The notes under the pieces: model-generated
Seen by the model: only the letters and a program-made list of their open reading frames with translations
What the model was told of the DNA's origin: nothing
The model's database searches: none
NCBI GenBank assembly: GCA_013265495.1
Contig: MU057416.1
Span: 180,545 to 244,544 of the forward strand
Source of the DNA: Vicugna vicugna
Taxonomy: Eukaryota
Direction of reading: 5' to 3'
Length of the DNA: 64,000 bases
Made by a program: the position numbers and the translations under genes
Shown: piece after piece, positions 1 through 64,000 of the stretch
Layout of the letters: each line of letters opens with the position of its first letter
Numbering within the stretch: position 1 is the stretch's first letter

Positions 1-671
1 AGATGCTTGGCAAAGTTTTAAATCTTATTTGTGTAATCCCATGAAATCACAACACACAGGTCCTTACCATTGAAACATGATTCCACATCTCATCTCTTCC
101 TTTGAGAGAGTCTGAGAAGACAGTTTAAGGCTGTGTGAGAGAGGAATAAACCCTTCTAGATCTTTGAAATCTTTTAACTTTGTTTCTCCTATTTAGGGAT
201 TTTCCGATTACTCTGGATCCTACTTCTTAAATAGTTTATAGATCCACCCACATCACAGCTCCTGGCTAGAGTTGTACTGTTTCTTACTGTAACGAGAGCC
301 TGTAATCTCGTCTCCCTTCAGTCCCTACCAGGATAATCTTCGTAAAAGGCACACGCACCTTTGCACACGCCTCCTTCCTCGGCTCCCTGTGGGATAGAGA
401 GCATCCTGTCCTGGGATTTTGATCTCAAGAGTGTTTTGACTCAACATTTATGAAAATAAACATTTAACTAGAATATCTCAACATTCATGAATTTTCCTTG
501 AAAATAGATTTCACACAAAACCCTCCATTATACCAGTTTAATTCCCTGAGTATTTTAATGTATCCTGATTAAGTTATTACCAATTTTTATATCTTTATTT
601 TACTGAATTAAAGTTCAACAGCATCAATTTTCATTTAACTTTACAATTGCTGTTAAATTTATGAATCAATT

Positions 672-770
672 GACAGCTCAGTGGTACAGCTGTATGCTTA
701 GCATGCACGAGGTCCTGGGTTCATCCTCAGTGCCTCCACTAAAACAAAACAAAAATATATATATATATAT
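672..770 (+). mobile_element. Camelid tRNA-derived SINE (Vic-1-like), 5'-truncated, with 17-bp TSD
   Basis: AGCTCAGTGGT…GCTTAGCATGCACGAGGTCCTGGGTTCA head and A/AT tail. AAATTTATGAATCAATT duplicated at 655-671 and 771-787. Confidence 0.9.
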
Positions 771-3700
771 AAATTTATGAATCAATTATTTCCCACATCA
801 CATTTTATTGATTATAGTTTATGCCTGTGAGACTTTTCCTTTATGGTTATTATCTTTCAAAATGTGATTTTCCCTGCGAAACAATACAGATCTAAATTCC
901 CCAAGAAGGTTTAAATGTTTCTATTTAGCCAGAAACAACATTTCCTGTGTGCAGTTTTAGCCACTGTTGGCTTCTTTCTTTCTTTCTTTTTTGCATTTCA
1001 ATGTTACAAAAAATGTAATTTATGTAATACAATTTTTCACTTCTGTCAAATTTTAGATGGGGCAGTACTGGCCGTTCTTACATCTATTTTGCGTTGATAT
1101 TTCTATTGGTAACATCCATTTTGTGATTGTGAGCTCTTTCAGCAAGATTCCTTTTGAGATTTTGAGAGTCCGGGTTATTTCTCAGGGAGCCAAGGGACAC
1201 CTGAGAAATACTTATAGGACTGTGTATATAGTCTAGCATTGTTAGGTTTTAATTCTTATTCATTTGCATGACGTTCTTCTAATTAACTTACATACCTTGT
1301 GCCAACTTCTTACTAACTGGTGGAACAAAAAGTAAATAGAAAGATGAACACAGATTTGAAATGTTCTCAGTGTACAAGGGCAGGTGAGGTCACAATTAGT
1401 TGTCAGACCATCCTCCTTCAGTCTCTGCATTTAGGGAAAATGAAAGCAGTTACACGGCACACATGGTTCTAACTGAATCCCTCGAGATTTCTCCAGCTTT
1501 GTTCTGGGGTCACTTTGTGGCAAGTACTCCATACTCCTCTTGTAAATTTCATTTTCCCCAAAAATATGTTTTTCTGCTTCTAAACTGTTGACCACACTGT
1601 GTTTTCTTCCCTCCACAATTTTTTAACTGGGCAAATTATGATTGCTTCAATTCCACATATGAATATGTATGTGTATATATATTCAACATTTAGTTCAGAG
1701 GTCACCTCCTCTGGGCAGCCCTCCTGCACGCCTTCTGGTCCTCCACCCCTTTCGCACCTGGACGGGTGCTCTTCTGACTTGATGGTCCTGTGGCTGATGC
1801 ACTGGTGACCTCCTCACCTGGCTGTCTCTCACAGTGGCTGGTGAGCTCCTGTCGGTTTTCACTGGGCCTCTGCTGACGCCCCAGTGAGCTGATCGAATGC
1901 ATGGTCTGTCAGTGTAGCCCAATCCTGTACACAGAAACCACTTAATAACTCACTAAAAACAACTTTAGTGGTCCTTTTGTTGTTGCTGTGGCTTAAGTGA
2001 ATTTTTTATGGTAAAATTTCTACATGATAGAAAATTTCAGGGAATAGAAGAAAGAAAAAAAATGTGTAACATCTTTGCTAACATTTTATTTTATTTCTTG
2101 TCCCCTCTCTCTTTCTTTCTTTTGATCATACATTGTGTATCAAATTGCATGTCCCATTATTTTTTCCAAAGTAAACCATGATTATTTCAGGCAATTTGAG
2201 AAATACAGGAATAAGTACGTAGGAGAATAAAAATCTCACAGATTACCAGTACCCATCACCTAGAAACTTTCTGAGTACTTTATTTTACCGGGTTAGCTTA
2301 ATGTATTTTATTCACTTACTCATTCCATGAGCAGATGTTTTACGGGCGTTCTCCTGGCCCCGTGAGTTGGAAACACCGTACCCCGCGTCCTCCCTCGTGA
2401 AGCATATAATCTCAGCGTGGCAGGGGCTGCTGAGGGAGGGAGCGCGGTGAAGTCTTTCAAATTCGCCATAAGCTTCATCCTCAGAATGATAATAAACCTT
2501 GCAACAGATAACTATTTGTGCTCACAATCCTGTACAAATTATAAATTATTCCTCTAAAATCTACGTATAACCCACTACTCTATTCTGGCCAGACTCCACC
2601 CCGGGCCCCGCGCCAGCCAGACCGCTCTGGCAGGCGTTCGGTCATAGGAATACTGGAGTTGCCACCACGGAGCTCTGCAGGTGATTCTTAGACACTGAAT
2701 AAATGAAAGTGGTAGATGGGCCGAGGTCCCACCTGGTGTTGGTTAGCTTTTTCTTTTGTTGTTTCAGCTGCAAAGAAAAGGTTTACTTGGAGAGAATTTT
2801 ACGCAGACACAAGTACACACCGCACAAACAAATTCCTGTTTTTAGTGATCTTTCACAGTCATTTTCCGAGGTCCCCAGTTCATGAGGAGTGAGGGCTGGG
2901 GGGTGAGGGCTGAGAGTCCGTGCTGAGTCTCTCTGGTTCTGGCTCTATTTCTTCCCAGCCTTCCTAGCGGGCAGCTTAACAACCCGGTCACGGAGGCCAG
3001 GACGCCATGACGGTGGGCAGATCGCACCGAGACTGAGGGGCAGCTGGTGGTTTCGTAGAGGTCACTTGTGTGAAACATGCATTGATCCTCAACCACTTGA
3101 TTTAGCTGCCTGAGCGAACCATTGTTCCCTGAGCCATTTCCATATCTTTAGCAAGGCCTGAGACCATGTGTCTCTTTTAAAGCGCAAAAAGACATCTCTG
3201 ATTAAGTTGTCTTCACTGTGAACGCTGATGCCATGTTAACAGTGCAAAAGTGATGTGTTGCCATAACCTTGGGGAGGAGGTTGACAAAGCCCAGGGCCGA
3301 GTCTGCCTCAAGGTGAGTGATCAGATGGAAATCATGGATTTTCCCTGACCTAATTTGTTTTTGATATTACATAAAGTGAAAACCATTGAATAAGTTACCA
3401 AAGTATCTCAATTTTTTTTTGTTTTGTTTTTGAAACACAAGGGAAGTAACTTGACCTTTGTTAAAGGCTTTGATCATGGAAAATCTATGAGGTTCTCATC
3501 TTATTCCAGGAAGCGTAGACACCAGATCATCTTTTCACAGTCATCCAGAAGGCATAGTGAACCAATCAGGTAGACCGTTTTCTACTCCAGGAACACGATG
3601 GATATAACTTAAGGGAAAGTAAAGGAACAATGTTGATTGTTCGCTTGCTATAAAATACACGGGTTGCCAGTCAGGTAATTCAGGCCACGTGTTCCACACA

Positions 3701-4169
3701 GACTTCTTAGACTTGGGTTTCCAAGCCTGCTTTTTGTTTCTAAACTAAGATTGTAGCTTATGCCTAATACACACTGTCTTCCTACTTTTTACCAATTCAT
3801 TTTAAAAATTTTTTGAGTTGACTTATTGATACTTCAGGCATGATCAAGGTATCCAATGGCTAAGAAAAAATAAATAAAGCAGAGACCCCAGGGCAGAGTT
3901 TTGACTCTGAGAGGAAGTGATGGTACGAGGGAGGGAGGTGAGGAGAAGAAAAGGGTCAGGGGACGGATGAAAATGATGTCAAGAGACGACGCCAGGAACG
4001 CTGAACACAGACGAGCTCTGCTTTGAAAGCGCTTGAGAAATTAGTCTTTGGAATCTTGGCCAGACTCCCTTCCGAGCTTTCCAATTAGGGAACATTCAGA
4101 GAATGACCTTTTGAATCCCTGGCTTCGTTATCTGTACAATGGGAGTAACAGTGGTCGTGTTAAATGAGC

Positions 4170-5260
4170 AGATTTACTCATTGCTCCCCCTGTTCCTCGA
4201 GCCCCTGCTCCTCTAAGTGCTGACACAGTGGTGCAGACGCCAGGAGAGATGCCGGCTTCCATGCAGCTTCCCTCCTAGCGAGAGAGAGAGAGAAGAAACC
4301 CAGATCAGTAACTGAGGAAGTTCCGGATGTCGGCAGGTGCCGTGGAATGAAACAGTGTGATTGGATAGAGACCAGCCAGGCTGGGTGGAGGGCTGCTTAG
4401 ACGGAGTGGTCAGGGAAGACCTCTTTGGAGAAGGGTCATTAAGCGACCGGTTGGCTGACAGGAGTGTAAAGTTTCATGTGAGCGTCTTCACTGGCAGGTG
4501 CAGCGGTCCTTAGGAAAAAGCAAAAGTATTGGCGGGTTCAAGGCACAGAGGGGAGGAACGGTGCTTGCAACATGGCGGGTGGAGGCTGAGTGGCGAGCGG
4601 GGAAGCAGGGACACAGCCAGGAAAGGCAGGTCCCGCAGGGCCTGCTGGGGATGGAGAGAGCTTGGAGTCACCCTGAGTGGGAGAGGGAGAAGCCGCTTGG
4701 CATTTTTAAGCACAGGATGACCTAATGTCTTCTATGCGTGAAGAGACTGCTCTGGCTGGTGTGAGGAGGGCAGACTGGAAGAGAGACAAAGCTTGGGGAC
4801 CAGTTAGAAGCCAGCTGAGTTGGTGGAAGGGAGAAAGGGGTGGTAATCTGGACCAAATGTTGACAGTAAAAGAAAGGGCAGACGCACAGGAGCTGGAGAA
4901 GTGGCTGCCGGAGGAGAAGCAGGAAGTTGTACAGAGTGACTTGGACAATCAAGGGTCTGTTTTGTGCATGTTAATGCTTGAATTCTCATTAGACCTCCAC
5001 CTAGGAGTCTCTAGAACTCAGCTGGAGTTGAGTGTGGGGCTCATTAGGTCTTGACTGGAGCCATGACTTTGGGAGTCACCATGTACAGAGGGGTTTAAAG
5101 CCAAGGGATAAATGTGACCAAATTGGAAGAACGTTCAGATGGAGAAGTACCGAGAACCCACTCCTAAGCCCTGAGACATGTCCTATTTGAAGGGGCTGGA
5201 AGGAGGGCGTAGGAAAAGACAGAGAGAGGGCATAGCCAGTGAGGAAAAGGAGAATGTGTC
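4170..5260 (-). mobile_element. L2 LINE remnant
   Basis: Purine-rich antisense L2 3' pattern (GTGGTCAGGGAAGACCTCT…GAGTGGGAGAGGGAGAAGCC…TTTGGGAGTCACCA). Boundaries approximate. Confidence 0.7.
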
Positions 5261-8200
5261 TCTGTTGTGGTGTTTTGCTTAAGCTGAAAAAGGGGCACGT
5301 CGAATGTTCTGGCAGTTTGCTGCAATCTCGATAATGAAATTGTGCTGAAAAGGCTCAGCAGGGGGGAAAGTTGTGCAGCTCACTTTCTCTCCTGGCCCTG
5401 CTGCATTTTCACACGGAGATAAAGCCGAGTGTAAGCACACCTGGTACATCCCACGTGTGTGCAAGGCGGGGCAGGTAGAGCGGAGGAGGGAGGGGGAGCA
5501 GGAGGACCAGCTTATTGCAAGCAGTACCCTAGCCTGTGGGAGACGGATAACCGTGCGTGTGGCTCTGCCCTCAGTGAATCAGAAAGCAGAGCTGCTGTCA
5601 TGCAGAAAAGCTATCTGGTTGTAAGTTGGAGGGAGAGAAAAAAAATCCATTTTCAGATGCGTCAGCTCAATTACAAAGCAAATATCCCTTTATTTGCCGT
5701 TGTTCCAAGGATAAATGTTAGCATGAAGGAGATGACTTTCCATCAAAGTAAGAGGACCCGCATCCTCTCCACATGATGAGCTGCGATGCCCGCTTGCTCC
5801 CTGGTAACTAGAAAACCGATGGGACCCACAAGTCCATCCGCAGGGTCAAGAGAGAGAGGTTCTCACTCAGAGGAAGATCATTCTCAGGGTGACCCACAGC
5901 GGAAAATCGCCAAAGCCTTTGAAATACAAGACTACGCCTGTTCTGGGATGAGAAGGTGGTGCTGTGCCGAGGGCGGCTGGCAGGCAGGGCGGGGGCTGCG
6001 GGGCGTGGCTGGTGAGAGAGCAGAGGCCGGGACCTCAGTCAGCTGGGGAGCAAATCAGATGCAACCAAGGAGAACTTCAAAGACGGGCAAACACCAGTAA
6101 AAATGCCTCTAGCTGTCAAACGTGGAAACGGTGCCAATTTTCTTGCGTTCTATGTTTCAGGAGCATTGCACGACTAAAGATGTGTTCTGTTCTCATCAAT
6201 TTAACTATACACATTTCCCCCATCTATCTTAGTTAGGCAATTTTCAAAACAACAACAATAAAAATGCACTGTGCTTGAGGGGTCCAGGATGACCTTTCCG
6301 TTAGCCTTCATAGAATGCCTTCTCTTACACTAAATTTTAATATTTACATTTCCAAGGACGGGGTGATTGCAGGAAATGAGTAGGAAAGCACTTCACAAAG
6401 TGTAATGGAATGCAGTCAGATCAGGGATCCTTCACGCAAGCATTTGGAAAACCACAAAGGAGCCCCAGCTCTGCTGTTGCTGTTATCGCTAGCTTCTCCT
6501 TGAAGAACTGGAAGAAAAGTTGAAATCTCGATTTAAAAAACAAGACATGGTGTGCATATTAATCTTTGAATCAAAATGTACAAATAAGGAATGTTCAGCC
6601 ACTGCCAGCGTGGACTCCTGTTTTGTAATTAAACTATTCTAGAAACATCTGTATTTGCCAAAAAGCAATGGGCGAAAGAAAAGAAAAAAAAATCAGTGCA
6701 GCCCACTAAGCCGTGCTTTTGTGGAGTCTTCGCTCTGGTATCTGTTTTATCAGTTTATGAAAAGAACATGCTTGTCATAGACCTATCTTTTTGCTAAAAG
6801 AGTAGAGATTTATATTTTAAATCCAAGGCTTTGCATAATGTTGTCTCTGAAAAAAATTCATGTGCCTTTTACTTTAATTCACCCTTTATTCCATTCCTTA
6901 TTTAATGTAGAAAATAGTTCTACGAGGCTTCTAAAACAAGTGTAAGATGGAATTCATTTAAAAATCGACGCTGGCTTTCCTCGCCCAGGAACTTTCTCAG
7001 AAGCAGCACTTCTGAAGGGTATCAGACACCATAACTCGCCTTTCACTCCAGGCTTCCATTTCACGGGCTGAACATCTGGATCTGATGGGCGAGAAAACAC
7101 TTCCTTCCGCTGACTTTCCTAATCGTCCTTTCTTGCAGATACACGTGCTTCACGTTTGCTGATAAAGTTGACATGGTTTTCGTATCTGCTGTTTTAACAC
7201 ACAGTGCATTATAGAATCTTCAATGGCTCTTTTTTTATTAAATACATTTTAAGTTCCTTATGAAAGCAATAGTAAGAGCCACTCTGAAAGGGATTAGGGC
7301 CACAGATGTTTCCCTGGGGAGTGTTAATGGATTTAAGATCCATCAAAATGTTAAAAAGTCCAGAGGTTAACGATAATGATGGCACCTGGGCGAGATTAAA
7401 ATTCTTTTTCTGCAAAAAAAAAAAAAAAAAAAGCTAGCTTATTTTCTTCTGATTAAAAAAAATAGCTTGTGGAATGAAACAACCATCTGACCTCTAAAAT
7501 TTCTCATACTGGTTTTATAATGAAAGAGGATTTAAGATTAGAACTTAGGGGTTGCCTGGTACCCCCCAAATTTATATACATTTTCTCTTTTCAGCTATTG
7601 CTCTTTTTTACAATGGTAGCCATTAATCTACTGAACTTTTTATTCTTCAAAATACAGCACATAACCAGCAACTTTGGTCCCTCTCTCCTGCTAAATGTAT
7701 GAGTGTGGAGATGAAAATCAGTCAAACACTGGTTAATTTTTCTTATCTATAATATTAAAATTACCAAGAACAAATTATAGACCCACGAATGCTTTGGAGA
7801 ACTTTTCATCTCAGGAAATACATCAATGGCCTGCATCTGTCAAACAAATTCAATTAATTCAGTAACAACACCTTGCTGCTTATGTCATTCATTTTCTTTT
7901 GTTTTTATTTTCCTTATGTTGCATGTATGTAGTCAAAATAAGTTACTATGTCAGGATATAAAAGGACCAGGAGAACTTGTCTTCCTATTAAAATCATGGA
8001 CAAGGAGGATGCCTTCTATTCCTGTCACTTTGTTTTGAGATAGTGCCTTTGAATTTTATTATGCTCTTTGCTGTTTCCTGAGAGTCAAATATTGGTCAAG
8101 ACACTGTTCTGTGTTGAACTGGCAGCAATATTTCCTGCTCCTTTCCGGGCTGGGATTCCTAGAGGAGCTTAAGAAGAAAGAGAAAGGGAGTTTGGGAATA

Positions 8201-8589
8201 TGGAGGCTATTCTAAGTGTAAGGCATTGTTATTTACACACTGATAAAATTTTAAAGGAATGATAAGACTTTCCAAATCATCCGTGTTAACTCCTCTATTT
8301 CACATGGGAAAAAACTGAAACTCAAGAACATTTAGTGATTTGTCCTATGTTTTACCAAAAATGAGGGGTCTTGGTCCAGAGCTCCTCCTGGACCACATCA
8401 CGAGGTCCTTAGCCATTTGCCTGACAGAACGGAATGAGTATCAGATTAGACGTTCCAGGACAAGTTTTGAATCTTGACTTAATCACCAGTTCCTTGGCTC
8501 TAGGCTGAGACTCTGAGGTGTGGTGTTGGGTAAGTCACTTGACTTCTTCAAGCCTCAGTTCCCTTTTCAGTGAAATGAACTGCCCATTT

Positions 8590-8822
8590 ACTTCCCCAGC
8601 CTGGGCATGATTGAGGTTTGGGGCGGGAGAACTGGGTGGTCCTGTGCCCTGCACCATGTTTAGCAGCACCCTTGGCGTTCACAAACCAGACGCAGTCATG
8701 CCCCTTCCCCACCCCTCCTCCCTGGCCAGTTCATGACAACTTAAAATGCCTTTCGGCACTGCCAAATGTCCCTTGAGGGCAAAATTGCCAGCTCTCACCA
8801 CCTTCCTTGAGAAGTTGCGGTT
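8590..8822. mobile_element. MER20 (hAT-Charlie) DNA transposon relic
   Basis: ATGTTTAGCAGCACCCTTGGC…TGACAACTTAAAATG…CACTGCCAAATGTCCCTTGAGGGCAAAATTGCC…TTGAGAA matches the recalled MER20 consensus. Confidence 0.8.
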
Positions 8823-10444
8823 TAGTTGAAATCATCTCTTTGGGACTCACCCAGCACTGACGTTGTGCAATTCTGGACATGTGGCTAATTCTTGGATGCT
8901 GCTTCACCAGGAAAGACTCATAGAGCGTTATTCACCAGGAAGTTTGCTGGGTACAGTTTACAGTGACCAAAAGGGACATATATTTTTTAGCAACTTAAAA
9001 TATTCAGAAATACTCGCAGGTGAGAATCTTATCATAGCAATGAGATCTGAGGTATTGGAAAGGTTTAAGAAGGCTTAACGAACAATGCAAAAGTTTCTTC
9101 AGCAGACGTGGCATAATGTTCTTTTCATGTAAAAATTATCTGTGCTTTTACCAGGTGTCCAAAGGGCACAACAAGTCGGTCATTATTTCATAGATTAATA
9201 GGGACCCACGCTCAGTCATAGATGTCCACCAGCCAGGTTCCTTCCTAAAATCACTTAGACCACGTAGGGCAGTTGTTTCTGGTAAGATCTGTGAGAACAA
9301 ACATTAAGTGTTTCACAGGGAAAAGGGTCACAGACGGAGTTTCATCTTTTGCGCAGGGAAGAAGGAGATACCTCTTATCCTCAGGTTTTTAATGGAAGGA
9401 TATGGTTGCTTCCCTTTCTTTGCCTCCTCCATCCTCATCCCACCCCCCACCCCCCCCGAATCCAGACACCTGCCAGAACAACATGAGCATCTGATTCAGA
9501 GCAGCGCATGTGCAGTCACTGCTAAGGGGCATCGGACCCTTGTTCAGCACCGGGTGCTCGTCTGAGGGCCCCCCCACCTCACCGCTGCACTCCCCGGGGT
9601 CACTTTGTTGGCCATTCATTGCCGCCAAGTTTCCTGACTTATACCAACTGTTTTGCAAGAAATGCGCATCGTGGTGGTGGGGGGGGCAGGTTCACAGGGA
9701 AAGTTTAGGTGCTGTGAAGTAGGAGCTGAGAGCTCGGATGGATTGGTGATGCTGTGCCAGATGGAGATAAAAATTGAGGCAGCCACATCCTGTGACTAAA
9801 AATTGTTTAAGTAGACAGACTTCTGTCGAGAAGGAACAGCAAAATGCACAAAACAAGGAGATGCAATTAGAGGGGGAAAACCAATTTTGTTTAAATTGTG
9901 TCTTCTGTTTATAGAGCATTTTAAATGCAGCCTATGTTGGCATTGAGATCGTTTTGCACCTACTGTATACAGCTATATGAATATCCAGAATCAAGATTTT
10001 GATCTCTCTTTTTCCAGGGAAGCAAAGTTTGGGCTGATAACCAAAACATTTGGTTATTAGAACAGAGAAAAATTACGTGGATTGTATTCCTCATCATAGT
10101 GTTGACAATCAGTTTTCCAGAAAATTAAGTTTTTCCAAGTCTACTAATGGAGGAAGAAACTTTTCCTGATACTGAATATTCTCACAGACTGCTGGTTCCT
10201 CAGTTGTCTCATTTTTTTTCCATTAAAGAAATTCAACTTTTATAAGTTGTACTATTTTCTGTTTAGGTTGGAGTCAAATAAGCGAGATTTTATTTCTCCC
10301 TAGGTTAAAATTTAAAAAATTAAAATAAAAAAAATAAAAATAGATTCACTATAGATATTTACCCCCAATCCCAAACATATCTGAATGACGTATACCCAGT
10401 TTTGTGGGTTAAAAAAATCAATTGTCATTTAAGAAAAATAAGCA

Positions 10445-10505
10445 ATGTTTTCGTTTTCAACTGTCTTGCTACTTCCGGGTTCTGACTGAGTCCGGAAGCA
10501 GAAGT
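10445..10505. promoter_or_regulatory. Candidate intronic enhancer (ISRE/IRF plus inverted pair of ETS sites)
   Basis: GTTTTCGTTTTC (10447-10458), ACTTCCGG (10471-10478), CCGGAAGC (10492-10499). Motif evidence only. Confidence 0.4.
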
Positions 10506-11170
10506 TGCAAAACATTGTGAGAAAACTTTTGCTCTGTGTTTTTTTTTTTTTTTTTTCAAATCTCCAGTCAAATGGAAATACCAGAAGTCTGAGAGGAAAG
10601 TCCGTTCTTGCTACATGCCCGTTTCAGCTCTGCCTGTCCGCGGCAGGGCCTTGGTCACCCTCCACCCCTTCAGTATTGCACGCTGTCACCTCCCTGCCCT
10701 CATCCGGAACGCGTTCTGGTCGGTCTCTTGTTGCCACTGGCTCCCTCCGTGCTCCATAAAAATATGCATTGGTAGCATCTCTTCCACAATTATCCAGAAA
10801 TAGTCTTATTATGTTTAGATACTTGATGAATGCGTTACACTAAACTGTATCCAGGTAACCAGCCTGTGGGGAAGCCCAGTTTTCTCACTTTTAGGGAAGA
10901 GGTTGATAAGCATGTGGATTTCAGCCACCCCACGTGCCGGGGCCCGTCCTTCTGACCCCTGTCTCACTTCAGTGCCTCTCCTCACCTACTTTTTACCTTC
11001 TCCCTTCAATACTGTAGGTCCCCTAAGGAGGGACTTCTCCTTACGTGTATCCTCAGTGCCCAGCATTAGAGAACTGCTTTCAAACATACATTTGTCGAAA
11101 TCGCAGCAAATGAATGAACTCATGAACCCTTACAACTCTTCGAGGTAACTTGTTATCATGGGAATATTTT

Positions 11171-11306
11171 ATTTTCTTTCTATTTTTTTCTTTTGTGGCA
11201 AGATAGTTAGGTTTATCTATTTATTACTTAATGGAGGTGCTGGGGATTGAACCCAGGACCTCGTGCGTGCTGAGTACATGCTCTACCACTGACCTGGACC
11301 CTCCCC
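11171..11306 (-). mobile_element. Vic-1-like SINE
   Basis: Reverse complement of the same tRNA-like head (GGGGATTGAACCCAGGACCTCGTGC…CTCTACCACTGA…CCCTCCCC) with a T-rich tail. Confidence 0.88.
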
Positions 11307-11762
11307 TGTGAACATTTCAGACTGTTTTGTGTAGAGACACTGACACTGAGGACTGATATCCTGATAGGAACACGGCGACTACTGAGCTTGTGTATTATCT
11401 TATTCTGTTATTTTCTTATATCAGGAGGGGATGAAATATGGCAGTGTGTACTTTGAATAACTGTACCCATGAAAAAAACCACAATACATGGACGCCTTAC
11501 ATCCCAAGACAGAATGACGTGCAGACCCCGGAATGTTTACCGTGACTGACCAATCCCCAGTATATGAGAAAAATATTTCTTCCACACGAAGTGGTTCATA
11601 TCCTTTGGCTTTATCTCTTACAGATTAAAGTAGCAAGTTTTCTGTGCTTCTTCCACCCTTTCCTGTCCCTCTCACCACCCTCCACCCGCCCGCCCCCAAA
11701 AAACAATGCTTTAACACTTTACTATCTGTTACCTGGGGATGCTAAATAAAACATATCCATCT

Positions 11763-11800
11763 CACACATACACAAGCACACACACACACACACACACACA
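11763..11800. repeat. (CA)n microsatellite
   Basis: CACACATACACAAGCACACACACACACACACACACACA. Confidence 0.95.
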
Positions 11801-12258
11801 TGGCCAGACTGCCCTGATGCAAGCTTCTAGAAAGTTGTGATAATTCAGGCCCCCTGCAGAGATGTTAGAGACCGCGGCAGAGTTGTCTGGAAGTTTTTCA
11901 TACTAATCAGAAAAGAAACCCAGCTCTCTCTTCCCTTTGGAGTAAAAGTCTCTCAAAGGAAAAGTGTTTTTTTCACTCTAACCATTTGAGAAGTTCGAGT
12001 CAAAGAACCAATGTGGTCCTACCTTACAGGGAAATTTCTGCCCTGGTAGAGAGTGTTCTGCCTTCACAGTGATAAGTGAGAACAATGATATTCTTCCCAG
12101 ACAAGAGCTGACAACATAACATTTTTTTACAAGTCTTAATGGTGAACTGAAAATAAAGGACCAAGTTATTTCAAGTAAAATATACACATTTGGAGAGGTG
12201 AGATTGTATTTTCTTAAGGTTAGAAACTCAGAGGCAGATTAATATGGACCAGTGGACA

Positions 12259-12566
12259 ACTGACTTCACTTAGTGTGATCTCTCTAAGTCCATCCATGCT
12301 GCTGCAAATGGCATTATTTCATTTTTTATGGCTGAGTAGTTTTCCATTGTATAGATATACCACATCTTCTTTATCCAGTCATCTGTCGATGGACATTCAG
12401 GTTACTTTCATTTCTTGGCCATTGTAAATAGTGCTGCTATGAACATAACCTATAATACAGAAGAATATGAAAAATATATATATACTTATGTGTAGTTGAA
12501 TCACTATTCTGTACACCAGAAATTAGCACAACATTGTAAACCAAATGCACTTCAACTGGAAAAAAA
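12259..12566 (+). mobile_element. 5'-inverted (twin-primed) truncated L1 insertion
   Basis: Antisense L1 segment (about 12259-12446) joined directly to a sense L1 3' end with A tail (about 12445-12566). TGGACCAGT occurs on both flanks. Confidence 0.8.
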
Positions 12567-14068
12567 GGTGGACCAGTACAGACCTCTGGGCCTACGGCTG
12601 GTCCACACAAGTCCTCCATCTCTGAGAAGGAAGTACCAGTGTCCTCATACTTTGACCTCTGCTTTCTTGTCTCGTCTGTCATCACGAGATACGTACCATA
12701 TCAGAGCCATCATTTGCTCACATTTCCTACAAATCCTCAACAAATGTACATGTCACTCCATGTCAGGGGACAGAAGACACAGCAGTGACGGGAGATGGGT
12801 GGCCTCCCCCCACAGAGGCTTCCTGTGTGCTGCGCGGTGGAGGCGCAGAGGCACCCCTTGCTTACTCTGAGACCAGACAGGTGCTGTCTGAGGATGCACA
12901 CGGGCAGTGGGTACCTGATGACCAAGCCCATTTGGTCCTGAAGGATTTTTTCATTTAATTTTTCCTGTGGAACTAGTTTATTAATTTGCTGTCAAAGGAG
13001 AACATTTGGGCAGCTTTTCTTTAACATGCATATAATTATGCAGAAACCCTTGTCCATAAGTATACGATCAGTTCTTCAAGACAAAGTTCGCGACCTGGAA
13101 TTTCTGTGTCAAGGGCCAGGGAGGTGTTCAGTCTCTTCAAGCATATTAGCAACTTCGCTTTTCAGGCAGAGTTTCTTCCCCAGGCTCCTCCTGGCGACGT
13201 GTACATGTTTCCTTTCACAGACGTTTGCCGGAGTTTATTTGTGTCATTTTCAAACGTGTTAATTTTATAGGTGCAACTGGTATTCCTTAAAATGTCTATT
13301 TTGCATTGGGTTTGATTTTTATTGTGTTTTTTTTTATTTGCTTATCATCATTTGCATTTCCTTCCTGGGAACTGCATTCATGTGGTTTGCACATGTGTCT
13401 TTGGTGCAGCTGTGTCTAAATTTTGATATAAAGTTGCATGGAAGAGGACAGAAATATACGTATATGTATTTTCGCAGCTGATTCAAATGTTAGAACCAGG
13501 ACCCAGGTCATCAGCTGCGACTTAGTCTAGAGGAGAAACCATATGTGTTTGGATCAATTTTCCTCTTTGAAAAATTCTTAACAAGTAGTTGCTGGAACGT
13601 TCAGGGCAGACTTGCGCAGCCATCAAGGAAACCAGTCTCCATCCACGCAGGACCAGGTCCCTTAGGGAACGCAGGTGACTTTGGCAGTGAGCCCAGAGGC
13701 TCACGAGAGCCTTCTCAGGAACCTGCCGCACAGCGATCCAAAGTGCATTGGCCAAAACAAACAAGCAAAAAAACATCGTCCCTGGCTCTGGGACGCTTCA
13801 TTTGGCTTCACCTTCACACTCCCACCCATAGCCGCGTGCTACCTGCTGGCTCTCCCAGCAGCTTCGTGACAGCCGTGTTCCCCATAGCCTCCCTTTTCAT
13901 TTTCTCTCGCCAGGGCACTGCAGCATCTGAGCTGAGGGGCATCTCAGAGGCCACCAAGGGCAGCGCCCTCGCCCCTCTGGCCAGCACCCTCCCTGACTGA
14001 ATATTTTCTAAGACTACTGTTTTAAAAGGAAAGCCTTGTCGAGTGGTGAACAGCCCCAATTATTAAAA

Positions 14069-14780
14069 AGCTGTGGTTTCCAAGTCTTGTCACACCTTTT
14101 AGTCTCAGTCCTCCCTCTTAAACATTCCTTAAAATTAACTCCCTTCTTCCTCATCATGGACCCTAAAGAGCTGTTCCTTCTGTGGGTTAAGATCTCAATT
14201 TACCATAATGAAAATAAAGAGTGAGACTTTGTAGTTTTTCTTTATTATTAATTTAATAATAAGAATAAACCCAATCTATATTAATATAAATGGCATGTTT
14301 CATGAAAAATGACCACATATTATAAAAGAAAGGTTTAGTAAGAATGGTGGCACTGTTTGACGTTTTTACCAGTGTCCATGACGTCCATCTTAGTGGAAGA
14401 CAGCTCGATCCTTGTGTGTGCTTTTCCATTTCAACTGTTGTGGTAGTGGATACAGTATAGCATCTGGGATACCCATCTTCTACTAATGAAAGAGAAGAGG
14501 AGCAAAAATACCTTGGTATTATGAAAACAGTTTAGACCTCGAGACACTGTTTTAAATTAGTGAAGTACAGTTGGTTTACTGTGCTGCGCTAATTTCTGGC
14601 ATACAGCCTAGAGATTCAGTCATACGTGTGTGTGTGTGTGTGTGTGTGTGTTTCTTTTCATATTCTTTTTCAATATAGGCTATTACAAAGTATTAAACTT
14701 AGCTCCCTGTGCTATTGAAGACATTTCGGAAGGCTCTTGGGACTCCCTTGGGCCTCCAGGACACACTTTAATGACCACTG
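14069..14780. mobile_element. hAT-Charlie (Charlie1-like) DNA transposon relic, split by an L1 insertion
   Basis: GGACCCTAAAGAGCT…GTGGGTTA…CATGAAAAATGAC…GTGGCACTGTTT…GAAGACAGCT…GGACACACTTTAATGACCACTG. Confidence 0.65.
14549..14715 (-). mobile_element. L1 3' end with internal (TG)n, inserted into a DNA transposon
   Basis: Reverse complement of the same L1 3' UTR seen at 16.5, 53.6 and 63.5 kb. Confidence 0.8.
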
Positions 14781-15269
14781 GCTTAAGTCAACTGGGTACA
14801 ATTCTTTCCTTCACATCAGCATAAAATACCTTCTTCCACAGAATGGTATTTCAACTATTTGAATGCATTTCTTGTATCCCCACCTACACTATTTAATCTT
14901 AGGGAACAATGTCCTGCATTTTCTTAAGTTCCTATGCTTGGCGTACTGTCTTACACCCTCCCCACCCTTCTGCCCTCGAGTTCGTCTTTTCTGGACACTC
15001 CTGGATTTCAATTCTGCTCTTAACGTGTGTTATTTATCCTGGGCTGGACCCAGCTCCTCAGGGACTTCGTACTTTGACTCAGCAAATATACATCTTCCAA
15101 AGGACGGCTACCGAGAAACCACCACATCCAATGTCGCAGGCCAGCTGCTCATGTGCAGCCCCCGGGGAACTCAGAGCCCACCCAGCCACGCGCAGGTGGC
15201 CTTTCTTCCCTGCAGCACTGGTTATTTTAATAGTAACATTCATCAGAATAATCATGAAAACTGCTGACG

Positions 15270-15500
15270 CTATTCAGCACTCGAAATGTGCTGGACGCCG
15301 TATTTCATGCGTATTTGCATCCACTCACTAATTCTTACAATAATCCTATGAGGTACCCACATTTATTAACCCCATTTTATAGATAAGAGTGGGAGGCATA
15401 GAGAAGTTAGGGAAGTTGTTTGAGGTTACAGAGCCAATAGGAGACAGAGCCAAGATCTGATCCCACACCAGAGTCATTCTGACTTGGGGTTTTCTGGGAG
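15270..15500 (-). mobile_element. MIR SINE
   Basis: TAATTCTTACAATAATCCTATGAGGTA…CCCATTTTATAGATAAG…GAGGCATAGAGAAGTTA…GAGGTTACAGAGC. Confidence 0.8.
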
Positions 15501-16537
15501 CTGCGTGTTTAGATAAACATATAAAAATGCAAATGTAAACCTGTATTTGAATCAACACACATATCAATATATGTTTTAGACTGGGATGTCGTGGTAGGAG
15601 TGGTTGACTTGGAAGCGACGGGAGGCACAGAAGAGGATGGGAAGAGAGAGAGAAGAAAGGGAAGAGTAATTATGAAGACTGAAAATTCTGAAATTCATCC
15701 TCTCCTTATTCGGGAGACCCCTGCTTTTTGTCAGCTGTAAATCCACCCAGTGACTTCCCACACCCCGACCATGTCACGCTCTCCTTTTTCTAGGACAGCC
15801 TTGCAGACACTGCAGGTGTTCTAAGCTGCTTGGCAGTTATGTGTCTGTTGTTTTAACACGCCTGCCTCTGTTTTCATAGCAATTAGGAAAGTTATGGGTC
15901 CTCCTTTAGCTCCTAGGACTTCATTTCAAGCCCTTGCTCCAGACTCACCATTCCCTTTGTGCAGTTGCTGTGTCCCCTGTACAGATGTGGGGGGAGGGGC
16001 TGAACTGCCATGGTCCCCAGCCAGGGCACGGGCCACGGGAGAAATGGAGCATCTGTGTCCTGCCCCCCTGGTCCCTGCGCCTAGGAGATGCCCCGCACTC
16101 CTGAGTGTGTGATCACGCTGCCGCAGAACGGACACACCCGCCCAGCACAATGGCTCGGCAGGCAGGGCTGGACTGGTCACCACATCCTCTGTGTACTTCT
16201 GAATTCCTTAGACTTGAGCCCTGCTGGGTACACCTGCTCCCCTTAACCCCTTGCTGAATTTCATTCTTCTCAGTCCTTTAATGGAACCAAACCAAGCTGG
16301 TAGTGGTAACAATTTGAATAATAGTGGTCTTCAACTTTTTCTTGAAAAAATAGCATTCTGAGGAGCACCTTAAGCTGTAAGGTTCCTTTATCGAATGAAA
16401 TAAGCTGAAACTTCTTGTGAAGTATAAAGGGGCACAGGTGGGTCTGTGGAAGTAGAAGAAAAAAATCCTGGGTCTGAATAAGTGGAGACACTGCAAGCTT
16501 CTGGAAACAGTTGAAAGAGGCTTCAGTCAGAGGCTGG

Positions 16538-16740
16538 TCCAGACACACACTACTACATACAACAGAGATAAACAGCAAGGTCCTACTGTACAGCAGGGGG
16601 AACTGTATTCAACATCTTATAATAACCCATAGTGAAAAAGAATATGGAAATGAATATATGTATGTATAGTTGAACCACTGCGCTGTACACCAGAAGTTAA
16701 CACAACGTTGTAAATCCACTAGACTTCAATTTGAAAAAAG
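16538..16740 (+). mobile_element. L1 3' end
   Basis: CACACTACTA…ATAAACAGCAAGGTCCTACTGTACAGCA…GCTGTACACCAGAAGTTAACACAACGTTGTAAATC…A tail. Confidence 0.85.
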
Positions 16741-16869
16741 ACAGAAGTCGATCCGATGACTGATGCCCTGACCAGGCTACTGGAGGTACGCAGCCTCCCT
16801 CCGAATCCAGGGCTGACCTGGGGCCTTGCGGGGTCGCATCGGCCACAGAGTAGTTTTGTGGTTGGCTAG

Positions 16870-17070
16870 ATGCGGACTTTAATACCTAGACTTCCTCAAT
16901 TTAAATCACAGCTCCGCCCCGTCCTGTATTTTTTAGGAGAGTTGCTTCACCTCTGTGTGCCTCAGTTTCCTCATCTGTGAACGGCCTCCTTCACAGGTAC
17001 TCAGGACGAGATGGCTGGCACAGAGAGAGTACTGACTGTACATTAGTAATCACCATCATCATTGCTAGGC
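16870..17070 (+). mobile_element. MIR SINE
   Basis: GTTGCTTCACCTCTGTGTGCCTCAGTTTCCTCATCTGTGAA core. Confidence 0.75.
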
Positions 17071-18744
17071 CAGTATCCTTTTAGTAAGCATTCCTTTATG
17101 CCTGATGTCAGGTTACCTGCCTGTCGACAGAGCAGAACACAAACGAGTTCATCACAGCAATAAATGCTTCTGATGCTTCAGGCTATCCGTCTCTCCCCGC
17201 CCCCACGCCTTTGGTCTTCTAAGGAGCAGAACATCAAATAGCAAGAACACGTGGGGCTGAGCAGGAAGGGCCGTGATGTAATTTAAGGCAGTACGACTCT
17301 AGGTTTTACATGTATATCCATGAGTTTAGCTGCTCTAAGAAGATGGGACTGTGGATAATTGAGGCGGGAGCGTGGGTTTTCGTTCTGTTTCCCCCAGTGT
17401 CTGCAGCTGGCTATGAGAAATGCGGAACAGCTCATCTTCCCACATTTGAAAGGGAACTGCACACCAATGGGGAGTGATTGGTTCAAAATGGCTGTGTATT
17501 CTGCTGCAGTTGTGAAGCGTTTTAACAGCAAAGTAGATTATTTGGTTGGCAAGAAAACAATGCAAAGATGCCATGTGTACAGAAAAGCCCGGGCCCCACC
17601 TGTCCGAGAACAGGTGTCCGAGGACACGCAATTTTCCTGTGCCCTTAGAACTACCTCATCGGGGCCCAGTGTAGAAGGTGTTTCCCTGTAGAGAAGCGTG
17701 GTGGTCTTTTCTTTCTTTCTTTTTTTTAAATCAACTAATAATTTTTAATAGTCATGTTACTTGGAAACAAAGTCAAGTAGAGTGACCCTTAGTGAGACTG
17801 GGTGAACGAATGCACTTTGGAAACCTGGAAAATGCCAGCTTAGATACATGCCAAGAGCGGCTTCCATCTCGGCCTCCGAGGGCGACTCCCGCCAGCGTGT
17901 GAAGCCCTGGTGCCGGCTTCCGGGAAAGAAGGCCGCGTCTCCCATGGGCGGCTGCTTACGGCCCCGGGGGTTGCCAGGTGGCCAGTCGAGGACTTGTCTT
18001 CCCACTGCCCTGGGCCCCTCCCTCTGGCCCCTGCGAATTCCAACACCAGGAAAAGGGCTGGCAGGGCGCTTTCCTTTTGGCTTCGTGATAGACTCGTATC
18101 CACGCAGATGAGAAGAGGAAGGAAAACGCTCTCTTATCCTGTTAAGGCCTGAAAAATCCAGGTCTTCCAATTTGGAGAGTTAGCTTGAATCTGAATGGGT
18201 TTGGAGCCAGTACAAGGGGTGGGGGCAGCTTTGGATCATTCCTGCTGCCTTTTATAACAGTTTAATAACCATTTGAATATCATATTCTGTAGGGGACTAT
18301 GTTTTGCTATTTATTATCATTTTGATGGACATGAGTTGACATCAAAATGCGCCAAAGAAGTCAAGTTCTGTGCAAGGGTGGGGGAGCCAGGAGGAAGCCG
18401 AGTCAGCGAAGCCGCGGGAGGGCCGGCCCTGCAGGGCCCACGCACAGGAGCGCGCGCTGATTTTAAAAGGTGGAGTAAGAACAGCCTTTGACTGTGCAGA
18501 GGCTGTGACAGAGAGGATGCGGACAGATTTTATTTAGACCAGACACAAGGGTCAAGGGCATAAAATATTCCAAGAGCAAAGTCATCGTAACATAACAGTA
18601 TTTTCAAGGTAGATTATGAATACGCCCACCATCAATATACATTATAAAAGAGTAGATTCATTTTCATTTGTCTTGAGAAGTTAACTATATCTCGCTTGAA
18701 TACAGATATCTGCAAAGAGCTCAATAATGGTCCTGCAGGTTATT

Positions 18745-19185
18745 GTATCAGTCAGCTTTGTATCAAGCTAGCAAACAAAAGATACCAGTGGTTCAAATAT
18801 ATACAACTAGAGATCTGGAGGATTTAATCCACAGACAGCACAGAGGCATAGGGATGGCTTAAGCAACTAACCTCTTTCCTTGGGTCTCCTCTACCATTCT
18901 GTGTGATAGGCTTTTGTCCTCATGCTTGCCATCTCATGTCTCTCGGCGGCTGCTGTGCATCCACAGTTTTCATCTGCATTCCAGGCAAGAAGGAAAGGAA
19001 GGGCAAAGTGGAGGAGATTTTTCCTAGTGAGCTTTTGCTTTTTTTTTCAGAGATGGAAAACTTCCCCCGAGACTCTGTTTACATGAATTGGCCAGAAATA
19101 AATCCTGGGGTACCCACTGAAAAAAGAGGTGGGAAGGAGTCTTGAAGAAATAAACTATTTTAGCTTTCCAGCCTCTCTTGTGGAC
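18745..19185. mobile_element. MLT1-type (ERVL-MaLR) solo LTR remnant
   Basis: TGTATCAGTCAGCTTT start; GGCTGCTGTGCATCCA…CATTCCAGGCAAGAAGGAA…ATTGGCCAGAA internal motifs. Confidence 0.6.
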
Positions 19186-19260
19186 TAGACCAGGGAGAAC
19201 GGGCTTGGGCATAGCTCTTGAGTACTGATCGCGTCTGCTCGCCGCCATAGTTGGGAGTCA

Positions 19261-19330
19261 CTTCACGTGATTGAGTCTACTAGGACATCTTATCTGACAA
19301 GCTTCCTGATGCGCAAAGATCAAAGGAAAA
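19261..19330. promoter_or_regulatory. Candidate intronic enhancer (E-box/GATA/ETS/TCF-LEF cluster)
   Basis: TCACGTGA (19263-19270), CTTATCT (19289-19295), CTTCCTG (19302-19308) and AGATCAAAGG (19317-19326) within 70 bp. Motif evidence only. Confidence 0.45.
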
Positions 19331-19479
19331 TGGTGAGCTTGCCTCACATGGGGATAATTCCATTAGTGGTAGAAGAGGCCGGCTTCTTTGGCCAGATGCG
19401 TCTGGGAAGCCAAGATTTTGGCTTGGCGGCTTTACTGACGGGCATTCATCCAGTCTCTGGGTCACGGTGGCCGTGGTGT

Positions 19480-20470
19480 TGAGTCCTTACTAGCTGCAAA
19501 GCACTGGGCTCCACACCAGGGAGAGCATGACTGAAGAAAAAGAGTCATGGTCTCTGCTTTAAAAGCACATCGCCTCTATCTGTGGGCCACAGCATGACAC
19601 ACACATGCAAACTGGTAATTCACAACGAGCCACAGAAGTATGGAAAACGTATCGGTGAAAGCTAGAATGTTCAGAGATATTCAAGTGGTTGATAGATTTT
19701 AAATCCTAAGGCTTGGCTACGTAGTTGCTGCGTCCCAGGCATTGAAGGCAGTGCCTAGCATGAGCAAATATGGTCATAAAAATAAACACAGGGGGCTGGC
19801 ACCACGTTTGTTTGCAGAGAGAGCGAGGGAATGTTACACAGTTACTCAAGGGTTTAGCTCATAGCCAACCCCAAAAGCAGAAGTCGGAGTTAAAATGCGC
19901 TCTCATAGATGTGGAATATTGACTGTCAGAGGGATCAGGGTGGCCTCGCAGACGGAGACCTTGGACAAAGAGCAGAAATGGTGAGAGGTGACCATGTGTC
20001 TCTCTGGGGGAATGCATCCCCAGTACTCAGATCAAAGATGAAAACACAGTGTGATAAGTTTCATGCGAACATACACACAGAGTGACACAGTAGCAAAAAG
20101 TGAAGCCAGCTGACTTGGAGTTTAAAGCCCCTGTAGGAGTCAGCTGGACGCAGAAGAGGGGAAGGCGCAGCACCCAGGGGAGACAGAGGCATTGAGACGT
20201 CTGAGGTGCGGGCCGCAAGCACACCAAGCGCTTGAACTTTGCCAGACGCCTGCCGTACAGCTACTCAGAATAGACAGTGTTTAAAAGAAGGAAGGAAGGG
20301 GGCTGAGTCCTCACAAAAAAGGCTCCTGCTTGCATTTGGCAAGTAAACACCAAGTAAGTGGGATCATTCCAGTTGCGTGGTTTGGAGGAAAGACAAGTGG
20401 TCGAGGTTGAGGTGCGAGTGGATGGTAAGGTATTGGGTGGGTGCTGTGTCGGGAAAGGTGATTTAAAAGG
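19480..20470 (-). mobile_element. L2 LINE remnant (fragmented)
   Basis: Similar antisense L2 3' patterns. Boundaries approximate. Confidence 0.5.
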
Positions 20471-21745
20471 GAAGCGAGGAATATGGCGGCAGCTAAAACG
20501 TATTCCAGGAGAAAAATGAAAGATTTTGTTACATGAGGTGAGAAAGGTTTATGGGAACCAAAGGGAAGGATCCGAGAAGGCTAAGACTGAGGGTCCTAGA
20601 GGTGGAGGCAAACACTTGGGGGTCACAGAGCTTTCAGACTCCAAAAGGCCAAGGTCGGTGTTTTCGCTTTTCAGAACTGGGGAGGCCATCTCTCCCAATG
20701 GAAGCATTAGAGCCCTTTGGTGAACAGCGATATACTTAAGGGCGATTAAGTGAGATTAACAAAAGCCTCCCGTCCATGTAGCAAGCAGCAACAAGACCAC
20801 CAAGGGTATCTTCATATGTCCAGTAGGTGACACGTGGTCTGTAGTCTGAGCCATAGAGTTGACAATCTTGGGTCCTGGCTGGTCTACAGAAGACACCATT
20901 TTATATAATTCAGCCTAATGGCAGTGGTTTCAAAGGAGTGACTTCTGTGCAAATAACATGGTTGAACTGGTACCCACAGCTAGCACTCTGGGTCAGAATG
21001 ACAAAGAAGGAGCTAAATGGTTGCATAGTAAACCACAAAAAATGAACACTTATTTTCAGAATTCAAATCATGATAGATCTGAGAGTAGGTGTGGAAATGA
21101 GTAACTCTTAGTGTTGTCACCTCAGTCGCCAAAATCCTGTGCATGGTTCTGCCTCTCTGAGGGGTGGTACTCACACTGGACATCTGCCAGCTTTTCCCAC
21201 GCTCACACCCACCCACCTGCACCCAGTGTCCTTTCAAGCCTCTGGCCCTCCTGCTCCCACTGTGGGGGCCTCCCTCCTTCACCTGCTGTGTGCTCACAAA
21301 ATGAGATTTGTTTTTAAACCTTGACAATCCTCATTCTTCACCTTTCCCAGTCTTCAAGATGACATTTAGACAATCATTAATGAATCACTGTGTTTAGCAG
21401 ATGACGATTGTGTTTGCTGGTGGGTGTGTGTGTGTGTGTTTCTGGAGAAGAGGCTAGCGCATATTTTCTGACACTAACTAGAAGCTATTAGGCAATTAGG
21501 AAAAAAATGTTAACTCCTTTAATTTGCGAGGAAGTCATTTGATGACTTAGAAAGTCTATTGATAGGTTTCCTTTGGGTAGGAGGTTGGAAGAAAATTGAA
21601 TTGTTTGATCAAGATTTTTTTCAAAGTATGAAGTCTGAGATAAGAGATGACTTACTTCTTTGGAAAGAGATGATAGAATTAGATTTAAAAGTTAAGTACT
21701 TCTTTTAAAATATGTTCCTTCATTTTCAAGTTTTTATTCTGGAGC

Positions 21746-21876
21746 CATTTATTTATTTGGTTATTTAGGGGGATAATTAGGCTCATTTCCTTCATTATTT
21801 AATGGAGGGACTGGGGACTGAACCCAGGACCTCCTGCGTGCAAGCACACACTCTACCACTGAGCTCTACCCTCCCC
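21746..21876 (-). mobile_element. Vic-1-like SINE
   Basis: GGGGACTGAACCCAGGACCTC…CTCTACCACTGAGCTCTACCCTCCCC. Confidence 0.88.
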
Positions 21877-23049
21877 GCTTCATTTTTCAAATTTTTACAT
21901 TGCTTTCACACCATGTTTTGCCTTTGCTAAGCCTCCCCTTGCTGAATCCTACAGATATGGACCCTTGACTTCTCTGTTCTTTCAGAAGCAGAGCCAGGGT
22001 CAAATCCAGGGCTTCCTGTAGTCACTCCAAGACCCCTTTTCTCCCCCATGAGCAGATGAAAAATCTGTTTCTTGTACAAAGATACTACTGGGAAATTTTT
22101 TGAAAACAAGTTTTATTTTAACTGAATTCATAAGCAAGTCTCTGAGCTGTAACGTCCAGTAAACGATGGAGTCATTTTTTCCCAAACTACACCCTCTTCT
22201 TCTCCACATCTGCTCACACTCCCATCGTCCTGAAAAGTGCACTTGGAAAAGGATGGATTTGATCAGATACTTTTCTGGCAACACTCCAAGGACCTTAATA
22301 AAGAAAAGCTAATATATGTTCCCCTTTTATTTTTTTTCTGTTGTGAACATCTGATTTCACAACTATGAGAACAAATGCTGGGTTTTTTTTTTTTGACATT
22401 AAGTGAAATCTAAAAGTATTTCCTAGCTTCTGCTTTGAATTCATTTTTATACTTACCTCAGGAGTTTTGGTAGTGATCTAGACATTTTGCAAGTGTGGTC
22501 ACACAAGTGCACCTCTGGCACAGCTTGGGGGGGCCACATGACAGACCCAGCTTAAATACTGAATATGAATGTTCCTATTTTTGCCTTTCATCAGCATTTT
22601 TAAGGAAAGACATTGAAACCCAAATTCATGATAACATATTTATAATATCTGATTAATAATGTTCTACAATCCCATTAGGTATAAAAATTATATTCACCTT
22701 CCTATGTGAAACCTGGTCAGTCTGGGGTTTAAAGGTTGGTAATAAAAGAAAATCCTATTGAAGAAATACATTGAAAAGTGAAACATAAGATAGCTTTGGA
22801 CACACTGACTACTTAAAATTAAAAACAAAGGCTGAAAAATAAAGGCTGAAATAATTTCCTAATGAATTTAGTACATAATATGTTTCAGAAATATTTACAT
22901 TACAATTTTTAAATCTAGGGATCTTTTCCCCCGTAAGCTCCAAAACAATTTGTAACTAATATCATCAAAACACAATTTCGGAGAAGTCACTGTAAGGGCA
23001 GCATAGCTGACAGATTAAAACCCTCTTCCCGCTCTGTGTCTCTCGGTTA

Positions 23050-23880
23050 CTCTTGAGCTCTGCCTTTCCCTTCACAGGCCTCTTCCAGCCTCGTGGGCTG
23101 CGCCCTCTCGCTTCCCGTCCACCCACCTGCTTACTGCTTTCTGGCCGCTTCTCCCCATCCGCCCCCGAAACTGCTGGCTTTCACAGCCAAGCACCGCCAC
23201 CCGGCCGCCTGGCTTCTGAAACGCTAGATGCCCTGGACCAGGGGAGCCTCGCTTCCCTCCGCCTCTCCGGGCGCGCGGGCGTCATCGCCAGCTTTCTTCC
23301 CGCTGGGACGCCCGCCTCGCCTAGTTGCCCCAGGGCGCGACCCCGGCCTCGCGGGGCTGCCGCGCTCTCCGCAGCGCTCGGGCGGCGCCTCTCCTGCTGG
23401 CTCCGTTAGCGCTGGGGCGGCGTCTCCCCGGGGCCATCCCGCCGCCAACCCGCCTTCTGCAGGGTGCTGGCTGCCACGTCTGTCTCCCCAGCTTTGCTTG
23501 CTCTTCTGCCTTGAGACCCACTGGTGCAGCTGCGCGGCGGACGCCCCCGGCTGGAGCGCCACCGGCATCGCGGACACGCACGCCCCAAGCCGGACGCCGC
23601 GGCGTCCTCCACTGGCCCACTCGGCCCTCGCGCTCCCCGGCCCAGTGAATGCTGTCGGCCTTCCCACAGCTAGGCTCCAAGGCAGGAACTTAGGATGTGC
23701 GCTGAATCTCTCCATTTCCCGCAGCTCAGCATTTAGTCATAAAACATCCCCGAGACCGTAGCCTTAAAGCTGAAATCCCCCCTTCTGCCCACGGCCGCCG
23801 CCGCAGACCGCTTGGCTTCCTCCGGCGGGACGGCCTGAGATCGCCGCCCCCCGCACCTCTGTGTTTTTCTGGCTCATGAA
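23050..23880 (+). mobile_element. L2 LINE remnant converted into a CpG island
   Basis: Collinear with the recalled L2 3' consensus (…CCCCAGC…GAGACCCA…CAGCTGC…GGAC…C.GG…CCAC.GGCA…CAGTGAATG…CCAAG.CAG.AAC.TAGGA) but with very high GC and CpG. Confidence 0.65.
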
Positions 23881-23989
23881 AACTTCCTTTTTAAAAAAAG
23901 AAATTCACTTTGTGTTTATTTAGTTATTTAGCTATTCATGCCTTTCCGAGTGATTTAAAGTTTAGTTAGATCTTGCTGTTTCCATGTGA

Positions 23990-24375
23990 CCTACACTTAG
24001 GTCCTGGTTGGTCAAAGTGAATCAAGGTGACCATTTTTCCTTTGACAGTGATACGATTTAGACCAATGAGACATTAAGAGGTTTAGGGGAAGCTGCGTCC
24101 TGGGTCTTAAAAAGAAACAAAAGGACGGCGAGGCCCCTTTCCTGTCTCTGGTTGCTATTTTGTGAGAATGTGACACCTCGTCACTTTGAGACCTTGAGGG
24201 CACTGAGGTTGATGCCTGTGAATGTCAGAGAAAAAATACAGGAGGACCCTGGGCTCTGGCACTGTTGCTGAGCCACTGAATTGGCCCTTTTTGGTGAAAT
24301 CATCAGTCCCTTAGTGTTTATTCTGTTTGAGTTGGGTTTGTTTTGCTGTTGTTAGTTGCAACTGAAAGTGTTCGA
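23990..24375. mobile_element. ERVL/MaLR-class solo LTR remnant interrupting the L2
   Basis: GACCAATGAGA…TGAGCCACTGAATT…GTTTGAGTTGGGTTT…TTGCAACTGAAAG end typical of old ERVL LTRs. Subfamily not determined. Confidence 0.55.
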
Positions 24376-26354
24376 GCAGCCAGCCTTCTGGAAGCTTCTT
24401 GCAGCCTCCTTGGCCCCGGCCTCCTCTCCCCTCCCCGAACTCCACGGGCCAGGAGGGCCCACTCGCCGGCTCAGGGCTCTGCCGTGGCTCCTGCTGCCTG
24501 AGGATAACGTTCAGACTCCTGAGGCTGTAACAGGACGCCCTTTGCCAGCGGCCGTGCGTTTCGCTTCCAGAAATGTTGCTAGCCTTCTGACCGACCGTGC
24601 TGCTGGCTTTCCAGCCACGAAGAACAACTTTCACTTTCTGAGCTGTGCTGGGTTCTCCACTGTGGCCACGCTCTTCTCTTGCTCTGAACGACTTGTCTTC
24701 CCTTCCTGTCCGACGCCCACGGGTCCCCCTCCACTTAGACATTGCTTTTTTGGGGGGTATCACCCACGATCACCCCGAGGCCGGGTTAGGCACTCTTTCT
24801 CCTTCCCCAGCACGCTGCACCTGGCTCTCTGCAGCACTTGGCAGGTCGCCAGGTGGTGGCAGCCCAGTGATGGGGAGAACGGACTCGGCACCGTCCTGTC
24901 TGGTCTCAGCCCTGTCTCTGCCGCGCACCAGGTGAAGCGCCCTGGACAAGCCGTGTGATGCTGTGTTCTCCTCAGCTCTGAAATCGGGATAATGGTCACA
25001 CATACCCATGTGACTGCGGTGATGGAGGATGCTCACACACGTGGTCCACACACACAGGTGGTACGGGCCGCCTGGCGCGGCGCCTGGCACGTACGTGCTG
25101 GGTGCGTTAGTGCTGTTATGACTGCATCACTGTGACTGTGTGTCTCATAGCCTGTAGGTTGCTTGAGGCCAAGGACCGCATGTCCTTAGCATCGAACATG
25201 GACTCATGTACATCAAATGAACTTGAAAATACTTAGGGTGAGTCAATAAAGAGGGAACTATTTGTTTTCAATAAACAAACAGACGCTGTTTTGCCTGTTT
25301 CCATGACAGAGGCCAAGTCCACGCTCTCACCCTCAGTTTGTTATTCTGAAGAATGGAAGAGTTTGTTCTTCTCACCCCCCCAGGGGTATTAAGGAATGCA
25401 GTCTTTTATGGAAAATCAACAAAGTAGGAGGAAAGAATGCAGAAGAATATATTCTCAAAATGAAGCAGAATTTCCCCAGAAATGAGCTTCTGTGAGACAT
25501 AGATTTTTTGAGACAGAAAGGTTTGTGGGACATAGATTTTTTTTTTTCACTTTGCTGGTATCTTTTAAAAAGCAAACCCAAATTTAAGAATTTTGGAGTC
25601 GCTAAATATTCACAGATACTTCTCTCCAAACATTTAATTCACTGATTTTTCACACTGTGGATGAATTACGTGCACACATGGGGGCTAAACCCCTAAAGGA
25701 AAGGTTCTTTGGTCAGCAGACTTCTGTGCATTCACTGGATATACCGTAAAGGAGCAATTACAACTTTTTTGGAAAAAATTGTATCTACACACTTTCCACT
25801 GAATCCAAATTTATCTTCTTAAACCAAAGACCTTTATTTCCCTCATTTCCTTACTCCTCACATGTGGTAAAAAAGGCACTGCCTCTTTGGCCTCAAGACT
25901 GTGTCTGCTTTTTATGGGCGTCTGGACCAGTATCTCAAGTTCACCGTCACTGCCTTAGGTGAAGGATGCTGTCCACATCTGTGAAAAGCTGTGAGCACAT
26001 TTAGCTTTTATTCTTTTAAAAAGTCTATGCCATTGACAACATCTCGTTAACAATAAGAACCCACTTGATCTGGGCCTCATCGCCCCCCTGATTAGGGTCA
26101 ACTGGAGTAGATGAGCATAATCAGACAAAGTGATGCACAAAATGAAAATAAATCTTTTTCCTTTTCATAGATCAGGCATAGAATTATTTTTCTATCTTTG
26201 TGAATTTGGTGTAAGTTATAAAAATACGTTAATGAACTGATCATTCAAACCCAAGTGGTCCATTTTCTCTGGAAGGGTTTATCACTACAAAAGGATGACA
26301 GCGCCCCTATTCTTTTTCTTAAAAGGTTAATCTTCAACTCGGTCTTTAAACAAT

Positions 26355-26455
26355 TTTTTTTTATTCTACCTTTTTTTTCATGGAGGCACGGGGACTGAAC
26401 CCAGGACCTCATGCATGCTAAGCATGAGCTCCACCATTGAGCTCTCCCCTCCCCC
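26355..26455 (-). mobile_element. Vic-1-like SINE
   Basis: GGACTGAACCCAGGACCTCATGCATGCTAAGCATG…GAGCT…CCTCCCCC with poly-T tail. Confidence 0.88.
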
Positions 26456-29017
26456 AGGCAACCTTACTCTTAAAGTCCAGCTTTATCTGACCGGCGGCTG
26501 CGTGCCTGGATCTGAAACGGGTGGGCTCACTTCTGCTCTCCCTGCTGATGTCCCATAAGCATGTCCAGAGCTCTGCCGATGATCAGAATACCATTCCTGC
26601 CTCAGAACTGAGGGCTGTGCCTCAAACTCAAGGCTGTGGGTGCTCTGTGAGATTAAAACTGCGCCTTAACGTGAAAAAGGCAGTAGAAGACTCGGCTGTC
26701 GTGGGAAACAGACCCGCAAAGAGCAGTTTTACTTGGGCCCCCCCGTGTCCTCTCTCCAGTGTTACTGAGGGGCTTGCAGTTGTTGTTTTGTGCTTTTTAA
26801 ATAACTTGATTCAGTCGAACCAGCCTCAGTGCAGCGCATGGAGCCTGGCGGGCTGTGTGGACACCCAGGCCGGCCCCGGCCACCGAGCTCTCAGGCAGAG
26901 AGAAGCCGTGCTCCGAGGGTCTGAAAGGGCGATGATCTTAGCACCGCTTTAAAAGCCTATGGTGTTCTTTTGCCTTTGGGGAGTGTCTCCGCCAGTCAGT
27001 GAGGAGGGACAGTGAACTGAGCGTGAGGCTGACAAGAGGCTGTGTCTTCTTCCGTCCAGCTGTGACAATCTTTTTTTGGTGCATGTGTCAAACTTAACAT
27101 CTGTGCGGTCAGTGAGGGGTTCTGGGGTAGTTTTCTAGGTGATGGCCTGATGTCTGGGACCCAGACGACACGGCCCTGGTGTCCGAGCGCCTTTGGGACG
27201 GGCAGCCTGGGACTCAGAGCCCGTGGGGCCCAGCCGTGTCCACTGCTGCTACAGAGATAGAATCATGGGTGAGAGGTGATTGGGAAGTCATGTGTGTTTG
27301 AGGGCTGGTATCTTTGCTGTCACTTATAAGCCTTGATCTCGATAAGATGTTTTTAAAGCCCTCCACGCGGTGAGGGGAGTGCACAAGGAATGCATAAAAC
27401 ACAGCACTGCCTGTGCTAAGAGCATCCAAGCCAAGGGCACACGGAATACCGCATTCTGCCTGTGAACTCTGGACTCTCAAATTTCTTGCCCAGCACAAGT
27501 GGCATTAACCATAGGAAAAATCATGCGGAAATTCAGAATTCAAGACAGTAAGCAGGTACAGATTTTTACCTACCTCATAATTAAAAACAAAATGAGATCT
27601 GGCGGGCCAAGTAAATGAATACATGGCTCAGCCCCAAGAGCCTCTTAGAAGAGCTCTAACTACCACTGGGTCCCTGGTGCCCATTGCAAAAGGGTCACCA
27701 TCGATGGCCACCAGGAGGAAAAGGCAGAGGGATGGATGGTGTTGACTGGAATGAATGTTTATTTGACACCACCTGTGTGCCTGCTGTCTGTTTCGAGAAG
27801 CCCTGTGCCACCACTACGTCTCATCGTCCCATTCACTCACACACACACTGGGTGTGTGATTCTGTCTCTGCACAAGGAGAACGAAGCCCACAGGCATTCT
27901 TTAACCTGCACCAGGTCCTGACGGGCTGAGCTAGGATTCAAAGCCAGGCCAGCTGAGCCCAAAGGAAAGCCCAGGTCGTTCTGGGCATTGTTTTGCATTC
28001 TGTTCTCCATCGCAGGCCATAAATATCGATGTATATGAAAATTCAAAAGCACATGAAAATGGCAAGAGGAACCACAATACCGTCTTGTGAAATGAGGAAT
28101 TACACATCCCATATCTTACAGGGAGTTTCAAAATCACATTGCTCAAAGTTGTGTCACTGAGGGAACGCGTGCGGGAGCTCGACTAGGACCAAAACCCGAG
28201 GTATTTATTATTTACCTTCCGTAGACGAGCCTTTGCTGCGGAAATGCGAGGGGTGCCGGTTTCACCGGCGCCTGTAGGAGACACACAGAGAGTTAAGAAG
28301 TCCAGTGCCCAGAGGTGGTCGCTGCGATGGTGGTGACAAAAGAAGTGATTAGGACCATTTTTGATTTCCTAAGTGAGGAAGTGCTCAGCGCTTACTCAAG
28401 GGCTGAGCGCTTAACTAAGAGCTTCACAGCCAGTATCTTATCGAACAGGCATAGAGCCTGATGAGTAGATATTACAGATTAACTGAAGAAGGACTGCTGT
28501 TCAGAGAGGGTATGTCACCTGTCCAAGGTCACACTCCCTTGAGCTGTTTTCACAGTCTGTGAGCTAACTGGACCAGTCTGCATAAAAAGATAACTAATTA
28601 AAGTCAGTTTATGACCAACATCCCCATGAGTGCGACACAATTATTATTCTAAAAGTCAGAAGACCTCAGTGGCCTGGGGAGCCCAGGAAATTGCTATGAA
28701 GTTGGAATTTGAACCAAGTCTGGAGGATGGCTCCAGGGTTGTTAAAAGAAGGAAAGATACTGCAGGCTAGGGTCAGGTTAAACTGACAGGGAGAAAGGCG
28801 CCAAGTGCTTAAATCCTGCTGGGTTGCCATAAATTGCATTTGAGCTGAGTGTGAAACGAGTGATTTCAGTTAAGCACATTGATACTTTTATCGGGAAGGC
28901 AAGTCAGAGCTGGACTGGGAAGGGTTTTCAGTAATAATAGTAAAGATTTTAGAATCTGCTACTAAAATAATTGAATGAGAACAGCGCATGTCAGCACCTT
29001 CTAAGAGTGGACTCGTG

Positions 29018-29088
29018 GGGTGGCAGAGCGCGTGCTGAGCATGCGTGAGGTCTTGAGTTCAACCCCCAGGACCTCCATTGAGAAAAAG
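29018..29088 (+). mobile_element. Vic-1-like SINE fragment
   Basis: GTGGCAGAGCGCGTGCTGAGCATGCGTGAGGTCTTGAGTTCAACCCCCAGGACCTCCATT. Confidence 0.8.
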
Positions 29089-30339
29089 AAGGTGGACGCA
29101 GTGGCTGTATCCGGCATGCGTGTGGGGGGTGGGGCAGTCACAGTTCAGAACTGAGTACAAAGGCTGGAGAATGAGGACAGGATGGGTGCTTGGACCAGGG
29201 AGGAGGCGGGGGAAGGGAAAGGAGCCCAGAGCCCAGAGAGGAGGTGTTCTCGGACCGTGGACTCAAAGTGCAAAGATCACGTCAAGTGAATGTGGAGTCC
29301 TCCACTCCCAGAAGGTGGCCTTGTTCAGTTGGTGAAAAACGCAGGTGCTTTGGGGTCTGGCAAACTTGACTGAGTTTTGGCAGTTACTCACTCACTCTGT
29401 ATTGGAGCAATTTGTTTCAACGTCACGTCTCTTTCTTTCCTTGTTTATAAAACAAGAGTAACACCGCTGATCACGCAGAGGTAGGACGAGGGGAGCAGGC
29501 ATTCAAAAACCTGTTCCTTTTTCACTCAAGACAGAGGAAAACCTTCCTGACAGAAAAAGGCATGAAAAACTCACCCAATATGAACCTTTCTGTAAAAGTC
29601 AAATAAAAATGGTCTCCTGACCTTTTCCAGGACGGGTGATTTCTGGATGTTCATACACTAGGTTAGTATTTTCTATGCCCTGAAACTATTACTTTTAGCA
29701 ACGACCTAGACAGTCGGTAGAAATACTCAGCGTGGAAAATTGTTGATTGAAGAGTGTCAGGTGACGTGGAAAGGCAGCGAGCCCCTCCGTACGCTTCTGC
29801 TTCTCCGGCGTGACCTTTCACAAGACTCCAAGTGTGACACTAAGGAAGTCACCTCCCTCCTCCAGCTCGGGACAGTAGGGTTGATGTGGTATGTTGTGGG
29901 GGGAGGAACAGCTGTACGAGATGGTGAAGGGTTCTGCACTTTTCAAAATAGCCTCGCCTCCACTCTGCTTGGCCATTTCATCGTCTTGAGGTGAGAGGAG
30001 TGCGCATTCTATTTACAAACAGGGCGGCTGCCTCACTGGCCTCTAGGCCATCTCTCTTCTACTGGCAATCTCTTTTCTCCAAGTTGCACCACGTAATTAA
30101 TGAATCAGATTTCATCACGGGCCTGGGAGGGGGTGACTTTTTATGTTACTGGAGATAAGATTGGATCGAGCTCTTTTTTGCACATTAAAATGTCATTGGC
30201 AAACGCTTTTCCAAACGAAGTGCTTCCAAGGGAAACGAGTCCTCTTCCTCGTCCTCAGCGTTTTGGAACCACCTCTTCATTGAAACAAAAGCACAGCAAC
30301 CTGCATCCAGCTTCGCAGCAGCTCCTGGCCTTATCAGCC

Positions 30340-30640
30340 AGCCCCACCGTCGGCTGGAGACGCTGTGGTTTCTCCCCGACGTGGGGCGGAGGATGCCGGC
30401 GCCATGGTGACGCGCTGCACCATTTGCAGAGGCCCGCTCCCTAACCGCACAGGCTACACCTCTTCCTTTCCTATAAAGGCTCAGAACCAGAAAAACAGAA
30501 GTGCAGCGAAGGGGAGAAACCGCAGGCGCAGAAGCGCCGCTGCCGCTGCTCTGGCCATGCGAGGAGCCGTCGGGGGCAAGAGCCGCTGAAACCTCGTCTA
30601 TCTGAGCGGGAAGCTGCTCCCGTTAGGCCCCGCTCCTTTA
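30340..30640. promoter_or_regulatory. Small CpG-rich candidate enhancer or internal promoter
   Basis: RUNX sites TGTGGTT (30364) and AACCGCA (30443, 30518), GC box GGGGCGGA (30383), TATAAA (30472); locally CpG-rich. Confidence 0.4.
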
Positions 30641-30726
30641 ATGATTCTGAAAGTCAATCAAGTGTTTCTGTTGGGAGCTTTCAGCACCAGGAAATGAGAA
30701 GTTAGTAGTGCGTTTATCAGCCTTTG

Positions 30727-30999
30727 CTTTTTTTTCTTTCTTTTTAACTGGAGTCTAGTCGGTTGGCAATGTTGTGTTAGTTTCTGGTGCACAGCCTGGT
30801 GATTCAGGTGTCCATACATACTCCTTTTCGTGTTCGTTTTCATTATAAGCTGTTTGATTGCAAGGTACTGACTGCAGTTCCCTGTGCTGTGCAGGAGGAC
30901 CTTGCTGTTTATATGTTTAGTACACAGCAGTAGTGCCTGCAAATCCCCAGCTCCCCATTTATCCCTCCGTCACCCCGTCGTCCCCCACCCCCCGCCCCA
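30727..30999 (-). mobile_element. L1 3' end with TSD
   Basis: Antisense L1 3' UTR; AGC(C/G)TTTGCTTTT on both flanks (30719, 31000). Confidence 0.85.
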
Positions 31000-31379
31000 G
31001 CGTTTGCTTTTACTTCCCTGCACTCCTGGGGCCTCAGCAGACCCTCGGACCCTTCTGTGAGACGGGAAACCAGTTGTTGGGCAGACTCCTCACTGCAACC
31101 TAGTGTTGATCTGCGTTTTCCTTGTTATCTTGTATTTAGGTCACCAAAAAAAATGGCGTAATTTAAATTTCGTTTAAAAAATGTGGATGGTGCCGTAACT
31201 CATTGAACGCATCGCTGGATCCATGCACGCCCCCCCATAGGTTTGGTCCCGCGCAAGCTCTTTGTTCCGTTGTTTCGTTTTGAAGCATGGGCACAATCAG
31301 AGCAAGCCCTTTTCCGGCATGTTCTCTTTTTCCTTCTTTGAAGATTTGGGTGAAAACACTGAAGGCTAAGTTCAGTTCA

Positions 31380-31417
31380 NNNNNNNNNNNNNNNNNNNNN
31401 NNNNNNNNNNNNNNNNN
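31380..31417. other. Assembly gap (38 N)
   Basis: Run of N next to a C-rich tract. Confidence 1.
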
Positions 31418-31639
31418 CCCCTCACCCCACCCCCACCCCCGCCTTTCAAAACAGTAAGAATCTACCTCTTTTATAGCCATTGTTCAGCTATTTGCACTCT
31501 GTAAAACTTAATTTCGATGCGTGACTTACTCCGAATCCCACTTTGATGGTTCACACTCGACATGTTACTCATCTTGGATCTCTTTAGTGCAGCTACTGGA
31601 TTTAGAATTTAGCATGTTCCCCTTGTGGGAGTGTCTAGC

Positions 31640-31880
31640 TGAATAAGCTTGGACCTTTTTGGAGTCAGACGGATCTGCATTCAAAACCAAACTCTTTCTG
31701 CTCTGAGCTCTTTAGCCTTCATCTATTTATTAATAAATAGATGAATATCTTTATTAGATAGAGCCTTCATCTGTAAAAAGAGGACCATGCTATCTGCTTT
31801 GTGGGGTTTCTGATTGGATAAATGCGTGCCCTTGTTTACCATAGCACCGCCCACCCAGTAGTTGGTTAACAAACAGCAAA
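31640..31880 (+). mobile_element. MIR SINE carrying a palindromic insertion
   Basis: TGGAGTCAGACGGATCTGCATTCAAA…CTTCATCTGTAAAAAGAGGA…; 28-bp palindrome at 31718-31745. Confidence 0.65.
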
Positions 31881-33159
31881 AACTACTAACAGTACCGAAG
31901 ACACTGATAAAACAATGTCACCACCTGGGCAAGCGTCCTTTGGTGACTCTTCGTTTCTTTGATTATGCTCGTGCCCCACCCTGGAGGAAGTGAAGAGGTA
32001 TGAAAACATATGCTTCCCAAAGATTAATATAATATAATACAGTTTTTGCTATCCTGAGTATATTTTATAAATTTGGTATTTATCCCTGGATTTTTATAAA
32101 GGAAAATGGACATTTTCTTAAGAAATAAAGACACACTTAATACAAAAGTAAACCTATTCGGAGAAATGTTTTTAACGAGGCCACGCATGAGGAAGTGTTT
32201 TCACCAATCACCCTTAGCTCTTGCTTCTCACCGCCAGAACCATCAGAGCTGTAAGACGATTCCACTGCCCCAGCCACCTCTCACCTCAGATCCACTCGGT
32301 AGAATTTGCAGGGGTGAAGCCCAGGATTTTTAATCTGATTTCATCTCTATGTTTAATATATACGTACAGTTGCACATCACAGGCTGGGATCTCAGGACAC
32401 TGAGGTCCCCTGGTCCTCATGTCCACGACAGTGTCTACAAAATACCCACGGAAGAAACAGGTTTGTGGCAAATGCTTTGGGGGAGATTCTGGGTTGAGCA
32501 GAGCTGCATGCATTTCTCTGCCTCTACTGCATTAACACACTGTATAAATCTCTCCGAGGGTCACGTAGCAAGATGCACTTCTGAGAAAGAGTTTGGCTGT
32601 GGGCCATTTTAAGACATGCGAATCTGAATCAAGGATCTCAGGCTGGCTGTCATCACACAGGAAGTAACAATCTTGTTTTCCCCCCTGTGATTTATAGATA
32701 AGTATTTTAAGATAGAAAGTAAGGCAAAGTGACTAATCGTTTATAGATGGTCATCTTGTGTGTATTAATTTTTTCTTGGTATTTGTTTAGTTAATTGAAA
32801 TGGCAGAAATTGATAACATGATGCTTTAAGCCGAATATAAAAGACATACAAATGCACGCCTGCTTTCAGGGGTGAGTGCACACTTGCGTGCACCTACAGA
32901 CAAGCAGGAATGTTTGTGTCGTTGCACGTGACGGCTGCTGCGAGACAGCTGGGTGTGATTGCTGCATTTAAAAAATTATGAATTTAAAATTTTATGTCTC
33001 CTCCCAGGGGCCTGTGTATTTGCCCTGTTTATTGTCAGCTCAGCTTTGCAGACTGATACGTTTCCTTTTTACTTGTGTTTTTATTCACATGTGTGTGTAT
33101 GTGAGCTGAATGTTTAAACAGTTCTGTAAGGTCTACAGTAAGTACAATTGGTCCTTGCC

Positions 33160-33410
33160 CCCATCCTCCTCCCCCCGTTCTCCCCCATCCTCCTCCCATC
33201 CTCCTCCCCATCCTCCTCCCATCCTCCTCCCCATCCTCCTCCTCATCCTCCTCCCCATCCTCCCCATCCTCCTCCCCATCCTCCTCCCCCGTCCTCCCCA
33301 TCCNNNNNNNNNNNNNNNNNNNNNNNNNNNNNNNNNNNNNNNNNNCCATCCTCTCCATCCTCCCCATCCTCCCCCCATTCTCTTCCCCATCCTCCTCGCC
33401 ATCCTCCATT
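33160..33410 (+). repeat. (CCATCCTCCTCC)n-like pyrimidine-rich low-complexity repeat containing an assembly gap
   Basis: Tandem CCCATCCTCCT units; N run at 33304-33345. Confidence 0.95.
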
Positions 33411-35073
33411 TTCCCAGAAGCCAAAGCAAACACTAGGCGATTTCAGCACCTTTAAATGGTATTTTCTGCTGTCCTGCTGTTTCTTTTTTCTTTTTTTTTC
33501 AAAAATTGTAGCCAGCATCTATTGACTTCCTTGCTTGATTTTGGAATATTGTTTTTATCTCCCCTTGTTTTGCCCACAGATGCAATGTTGTCTCATTTCT
33601 GAGAAGATGAATTGCAGTTGGTTTCAGGGTCTTGTACTGTCTTGTTTCTCTCAGGTCTCCCTTCTGTTTCTCTTGGTCTCTGTCCTTAAAGGCTTCTGTC
33701 TGTGTTTCTTGGATGACCACTGCATTTAAGAGTGAGGCCGCCAAAAAGTCTGTTGAAATTCTGTGTAATTGGTGGAACGTGTACATTACGGCTGTAACTA
33801 AATTGCATGAAGTCAGAAAGGCATTTAAACTTACTGGGCCTTAGTTTCCTTATCTATCAAAGGAGCTACATGTCAATGATACTAAAATCTTAGGTTTCTA
33901 TACCCACTGAGATGTCTAAAATTATTTTCTGGTTTGTTTGTGGGATTTTGGGCGCTGATAACAATAGACCCAATGCTTTAGCACAAAGTCTGCATAAATA
34001 ATAAGAAAACGAGCCGTGGACAGTCTTCTGTCCATCTGCTGCTTCCTAAGTGTGTCTGCGAATGATTGTCTCAGTTTCATTTCCTGTGAAATAGGAAAAA
34101 TAATTGCCAACTCATCAGCTTTCTGGGATATTTAAGGGCAAAAACATGCAAAGCGGTCTGCATACTGTCTGATACACACTGTTTTGGTAAACTGTTCCTG
34201 CGATTATTGTATTTACTGATGGAGTGAAGGAAGACTGTCCTGTGGTCTCTGAAATCCAGATAATGCCTCACTTGTCACTTGCATGGAGAGCTTACTCCAG
34301 AGACGCTTATTAATTTGTTGTGACTCCTTGGGTTTGCTGTCTGTGAACTCTATATTAGATTTACAGAATAAGTAAAAGTGCAATCCTTTCATTTTTATTT
34401 TTCTGCTTTACTATTATTATATACCTTAGTGAGCAAGGAAAACAGTACATATCCGTTTTTGTGGACTCTTATTTTTGTCCTGATTTGCTTTTTTCCATTT
34501 TTGGGTGGCCTTTGTATCTATGGAGGTCAGGTTTGCATTCTCAACTTTTAAAACATGCCATCATTCATTTTAGGCTGGACGCTGAAAATAAGCATGTCGT
34601 CTCTTCTGTGTCACCCTTCTGTCTTTGTATTTTTCTCAGATTTACTGAACTAGACAGGTTTAAATCCCTTTGGAAATGGCATTCCATTCTTTTTGCAGAG
34701 GTAGGGGAGGGGTGGGGGGGAAGAGGGGAGAGGGGTGGTGGTAATGGTTGCTATGTAAAGCCCGAGTACGTCTTTTGAAATGTCATTTTCATTCCATTAA
34801 TTCCTCAGTTTTTTGCTGAAATCTCTGATGGGGGACTTAGGGGTGTGACTTCAAGGTAACTTTGATTTGCCATCACTTAAACATTTTGAGTTGTAAAAGA
34901 AACATATTGGGAAAGGTAAATTCAGTAGCAATACATGTGTTAGAATAACACAGCTTTGAAGATCAAGTGGTCTGTTATCTACATTTTCCTCTGTTTCTTG
35001 TACCTCGTCAGTTCCATGGGTGAGTCACAGGCACAGGTTTAAAGCACAAATGATCTACAGATTTCTGGTGCTA

Positions 35074-35091
35074 TGGCGCCACCTACTGGGA
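35074..35091 (-). promoter_or_regulatory. CTCF motif
   Basis: Minus strand TCCCAGTAGGTGGCGCCA, a near-consensus CTCF core. Confidence 0.65.
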
Positions 35092-36192
35092 TATTTCTAA
35101 ATATTCCTTTGTCCAAATGATGAAAACAGGCACTTACGAAGGAAAAAAAAGGTGTAGAAAATGTTGCCCCCGGAAGAGTACAAGTCAAAGGGTAACACAC
35201 AGAAGCCGCAGGTGCACGACGGCGCTCAGCTTTATTGTGCTCGCCTGGCCAGACGTGGGCGCAGAGCTTAAGGGCACACTCGGCGCAGCTCAGGCTTAGA
35301 GAAACGCGGTGTTTGATGCTGCTTTTCTTTCATTGTCACATCCGAAGTACGTGCCCTCTTAATTCTTACTGTTTCACATATTTTTCTTTCCCTGCGTTCC
35401 ACAACCTCCCAGCATTATTCACAGATAATGTTTACGTACGTTGTAACGTTATTTATATGGACACAGCCTCCTAATGTTAAGCGGGCATTTATTATGCACT
35501 GGTTATTGAATGCTTTAGGCAGATGTTTCATTAGCTTTGGGTTCATGTGACTCCACTAACTGTAAATGGTTGCTTTCAAGTGATGCACGAACTAGGGTAT
35601 AAATAGCACGGGGCTGTCACCTATTCCAGACAGCGGAGGTGACCTGGTTGGCCAGGCAGATCACTCCGGGGCCAAACCCAGCAGCCAAATGGGTAGATCG
35701 TGACACAACTAAACGACTCCTACAAGCATTCTTACCAGGCCTTGTTCAGCGCTGGTCCCTCCTGCTGTGGTTTTGCTCATGTTCTGATGATGTCCGGTTC
35801 GTGAAATGCAACAGGCACTTGAAATCACTGCTCAGAGAACTGAGGGAGAGTTACAAAATGGGGTGAGATGTTGACACCTTGTGCAGACGGCTGCTACTGC
35901 GGCCCCCTCTGAGGATGCACATAACTTCGCCTACCCGCTGCCTTTCCTCGTGGGGGAGCCAGGCTCTGCGGGAATGCTTGCTGGTGTCCCGCTGATGTTT
36001 CTGTAAAAGTCGTTGGATCATTTTTGGGGGGAGGGGGAAAAATGTCCTTTAGATATTACCTGTGTGTTACAGAGACGGTGTATCTGCCTATAGGGGTTCT
36101 GTGACCGTGAAACAAGTCATTTTAATCGCATCCCAAGTCTCAACTGTGATGCCGAGGGCTCAGAGTTGTCTTTCAAAATGACAGGAGGCTGG

Positions 36193-36269
36193 TGTCTCTG
36201 CGTGTGTCTGTGTCTGTGTGTCTGTATGTGTCTGTGTGTCTGTGTGTGTCTGCGTGTGTCTGTGTGTGT
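36193..36269. repeat. (TGTGTC)n/(TG)n compound microsatellite
   Basis: Tandem TGTGTCTG units. Confidence 0.9.
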
Positions 36270-38571
36270 AGTCCTCTACAAAGAAGGTGAAATAAAGCGT
36301 GAGGAACGCTATTGTGTTTTACTATCACTCGGTGGAAGAATTTAGGATCAGATTCTGAGATAGACTGGTAGAAAAAAATGCATATTCAACTCGAGGATCC
36401 TTTGTGGGAAGCCAGCACGAAGGCAGAAGAACGGGGAGAGTGATCGGTTTTTAGATACTACGCTGTTTTCCATGGATGCTGGATTTTCTTGTATTGAGGA
36501 TTAAAGGGTTCGGGGGAAATGTTGGCTGTGAGGGCATTATCAGATCAGGAATACGTAGATGGCAGCACAGATAGGTATGTAGTTACACGGAAGAGGTATT
36601 ACTCTGTTCCAAGCTCCGGAAGCCACTTCACAGCTAAACAAGAGGTGTGTGGGGAGCTGCAATACATTGTTGGACGTTACCGTTGTTTGGTTGACTTTCC
36701 TGGTGAAATAACATCCTGCAGTAGATGGACACACTGCCGCATTTTCTCTGTTTGTCTGTGACATACACAGAGCATTCACTCAGCACACTGCATTTAATCT
36801 GAAAGTCTGTGTTCAGTGTAAAGTTCACTTTAGCAGGTGTAGCACGACTGATCACTTGCTCTGCTTTTTTGTTTTTACTTAGCTTATGAGCTGTTAACAA
36901 ACACCAGTCTCTATGGAACCTGTAGCACTGGCTAGAATAATGTCCTTGCTGAAAGGTCGGATGTGAGGAAAAGCTTACAGGACGAGTTGAAGGTGGAGAG
37001 CCGGTCCTGTGGAGTCAGATGGACTCAGGCCAAGTCCGGGCTCGCATGGACCAGCCCCGAGAACTTAGCCACGGCCCCTGCCGTCTCTGAGCTTCTGGGA
37101 GCCACTGTGATGCTTAGGAAAGAAAATGCAAGCAGAGGGCTTAGCGTAGTGCCTGGCACCCAGGAAACAATGAATATTAGTGGTTAGTAACAATAAAATA
37201 CTGTTAGGATAATATATTCTAGAATAATAATAAAATATTATTAAAATAAAATATTATTTCTTGAAACATTCTTAAAAAAGATAAATCTCTACAAACTTTC
37301 ATCTTCGTTTTGGTAACTGAGTTTGCTGTCCTTTTCAAAACATAGATTAAAACGCTACACATCATCGCTTTCCTTTAAAAACATGCATTGCTTTCGAACC
37401 GATTGGAATTAAATGAATATCTCCGGAGCTCTTAACATGTACGTGGCCTGATAAATGGGTCAGAAACATTTCTGTCGTATTGACTCTAGGATTCATAGCG
37501 CTTAAGTGAGAAAAGAAACAGCTTCCTTATCAGCCCCCCATCGTGTTTCTCATGTCCCCAATAAATAGGTGACAAATTATAATTCCTTTTTATAAAATGC
37601 TCCGTGTCCTTTGTACTACATATATCAGTGGCCACAGATGAGCGGGTGGGAGCAGTAGACTGTCCGATCTGTGGAATCAGCGATGGAGCTAGCACAGGCA
37701 CTGCTAAGATTCCTCTTTTCTCTGTCATCAGATCTATGTTTTGATTTCTCCTCCATATTAATTGATTCCGTCATGCAGGAAAAAAAATACCCAGCCTCTG
37801 TATCAGAGTTTCTAACACTTGCTCTTGGCGTGTCTCCCCAGGCTGTTGTTTTCAGGTCTGCTGGATTTCTCCCTTGCGTTTGCTCATGCTCCGTATCATC
37901 CAACAGTGACTTATCGACCACCTATTATGTGCAAGTCTCTTTGTTATGTAACCAAGGCTACTTGGTTCCTCCTCCCCGCCTCCTCGTCTTATTGTATGAT
38001 TCTTGCTGATCTCAGATGGAAGGAATTTTAGTTTTTAGTCATAGTCAGGTGCATGGATAACCTAAGTGTCTCTGCAGACCGCTGGAGGCTACGGCCGTCT
38101 CCACCTCTCTCTGTTCATCTATATGTCTTACGGATTATGAGCTTTTCAGGGCAAAGGAAACCTTCATCATGCTTGAAATGAGCCACTAACAGCGTGCCAG
38201 CAAAACCATAAATCTGCCTTGGACCTAACTGAATCAAATTAACTCATCTGAAGCTCCAAGGATTTAAGTGTCTCTATTGAGAAGGAGCACGTCAAACAGG
38301 TTTAGATGTTTAAAAGCTTCTCTGTTTCCCAGATACAGAGGAGACAGGTATTACATGAAGTGTGTTCACACATGCAGACCAACTTGAACATTTTGAACGC
38401 GGCGATACGGGAAATTCCTTCCAAGCCGTTACCATGATGGCTCTTCTTCCTTTTGCTTAAAACATGAGCGATGTTAGGTACTGCTACACCGATATCATTT
38501 CCCTTATTCCTTCTTTTGCAAATCACAACTCTAAGAACCTAATTTAGAGGAAATAAGAATAAACGAGAGGA

Positions 38572-38724
38572 GGGGCAGAGAACAGCTCAAGTGGTAGAGC
38601 GTGTGCTCAGCACACACGAGGTCCTGGGTTCAGCCCCCAGCACCTCCTCTAAAAGTAAACAGATCAACCTAATTACCACCCCCCAAACCAACTGAAAAAG
38701 AGAGACTACATAAAATTTTAAAAA
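38572..38724 (+). mobile_element. Vic-1-like SINE with TSD
   Basis: Full head AGCTCAAGTGGTAGAGCGTGTGCTCAGCA…GAGGTCCTGGGTTCAG. Flanking AAA(C/T)GAGAGGAG duplication at 38561 and 38723. Confidence 0.9.
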
Positions 38725-39557
38725 ATGAGAGGAGAAGGAAGATTATTAATGGGAAGATAAAAATGAAAAGAAAGTTATTTTATATCAGGTAGAAGGGTAA
38801 ACGCTGAGTAAACAGGGCAAGGATGCAGATGCAAATAATGTAAACTTAAAACAATACTTAAGTATGAATGATTCAGGAAAAGTAGACAATTATAGTGAGA
38901 GAATAAGAATATGGTCTATGTATTTTAAACTATGTCTTGTAATAATTATGCACATTTGTATATTGTATATTTCGTATATGTGCGTATAATAAAAAGAAAC
39001 ATTTTATTTCGTGGAACAAACCAGGGGGGTGTAATTGAAGAATACAGGATCATGCACCTCTGATGGCGCTTCTGGGGGAGAAAGTTTTTTCCCATCAGTG
39101 TGTCCTCAGAGCATGGAATCCCAAGGCAGGCAGGTGTCTTAAACACGAGAGGGTCCGACCTATCCAGTCAATCAGTAATCATTATCTCAATAAATGAATG
39201 CACTTGGGAAAACCTTTTGAGAAGTCTTTTCAAAGTCTTTTGCGGACAAGAAATTAATTCCAGTAGCTCTCCTTTATTCTATTATGTTTCTAAATTTTAC
39301 CTGAGATTTCAAAACCTAACAGCATAGTTTTGACATACCTGGGCTTTGTAAACGTGATAGCAATAGGAGGAATATGGTTTCATTGGGGTAAAAGGTACTG
39401 AAAGTTGCCACTTTGTAAATGTGAACTAACAGAGGTGTATATATATACATACACACACACACGCATGTATATGCATGTATATACCTAAATCTAACTTACA
39501 TTTACACATGTGTGTATGAAGTTTGAATCTAAGAGATGCCTTTTTTTTTTTTTACAG

Positions 39558-39584
39558 GACAAGTTGTGGATACTGCAACTAACG
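39558..39584 (+). CDS. PTPRC: PTPRC exon 3 (27 nt), (G)QVVDTATN, mature N-terminus
   Basis: Long poly-T tract + ACAG acceptor, donor G|GTAGGA. 27 nt, phase 1-1, same size and position as human exon 3 (GQSPTPSPT). Confidence 0.85.
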
Positions 39585-40561
39585 GTAGGAATTAATATTT
39601 GGATTTTACTTACTTTATTTTTTGTTGCCAATTTTATATACTTAATGTTGATAGAATTTTCCATTATCATCTAGTGAAATCGTTTTTAAGGACAAGCTTT
39701 ATAATCATGAATGGTCCTTGACCTTCTCTTGATCATAATATGCCTGCTTGTAAGTTTTGGTAACTACCTGAACATATATATTATTACTTGTAAATGTATT
39801 TTGTGTATAAAGTATAGCCTTTCTTATATGGACAGCAAATCACATGGTAGATTTCCAACCTCTTTTTTAATTTTAACATTGTAAATAAATTTATTTATTT
39901 TAGTTTGATCATAAAACTTCATAGTGAAGGAGTTATATGAGAAATTAGAGAGAATTCTAAACATAATTACATATATATAAATTCCTGCAAGAGAAAAGCT
40001 TTGACATTATTTAAGATAGTTTGTCATAATCATTTCCAAATTCTATTGTCACAACTGAATTCAGTTTTAACAAGTTGTCCTAATCCTGAGATAAATTTAA
40101 GCAATGCAGATGCTGACAATAAATTCATATATATCACTTGCAAAAGGAGAGAGAGAAATTAGATTGCATCTGGTTAAAAGTTAATTACATCGCTAAAGTG
40201 CTATTGTTATGAAATTATATTATTTGATTTCCTGATCAGTTATATCGTTGACATTATGCAATGGTAGGTAAAGCCATTAAGATAACCCGATGTAACCATT
40301 CTAAGGCAGAGTTCTCGTGAGGCACATTCACAGTGTTCTGAGAACTGGATTATTAAAGGAACTATTTCAGTAATTAAAGAAAAATTCATGCCGAACTTCA
40401 GAAACAAAGAACTGTAACAAAATGTTCCTGAATATGCGTAAGAAGCGTGCGGTCTTAATTTTAAAAGGCATAATATTGGGACTTTGTAGTTTTATAGTGC
40501 CTCAGAGTGGTTCCATCTGTACATGAAAGTCACTGCCGCTTAGCGGATTGTGATTGGTTTA

Positions 40562-40576
40562 TGCCACCTACTGGGA
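40562..40576 (-). promoter_or_regulatory. CTCF motif
   Basis: Minus strand TCCCAGTAGGTGGCA. Shares the 14-mer GCCACCTACTGGGA with the site at 35078-35091. Confidence 0.55.
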
Positions 40577-42862
40577 CGCAGCTGGGCATTCCACCTTTAC
40601 AGGAGAATAAGTTCATCTCAACCGCAGAGACCGGTTGCTTCTGCAGGTGGGGTGGGAACGGGGTGGAAAGGGGAGCGAATGTTTGAAACGATAGGTGACC
40701 CCCACCTTGCGGAGAGCTTCCATGATCTCTGCATGGACTCTGTTACCGCAAGCCTCCCGGGGATGGAGCCAGGTGAGTTAGAACCGTGATTCCCAGGTGC
40801 CAATCCAGGACGGCCCCTGCCAAACTCCGCCAGCAGGACGAAGACCAGTGGGAACCAGCACATCTGCAAAGCGTGCGCGCGGGGACTGCATGGGATTGGC
40901 AACTGGAGCGCGTTTCCTAACCCTAAATTAAACTCTTATTTATGAACCCAGGGAGTGTGCACGGAACTTTAGAATGTGTGCAAGGGTGACAGGACTTCTG
41001 GGTGGGAGGGTGGTTCTCAGAACACTGTTTCTTCACACACCAGGGACTAAATATGCTCTACACCAGAGCGCCTTAGGGGTGCGACTCTTCAGAATGGTAG
41101 AGCGCTGTCCTGTGGGGTATTTGGGGTGACTCTCCTTCTCTGTAATTCAAATCTAACAAAAGGATGGAGTGGGTGATACAGGGAGAAGGTTGCAACATTT
41201 TCCTCAAAGCAAAAGGGATCATCGGAACCCTGCCACTCCCAAGTGAGTTCAGCCTAAACACAGCGAACAAATAATGGGTTGAGTCTCTAATGATGAACGT
41301 GAATTAATGTTATTGGACAGAACTTCAAGCCCCTCCTTCCCTCTCTTCCACCTTCTCTGCCCCCATCCACCTCCCGGACATTTTTTTTAATAAATGTTTT
41401 CTTGCGATGAGAACTTTTATTTTTTTTAATTTTTAAATTTTTATTCTTTTTGGAGAGGGCAGTCATTCCCACCTTTTAGCCAACATATATCGATGAGCGA
41501 ATGAACACTCAGGTTAGATTTATGATTTTACACCAAAGACAGGAAGACATTCCTTGCCTGTTACTTAGTTGGATGTGATGGCATGTAATTAAGGGTGAAA
41601 ATGTATTAGTAAAAGTATGTATTTGTGAGTTAGGATGTGAAATTTTAGGGGTTGGACATTTTCTTTGGAAAATAACACACAGAACAACCATGCGAGCCTT
41701 TGGGGCTCTGTAATCGCAGACCGCTCTGCGGCCTTTCCTGGGCGCTGGCGCGGGGGGGTGGAGGGGGGTGGACGGGGCTCAGAGAGGGTTTATCTGCATT
41801 TAGCAAACATGGATTTCACGTCACCTGTGACATTCACGAGTGAAGCTGGGTCCTCCCTGTGTCACCTTCCTGTTCCTAGTCAGCGACCCTCCGCTCCTGT
41901 TCTCGGTTCTGTCCTGTCCTAGCACTTCTGCCCCTTTTCTAGCCTCCCCCCACTTCTCCCCCTTCCCCTATTTGTGCTGTGCTGTCTCATCCAGCCTTGT
42001 TGAGCTGAATGAACAAAACTACTAGTGGCATATAGCTCCATTTCTCACTAATTAGACGTTGAAAAACATAAAATGTGCTATTCGTAGAAGTAAATACATG
42101 TCAAACACAGAACATTAGGGAAGCACCTCTATAATCCCAATCTTCAGCGATCACAGTGCTTTTTTGCCTTTTTAAAACAACTGGCGAACTTCCCCACTCT
42201 GAGATAAAGGAGCACTGTTTCCGGGCAAGAGAGCGCGACGCAGAGGCTTCAGCACGCGGTCCCGTTGGCCCGCTCTGCTCTCAGGCCAGCTGTGCGAGCA
42301 CCACCACACCCCGCCCCCTCTCAGCTTTCTTTTTCTGAGGTGCACTGGGGCTGTGGGAGATGGTGTATCAGTATCTCAGATTGTGTTTCTTTCGATATCA
42401 TGAAGAAAAACCCAATTTTATAGACTTGGGTCATTCGTCTATTTGTTTATGAAATTTGGCTTCCAGTCTTTTACCTGGCCTTCGTTTTGTTTGAATTTGA
42501 TCAATTAAAAAAAAATCAGTGTGTGCCTTTTAGAAGTTTGGTCTTTCATTTTTTTCTCCTGGAGCCCTAGCCCTCTGCATAATCACATCCCAGTTCTATC
42601 TTTATTCGTTTCTTCATTGATACATCTTTTACAATTTTTCTTTCTTTCTTTCTTCCTTCCTTCCTTCCTTTCTTTCTTACAATTTCTTGGAATCGTCTTT
42701 ATGCCTTGGATTTTATCCTTCTGAACCCAGTTGCTTTGCACATTGAGAATCTAGCAATTAAGTGGGAAGAGGGCAGGGACTAGTTGCTTTTAGCTCCATT
42801 TCCCCATTTTCACCTTTAGCCACTGTTCTGTGGCTTTTACTATTTTTTTCATTTATTTTAGA

Positions 42863-42950
42863 CTTTTTTTTAAATAGAGGTACTGGGGCTTGAACTCAGG
42901 ACCTCATGCATGCTGAGCATGTGCTCTGCCACTGAGCTATACCCTTCCCC
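42863..42950 (-). mobile_element. Vic-1-like SINE
   Basis: GGGGCTTGAACTCAGGACCTCATGCATGCTGAGCATG…CACTGAGCTATACCCTTCCCC, flanked by TAGAC(T/A)TTTTT repeats. Confidence 0.88.
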
Positions 42951-43023
42951 TAGACATTTTTTCAAAGTATTTTTCTTCCAGTTTTTAAAAATTGAGCTAT
43001 AGCTGACATATAGTGCTATATAC

Positions 43024-43137
43024 TTTTGGGGGGTGCAGGGGAGGTAATTAAGGTGTATTTATTTATTTATCTTAATGGAGGGATGGGGGACTGAACCCGG
43101 GATCTCCTGCTTGAGAGGCACACACTCTATTGCTGAG
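43024..43137 (-). mobile_element. Vic-1-like SINE (older or diverged copy)
   Basis: GGGGAGGTAATTAAGG…ATTTATTTAT…ATGGAGG…GACTGAACCCGGGATCTC. Confidence 0.8.
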
Positions 43138-43425
43138 TTTGTTTTCGATCTAAACCTATTATATCTACACCTCTGAAGGCATCTACAGCTGTATCCATGC
43201 AGGTGCACATACGTGTGTGCACTTTCAAATGCACACGCCTATACACATATACACCATGACTCACAGCTGTGTGGTGTGTGCATGTGCACACACGTACATG
43301 TATGCACATTTAAGTACACACCATCATGGACGGGAGTCAGTAGGCTCAGATGGGCTGACGTTTCAGGATATGATTCACCTCACCTGTTGATTTTCTCCTC
43401 CCTGCATCTCTCATGACTGTGGCAG

Positions 43426-43623
43426 GACTGAACACAACAGAGGCGTCCACAAGTCTGCCTCCAAGTGACCCCTTTCCTGCTCGCACCACCGCATTCTCAC
43501 CCGCAAGCATCTCTGAACCAGGCAAGGCCGCCTCAGAGACCGTGCCTCCTCTAAACGCAGGCAGTCCCACCGCGGAAGTCTCCTGGAACCACACGGCTCA
43601 TAATGGTACTTCTGCTGTCACAG
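43426..43623 (+). CDS. PTPRC: PTPRC variable exon 4 (CD45RA), 198 nt: GLNTTEASTSLPPSDPFPARTTAFSPASISEPGKAASETVPPLNAGSPTAEVSWNHTAHNGTSAVT
   Basis: GGCAG|GA acceptor, ACAG|GTTGGC donor, 198 nt. Clear similarity to human exon A (SDPLPTHTTAFSPAS). Confidence 0.96.
43454..43513 (+). promoter_or_regulatory. ESS1/ARS exonic splicing silencer of CD45 exon 4 (hnRNP L/hnRNPLL-responsive)
   Basis: Repeated GCA-containing motifs CTCGCACCACCGCATTCTCACCCGCAAGCA, nearly identical to the human ESS1 core as recalled. Exon position 77 (43502) is C, the silencer-intact state. Confidence 0.75.
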
Positions 43624-44681
43624 GTTGGCGGACATCCTAACTCAGATGGGGTTAGGGAAACTTGGCACTCTCTCTGTTTTTTCGTTATTTCTTCTTCTTT
43701 TTTTAAATTTTAAAGACATCAGAACAGTTTTTCTTTAAGTTAAGTGTTTAGGTTCTTTGTGTGTGATCTTACAAAATGTGTAAAACGCAGAACATCCAGG
43801 TGTGAATGAAACGTTGGCTGACTGAAGTGACGCCCTGGGGCTGTCAGGGAGCAGGGGGCGAGGGAAGTCCGCCTGGGCAAAATCCGGGTTAGGGGTGTTT
43901 GCGGTGTTCCCTGATCTGTCTCTGCCAACCACATCATTCTCCTGGTCCCGCTCACCTAGGTTTCCTGTGGGCCCGACAGGTCAGAACTCCCTGCTGCGGG
44001 TCTGGGTCGGCCCCGCCCTCCCTGGCTCTTACCCCGGAGTAGAAGCTTTCTTGGTTCAGTTTCAGATTCTCAGTATCAGAAAATTATCAGAGACAGACAG
44101 TTCATTTTTTTTAACCACACTGAGGATTAATAATCCAGTTTAGTTACTTGGATTTCCTCCAGGAATAGTTGCATTATTTTTCAAAAATTAATAAATTAGG
44201 GTTGTGCATCCTAATGGTAGAATTAAAGGTACTGTGGCCAAGTTCATAGCAAAATATCAGGCTACCGTAGGAGGTGTTTCTGCCCGGCGTAGCCCCGGAT
44301 GCCCCTGGAATCTGGGGGCACCCCTGATCTGCTTGTTGGTCCTTTGTGAAGCAGACAGTTTCTAGACATGCTCTGGTCAGAGACTGAGCTCTGTGTTCAG
44401 CAAGGTCATCAGTCTTGGCTTGGAGCACAAGCGTGGGGAGCTCCGGCCCGGACTTGCGGCCCAGGGTATGTGCAGTGTTTTGAGCACCATCTTGATGGAG
44501 GTTTCTGGCTGCCCTCCCGCCAGGTGAACTGAAATACGGGCCGACTGGCCCTTGAAGAGACGGAGCCATTTCCCACGTTGGTAAACTGTAATACCAGTTT
44601 GCTGCTTGTAACCTCTCGGTATTTGAAATTTTCACCTGCGCTGGGGAGGTGGTGATGCAATGACCTCACCTTCCGGCCGTC

Positions 44682-44807
44682 GGCGGCCGTCAGCGCGGAC
44701 GCCGCACCTGTCGGCGCCCGCGGGCCCGCTGGCGCCCTCTGCCGGCCGTGGCGCCCGGTCGCCTGCCCCGCAGCGTCAGCCCCGCTCCCGGGCGGCGCCG
44801 AGTCCGG
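44682..44807 (+). pseudogene. PTPRC: Degenerate relic of PTPRC variable exon 5 (CD45RB); probable pseudo-exon
   Basis: Lies between exons A and C. Translates RPSARTPHLSAPAGPLAPSAG, aligning to human exon B [21 protein letters not shown]. No AG at the expected acceptor (…CCGTC|GG) and GC rather than GT at the expected donor (CCGG|GCTGCC). Extremely GC/CpG-rich. Boundaries approximate. Confidence 0.8.
44730..44748 (-). promoter_or_regulatory. CTCF motif inside the exon-5 relic
   Basis: Minus strand reads GGCCGGCAGAGGGCGCCA, matching the CTCF core CC(A/G)SYAGRKGGCRS. Human CD45 exon 5 is a known CTCF-bound exon. Confidence 0.6.
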
Positions 44808-47338
44808 GCTGCCGGCCCCCTAGACTCGTGCAGCTACGAAGAGCGCACGGACAACGTTTAACGACGCGGGGAGGGAATCCAAGCGCTGGTCCACGGGTCG
44901 CATTTGCTGGCTGATGAATTTGGAAATTCATCCTTTCATAGTTACCCTCCCGCCAGGAGACCGCGTAACAAAGGTCCTTGTAATGGAGATGAAATACTGA
45001 AGAATGAGAATTACGAGTGCGCTGGAAAAGCCTGTTCACGGGGTTCTTCAGGGCTTCCTCTGTTTCTGTTTGGGACAAGTGTTACTGCGCAGTGGAAACC
45101 TCCTTTCGTTAGAGATGAAGAATATGTACGCAGGTTCTTTACTTCAGGACCTCCTGCCAGTAACAGAAAGATGAAAAGCAGGCCGTGCCTCTTATCGCCG
45201 AAGCACACTGAGAAATTGTAACCACAAGTACACTGTTTATTAAAAGACTGAAAAAAAATTAGATGCTTACATTCTCCGTTCGAACACCAAGATCCTTTCA
45301 GTTAAGCACCTCTGTCTATAGAAGCTGCAGACTATCCCCTCCCTGGTCTTTCCAAAATCACTGCCTAATCAGTTCACGGTGCCCTTTTTTATCCTGAAAA
45401 ACAAGCATGTTTCTCGGGTTAAAAATGCACACAGACACGTGTAGCCATTAGTGACCTGAGGGCCTGGAAGTGACAGGTGTGACTGGGGAGCCTGCCAGCA
45501 CAGTGACTTTCCTTTCAGTATGAATCCCACGCGGAAGCAATATATATCAAGTAAAGTAATTATAATTTTGAAGCGTTAAGACGCTTCCCTTGGCCTGAAA
45601 AATCATGACAGGCAATCCACAGACTTTAAACATCTGGGAAAAGATCTGCCCTCACCTCCCTGCCTGGTTTCCTGGCTCCCACTACCGTGGGAACCGCAGT
45701 AAAAAAATGTGACACTGCTAGCAAATCCATGGATTCCCAGGGTGTGGCCGAGAAGGAGGCGTGACCTGGGGGCTGACTGTCACACAGAATTCTTCCTCTC
45801 ATAGGGGCGAATTCCACTGATTAAAAATCGATTAAGATTAATTAACCTAATTAAAGTAGTAATTACCACTCCTAAGCCATCCCCGAGATTACCTGCTCCA
45901 AGGAAGTGGTTTTCATATGAAAGGGGAGGTGGGGGATTTAGCGAGTGGGGGAGGGGCCCTCAGAACCACCTGACTACCGGGGACACCTGGGAGGGGCAGA
46001 GAGAACACGGGTTAGCGAAAAGAGGAGAAGAAAAGAGCGTGGAGGAAGGCAAGCCTGGCTGATTCCAAAATTTGCAGAGGGCCAGTTCTGTGCCTCCAAT
46101 TTTTTTAAAAGGATAAAAAAAAATGCATTTTCTACTCTTTTCCTTGCTCTGTTGGAACTTTCCTCTGAGAAGCCAGAGCTGAAAAATTGATGTTTCTGTT
46201 GTTCATACTATTCCACGATTGAGTTAAATTTGGAAAGTTTAGTGGTTTTTGAAGATTGAGCTGAGAACCCAAACTCAGAATTTTGGAAGATGCCCGTTCA
46301 AGCCTCGCAGCGTGTACATGTGTGATTGGAGGCCGCCTGTGTGCTGGCATCAGAGCACGTGTGCCCGTGCCGCTGGGCTTGAATACTGAGGATCTGACTG
46401 CAAATCCCAGACTAACCTCACACCGTTGAACCAGTGACCCCAGGGATCGTAACGGTGAAATAACCACATGAACTCAAATAGGAGCTGGCCCGAATTTCTT
46501 TTGCCTTTGTCGGGACCACTAGTGAGGTGCTGAGCAGATGGTGGGCACCCAGTGAGCGCCCATGGCCCGCCTGTGCTGGGAGGAAGGTGCGACCTGCTGT
46601 AGGTGCTCTGACCTTGATGATGGAACGTCCTGACCAGACACAGGGTGGCGTCTCGTGGGCGGCCACCCTTGATGGTCTACACTAGCTAGCACGTATGAGA
46701 TTGGAGAAGAGGGGATGTTGTCTGTGTAACGTGGAGGCTCTTGGGCTCCAATCCCGTCTTAGTTTTCCTGGTCTCCGTAGAGAAAGTAGAATTAGGACCT
46801 TCAGCTGGAAGGAAAAAACCCGAGCTCAGCAGCTGCACGGGCAGCGTCCCCTTCAGCTCTGCTCTAGGAAAATTAGGTGAAGCGCCTGCACCCAGGGGTC
46901 CCTCCCCAGAGAGGTGCGTCCCACCCGAGGCGCTGGGCAGGGCGGGCTGCAGGCCCCCGTGCAGACCTGGCGGCAGCCTCTGGCCCTCCGAGCTCACTTG
47001 CAGCCCTGCGGTCTCTGCACCAGCCAGCGGCACCCACTCTGTGCGTTTTCAGGGTTCTCTAAAGCAGCCCTCCCCGGGGCAGTCCTCCAGGCGGACATCC
47101 CAGACCATTTCCAAATGTGTGCCGTGTTTGGAAAACTGCCCGGGATCTGAGCTGTCTGTCCGTGAACTCGTCTCTCCCACAAGCTGTGCTGCTCTGCACC
47201 CCGTTTTGCAGGCACATACGTTGTGGCATAGCACGAGGGCTGCAGCAGCAGTGGGCATGCGGACGTTGGCTGCGTGGCCCCTGCCCTGGCGCGGGCGGCA
47301 GGGGTGCGTGGCGCTGCTGACGACCTGTCTGATTGCAG

Positions 47339-47482
47339 GTGCTCCCGGAGAGAGGATGACAGCCCGCACCTTGCCCGCAGACACTGCTCCCTCACCAGCA
47401 ACCACCCTCAGCCCCGCACACAGCAGCCTCGCTGCCTTGCCTCCACGCATCTCCAACTCGACCACCAAAAATACCACCTCAG
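47339..47482 (+). CDS. PTPRC: PTPRC variable exon 6 (CD45RC), 144 nt: GAPGERMTARTLPADTAPSPATTLSPAHSSLAALPPRISNSTTKNTTS
   Basis: CTGATTGCAG|GT acceptor, TCAG|GTTTGA donor, 144 nt. Similar to human exon C ([42 protein letters not shown]). Confidence 0.96.
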
Positions 47483-48258
47483 GTTTGACCGTGATGCTCT
47501 AGGTGTTTTAGGTGCTGGATGATGAGATAAAAACTTGAAACTTTCATGCAGCTCTTTTATTTCACACCAAATATTACTTGCAGCTTTCCCATTTTACCAA
47601 TTTTCACATATTGATACTAAATTAGGCGAAACACTCCTCAATTTACCAGGAAGCTTTTTCTGGGCATATTTTATTTTATTATTTATGTTATAAAAGTTTA
47701 TGGCAAAGAAGAAAGACAACAGATTTTAGTGTCATCTAGCTGAGAGCAAATCCAGCCTCTTTTAATTTCCTAGCTGACTTTGGGACAAGTGACTCTTAGC
47801 TTTCTTTGTGTCGGTTTTCCCTTCTGGAGAAATGGATATAATGATACTCATTTCACACAATGGATGTGAGCACTGAATCTGTAAAAAGCCTGGTATGAAA
47901 TGAATAGAACAAAAGTGTAACCGGTGTCCTTGTTAGTAATTAAAATAAGGAGAGTGGTAACTGATCGGGTAAGGACTAGCCTGGGCAGGACTGCACATCA
48001 AGGCAGAATTGTACCAAGGAACGAACGGCTTCCTCTCAACTTACCTGAAGCTTAGTTCCAATCCTTTGAACTGTTGGTGATCTTAAAGAGCCTTGTGTAG
48101 ATTAACCTTTGACTCACTTTCTTATTTTAAAAAACAAGTGAGTGTCAACTCAAACTAGGAAGAGATTCGGTTAAGTTGGTCTTTGCTGAAGCGTTTCCGC
48201 CTCGCCCTGCAACGTGACAGACGCATTAACCGGTGTTCCTCTGTTCATTTCCTTGCAG

Positions 48259-48339
48259 ATTCGCTCTCCACATCCCCTGCACCATCCTCTCTGACCACTG
48301 CAGCAAGCACTTACTCTGCAACAGCTCCCACAACCATAG
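48259..48339 (+). CDS. PTPRC: PTPRC exon 7, 81 nt: DSLSTSPAPSSLTTAASTYSATAPTTI
   Basis: TTCCTTGCAG|AT acceptor, ATAG|GTGACA donor. S/T-rich, ends TTI as in human exon 7, phase 1-1. Confidence 0.9.
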
Positions 48340-49469
48340 GTGACAACCTGACCCCCAGTCATGCAGTCACACCACCGCCACGCGCTTGGGACACGCTCAC
48401 AGAAGGGTCTTCCGTTTGCTCCCCCCTGGGCTCTTCCCCGGAGAAGTTCGCTTGAGGGTTCTAATCCCGAGGACTAGTCAGAACCACTGCTCTGTGTCGG
48501 CAGTGCGGCAGCTAAGGAGCTCAGGGCGTGGCGTTGTGGTGACAACCTACAGCGTCACGGTCGCAGCATCCCTCAAGAGTTGTGTGCTTCATGAGACGCA
48601 CGGAGAAATGACCAGCTAGGCTAGGACTTCTAAGAGCGGGTTTTGGTATTAGGATGGAAAAGGACAGTTCTGTCAGTGGGGATCTCTGTTTCACGAGGTC
48701 AGTAGCAGGGGAGTGATCACAGGGCCCCAGCCGTGCGCGCGGGGCGTGGAGACAAAGGCAGGGCGTGAACGGCCATCACTTGGTGGGTGTCCATCAGAGG
48801 TCAGCCACGCGGAGCCTGCAAGCGTACCATTCTCCCCCCAGTTTCTCCAACTCAACAATCAGATTAGCGGAGAGCTTTCAGCCTCCACAAAGCACATTTC
48901 CACTCAGTTCTTCAGTCAAAGACACGCACTCACACAAGATATGTCTCAGGGGCTGGAGAGCACAGTTTGGTGCCCTGGACCCAGTATCTGTGTGAAGCTT
49001 ACAGAGGTTAAACCAGGGAGTGAAGCAGCCCTTGCTTACTCTCTGATTTTTTTTTAAACAAAGGTGTGAACTGAACTCTCCAGGGGTAGTGATTCTATAA
49101 ATGTATTTGAGATTCATTAAGGGGATGAAGACTTTTTAAACGAACAGTCAGCCACGTTATTGCCATTCTGTGATCAATGTGTGTCCACCAGGTCTTAATG
49201 CGACATAGTCACAGTTGTGTTCATTGGGTCAATTCATGAAAATGTCTTATAGAACTAGCTCCTTGGTTTACAACCTTTGAAGTTTTGAGATCAAGACGTG
49301 GGACCAGGCACCGCCACCTCTGCGTTAATCTGCTCAGCCTAGCTCAGTCGCCTCTCCAGTTTATGGAGATGAACCTTTGTAAAGCGCCCTTCCCCAAAAT
49401 GACCAGAGCGGAGATATTCTAAAATGCAGCTTTCATAATTTGAATTCTTTTTTTTTTTGTCTATTACAG

Positions 49470-49496
49470 CTACTACTACTCGTAAGCCAGCATGTG
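49470..49496 (+). CDS. PTPRC: PTPRC exon 8, 27 nt: ATTTRKPAC
   Basis: Poly-T + TACAG|CT acceptor, GTG|GTAAGT donor. Matches human ATTPSKPTC. Confidence 0.93.
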
Positions 49497-51226
49497 GTAA
49501 GTTTGTTTAATTAAAGGCAATGTCTATCACTTTAGAAAAGCTCTTAAATTATTTCCTTCTTTATTCCAAGCTTCCAACACTCCCTAGCGAGCTAAACTCC
49601 CTGACTCTGGTTCCTTGCCAGTGGTTGTCTCCTGTTCTTAAAAGCCAAGATCCTTCAGGGCAAGGAGCTTTGGCGTCATACTTGGACCTGGTTCTGAGGA
49701 CCCGGGTTGATGGTTACTAGCGAAACAGTTCACTTCAGTTTGGGATTTTATACAGTGATAGGATTACGAGTTTGTCTTGGGCTCGGGGGAGGATTCAGGG
49801 TGATGAGAAATATGAAATGTGAATAATACCTCACAGCTAATCAAGAAGAGAACGGTCCTCCTGTCTGTCTGTCTCTGTCTCTCTGTCTTGCCAGGGTTCA
49901 GCTCAGAGCAGGTGCTTGAGAACAGCTTGTGCCCATCCTTTTCCCATTATTCTTCCTGTGTTCTCAGTGGAAGCAAGGTCCTTCTTCATGGCCAGGGCTC
50001 CTGCCTCCAAGTGTTCCTAGATCTCACCGCTGGGGTCCCTGCCTTCGGTGGCTCTCCGCACATTCAGAGTGAACGTCCACCTTCGTGTGTTTGCTTGACT
50101 AATATGACCCCGCGTGACCAGGTTTCTCATGTGTTACTGCTTCCTCGCACTGTTCACTAAGTAACATGCCAGCATACGCAGCTTTTCAAGCACACGTTTC
50201 TTGCGGGCCCCATCTTCCCTCCTGCTCTCCTTCCTCTCCCCTTGGAATCCCACGCCATCCTCACCCAGCGCCGCCGCCTCCATCAGTCTGTCCATGCCCT
50301 GCTCCCAAGTTAAGATGCAAACAGAGTCACCTCCTCCGGACACCTCTCCTGTGCCTACAGTCTGAACTGACTTCTCTGTCCTTTTCCTCCGTGTTATTCT
50401 GTGCATGATCTTATTTTAGGTGTTTTTCCTGTTTTCTGTGGTTCCTGCTTATGCCTGTGTCCACGTTGGATCCTAGGGTCCCCAAAGCTTAGCGTTTGTA
50501 TCCCTAGTGCCTGGGACAGTGTCTTAAGCTAAGTAAGGGCTTCGTAATTTTTGTTGCACTAAAAAAAAATGAGTGAATATATTAATGGGTGTTGAAAAGA
50601 TATATTCACCAGTCAGTGGCATCTATTTAAATAAAGGGGAGCGTGAGACTACACTCTCATTTTCACACTAAGGAGGCATCGTTACCCATAATCTTACAAA
50701 AGCGGAGGAATGATGTCACCTGTGGTCTCCAAGTACGATGTTCTGCATGTCGAGAGAAAGAGGCCATCCAGTACTCCGTTTCAGAAAGCAAGGGGGTGAT
50801 AAAGCAGGAGAAGGAATGTGTCAGGTGCACTGTGCATTTTTTTGCTGCGTAATTCAACAATCACCGAGGCCCTGCTCATGACAAGTGTGACACAGGGATC
50901 CGGATCTGTGGTGATGATCAAAACAGACAGGGCTTTGCTATCATGGGATTTACAGTCCAGTTAGGAAGACAGACAGACATGAATCCAGCAATCATATAAA
51001 TACAAGCTTACAAGCCGGGGTCCTTGCTAGGGCGGTGACATAGACGGAATTATGAAAGAGTGACATGGAGGCCCCCGGTGTGTCCTTTTCCTTTTTTATG
51101 TTCCTGGGGATATTTTGTTGGTGATTTGCTATTTTTTTAAAGTACGTGTTGAGTTTGTATTACGCAATGTAGGTTTATTCGTTCTGAAAACTAAAGGACA
51201 ATCTTCGTGGTTTAATTTTCTTTCAG

Positions 51227-51445
51227 AAAATAAATATGAAGACATCCATGTGCGTTACTCTTACAACAAGGATAACAAAACATACGACGCAACACTTACT
51301 GTTGGTGATAATGTGACATGTGACCCCCTTGAGTGTAGGAACAAGCAGCTGTTTGGTCTGGAGACATGCACAGATCACACTATAGAGATAAAACATGAGT
51401 CATGTGGTGATCCACCTAAATCTCTACAATTAGAAGTTCCACCAG
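51227..51445 (+). CDS. PTPRC: PTPRC exon 9, 219 nt, Cys-rich domain d1: ENKYEDIHVRYSYNKDNKTYDATLTVGDNVTCDPLECRNKQLFGLETCTDHTIEIKHESCGDPPKSLQLEVPP
   Basis: TTTCAG|AA acceptor, CCAG|GTAAAT donor. Four Cys with the same spacing as human d1; ends LEVPP. Confidence 0.96.
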
Positions 51446-52565
51446 GTAAATGTCCATTGATTTCTGTCTGTGTATTTACAACAGGGCAGTTTTGCGTGTG
51501 GCGCCTCCCAGTGGTCACAGGAATCAGTAGGTGGGAGAACAGGCCAGCGGGGTGGACTTCCCACTCCCCTGACCCAGTGACAACAGAACCGCCCACAAGC
51601 CTCTGCGTTTGTCCCGTTAATCCAACAACCGAGTGAACACCCGCCTCCCTGCGCTTCATGAGGGCAGCTCACGTCGATGAGATGTGGCTCCTCCTGAGCG
51701 AGTGCTCAGCTTTCTCCTCCTCTACCTAATTCAAGTTGTTCGACACGGATGTGCCCACAGCAGCCCTTCTAAATCCAAGTGTGGCTGCAGTATCTTGGAG
51801 GGGAAACGGAAAGGCGAAGGTTTGATGTTTGTGGAAGGAGCAAAAGTGCGCTCACCCCCAAAGCTGAGTCACGGGCACGTCAGAGCGCTCAGGGCGGCTT
51901 CCGGGGACGAAGGGGCGACCCCCGGAGCCCGCTCCACAGAGGCCGCCTCAACGACACGCGCTTTCCAGGAGGGATCCGCGGACTGCGTGAACTTGCTGAA
52001 TCTCTCTCCTCTGTGAACAATCCAAGAGCGCTGATTGGCTTGCTAATGTTTGAACAGGTCAAAGTCTGGTGTTTTTGAAAAAATGCCACTTAACTTACTC
52101 ACTTTTTCTAAATGTTTCTGAAATACATTACCAATTAAAAATAGAAAATGACTACTTAAAAAAATAACATTTCCCAAGAGGGAAGACTGCAAGCTCTGTG
52201 TAATGATCATTCAATAAAACAATCAAAGTGTAAGCGAAAATTTGGAGATATAAGTAAGAAAACAAAATGGAATGAGTGTTTTAAAATGGGCAAAAAAAAT
52301 GCAATTTTATCTGGACGTTTGCTTGAGTACCATTTCTTCAATGTAGCATAAATTCTAAATGAAATGCTGCTAAAATGTGTGACGTTCAAAAAGAATAAAC
52401 TAAACATTCAAGAAATGCAAAACCCTGAGAGGCCTTAGACTTTTTCAAAAGTAACCTAGATTCTTGCCAAACTCTGTGTGCTGAATGTAGTTTCAAAGAC
52501 GATCTCGGAGCCTACAGAACAGCACTAAGTACTCGTCACCTATTTTTACATCTTCTTCTTGACAG

Positions 52566-52697
52566 ATCCTGAACATTTTCAGTTTCGTCACGATTGTGTG
52601 GAGCCTGTAAAAGCAAATACATCTCTTTGTTTAATTTGGAGAGAAAGTGAAAGCAGCGCTTGTGATGCAAATAAAATTACATACAAATTCCAGTGCG
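52566..52697 (+). CDS. PTPRC: PTPRC exon 10, 132 nt, first half of d2: DPEHFQFRHDCVEPVKANTSLCLIWRESESSACDANKITYKFQC
   Basis: TTGACAG|AT acceptor, GCG|GTAAGA donor. FQ..HDC....KA.T..CL.W…CD…ITY.FQC pattern of CD45. Confidence 0.95.
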
Positions 52698-53510
52698 GTA
52701 AGAGTCTGGCGTTGACCAGAAGAGGTTTTCCTCTATGGTGGGAAGTTTCTCTAGGTGTTACCTAATCCGGCCTCCCTCTCTCCCTCCCTCCCTCCCCCTC
52801 CCCTCTCTTCCTTCTTACCTTTATTTCTTCTATTTTTCTTCCTTTTTCCATTCTGTCTGTCTGTCTCTGTCTCTCTCTCTTTCCTTCATAGCCCATGATG
52901 TGTTTGGAATCAAATCACTGTATTCTCTATACCCTTCACATTCACCAAATAGACAAATACTCCCCCTGAAAAATGATTTTTGAAATAGTAATATCAAATA
53001 ATTTGTAAGAATTTTCTTGGCAACTGTTATACATGGGCATTGTTGAAAATCAGGGGAAAGAGTTATAAAAAATCGTGACACGCGTACTGCTAGAGCGAAA
53101 GCCCTGAGACCCGTGGGCCCAAGGGCTTGCCTTGCTGGCCCTCCCTCAGCACCACCATGAGCAGCTGCCAGCAGACTTGGATCAGAGAAGAGTAGGAAAA
53201 GGGTGCTAAGTGCTTCTAGGAATGGGAATTTGGGTTCATGGGAGGGGGGACAATTGAGATAACATTTGGTTTTAATGATGACTGATTTAATAACTTTTAA
53301 TTTCCTTTCATTTGTATTTATGGAGATGAAATCTCCCTCTCCTGGCAGAAAGCCATCTGCTACGCCATAGTTGGCAAGATGGACAGACGGACACAAACAC
53401 ACACACTCTCACACAAAGGCTGGAGTATGATGCTGGTCGTAATCGTCATGTTATGGGAAAGATGCTCCACTTAGATGCAAGCAATACGAGGCAAACACGA
53501 GTAAACTTAT

Positions 53511-53793
53511 GACAGACTGATGAGAAAACACTGATCTAAGACGTAGAAAACAAACTTATGGCTACCAAAAGGGAAGGTGGGGGAGAGATAAATTAGGAGT
53601 TTGGGATTAATAGACACACACTACTATACATAAAATACATTAACAACAAGGACCTATTGTAGAGCACACGGAACTATGTTCAATATCTTGTAATAGCCTA
53701 TAATGGAAGGGAATCTGAAAAAGAATATATCACTTTGCTGTACACCTGAAACATTGTAAATCAACTGTACTTCAATTAAAACATGTAAAAAAA
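53511..53793 (+). mobile_element. L1 3' end
   Basis: AAAACAAACTTATGGCTACCAAAAGGG…ATAAATTAGGAGTTTGGGATTAA…CACTTTGCTGTACACCTGAAAC. Confidence 0.87.
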
Positions 53794-54119
53794 CCCAACG
53801 ACCTAGGATATCTACAAGGTAAAGAGTAACTCAAGTGCAATCTCAGTTTCTGAACAGAGAGTAGTGAGCTGACGCCTCATTCCATCAGGTAAATGAGAGA
53901 CACTGTCAAATTTAGTTTTACTGCCTAACATTTTCTTTACAATTGAGTATGGCAAACGCATACACTGTTATAGCAGGTTTCAGAATTTTTACTTCTTGTT
54001 TTGGCCTTTTGCATAGGTTTTTAATCTAACAGATAATAAGTATAGATACAAGTACAAAATAAAATTCAAATGTGATGTGTTACAATCGTGTACTCACATG
54101 CAATCCTTACTTCTTTTAG

Positions 54120-54278
54120 GTGACTACACTCCGCAAAATAGCAGTGGACAAATTAGTAGTAACAAATTTGAATTCAAAGACCTTGAACCTGAAAGGAATT
54201 ACACTTGTAGTTCACAACTATACTATAATAACCTGACTATTACTAACAAAACTGTAACTATTACAACAGATTTTGGAG
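54120..54278 (+). CDS. PTPRC: PTPRC exon 11, 159 nt, second half of d2: GDYTPQNSSGQISSNKFEFKDLEPERNYTCSSQLYYNNLTITNKTVTITTDFG
   Basis: TTTTAG|GT acceptor, GAG|GTGAGT donor. LEPE..Y.C.S...YNN....N....I.TDFG FN3 pattern. Confidence 0.95.
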
Positions 54279-54649
54279 GTGAGTATATTACTTACTTTTA
54301 TATGTTAAATTTCTTTTCCTTTCATGTTCTTATGATTCTTTGAGAATCACAGAAAATGCTGTTATGGATTTGGAGAAAGGGTTTCAGAATATGGATTTGA
54401 ATCAATCTTTAAAGTAGAATTTAGAAATAAATGACAGAGGATCCAAACCTCCATCAAGTTGTGTGTGTGTGTGTGCACGCGCACAAATTAAAGGCTGTGG
54501 TGAGGTTGTGGTGGAAACAAAACTGTGAGATGAGTGAAATGCTTGTTCACTCATTTCTCGATTCATTTCCTCTCTTCCTGTAGCATCCTTCTCTCGTTGG
54601 TGTGTCCCACACCCTCTGCCTCTCTAGCAAATCCTGCCTCTGATAGAAG

Positions 54650-57600
54650 CACAGCGCGCACATAAGCTAATAAAACACCGTGGTAAAGCTAAGGATTGAT
54701 GGCAAATAATAATTGTTACTAAAATGCCAGCAATATAAACTACTGATAACAATTGGAAAATAAAATTCTGGAAAACAACAGCAGTTAGAAGGTGAGGGGA
54801 GAGAAAAGTGAAAAGTGCTAAGGCTTCAGTCTTACTTAGTAGAATTAGAGAATCTGGTTAAATTTACAATCTGCTAGGAAAATATGTCCTTTGTACATAA
54901 GACAATTTATAAGTAACTACTATAAAACGTGAGAGAAAGAGGTAAGTAGATGGCATTGTTTATAAGCAGTAGAAGAAAGCTATGGCATAAAAAATTCTAC
55001 ATGTTAAAAGAGGAAAAGGAGAAAGAAGAAGAGGAAAGAAAGAGGAGGGAGAGAGAGAGTGTGTTGGAGAGAGGGAGAGAGAGAGAAAGGAGAGGAAGGG
55101 GACAGGAGAGGAAGAAGAAAAAGGTGGCAGGGAGGGAGGAGAGAGAGAACACTAAGTAGGAAACAGAATGTAAGATAGCAGAAACAGGTCACAGTGTATC
55201 AAAGGTCACTATAAATATAAATGGCTTAAATTCACCTTTTGAAACAAAGATATTCAGGCTTGAGTAAAGACCTATTTGGAGGGAATTTGTAGCTTTAAGG
55301 AAGATCAAGTGACATTTTAGGGGAACTTTTTATCGCTTTGCTATTTATTGAATGAAAATCAGTGGAGAGTGCTTGGAAAAGAACCAAAAACAAATGCAAA
55401 GATAGTAGAAAGGAGAGAATAACAAAGTTTAGAGGACAAATTATTGAAAGAAGGAACAAACAAAAATATCAATAATTTATTAACACATTTAAAGACTTGT
55501 TTATTAAAAGAATACTAAAATAGATCTCTAGCAAAATGACCCCTCCTCCAAGGATGAAAAAAAAAAGAAAATTAAAAATACAGAAAAAATTTTACAGACT
55601 AGGAAGAAACTTTGCATCCAATCTAAAAAGTTAGATAAAATGGATAACTTTCTAGAACATATGATTTATGGACATTTATCTAGAAAGCGTTAGAAAATTG
55701 GAGTTAAAATTATAGTTCAGTACCTCTCCACTCACTTCACACTCCCTGTCTGCTTGTATCGCCTGCCCTTTAAAAAAGAAAAACCATAAAAGCAAATTTG
55801 CCAATATTCAAAGAGCAGTTACTTCCTATCTTATCCAAACTACCCCACAGTACAGAAAACATGGAAATCTATCAACTCGGTTGATTACTGTTCGATTTGG
55901 GATAGGCCTAAGGTTAGTGCTATGTGGATGCAAAACTTGGGCAACTATAGAGCAGTCTTTTCTATGAACACAGATACTAAATCTGTATTTAATGAAGTGG
56001 ACCCTTCAGTACATTATCAAGTATATAGTTGCCAAAGAAGATGTACAGATGTCAAATAAGCATATGAGAAGATGCTCCACGTCACGTGTAATCAGGAAAA
56101 TTAAAACTAAAATAACAATTAGGGATCACTGCACACCTTTAGACTGGCCAGAATCCAGAACACTGACATCAGCAAATGTTGGAGAGGATGGGGAACAGCA
56201 AGCACTCGCATTCATTGCTGGTGGGAATGCAGAAGAGTGTGTCACTTTGGAAGACATTTTGACAGGTCCTGTTAAACTCAGCATAATCTCACCATGCAAT
56301 CCAGTCGCCACACTCCTTGGTATTTACCCAAAGGGGCTGAAATCTCACGTCCACATAAAAACCCTCACATGGATGTTTACAGCAGCTTTGTTCGTCATAG
56401 GATCTTTTGACAGAACGTACTAAAGTGATTCTGATTTCATGTGGAAGGATGGAGAGCTGGTGATGAAAGGGCTTCCTAAATCCACATCTCCCAGTCACCC
56501 CCAAAAACTCAAAACCACGAGAAAAAAAAATAAAACTACAGAAACACTATGTCCCCAGCATAACTAGAAAAATTGAATGGTTTTTGGACATTAAGTACTA
56601 AAATTAGTATAGTCTTTATAAATCACTGTGACAAAGTAGAAATCCCAGGAAAAAAATCTTTCATTTTTTATAAAAGTACAAACGCAATTCAGTGGAAGAA
56701 GGAATTTCTTTTTTAAACAAATGATCCAGTTATCCCTTTAGGGGAAAAAAAAATCAGCCTTTAAATCTCAACAAACACAAAAATTAACTCAAAATGGATT
56801 GCAGGCCTAAACACTAAAGCTAAAACTATAAAATGTCTAGACAAAGACATTAGAGAAAATCTTTGCTGTTTTAGTGTAGGCAACGGTTTCTTAGATGGAC
56901 ACAAAAAACAACAATCATAAAAGAAAAAAATTTAGAAATCAGACTTCATCAAAATTAAACATTCTTGCTCTTTGAGTAAACCCATTAAGGACATAAAGAA
57001 AACAATCCACACATTATTAAAAAATATCCACAATTTTTTCAGCAAAGATAGTTTTGCCAGAATGTATACAGAACTCTCCCCAAAACAAAATAAGCCATCA
57101 AGTAACACAATTAAAAATGGGCAAGCAGTTTGAACACGTGCTTCACAGAATATACTGTAACGGCCAATAAGCTCATAAAAATAGGCCCCATATCATTAGT
57201 CACCCAGGAAATGCAAATGAAAGCAACAGTAAGATGGCGACGCTGCACACCAACTCAGATGGCTAAAATTAAAAAAAACACAAACAAAACCTGACAATAC
57301 TGCTGGTGAGAATGCAGAGTAATAAGCCAGAAATTTCACTCCAGGTATTTACCAACGAGGAAAGGACATGTCCCTAGAAAGACTTCCACACAGATACGCA
57401 TAGTAGCCTCACTCACAGTGGCCAAAAACCTGGAAGCCACTCAAGCGTCCACCGAAGCTGGATGAACACGGAACATGTGGTCTGCCCTTACGGCGGAATG
57501 CTGCTCACAAGTAAAAGGACTGACCACTGACACGCAAAACATGGATGGCTCTTTGGACCATCACGTGGAGTGCAACCTGCTAGACGCAGAAAAGCATTCA

Positions 57601-57850
57601 TTGTTTGGTTTCACGTCTATGAAGTGGAAGAAACAACTAACTTCATCAGTAGTAACGGAGGGCAGTTCGGAGAGTGTTTGGGTTTGGACAAGGGGCCTGG
57701 GTTGACTGGGAAAGGGCAGAGAGCTTCCTTCCTATGACAGGAATGTTTCATGTCTGATCATGATGGTGGTTATAGAGATGCATGTATTTGTCAAAACTCA
57801 TCAAACTACACCCCAACGAGTATGTTTCAGTGTAAATTACACCTCACAAT
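54650..57850 (+). mobile_element. Cluster of old, fragmented L1 (L1M-type) including two ORF2 C-terminal remnants
   Basis: ORF 55992-56423 (KEDVQMSNKHMRRCSTS.VIR…LLGIYPK…T.MFTAALFVI) is a decayed L1 ORF2 C-terminus. A second copy of the same region lies near 57100-57450. A-rich. Boundaries approximate. Confidence 0.8.
55005..55150. repeat. GA-rich low-complexity tract
   Basis: Almost purely purine (GAGA/GGAA) stretch; explains the E/R/K-rich spurious ORF. Confidence 0.9.
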
Positions 57851-58297
57851 TTTGACGTGAGCATTGATTACATGCTTCATCTCAAGTTCTGATGGCTGGC
57901 TACTGGGAGTGATGACCAGTGCTACTCCAAATGAGGACTGTTCCATTCATCAACACTACCAGTGACAGATTTTCAGCACGGTGAAATCTGGAAATGACCA
58001 GACAGCTGGACAGCAGCAATAACATAACAATGCAGTAATGATGGGAGGGAGACAGCGTTTTCAGGTCTCTTCAAGTCGGGGGAACACGTGGGCTCCGCGG
58101 TGCCACCCGGAGCGACATTCACTCTGTTAAATGACCTCTGCTGCAACCCTATTAAGACCAGTTCTCTTTCTTTTAATTTCATTATTAATTCATAATTAAA
58201 ATCAAAATCTGGCAATTTAATAGTGCATGCTAATAATGTGAAGGATGTTTTCTCCATGCCTTGGTTTTCATATTTTATATTCTTATTCTTTTAACAG

Positions 58298-58417
58298 ACC
58301 CAGGAGCCCCTAAGTCTCTCAATTATTCTAATGTAAGTGCAACTGATGCACAGCTCTCCTGGGAACCACCTGAGAGGACTTCTCACGGGTTCACTCTCTG
58401 TTACCGGAATGCTTCAG
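58298..58417 (+). CDS. PTPRC: PTPRC exon 12, 120 nt, first half of FN3 d3: DPGAPKSLNYSNVSATDAQLSWEPPERTSHGFTLCYRNAS
   Basis: TTAACAG|AC acceptor, TCAG|GTAACT donor. PG.P…W.PP.R..H.FTLCY pattern. Not present in the ORF track. Confidence 0.95.
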
Positions 58418-61249
58418 GTAACTTGTATGGAATTTAATTCCACCTAGGAAAAGACGAGTCAAACGCGGGAAAGTGCTGACACGCGGGTTCAGCCGCAGAG
58501 GGTGCCACGGGCCTCCCTGCACAGCAGCTGGGGTGGGCGTCCTCGGCGCCTAGACGGCAGAGCTGCTTGCCCAGCTGTGGGCCCCCCAGCCTCGGAAGTG
58601 ACTGAAGCTCAGCGCCGCCCTGGTGCTTGCTTGTCTCTCTTGATTTCCTTAGTTCTCATCCTTACACCCCGCGGCCCAGAGAAAGAGAACCTCTGGGAAG
58701 ACGGCACACACACACCTGTCTGCCAAACGTTCCTTAAGTGAGCGACACTGGTTTGAATTCACAGTTCAGGACCACGAACAGACCACGTCCAGCGCTCACT
58801 TCAGCCGATACACATAGGAAACTGAGTGACTAGGAACGAACATGCACCCATTTAGCCACGGAGGCCAGTCTGATGACACGTAGAATCTTGGGGGCGTAGT
58901 TCTAGTTAGCGTTAAACTTCTCCAGAAATAAAGGTGGTCCAAAAAATGTGCCATGACTGGCTCAACCAGCAGGCTGGTTCCTCCAAATCAGAGGCCAGTT
59001 TAGAGAATAAACATGTCCTGGACAATTTATCCAAAATGCTTGTAGAGAACACTGAGCACCAGTGGGCCGTCTCTGAGCAGACTCAGCACCTGGGAGAGCC
59101 CCTTGCTAATCGTTTTCCTACAGCTTAAGGCAGGGTTCATGTTAGCATCTCCCCGAAGTCCATCTCTTTGGTGGGTGGGTAGGCGCCAGACCTAAATTTC
59201 AAATTTTGAAAAGTAGAAAACCTTTTATCTTCAGCGTGTTATTTCGTATTTTGATAAAATTTTGTTTTTGCTGGTTTCTTGAATCTTAATAATTGAACAA
59301 CTAAAGCAAAATTCAACACATGTGTGGTTTTCATATTACCCTAAGAGGACTCAGGTGCTGTGGAGGAGAAATCTGTGCAGTGTGTTTACAAAGTTACGTC
59401 TATGAGAAAGGAAGAATGCAAACTACAGGACGTTAAAACAGCGGGACGACTGGATGTCGTCTGCCTCACTAGGCACCTCCTGTACAAACTCTGTTTGATT
59501 TCTGTATGAGCACATCCTTTGAATTTCTTTTCTCTTCTCTGAATCTTCTACTCGCTGTCCCATTTGTATCTGGCGTACAAAATACTCACATATTATTCTG
59601 GTAGTTTTTATTACTTTTAATTAGGTCTTAAATTCCATTTCATGATTTCATCATCAATCACTTCAGTCACTGAAAGCTGCAAATTAAGAGGAGAGAAATG
59701 TAGTTGACATTTCTTTCGTTTCCTCTATGTTTTTATGACTATTTTAAGGTTTTGTTAAACATTTCAGTAATGACTCTGGGAGGAGAGGTCCGTGTTTATG
59801 TTCAGAGCTCAGACCACGTGGCTGAGGGTCACAGGACTTCAGATCAGTGCTCAAGTTCAACAGCTTGAACCGCGCTTTATTTGCTACTGTATTTTCATGT
59901 TTTGAGCACGAGACCCTTTGGGCAACTTCGGTGTCGTGTATGAACTTAACGACGCCAAGGGACAACGAAGGCTTCTCGGTACCGGGGGCGAGACCTCAAG
60001 TCACGGCTGCACTCAGAGGGCTGTTCTTCAGAAGTCATTGAAACCAACGTGCACCCCTCAGGGTCACAGCGACATTACCGGAAACGATTTTGTGTAATGC
60101 CTTTTTTTAAAGAGTAAAACTACCTCTTTTACTTTTTTTAAGAGCAGCTCAGATTGGGAAGTTGTTCATGGATTTCCTGAGGTGTTTTCTAAAAAGCAAA
60201 GAGGTGACAAATGTCCTCAGTCAGTGCCTTTCTAGCCATTTCCAGAGCCACAGGCATGACTTGAAATGAGGCATGTCCCTATTTCCCTAAAGAAAACAAA
60301 ATTTCAAGCACTGAGTCAAGTAAGTCCTTCACTTGTCCCACTCAGCCTGTGCTTCTGACTTCAGAGCCCTGAGGACAAGTGTTCCAGCACGTGGAGGAGG
60401 CGGAGAGGCTCATATGAAGTATACTGGCCTTTCTACCAAAGCTTGGAACCCTTGGCAATTGGAAATGAACACTGGGAACCAGCTTTCTAAGCACTGTACA
60501 CTTACATTCCCCAAATGGCAATATCTTTTGAAAAATGTATTGTTCAGAATTCAATCAACAATTTGACTTTTGTCAAGCTGGCTAAAAGCGTCACAGAGCA
60601 ACATAAATGAACCTTATTTTGAAGCTGAATTGTGAGGTTGTGAGGTTACACCCACAAACATACAAAATCGAGTCACTGAATGGAAGCCAGATGGACCTTG
60701 AGAATGACTTGTGGCTTGCAGCTGAGTTAGCAGTTCGTCCTTGTCCTTGCAGCCAGACCCCATATCAGGAGCTGGCAGAAGCTAGGAGTCGGGGGGCCAC
60801 CTGTCCCTCTGTAGAACTGCCCCTCTTCCTGTCCCCAGAGAGAACTCTCACTAGGGTCAGGGCAGAACTGAGTGGCAGATATAAGTTGATTAAGTCCAGC
60901 TTTGAGGATTTCTGAGAAAACAGACGCTTAACTGGGCTGGAGCAGGCACTCTGTCCCATCCACTGTTCAGCCTCCCACGGTGAGGTGGAGAGACGCCTGT
61001 AGCCTCCATTTCGTGAGTAAGTAACTGAGACGAGACATCAGCACGTGATAGATCTTTTCTCATGCTGTTTCTGCAAGTGCCTGGGCACATCCAGCTGGAC
61101 CAGAGAAGTCAAGTGTCCAAGAGTAAGAAAGAGCTGGCCCCTGTGCAGTCGTTGGTGCTCTTTCCTGTCCCGGGATGCACAGTGAAGCTTTGAGCAGAGC
61201 CTCAGTGTCCGGACCTCATCCTGGCTCTGTTCCTCCTTCCCCGTGAGAT

Positions 61250-61450
61250 CACGGGCAGACTGCGAATGTCTCTGAGGCTCAGTTTTCTCATCTGTAAAAC
61301 TGGATGACATCAAGAGTGCCAGCCTGTAGGGCTGTGGCGATGGCTCACGGATTCACGCAGACCACCTAGAGCCGCGCTCGGCACAGAGCGCCGTCTCCGC
61401 TTTGCTCTTACCGTGGTTGGCGCTGTTAGCAGCGGTGTCGTCACTGTAGC
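61250..61450 (+). mobile_element. MIR SINE with GC-shifted 3' half
   Basis: TCTCTGAGGCTCAGTTTTCTCATCTGTAAAACTGG core followed by a CpG-rich version of the MIR 3' part. Confidence 0.7.
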
Positions 61451-62282
61451 TGCTACTCAGTGACACGCTGCCTCTCTCATCTTTCTTTAGTCTGTCTTTC
61501 TTGGTGGCAGTTGGCTACTCGGAAACAGTCAGTGCCTAGAGACTTTTCAACTTAACAAATGCTCAGTCATCTGCCTGAATGTTTAAACGTATTTCAGCAA
61601 GGTGTCCTCTCTCCTATCCCCACCCAGGCAGACTCTGCTGTCCTGGTCGGGTTTGTGCCTAAAGTCAAAATGCTCCTTCCTTCACTAAAGTTTTCTTTTC
61701 TCCTTACACCTGCTCAGTTGCACTCATCTTCCAACGAACAGCTCAGGTCCTCCTGCCAGCGTGAAGCTTTCCCGCATTGTCTCAGCCCCCATTTGCTACT
61801 ATTGAGCTTAGGCCGTAGGACAGAGTGGACCAGTCTATTGCCGATCAAAAGAATTTGGCGTCTCAAGTCCACAACAGGAGCTAAAACCAATACTCAAAGT
61901 TTTGAGGTTAAGTATGGAAAAAAAAGATTTCACCAAAGTACCAGAAAAAAAGGCCTTTCACAATATGCACTGTGGGCTGTGTTTTCTCAGAAAGCAAGGA
62001 GACCATCTTCTCAGATATGCCTAAAATTATTAAATACGTCTTGCAGCGAATTAACTATAGGAAACCATAATCGTTGTACATTTGAGTCTATTGCTAGTAA
62101 TCGCGTGTGTTTGATCCATTTGCTAATAATTGTGTGCACTTCCGAGCACCAAGGATGTTTTTATTTCTCCATCATGCAGTTTTGGAGTTGGCTTGGAGTG
62201 ATTTAACGTAGCGACGAAATTAAGTGTGTGGTCTTCTTGACTTTTGATGACTTAATAAATGTTTTCTTTTTCTTCCCTTGAG

Positions 62283-62435
62283 ATCGAGTATGCCTCAATG
62301 AGACTAAACACACATACACTCTGAGAAATCTGAAACCTTTTACAGAATATAATGTAACAGTACATGCCTTTGTCAATGGATCCGTGTTTCGTCCCGGAGC
62401 TGATGCGAAATGTGCATTTAAAACAGATTCCGCAC
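62283..62435 (+). CDS. PTPRC: PTPRC exon 13, 153 nt, second half of FN3 d3: DRVCLNETKHTYTLRNLKPFTEYNVTVHAFVNGSVFRPGADAKCAFKTDSA
   Basis: Long pyrimidine tract ending in a GAG acceptor, CAC|GTAAGT donor. CLN…Y.L.NLKP.T.Y…HA…C.F.T.SA pattern. Start could alternatively be 62289 (second in-frame GAG). Confidence 0.9.
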
Positions 62436-63157
62436 GTAAGTTATAGGCGTCGGTGCTTTTTCCTGTGAATGGCAAGGAGGAGCGCGCAGCACGTCCACCT
62501 CCGTGCTTCATTTGGGAAACATACTAATCTGGCACATAGGTTGACATCCAGGGTTTATGATCATTTAAAATACAACCATTTAAAACCCCGCATGCTGGGT
62601 TCTCTGTATTCTTCAGAAGTAATCACTGTAAGCATGCAGTACAAAAGTTTATGGACTGGCACAATTTATAAGATTTCAGGCAATTAAGTACCTAATCATG
62701 TTAGATAAAAATACATTACCTATTTTTATTTCCTTATTGTCTGGAAATATTGACTACTGTCAGTCAACTTAATAACGTCTCACTCACAAAGCATCCCCTT
62801 GCTAACGTCTGCTCACCTGGCAAAACACCTCATAAATTATAGTATTTTGTTGGCACTTTCTGCTCTGTTACAGTGAACTACCTACTATTTTATTTTATGT
62901 CATCTTTTACATTCATTTGGCTCTTGCCACCTGTATGATGGCTCCGTGGATTTTTGGTCCAAAAGTGGGTCTGTCTCTGAGGTCGTTGTTAATTCAATTG
63001 GATCAGGGAAGAAGAAACGCCCTTGAGTAAGGCAGCAGCTTTCAGCTCCAGGGACCCTAACTGGCACCAGCTCACAAAGAAAAATTGTCCTGTGCAGGGC
63101 TGGGCACTGAATGCTCTTAATATCATTTAGGTTCTGGTTTCAAAAGTCTAGGTCCTC

Positions 63158-63697
63158 TGTCAGTTCATCCACATTGCTGCAAATGGCATTATTTCATTCT
63201 TTTTTATGGCTACCTGTGTCTTGGCTATTGTATGTGGTGCTACTATGAGCATTGGGGTCCATGTATCTTTTCAAATTAGAGTTTTCATCTAGAGATTATC
63301 ATACTAAGTGAGATCGGTCACACAGAGAAAGACAAATATCATTAATCACTTATATGTAAAATCTATAAAAATGATACAAATGCACTTATTTACTAGACAG
63401 AAACAGACTCACAGGCATGGAAAACAAACGTATGGTTACCAAAGGAGAAAGGTGGGGAGGGGTAAATTAGGAGTTTCGGATTAACAGATACACACTACTA
63501 GATATCAAATCGATAAACAAGGACCTACTGTGTAGCACAGAGAACTATATTCAGTATCTTGTAATAAACCATAATGGAAAATAATCTGAAAAAGACTATC
63601 TGTATACATATCTATATGACTGAATCACTTTGCTGTGCACCTGAAACTAACACAACATTGTAAATCAAGTCTACTCCAATAAAAAGATAAATAAAAA
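63158..63697 (+). mobile_element. 5'-inverted (twin-primed) truncated L1 insertion with TSD
   Basis: Antisense L1 segment (about 63158-63288), then sense 3' UTR ending in AATAAA/A tail. TSD AAAAGTCTAGGTCCTC (63142-63157) / AAAAGTCCAGGTCTTC (63694-63709). Confidence 0.88.
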
Positions 63698-64000
63698 GTC
63701 CAGGTCTTCAAGCTCTATGCTTTTGTTATGTTCCTGAGTTTCTGTGCTATCACAGAAGCAAAGACAATTCATTGCTTCTGCTAAAGAATCCAGCCAGGTA
63801 GCTGTTCACCAGGGTCATGTAAGCACTTCCAGAAAGGAGGACCTGGGCGGTCTGCAGGCCTTTGGGGTTTCCCAACCTCCCTCTGTCCCCTCCCCACACT
63901 CCCCTGTTTTCTCTCTATTCTCTATTTCCACACACGCCCCTTAAGGGAACTGCAAACACTCTCATGATTTCAAGTACCACTTAGGTGCTAATATTTACTG

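What the first reader, a model, noticed from the sequence alone, without database searches (positions are those of the whole stretch)
44660..44830. CD45 exon B (exon 5) appears dead: both splice sites lost in a GC-saturated relic
Seen: exons A and C are intact, but between them the only exon-B-like sequence (TPHL…PSAG) has no AG at the expected acceptor (about 44681) and GC instead of GT at the expected donor (CCGG|GCTGCC, 44807/44808). It is about 15 nt shorter than the 141-nt human exon and is almost entirely G/C. Established: CD45 isoforms arise from alternative use of exons A/B/C, and CD45RB is a major T-cell subset marker in human and mouse. Inference: this lineage can make only RO/RA/RC/RAC, so anti-CD45RB reagents should not work and the longest ectodomain is shorter, which matters for kinetic segregation. 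I recall pig isoforms being described without B; that needs checking and would bear on shared versus independent loss.
Basis: partly seen in the sequence, partly recalled or inferred. Interest (0 to 1): 0.85.

Follow-up and report, generated by a model that had tools for sequence, protein, structure and literature searches.

The report
Dead CD45 exon B in camelid
In this camelid's CD45 (PTPRC) gene the middle of the three alternatively used exons survives only as a very GC-rich remnant with no usable splice signals, a loss that seems to be shared with camels, pigs, ruminants and whales and is therefore a modest finding.

Summary
Exons 3, A, C and 7 of PTPRC are intact (AG/GT, lengths 27/198/144/81). 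The only exon-B-like sequence lies at 44682-44807. It is preceded by TC and followed by GC, and no GT within 44700-44900 resembles a donor. It is 85.7% G+C with CpG o/e 1.09, the most GC-rich 150 nt of the window. Its best BLASTP match in rhinoceros and human CD45 is exon B (E 2e-4, 0.002). That alignment puts the true exon end near 44822-44827, which still lacks a usable donor.

The longest Bactrian camel isoform joins A directly to C. None of 26 cetartiodactyl CD45 proteins carries exon B, against 81 of 94 from other mammals. The loss is therefore probably old and clade-wide, not camelid-specific.

The remnant keeps a 13-of-14 match to the CTCF core over codons APSAG. Human exon 5 holds a known CTCF site. 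GC-biased change alone could explain why these already GC-rich codons survived.

Non-use in this species therefore rests on sequence and on camel annotation.

Verdict: a real dead exon of moderate-to-low novelty.

The parts
39558..39584 (+). PTPRC exon 3 (27 nt, constitutive, phase 1)
   Evidence: 9 of 11 residues match the Camelus N-terminal peptide; flanked by AG and GT.
43426..43623 (+). PTPRC exon 4 / A (198 nt), intact
   Evidence: AG/GT present. 95% identical to Camelus exon A. Donor CAG|GTTGGC matches 6 of 9 consensus positions.
44674..44695 (+). 10-bp tandem duplication (CGGCCGTCGG / CGGCCGTCAG) across the expected acceptor position
   Evidence: Tandem Repeats Finder: period 10, 2.2 copies, score 37; sequence read. 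It could be a chance feature of GC-rich sequence.
44682..44807 (+). TC stands where AG is expected and GC where GT is expected.
   Evidence: GC 85.7%, CpG o/e 1.09. GC is equal at the three codon positions (0.83, 0.88, 0.85).
44808..44827 (+). Probable 3' continuation of the remnant if aligned without the 15-nt deletion (orthologous exon end about 44822-44827)
   Evidence: The BLASTP alignments to rhinoceros and human exon B end at ...PSPG, five codons before the exon end in those species. No usable donor lies here.
44670..44920 (.). CpG-island-like patch around the remnant (251 nt, GC 0.74, CpG o/e 1.16, 40 CpG)
   Evidence: It is unique in the window and has no Rfam match.
44732..44745 (-). 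CTCF-core-like motif CCGGCAGAGGGCGC (13 of 14 positions of CCASYAGRKGGCRS). On the + strand it reads as codons A-P-S-A-G.
   Evidence: 5 matches in the window against 0.78 expected; 36 of 3000 dinucleotide shuffles of the remnant give any such match..
47339..47482 (+). PTPRC exon 6 / C (144 nt), intact
   Evidence: AG/GT present. All 48 exon-encoded residues are identical to Camelus exon C. Donor CAG|GTTTGA matches 6 of 9.
48259..48339 (+). PTPRC exon 7 (81 nt), constitutive
   Evidence: AG/GT present. Exons 3-A-C-7 joined in silico give one open frame with the Camelus X1 arrangement.

Best explanation
The segment is the orthologue of CD45 exon 5 (B), now a dead pseudo-exon inside a single 3.7-kb intron between exons A and C.

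Shown: it sits in the right place, strand and order. It keeps TPHL, then eight residues, then PSAG. It has no AG at the acceptor position and no donor-like GT.

Inferred from related annotation: the spliceosome joins A to C directly, as in Camelus. The lineage therefore makes at most RO, RA, RC and RAC.

Inferred from the taxon pattern: the exon stopped being used before camelids split from the other cetartiodactyls.

Inferred for the later history: once free of coding constraint, the sequence was driven from A/T towards G/C, including many new CpGs. GC-biased gene conversion at a local recombination hot spot is the most likely cause. Protection from germline methylation may have added to it. 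This erased the Thr/Asp/Asn/Gln-rich mucin-like character and replaced it with Arg/Ala/Pro.
For: Splice signals.
- The expected donor CGG|GCTGCC matches 3 of 9 consensus positions, with U1 duplex energy -3.8 kcal/mol.
- All 9 GTs in 44700-44900 match at most 5 of 9, with energies no better than -4.9.
- The eight real exons of the window match 6-8 of 9, with energies from -5.2 to -10.3.
- The position before 44682 is TC.

Homology and uniqueness.
- Exon B is the best BLASTP match of the remnant's frame in rhinoceros (E 2e-4) and human (E 0.002) CD45.
- No other exon-B-like frame exists in the window.

Non-use in relatives.
- Camelus bactrianus X1 and C. ferus join A to C.
- 0 of 26 cetartiodactyl entries have B, and 8 of them show a full exon A joined to C. 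These include isoform X1 of Kogia and Ovis canadensis. Odocoileus X1 also lacks B.
- 81 of 94 other mammalian entries have B.
- No protein among the database's cluster representatives of 73-2000 residues contains the remnant's peptide (weak evidence).

Loss of coding character.
- GC is equal at the three codon positions.
- The GC implied at codon positions 1+2 is 0.821. For 60 functional exon-B peptides it is 0.629 (sd 0.048, maximum 0.744), so z = 4.0. Exons A and C of this window lie in the normal range (z 1.6 and 0.9).
- Thr falls from 18% to 2%. Asp and Asn fall to 0. Arg rises from 1% to 17%.
- The block THADSQ, conserved at 83-98% in functional exons, is gone.
Against: - No RNA from this species was examined. 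The only read-laying run was rejected.
- The exon-B profile scores the remnant's frame at only E = 12. Homology rests on pairwise BLASTP, position and motif spacing.
- The remnant is stop-free and 126 nt long (a multiple of 3). An in-frame AG (44692-93) and an in-frame GT (44802-03) exist, so rare cryptic use is not excluded. All three frames are open here, though, as expected at 86% GC.
- The protein list holds only cluster representatives, the best 120 of 272 hits. For beluga, bottlenose dolphin, blue whale and warthog the lowest-numbered isoforms were not seen, and cluster members could not be listed.
- No genomic DNA of other mammals was available. Neither the shared-loss inference nor the direction of substitution is shown at the DNA level.
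- That 14 DNA runs hold 0.87-0.92 of the sampled words of 43300-48500 does not show that the GC-rich patch itself is among the words held.
Confidence: 0.75

Rival explanations
1. The remnant was exapted, or simply kept, as a DNA element: a methylation-sensitive CTCF site in a small unmethylated CpG island. In human B cells CTCF bound in exon 5 pauses RNA polymerase II and promotes inclusion of that exon. In a lineage without the exon, the site could still pause the polymerase between A and C and so affect how the weak exons A and C are used. This reading can hold together with the dead-exon reading.
For: - CCGGCAGAGGGCGC at 44732-44745 (- strand) matches 13 of 14 positions of the CTCF core. 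The window has 5 such matches against 0.78 expected, and 0 of 100 shuffles reach 5.
- Given the remnant's own composition, only 36 of 3000 dinucleotide shuffles give a match.
- The motif covers codons APSAG. P, S and G of PSAG are 90-95% conserved in 60 functional exon-B peptides.
- A strong-motif CTCF site inside human CD45 exon 5 is documented (passages read in PMC6699469 and PMC8373115).
- The patch 44670-44920 has CpG o/e 1.16 against 0.48 for the window, as expected for DNA that is unmethylated in the germline.
- Exons A and C have weak donors, 6 of 9.
Against: - PSAG is encoded by CCC TCT GCC GGC, which is already G/C at 10 of 12 positions. A/T-to-G/C drift would leave it untouched without any selection. 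TPHL also survived.
- The single mismatch is in the CCA triplet of the core.
- That the human site lies exactly on the PSAG codons is my recollection of the human sequence. The papers' text says only 'within exon 5'.
- No binding, methylation or cross-camelid conservation data could be obtained.
Confidence: 0.15
2. The exon is still used at a low level through cryptic or non-canonical sites. Examples are the acceptor AG at 44692-93 paired with the GC donor at 44808 or the GT at 44802, which would give in-frame exons of 114 or 108 nt.
For: These combinations keep the frame, and the frame is open. GC-AG introns exist (general knowledge). CD45 variable exons generally have weak sites, 6 of 9 for A and C.
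Against: - The candidate donors match 3-4 of 9 positions, with U1 duplex energies of -1.4 to -3.8 kcal/mol.
- The acceptor tract is 53% pyrimidine with 12% T.
- The encoded peptide is Arg-rich and Thr-poor, unlike any of 60 functional B peptides.
- Camelus models omit it.
- No protein contains the peptide.
Confidence: 0.06
3. The GC-rich patch is an assembly or polishing artefact, and the real genome carries a normal exon B.
For: Extreme GC stretches are poorly covered by short reads (general knowledge). The 14 DNA runs lack 8-13% of the sampled words of 43300-48500, and I could not see which words.
Against: - The patch still carries ordered exon-B motifs in the right frame and place. A random artefact would not.
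- The flanks grade into it, with GC 0.54, 0.68, 0.86 ... 0.70, 0.62.
- Independent Camelus gene models also lack exon B.
- The stretch as a whole is held by runs of 5 studies under three organism codes.
Confidence: 0.04

Closest known systems
Human/mouse PTPRC exon 5 (exon B), a cassette exon with an internal CTCF site
   Same: Same position between exons A and C. Same strand and phase. The TPHL-(8 aa)-PSAG motif is kept. It is the best BLASTP match of the remnant. A CTCF-core-like motif is present (human site per PMC6699469 and PMC8373115, passages read).
   Different: No AG acceptor and no donor-like GT. 86% GC. The conserved THADSQ and DTQT blocks are lost. The peptide is Arg/Ala/Pro-rich and Thr-poor. 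[quoted passage not shown] Here A joined to C is the longest form expected.
Camelus bactrianus PTPRC isoform X1 and C. ferus PTPRC (P0002, P0001)
   Same: Exon A is 95% identical and exon C identical. A is joined directly to C with no B segment.
   Different: These are predicted proteins from another camelid genus. Exon 9 is identical at only 55 of 73 residues, so the window is not from Camelus. It is probably a South American camelid (inference). Their genomic remnant could not be inspected.
Pig CD45 isoforms described without exon B (Schnitzlein & Zuckermann 1998, recalled; not found in the searchable library)
   Same: The warthog isoform X4 joins A to C, and neither it nor the pig protein has B. 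This is the same repertoire as inferred here.
   Different: I could not read the paper. Whether pigs keep a comparable GC-rich remnant is unknown.
Tracts driven by GC-biased gene conversion (clustered weak-to-strong substitutions; general knowledge)
   Same: A short, sharply bounded stretch far more GC- and CpG-rich than its flanks, with no codon-position signature.
   Different: The direction of substitution is inferred from peptide composition only. No outgroup DNA, polymorphism or recombination data were available.

Membership tests
Functional PTPRC cassette exon B (exon 5) | Lies between exons A and C on the coding strand and is homologous to exon B | tested here: met
   It lies 1058 nt after exon A and 2531 nt before exon C. 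Its best BLASTP match in rhinoceros and human CD45 is exon B (E 2e-4, 0.002). The profile search alone is not significant (E 12).
Functional PTPRC cassette exon B (exon 5) | AG acceptor with a pyrimidine tract | tested here: not met
   TC at 44680-81. The nearest in-frame AG (44692-93) has a tract of 53% pyrimidine and 12% T.
Functional PTPRC cassette exon B (exon 5) | GT (or strong GC) donor able to pair with U1 | tested here: not met
   CGG|GCTGCC matches 3 of 9 positions at -3.8 kcal/mol. All 9 GTs in 44700-44900 match at most 5 of 9, with energies no better than -4.9. Real exons match 6-8 of 9, from -5.2 to -10.3.
Functional PTPRC cassette exon B (exon 5) | Ser/Thr-rich mucin-like coding content with the conserved PTHADSQ..DTQT blocks | tested here: not met
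   Thr is 2% against 18%, and Arg 17% against 1%. Implied GC at codon positions 1+2 is 0.821 against 0.629 (z 4.0). The conserved blocks are absent.
Functional PTPRC cassette exon B (exon 5) | Present in mature transcripts or proteins | tested here: inconclusive
   It is absent from both Camelus proteins and from the database's cluster representatives of 73-2000 residues. RNA of the window's species could not be examined.
CpG island (length >= 200 nt, GC >= 50%, CpG o/e >= 0.6; criteria recalled) | Composition thresholds | tested here: met
   44670-44920: 251 nt, GC 0.74, o/e 1.16.
CpG island (length >= 200 nt, GC >= 50%, CpG o/e >= 0.6; criteria recalled) | Unmethylated in the germline | not testable with these tools
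   No methylation data were available.
CTCF binding site | Match to the core motif CCASYAGRKGGCRS (consensus recalled) | tested here: inconclusive
   13 of 14 positions match at 44732-44745 (- strand). The match is rarer than chance both in the window and locally (36 of 3000 shuffles). No weight matrix was available and one core position is mismatched.
CTCF binding site | Occupancy by CTCF in cells | not testable with these tools
   This needs ChIP or CUT&RUN in camelid cells.
GC-biased gene conversion tract | Excess of weak-to-strong substitutions relative to an outgroup, and weak-to-strong alleles at higher frequency | not testable with these tools
   Only indirect evidence: peptide-implied GC against 60 functional exons. 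No outgroup DNA or polymorphism data were available.

The most novel reading that the evidence does not exclude
The DNA-level function of exon 5 outlived the exon. In cetartiodactyls the remnant persists as a methylation-sensitive CTCF site in a small CpG island. The site still pauses RNA polymerase II inside the A-C intron and tunes inclusion of the weak exons A and C. It may also act as a recombination or gene-conversion focus, which would explain the GC saturation. This would be a natural experiment that separates the 'CTCF roadblock' from the exon it was discovered on.
Probability: 0.12. Interest if true: 0.6.

Novelty: new member of a known kind. Interest (0 to 1): 0.33.

Why it matters
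CD45 isoforms are standard markers of naive, memory and regulatory lymphocytes. Markers and reagents are often carried over from human and mouse to livestock and camelids.

If exon B is dead in camelids, and apparently in all cetartiodactyls, then:
- A true CD45RB epitope cannot exist in these animals.
- 'CD45RB' labels, such as the one used for mAb CC76 in sheep (PMC4473062, passages read), would be operational names only.
- Isoform-based subset definitions in camelid immunology, including nanobody work and MERS research, should rest on A and C.
- The largest ectodomain lacks about 47 mucin-like residues.

For splicing biology the remnant gives a lineage in which the human exon-5 CTCF model can be tested without the exon. 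The loss itself is already implicit in public gene models and was, as I recall, described for pig. The advance is therefore incremental.

Tried and rejected
- RNA and DNA reads. The look-up of sequencing runs listed 24 runs, 20 of which hold at least part of the stretch. 14 DNA-type runs hold 0.87-0.92 of the sampled words. Five RNA or possibly-RNA runs hold 0.28-0.29 and one holds 0.05. The single read-laying run was rejected by a filter on a part of the stretch that has nothing to do with the finding, and it was counted.
- Profile search for exon B in the six-frame translation: nothing significant. This excludes an intact copy, but it also gives the remnant itself only E = 12.
- Search of 5.8 billion protein clusters for the remnant's peptide: no hit. 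This is weak evidence, because isoforms fall into their parent cluster.
- The hnRNP L/LL 'ARS' motif MCYYGCA (recalled) occurs once each in exon A, the remnant and exon C. The window has 58 matches against 64.6 expected, so it is uninformative.
- RNA folding of 44660-44830 gives -88.3 kcal/mol with z = 0.32 against shuffles, so there is no special structure.
- Rfam on 43000-48000 found nothing in the patch.
- BLAST of the patch against the window shows it is not a repeat. The other four CTCF-like sites are not copies of one element.
I found no open paper stating that pig, cattle or camelids lack exon B. Passages of two cattle papers (PMC9180881, PMC8300432) simply assume exons 4-6 as in humans. 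Supplements were not consulted.
- The search of earlier findings: nothing relevant.
Full report
**What the window is.** The + strand carries the 5' half of PTPRC (CD45). Translated searches with a camel protein place the following exons:
- exon 3 at 39558-39584
- exon A at 43426-43623
- exon C at 47339-47482
- exon 7 at 48259-48339
- the first ectodomain exons from 51226 onward

Exons 3, A, C and 7 are flanked by AG and GT and are 27, 198, 144 and 81 nt long. Joined in silico they give one open frame. Exon A is 95% identical to Camelus ferus and C. bactrianus CD45. Exon 9 is identical at only 55 of 73 residues. The animal is therefore a camelid but not Camelus, and probably a South American species (inference).

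**The observation.** The stretch 44682-44807 translates in the exon phase as GRPSARTPHLSAPAGPLAPSAGRGARSPAPQRQPRSRAAPSP. It is preceded by TC and followed by GC.

Its composition is extreme:
- 108 of 126 bases are G or C, and CpG o/e is 1.09.
- Of 6347 sliding 150-nt windows, seven reach GC 0.80. Six of them lie here, with a maximum of 0.853 against a mean of 0.447 (sd 0.099).
- The wider patch 44670-44920 (GC 0.74, o/e 1.16) meets the usual CpG-island thresholds. The whole window has o/e 0.48.

**Is it really exon B?** A profile built from 60 distinct exon-B peptides does not score it significantly (E 12). It scores nothing else in the window either, so there is no intact copy elsewhere between A and C. 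Pairwise BLASTP is clearer. Within the whole 1318-aa rhinoceros protein and the 1306-aa human protein, the best match of the remnant's open frame is exon B (residues 89-139, E 2e-4; residues 103-141, E 0.002). With the correct strand, the position between A and C, and the preserved spacing TPHL-8-PSAG, I accept the homology.

The same alignments pair ...PSPG with ...PAPG/PTPG, which lies five codons before the end of the exon in other mammals. The orthologous 3' end is therefore more likely near 44822-44827 than at 44807. On that alignment the '15 nt shorter' point does not hold. This does not rescue the exon. The bases at 44826-27 are TC, and the nearest GT (CTC|GTGCAG) matches 4 of 9 consensus positions and would shift the frame.

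**Splice-site quality.** I scored donors by matches to MAG|GTRAGT and by duplex energy with the U1 5' end, using the eight real exons of this window as the yardstick.

| Site | Consensus matches (of 9) | U1 duplex (kcal/mol) |
|---|---|---|
| Eight real exons | 6-8 | -5.2 to -10.3 |
| Exons A and C | 6 | -6.9, -6.4 |
| Expected remnant donor CGG\|GCTGCC | 3 | -3.8 |
| All 9 GTs in 44700-44900 | at most 5 | no better than -4.9 |

The only in-frame AG close to the start (44692-93) follows a tract that is 53% pyrimidine and 12% T. A 10-bp tandem duplication (CGGCCGTCGG/CGGCCGTCAG) spans the expected acceptor. It may be part of how the site was lost, or it may be a chance feature of GC-rich DNA.

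**Loss of coding character.**
- GC is the same at all three codon positions (0.83, 0.88, 0.85).
- Implied GC at codon positions 1 and 2 averages 0.629 for the 60 functional peptides (sd 0.048, maximum 0.744). The remnant gives 0.821 (z 4.0). Exons A and C of this window are unremarkable (z 1.6 and 0.9).
- Thr drops from 18% to 2%. Asp and Asn drop to zero. Arg rises from 1% to 17%.
- The best-conserved block of functional exons, P-T-H-A-D-S-Q (80-98% per column), is gone.
- The open frame is not evidence of function, because all three frames are open across this GC-rich patch.

**Relatives.** Both Camelus proteins, including isoform X1, read ...AVT|GAPGER..., which is A joined to C. I classified the best 120 of 272 mammalian CD45 hits with the exon-B profile.

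| Group | Entries with exon B |
|---|---|
| Cetartiodactyls (20 taxa: camels, whales, hippopotamus, pig, warthog, ruminants) | 0 of 26 |
| All other mammals | 81 of 94 |

Eight of the 26 cetartiodactyl entries show a full exon A joined directly to C. These include isoform X1 of Kogia and Ovis canadensis. Odocoileus X1 also lacks B. The 13 other entries without B include short forms lacking other variable exons and unnamed Logan-derived entries. They also include entries that join A directly to C: Lemur X2, Choloepus X2, a pangolin (the only form annotated for it), Desmodus X2, Glossophaga and Dipodomys X1.

There are caveats. Only cluster representatives were visible. For several whales and the warthog the lowest-numbered isoforms were not among them. 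Even so, the simplest reading is one loss before the cetartiodactyl radiation. I put that at about 0.6-0.65. It cannot be shown without the genomic remnants of the other lineages, which these tools do not hold.

**Why so GC-rich?** Replacements such as Thr to Ala, Asp to Gly, Gln to Arg, Ser to Pro and His to Pro are each one A/T-to-G/C step. The patch is short, sharply bounded, single-copy and CpG-rich. That is the pattern expected from GC-biased gene conversion at a local hot spot, and perhaps also from a lack of germline methylation. This is inference. No outgroup DNA or polymorphism data were available.

**A second layer: CTCF.** The - strand at 44732-44745 reads CCGGCAGAGGGCGC, 13 of 14 positions of the CTCF core, and covers the codons A-P-S-A-G exactly.
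- The window holds 5 such matches against 0.78 expected.
- Only 36 of 3000 dinucleotide shuffles of the remnant itself produce one.
- Human exon 5 contains a strong CTCF site whose methylation-sensitive occupancy pauses RNA polymerase II and promotes inclusion of the exon (PMC8373115 and PMC6699469, passages read).

The remnant may therefore still bind CTCF. Against this, the PSAG codons were already G/C at 10 of 12 positions, so biased drift would spare them without selection. One core position is mismatched. That the human site coincides with PSAG is my recollection, not something the papers' text states. I give the regulatory reading about 0.12-0.15.

**What could not be done.** The decisive test is junction reads from camelid lymphoid RNA, and it failed. 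The reality of the GC-rich patch in independent reads is likewise unverified at base level. The stretch as a whole is held at 0.87-0.92 of its sampled words by 14 runs of five studies.

In ten searches I found no open paper stating that pig, cattle or camelids lack exon B. The pig report (Schnitzlein & Zuckermann 1998) is recalled, not read.

**Verdict.** The exon-B homologue in this camelid is a genuine dead pseudo-exon (about 0.85 that it is not spliced at a meaningful level). The event is most likely ancient and shared by cetartiodactyls. It is already implicit in public gene models, so novelty is modest. The unusual part is the state of the remnant: a GC-saturated, CpG-island-like patch that retains the CTCF-core sequence of the former exon.

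Noticed in passing
window 23131-23710: A second CpG-island-like patch (580 nt, GC 0.71, CpG o/e 0.88, 62 CpG) deep in the intron upstream of exon 3. Apart from the exon-B remnant, it holds the only other 150-nt window reaching GC 0.80.
   Followed up: no
whole window: CpG o/e is 0.48 for the whole 64 kb, and 0.50-0.59 in the introns flanking the remnant. From general knowledge this is high for mammalian intronic DNA. It suggests weak CpG depletion or GC-biased processes across the region.
   Followed up: no
window 35076-35089 (-), 40561-40574 (-), 20820-20833 (+), 13836-13849 (-): Four further CTCF-core-like matches, one of them perfect (CCAGTAGGTGGCGC). The window total is 5 against 0.78 expected. 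They are not copies of one repeat.
   Followed up: partly
window 43621-43629 and 47480-47488: The donors of exons A and C are weak (CAG|GTTGGC and CAG|GTTTGA, 6 of 9). The constitutive exons 9, 11, 12 and 13 match 8 of 9. This fits regulated cassette exons, as in human.
   Followed up: partly
proteins P0060, P0084, P0016 (deer, zebu, bighorn sheep): Ruminant CD45 proteins carry 3 to more than 12 tandem copies of a 14-residue unit (PPLTSNSTTQDNAS-like) after exon C. These are not seen in camelids, whales or pigs. The variable region was rebuilt by repeat expansion in ruminants.
   Followed up: no
literature: PMC4473062: A monoclonal antibody called anti-CD45RB (CC76) is used to sort sheep cells. 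Yet none of the 15 ruminant CD45 entries examined has an exon-B-like segment. The name is probably operational and does not refer to the exon.
   Followed up: partly
window 51226-51444 (exon 9): Only 55 of 73 residues are identical to Camelus bactrianus, while exon C is identical. The first ectodomain exon diverges very fast within camelids, in line with reports of positive selection on CD45.
   Followed up: no
window 31380-31417 and 33304-33345: Two short runs of N (assembly gaps). The second lies within proline/serine-coding simple repeats. Both are far from the finding.
   Followed up: no
window 1-39557: Exon 2 (signal peptide MTMYLWL...) was not found anywhere upstream of exon 3 in the window. 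Intron 2 is therefore longer than about 39 kb, or the exon lies in a gap.
   Followed up: partly

Follow-up and report, generated by a model that had tools for sequence, protein, structure and literature searches.

Can the DNA-level function of an exon outlive its coding function? The variable exons of CD45 (PTPRC) raise this question. In humans, a CTCF site with a strong motif lies within CD45 exon 5 (exon B), where it was assayed with a 72-bp probe centered on the site, as described in PMC6699469. The published CTCFBSDB score of the human motif is 18.16. According to the review PMC8373115, the published model is that CTCF bound in exon 5 slows RNA polymerase II (Pol II), so that a weak upstream acceptor is used, and that methylation evicts CTCF. 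The same review credits Shukla et al. 2011 and Marina et al. 2016 with showing that Pol II pausing promoted by CTCF favors the inclusion of exon 5 and that 5-methylcytosine blocks this pausing. The human site is inseparable from the RNA and protein roles of its exon, since any mutation there affects the three together. A lineage with a dead exon and an intact motif would therefore be a natural experiment. We analyzed a 64,000-nucleotide stretch of Vicugna vicugna DNA (the window), in which an initial annotation had described a CTCF motif surviving inside a decayed exon B.

The window holds the 5' half of PTPRC on the plus strand. A frame at 51064-51636, when translated, matched human CD45 ectodomain structures (four distinct PDB sequences, best E 2.5e-13), and searching a protein collection with the exon at 51226-51447 returned two Camelus PTPRC models among 16 candidates. 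We ordered the exons by tblastn with Camelus bactrianus PTPRC isoform X1 and placed their ends by reading the splice sites. The resulting layout is given in Table 1, together with the features of the region between exons A and C. The identities of exons A and C to Camelus, 92-93%, fit a camelid of another genus. Stretches of N at 31380-31417 and 33304-33345, both short, are possibly assembly gaps. Twenty-four sequencing runs matched, 14 of them with at least half of the words. Four runs are recorded as RNA, three of these at shares of 0.27-0.28; the shares alone are uninformative about the exon-B region. We also searched metagenome contigs for DNA from other mammalian hosts, using an eight-sequence exon-A alignment; this gave 273 pattern matches, none of them confirmed.

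Table 1. Features of the camelid PTPRC (CD45) locus in the 64-kb window.
Feature	Position	Strand	Description and basis
CD45 variable exon A (exon 4)	43426-43623	+	198 nt; tblastn 93% identity to Camelus PTPRC; splice sites
CpG-island-like segment around the relic	44432-45200	.	769 bp, GC 0.59, observed/expected CpG (o/e) 0.95, 63 CpGs; core coincides with the relic
Exon-B relic (CD45 variable exon 5)	44649-44823	+	175 nt; between exons A and C; TPHL/PSAG trace, human primer matches, splice sites
Probe-primer-like block, two copies 38 nt apart	44664-44727	+	copies start at 44664 (first 11 nt exact) and 44702 (17/26)
Near-consensus CTCF core motif, 19-mer CGGCCGGCAGAGGGCGCCA	44730-44748	-	matrix scan, shuffles, IUPAC match, CpG positions
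CD45 variable exon C (exon 6)	47339-47482	+	144 nt; tblastn 92% identity to Camelus PTPRC; splice sites
CD45 exon 7	from 48258	+	tblastn and splice sites
CD45 exon 8	near 49469	+	
CD45 exon 9 (first ectodomain domain)	51226-51447	+	tblastn and splice sites
Further PTPRC exons (n=4)	reaching to 62434	+	tblastn

We identify the patch between exons A and C, as judged by sequence, as the homologue of exon B; its position, protein traces, DNA traces and gene models agree. An open frame across 44627-44914 reads ARTPHLSAPAGPLAPSAGRGARSP and contains TPHL, seven residues and PSAG, the exon-B pattern seen in ten aligned mammals. The apparent protein-level homology is weak. Rhinoceros exon B aligned to the relic with a tblastn E of 0.12. 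When we scanned with a profile of exon B from ten mammals and left the HMMER composition correction on, the relic frame was absent among the matches listed, which reached E 29. With the correction off, it scored E 0.098 and ranked third of the 2198 open reading frames in the window, behind exon 7 and one unrelated frame. A search for relatives of the relic frame (95 aa) in a collection of 5.8 billion protein sequences gave 58 candidates, none of which reached E <= 0.01.

In its splice signals and translation, the relic looks like a decayed exon. A purine-rich tract precedes an AG/GT acceptor that is kept in the correct phase at 44647-44650. At the position of the old donor the sequence is TAG/AC, with no GT. 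The length of the relic is not a multiple of three (human exon B has 47 codons), so splicing it in would break the reading frame. Cryptic GTs at 44748, 44775 and 44802 would keep the frame; by eye they are far from the donor consensus, MAG/GTRAGT. The translation is rich in Arg rather than in Ser and Thr, which makes it ill-suited to a mucin-like segment. The relic thus fails as a functional exon B in its AC donor, its length, its Arg-rich peptide and a profile match that is not significant with the correction on. A tandem repeat (10 bp x 2.2 copies at 44674-44695, found by TRF) lies between the two primer-like copies, and the repeat and the 38-nt spacing of the copies point to internal duplications within the relic. 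The interval 44600-44900 is single copy in the 2.03-Gb assembly from which the window comes, which argues that the patch is not a young repeat.

We examined the distribution of exon B among mammals by scanning PTPRC models with the exon-B profile. The models are predicted, with one per 90% cluster, and we considered the best 120 of 272. Within that set, exon B was found in 81 models at E <= 0.0015. It was present in 0 of the 26 cetartiodactyl models, which cover camels, pigs, hippopotamus, whales and ruminants, compared with 81 of the 94 others. The 13 models without B from outside Cetartiodactyla were mostly lower-numbered-exon isoforms and also included two pangolins. Three warthog matches at E about 10 were dismissed as noise. 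The longest Camelus isoform, X1, joins exon A directly to exon C, and an A-C form is the longest among the cetartiodactyl models. Porcine CD45 is not known to use variable exons other than A and C; our literature searches on exon B in pigs, cattle and camelids returned nothing relevant. These data suggest that exon B was lost long ago, perhaps in the cetartiodactyl stem, a date that we infer from predicted models. Taken with the decay of its donor, its broken length, its internal duplications and the A-to-C Camelus models, they bear out the decayed CD45 exon B of the initial annotation, and we consider it probable that the exon is dead in this camelid. In PMC3384337, human B-cell lines gave no exon 4-6 junction reads. 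Because A-C is the longest form in the cetartiodactyl models and its junction is unseen in those human lines, the splicing logic must differ between them.

The relic contains a CTCF core motif in reverse complement, as had been claimed from reading the letters. GGCGCCCTCTGCCGGC is located at 44731-44746 on the plus strand and falls within the minus-strand 19-mer, which sits 1107 bp downstream of the exon A donor and 2591 bp upstream of the exon C acceptor. We scored the window with a reconstruction of the JASPAR MA0139.1 count matrix, whose column sums and consensus look right. The 19-mer scored 20.2 bits against a matrix maximum of 26.1, the highest among the 20 sites of the 64 kb that exceed 8 bits (the next three scored 17.4, 16.8 and 16.0). 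The low matrix score that would have counted against the motif was therefore not observed with this reconstructed matrix. At the composition of the window, the probability that a given position on one strand reaches 20.2 bits is 4e-8; at 75% GC it is 7e-7, and 0.005-0.09 such sites are expected in 64 kb. Dinucleotide shuffles of 44600-44900 never reached 20.2 bits in 2000 trials (maximum 19.5), and only 16 of the 2000 reached 15. A 15-letter IUPAC consensus for CTCF, likewise reconstructed, fits the motif with one mismatch. Two matches at that level occur in the window (0.38 expected), and four of 100 shuffles give at least two. A search of a paper library for this consensus returned no match. 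The CTCF-core match at 44730-44748 is real and well beyond chance.

The fit is also informative position by position. The sole poor position is matrix position 6, where G replaces the preferred A at a cost of 1.8 bits. With this G the motif gains a CpG at positions 5-6, besides those at 1-2 and 15-16, and it has the essential A of matrix position 9. The motif is not a product of tandem repetition, since the only repeat that TRF reports is the short one upstream. GGCGCCC occurs three times nearby, at 44713, 44731 and 44750, and only the middle copy carries the full CTCF core. A 14-nt near-palindrome (GGCGCCCGCGGGCC / GGCCCGCTGGCGCC) in 44713-44736 overlaps the 3' end of the motif, which is its low-coordinate end on the plus strand. 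Four further strong CTCF-like motifs, all scoring below this one, are found elsewhere in the window. They include minus-strand motifs at 35074-35092 (17.4 bits) and at 51499-51517 (16.8 bits), the latter about 50 bp downstream of exon 9. The sites at 35074, 40559 and 20817 share CCAGTAGGTG and may stem from one repeat family.

We compared the position of the motif with that of the human exon 5 site. The comparison used the two primers of the human probe and the human codons. The primers, listed in the supplement of PMC6699469, are 26 and 29 nt long, which leaves 17 nt between them in the 72-bp probe. The placement of the forward primer at 44702 is one of 11, over both strands of the whole window, that reach 17 of 26 matches. 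That placement puts the 17-nt center at 44728-44744 and the center of the probe at about 44737-44738; the center of the camelid 19-mer is at 44739. In the other primer-like copy, the exact block at 44664-44674 has a local score that none of 500 shuffles reached. The reverse primer gave a weak gapped alignment at 44762-44788, and 40 of 500 shuffles were as good. The codons tell the same story as the spacing. The forward primer ends with the codons A-D-S, after which the human protein continues with Q-T-P-S-A-G. On the sense strand, the camelid 19-mer spans the codons L-A-P-S-A-G-R of the old exon-B frame, and P-S-A-G lies over the core in both species. A motif at the human spacing from a primer-matching flank indicates an orthologous site, and we identify the camelid motif as the positional orthologue of the human exon 5 CTCF site, presumably on the same antisense strand. 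The proposed link to the human site is thus upheld by primer spacing and by P-S-A-G.

The motif lies in the densest CpG patch of the window. The segment around the relic qualifies as a CpG island under the usual definition (at least 200 bp, GC at least 0.5, CpG o/e at least 0.6), and the relic itself has a GC content of 0.81, 29 CpGs in its 175 nt and a CpG o/e of 1.03. The flanking intron has GC 0.49-0.52 and o/e 0.49-0.59. The CpG density reported in the initial annotation is evident in sliding windows (GC 0.73 and o/e 1.06 at 44600-44799; GC 0.77 and o/e 1.10 at 44700-44899). Over the whole 64 kb, CpG density per 175 bp peaks in the interval that starts at 44675, with 32 CpGs; the runner-up, with 28, is part of a 1-kb island near 23.3 kb. 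That second island (1017 bp at 22932-23948, GC 0.62, o/e 0.90, 85 CpGs) is in a large upstream intron and has no recognizable coding frame. CpGs decay fast in methylated germ-line DNA. An o/e near 1 therefore implies that the relic either escapes germ-line methylation or has its CpGs restored by a GC-biased process. The window as a whole has GC 0.45 and CpG o/e 0.48, or 0.35 outside 43 weak island-like segments. Such GC and o/e values are higher than is usual in the gene bodies of mammals, which suggests that the region has evolved with a GC bias in this camelid.

The site resembles the human exon 5 site in several respects. It lies in the same gene and in a homologous exon, at the same P-S-A-G position and the same spacing from the upstream flank; it has a strong motif with CpGs in and next to its core, and it probably shares the antisense orientation. 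The two differ in their exons. The camelid exon lacks a donor and is out of frame, and B is absent from all 26 cetartiodactyl models among the best 120 of 272. Unlike the human pause site, the camelid motif thus appears not to lie within an alternatively included exon. They also differ in CpG content. The camelid 41-mer around the motif has eight CpGs, compared with three per strand in the 41-mer human probe described in PMC6699469, and the CpG at matrix positions 5-6 of the camelid site arises from its G at position 6. Constitutive CTCF sites and loop anchors in general, as represented by the reconstructed MA0139.1 matrix, share the high-scoring 19-mer core, which is known here from sequence. 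They share CpGs at positions where methylation reportedly governs occupancy as well; PMC8373115 describes variable occupancy as concentrated at two consensus CpG positions. Finally, the patch is like orphan CpG islands in its length above 200 bp, GC above 0.5, o/e above 0.6 and distance from any annotated promoter, and unlike them in its very small core (about 250 bp) on a former exon and in the many weaker island-like segments nearby.

We next considered why the motif is so well preserved. It is among the best-preserved parts of the relic, as had been noted, and the 11-nt block at 44664-44674 is another. The primer alignment at 44702 has nine mismatches, seven of which are changes from a human A or T to a camelid G or C. 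G/C positions are unchanged at 15 of 17 sites and A/T positions at only two of nine. Provided that the ancestral sequence was close to the human one, the drift in the camelid lineage has apparently been strong and from AT to GC. Such drift spares a GC-rich motif, which explains much of its preservation without selection. We simulated passive descent of the 19-mer with rates derived from the flank and 20,000 descendants. With GC bias, 2% of descendants kept at least 20 bits, 7% at least 17 and 16% at least 15. Without bias, at the same overall divergence, the corresponding values were 0.5%, 1.5% and 3%. These percentages come from 26 aligned bases, take the present camelid site in place of its ancestor and were obtained only after the motif had been singled out. 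Passive survival at this strength would be uncommon, and the result tilts towards some constraint, chiefly through the retention of the essential A at matrix position 9.

Our preferred reading is that the motif is the camelid orthologue of the human exon 5 CTCF site, that it survives in the CpG island of a dead exon, and that it is likely a methylation-gated CTCF site. We put the chances of this reading as a whole at about even. Its first step is predicted to be binding, with CTCF still occupying the motif wherever the patch is unmethylated. Occupancy is plausible, and our general experience with strong motifs in apparently unmethylated patches puts it somewhat above an even chance. In that case a methylation-gated CTCF site would lie within the gene, with exon A about 1.1 kb upstream of it and exon C 2.6 kb downstream. 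Genome-wide, CTCF about 1 kb downstream of alternative exons, or about 1.5 kb in another data set, goes with their inclusion, as stated in PMC8373115. Bound CTCF could act as a roadblock that slows Pol II after exon A and favors exon A. Alternatively, CTCF could anchor a loop to an upstream plus-strand site. The candidates for that partner, at 16587-16605 and 27705-27723, score only 16.0 and 14.7 bits, which sets the arrangement apart from known loop anchors. Any effect of the motif on the choice of exon A or C is speculative and, in our estimation, unlikely. A more far-reaching version adds selection: the ancestor shared by camels, pigs, ruminants and whales lost the use of exon B, and the CTCF site was kept as a methylation-gated roadblock or loop anchor that sets the choice of A or C in lymphocytes and keeps the patch unmethylated in the germ line. 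The last of these activities would explain the CpG island. We consider this full version distinctly unlikely.

The most serious competitor is that the motif is a neutral passenger. The relic may lie in a hotspot of GC-biased gene conversion, or be subject to similar drift, that spared the GC-rich core of a site with no maintained function, whether or not CTCF binds it. The direction of change in the primer alignment fits this explanation, as does the GC content of the relic relative to its flanking intron, and the one weak position of the motif, G for A at position 6, points in the same AT-to-GC direction. Small duplications by slippage, as in the relic, are commonly seen where GC-rich DNA is unstable, and the high CpG o/e across the window points to a regional process with nothing special to the motif. 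The simulation weighs on the other side, since few descendants retained 20 or even 17 bits, as do the retained A at position 9 and the shuffles, in which composition alone was insufficient to generate the motif. We regard passive survival as quite possible but less likely than not.

The remaining alternatives concern the patch rather than the motif. The patch could be an orphan CpG island that serves as an intragenic promoter or enhancer, for example of a non-coding or antisense transcript, with the CTCF motif as one component or an incidental one. Its island composition and CpG density are what such an element would show, one GGGCGG box is present at about 44790, and an antisense transcript is described, in PMC8156488, from human CD45 intron 2, elsewhere in the gene. 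Against this, the core of the island coincides with the old exon and has no recognizable promoter feature, and the interval 43000-48500 contains no known RNA family: an Rfam scan there gave only miRNA-like matches in a CA-rich stretch, the best of them far below gathering scores. We consider this explanation improbable. It is also conceivable that exon B is still spliced through weak or cryptic sites and that the CTCF site works as it does in humans. The open frame, the in-phase acceptor at 44649 and the in-frame GTs would permit splicing. An open frame means little at 81% GC, though, and the candidate donors are far from the consensus; the homologous donor position is AC. The Arg-rich translation has no relatives in the 5.8-billion-sequence collection, both Camelus models run from A to C, and none of the 26 cetartiodactyl models among the best 120 of 272 contains B. 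Continued splicing of exon B is therefore hard to credit.

The methylation-gated reading and its neutral competitor have different consequences. If CTCF binds and the usage of exons A and C depends on the motif, then selection can act on a DNA-level roadblock or loop function by itself, and an exon that is lost can live on as regulatory DNA. Should the motif prove to be unbound, or to have decayed elsewhere in Cetartiodactyla, the locus would be a clean example of GC-biased drift that mimics conservation. In either case, the absence of exon B from cetartiodactyl CD45 models bears on the use of CD45R isoform markers in livestock and camelid immunology.

Two further observations concern the extracellular part of the protein. 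Among the best 120 of the 272 PTPRC models, those from ruminants have a 14-residue unit, ASPPLTSN(S/P)TTQDN, that is repeated many times in tandem downstream of exon C. In the window, the protein identity of exon 9 to Camelus bactrianus is about 75%, or 62% along a longer tblastn stretch, which is far below the identity of exons A and C. This difference indicates that the ectodomain diverges fast between camelid lineages, in agreement with the positive selection on the CD45 ectodomain reported in PMC4379584.
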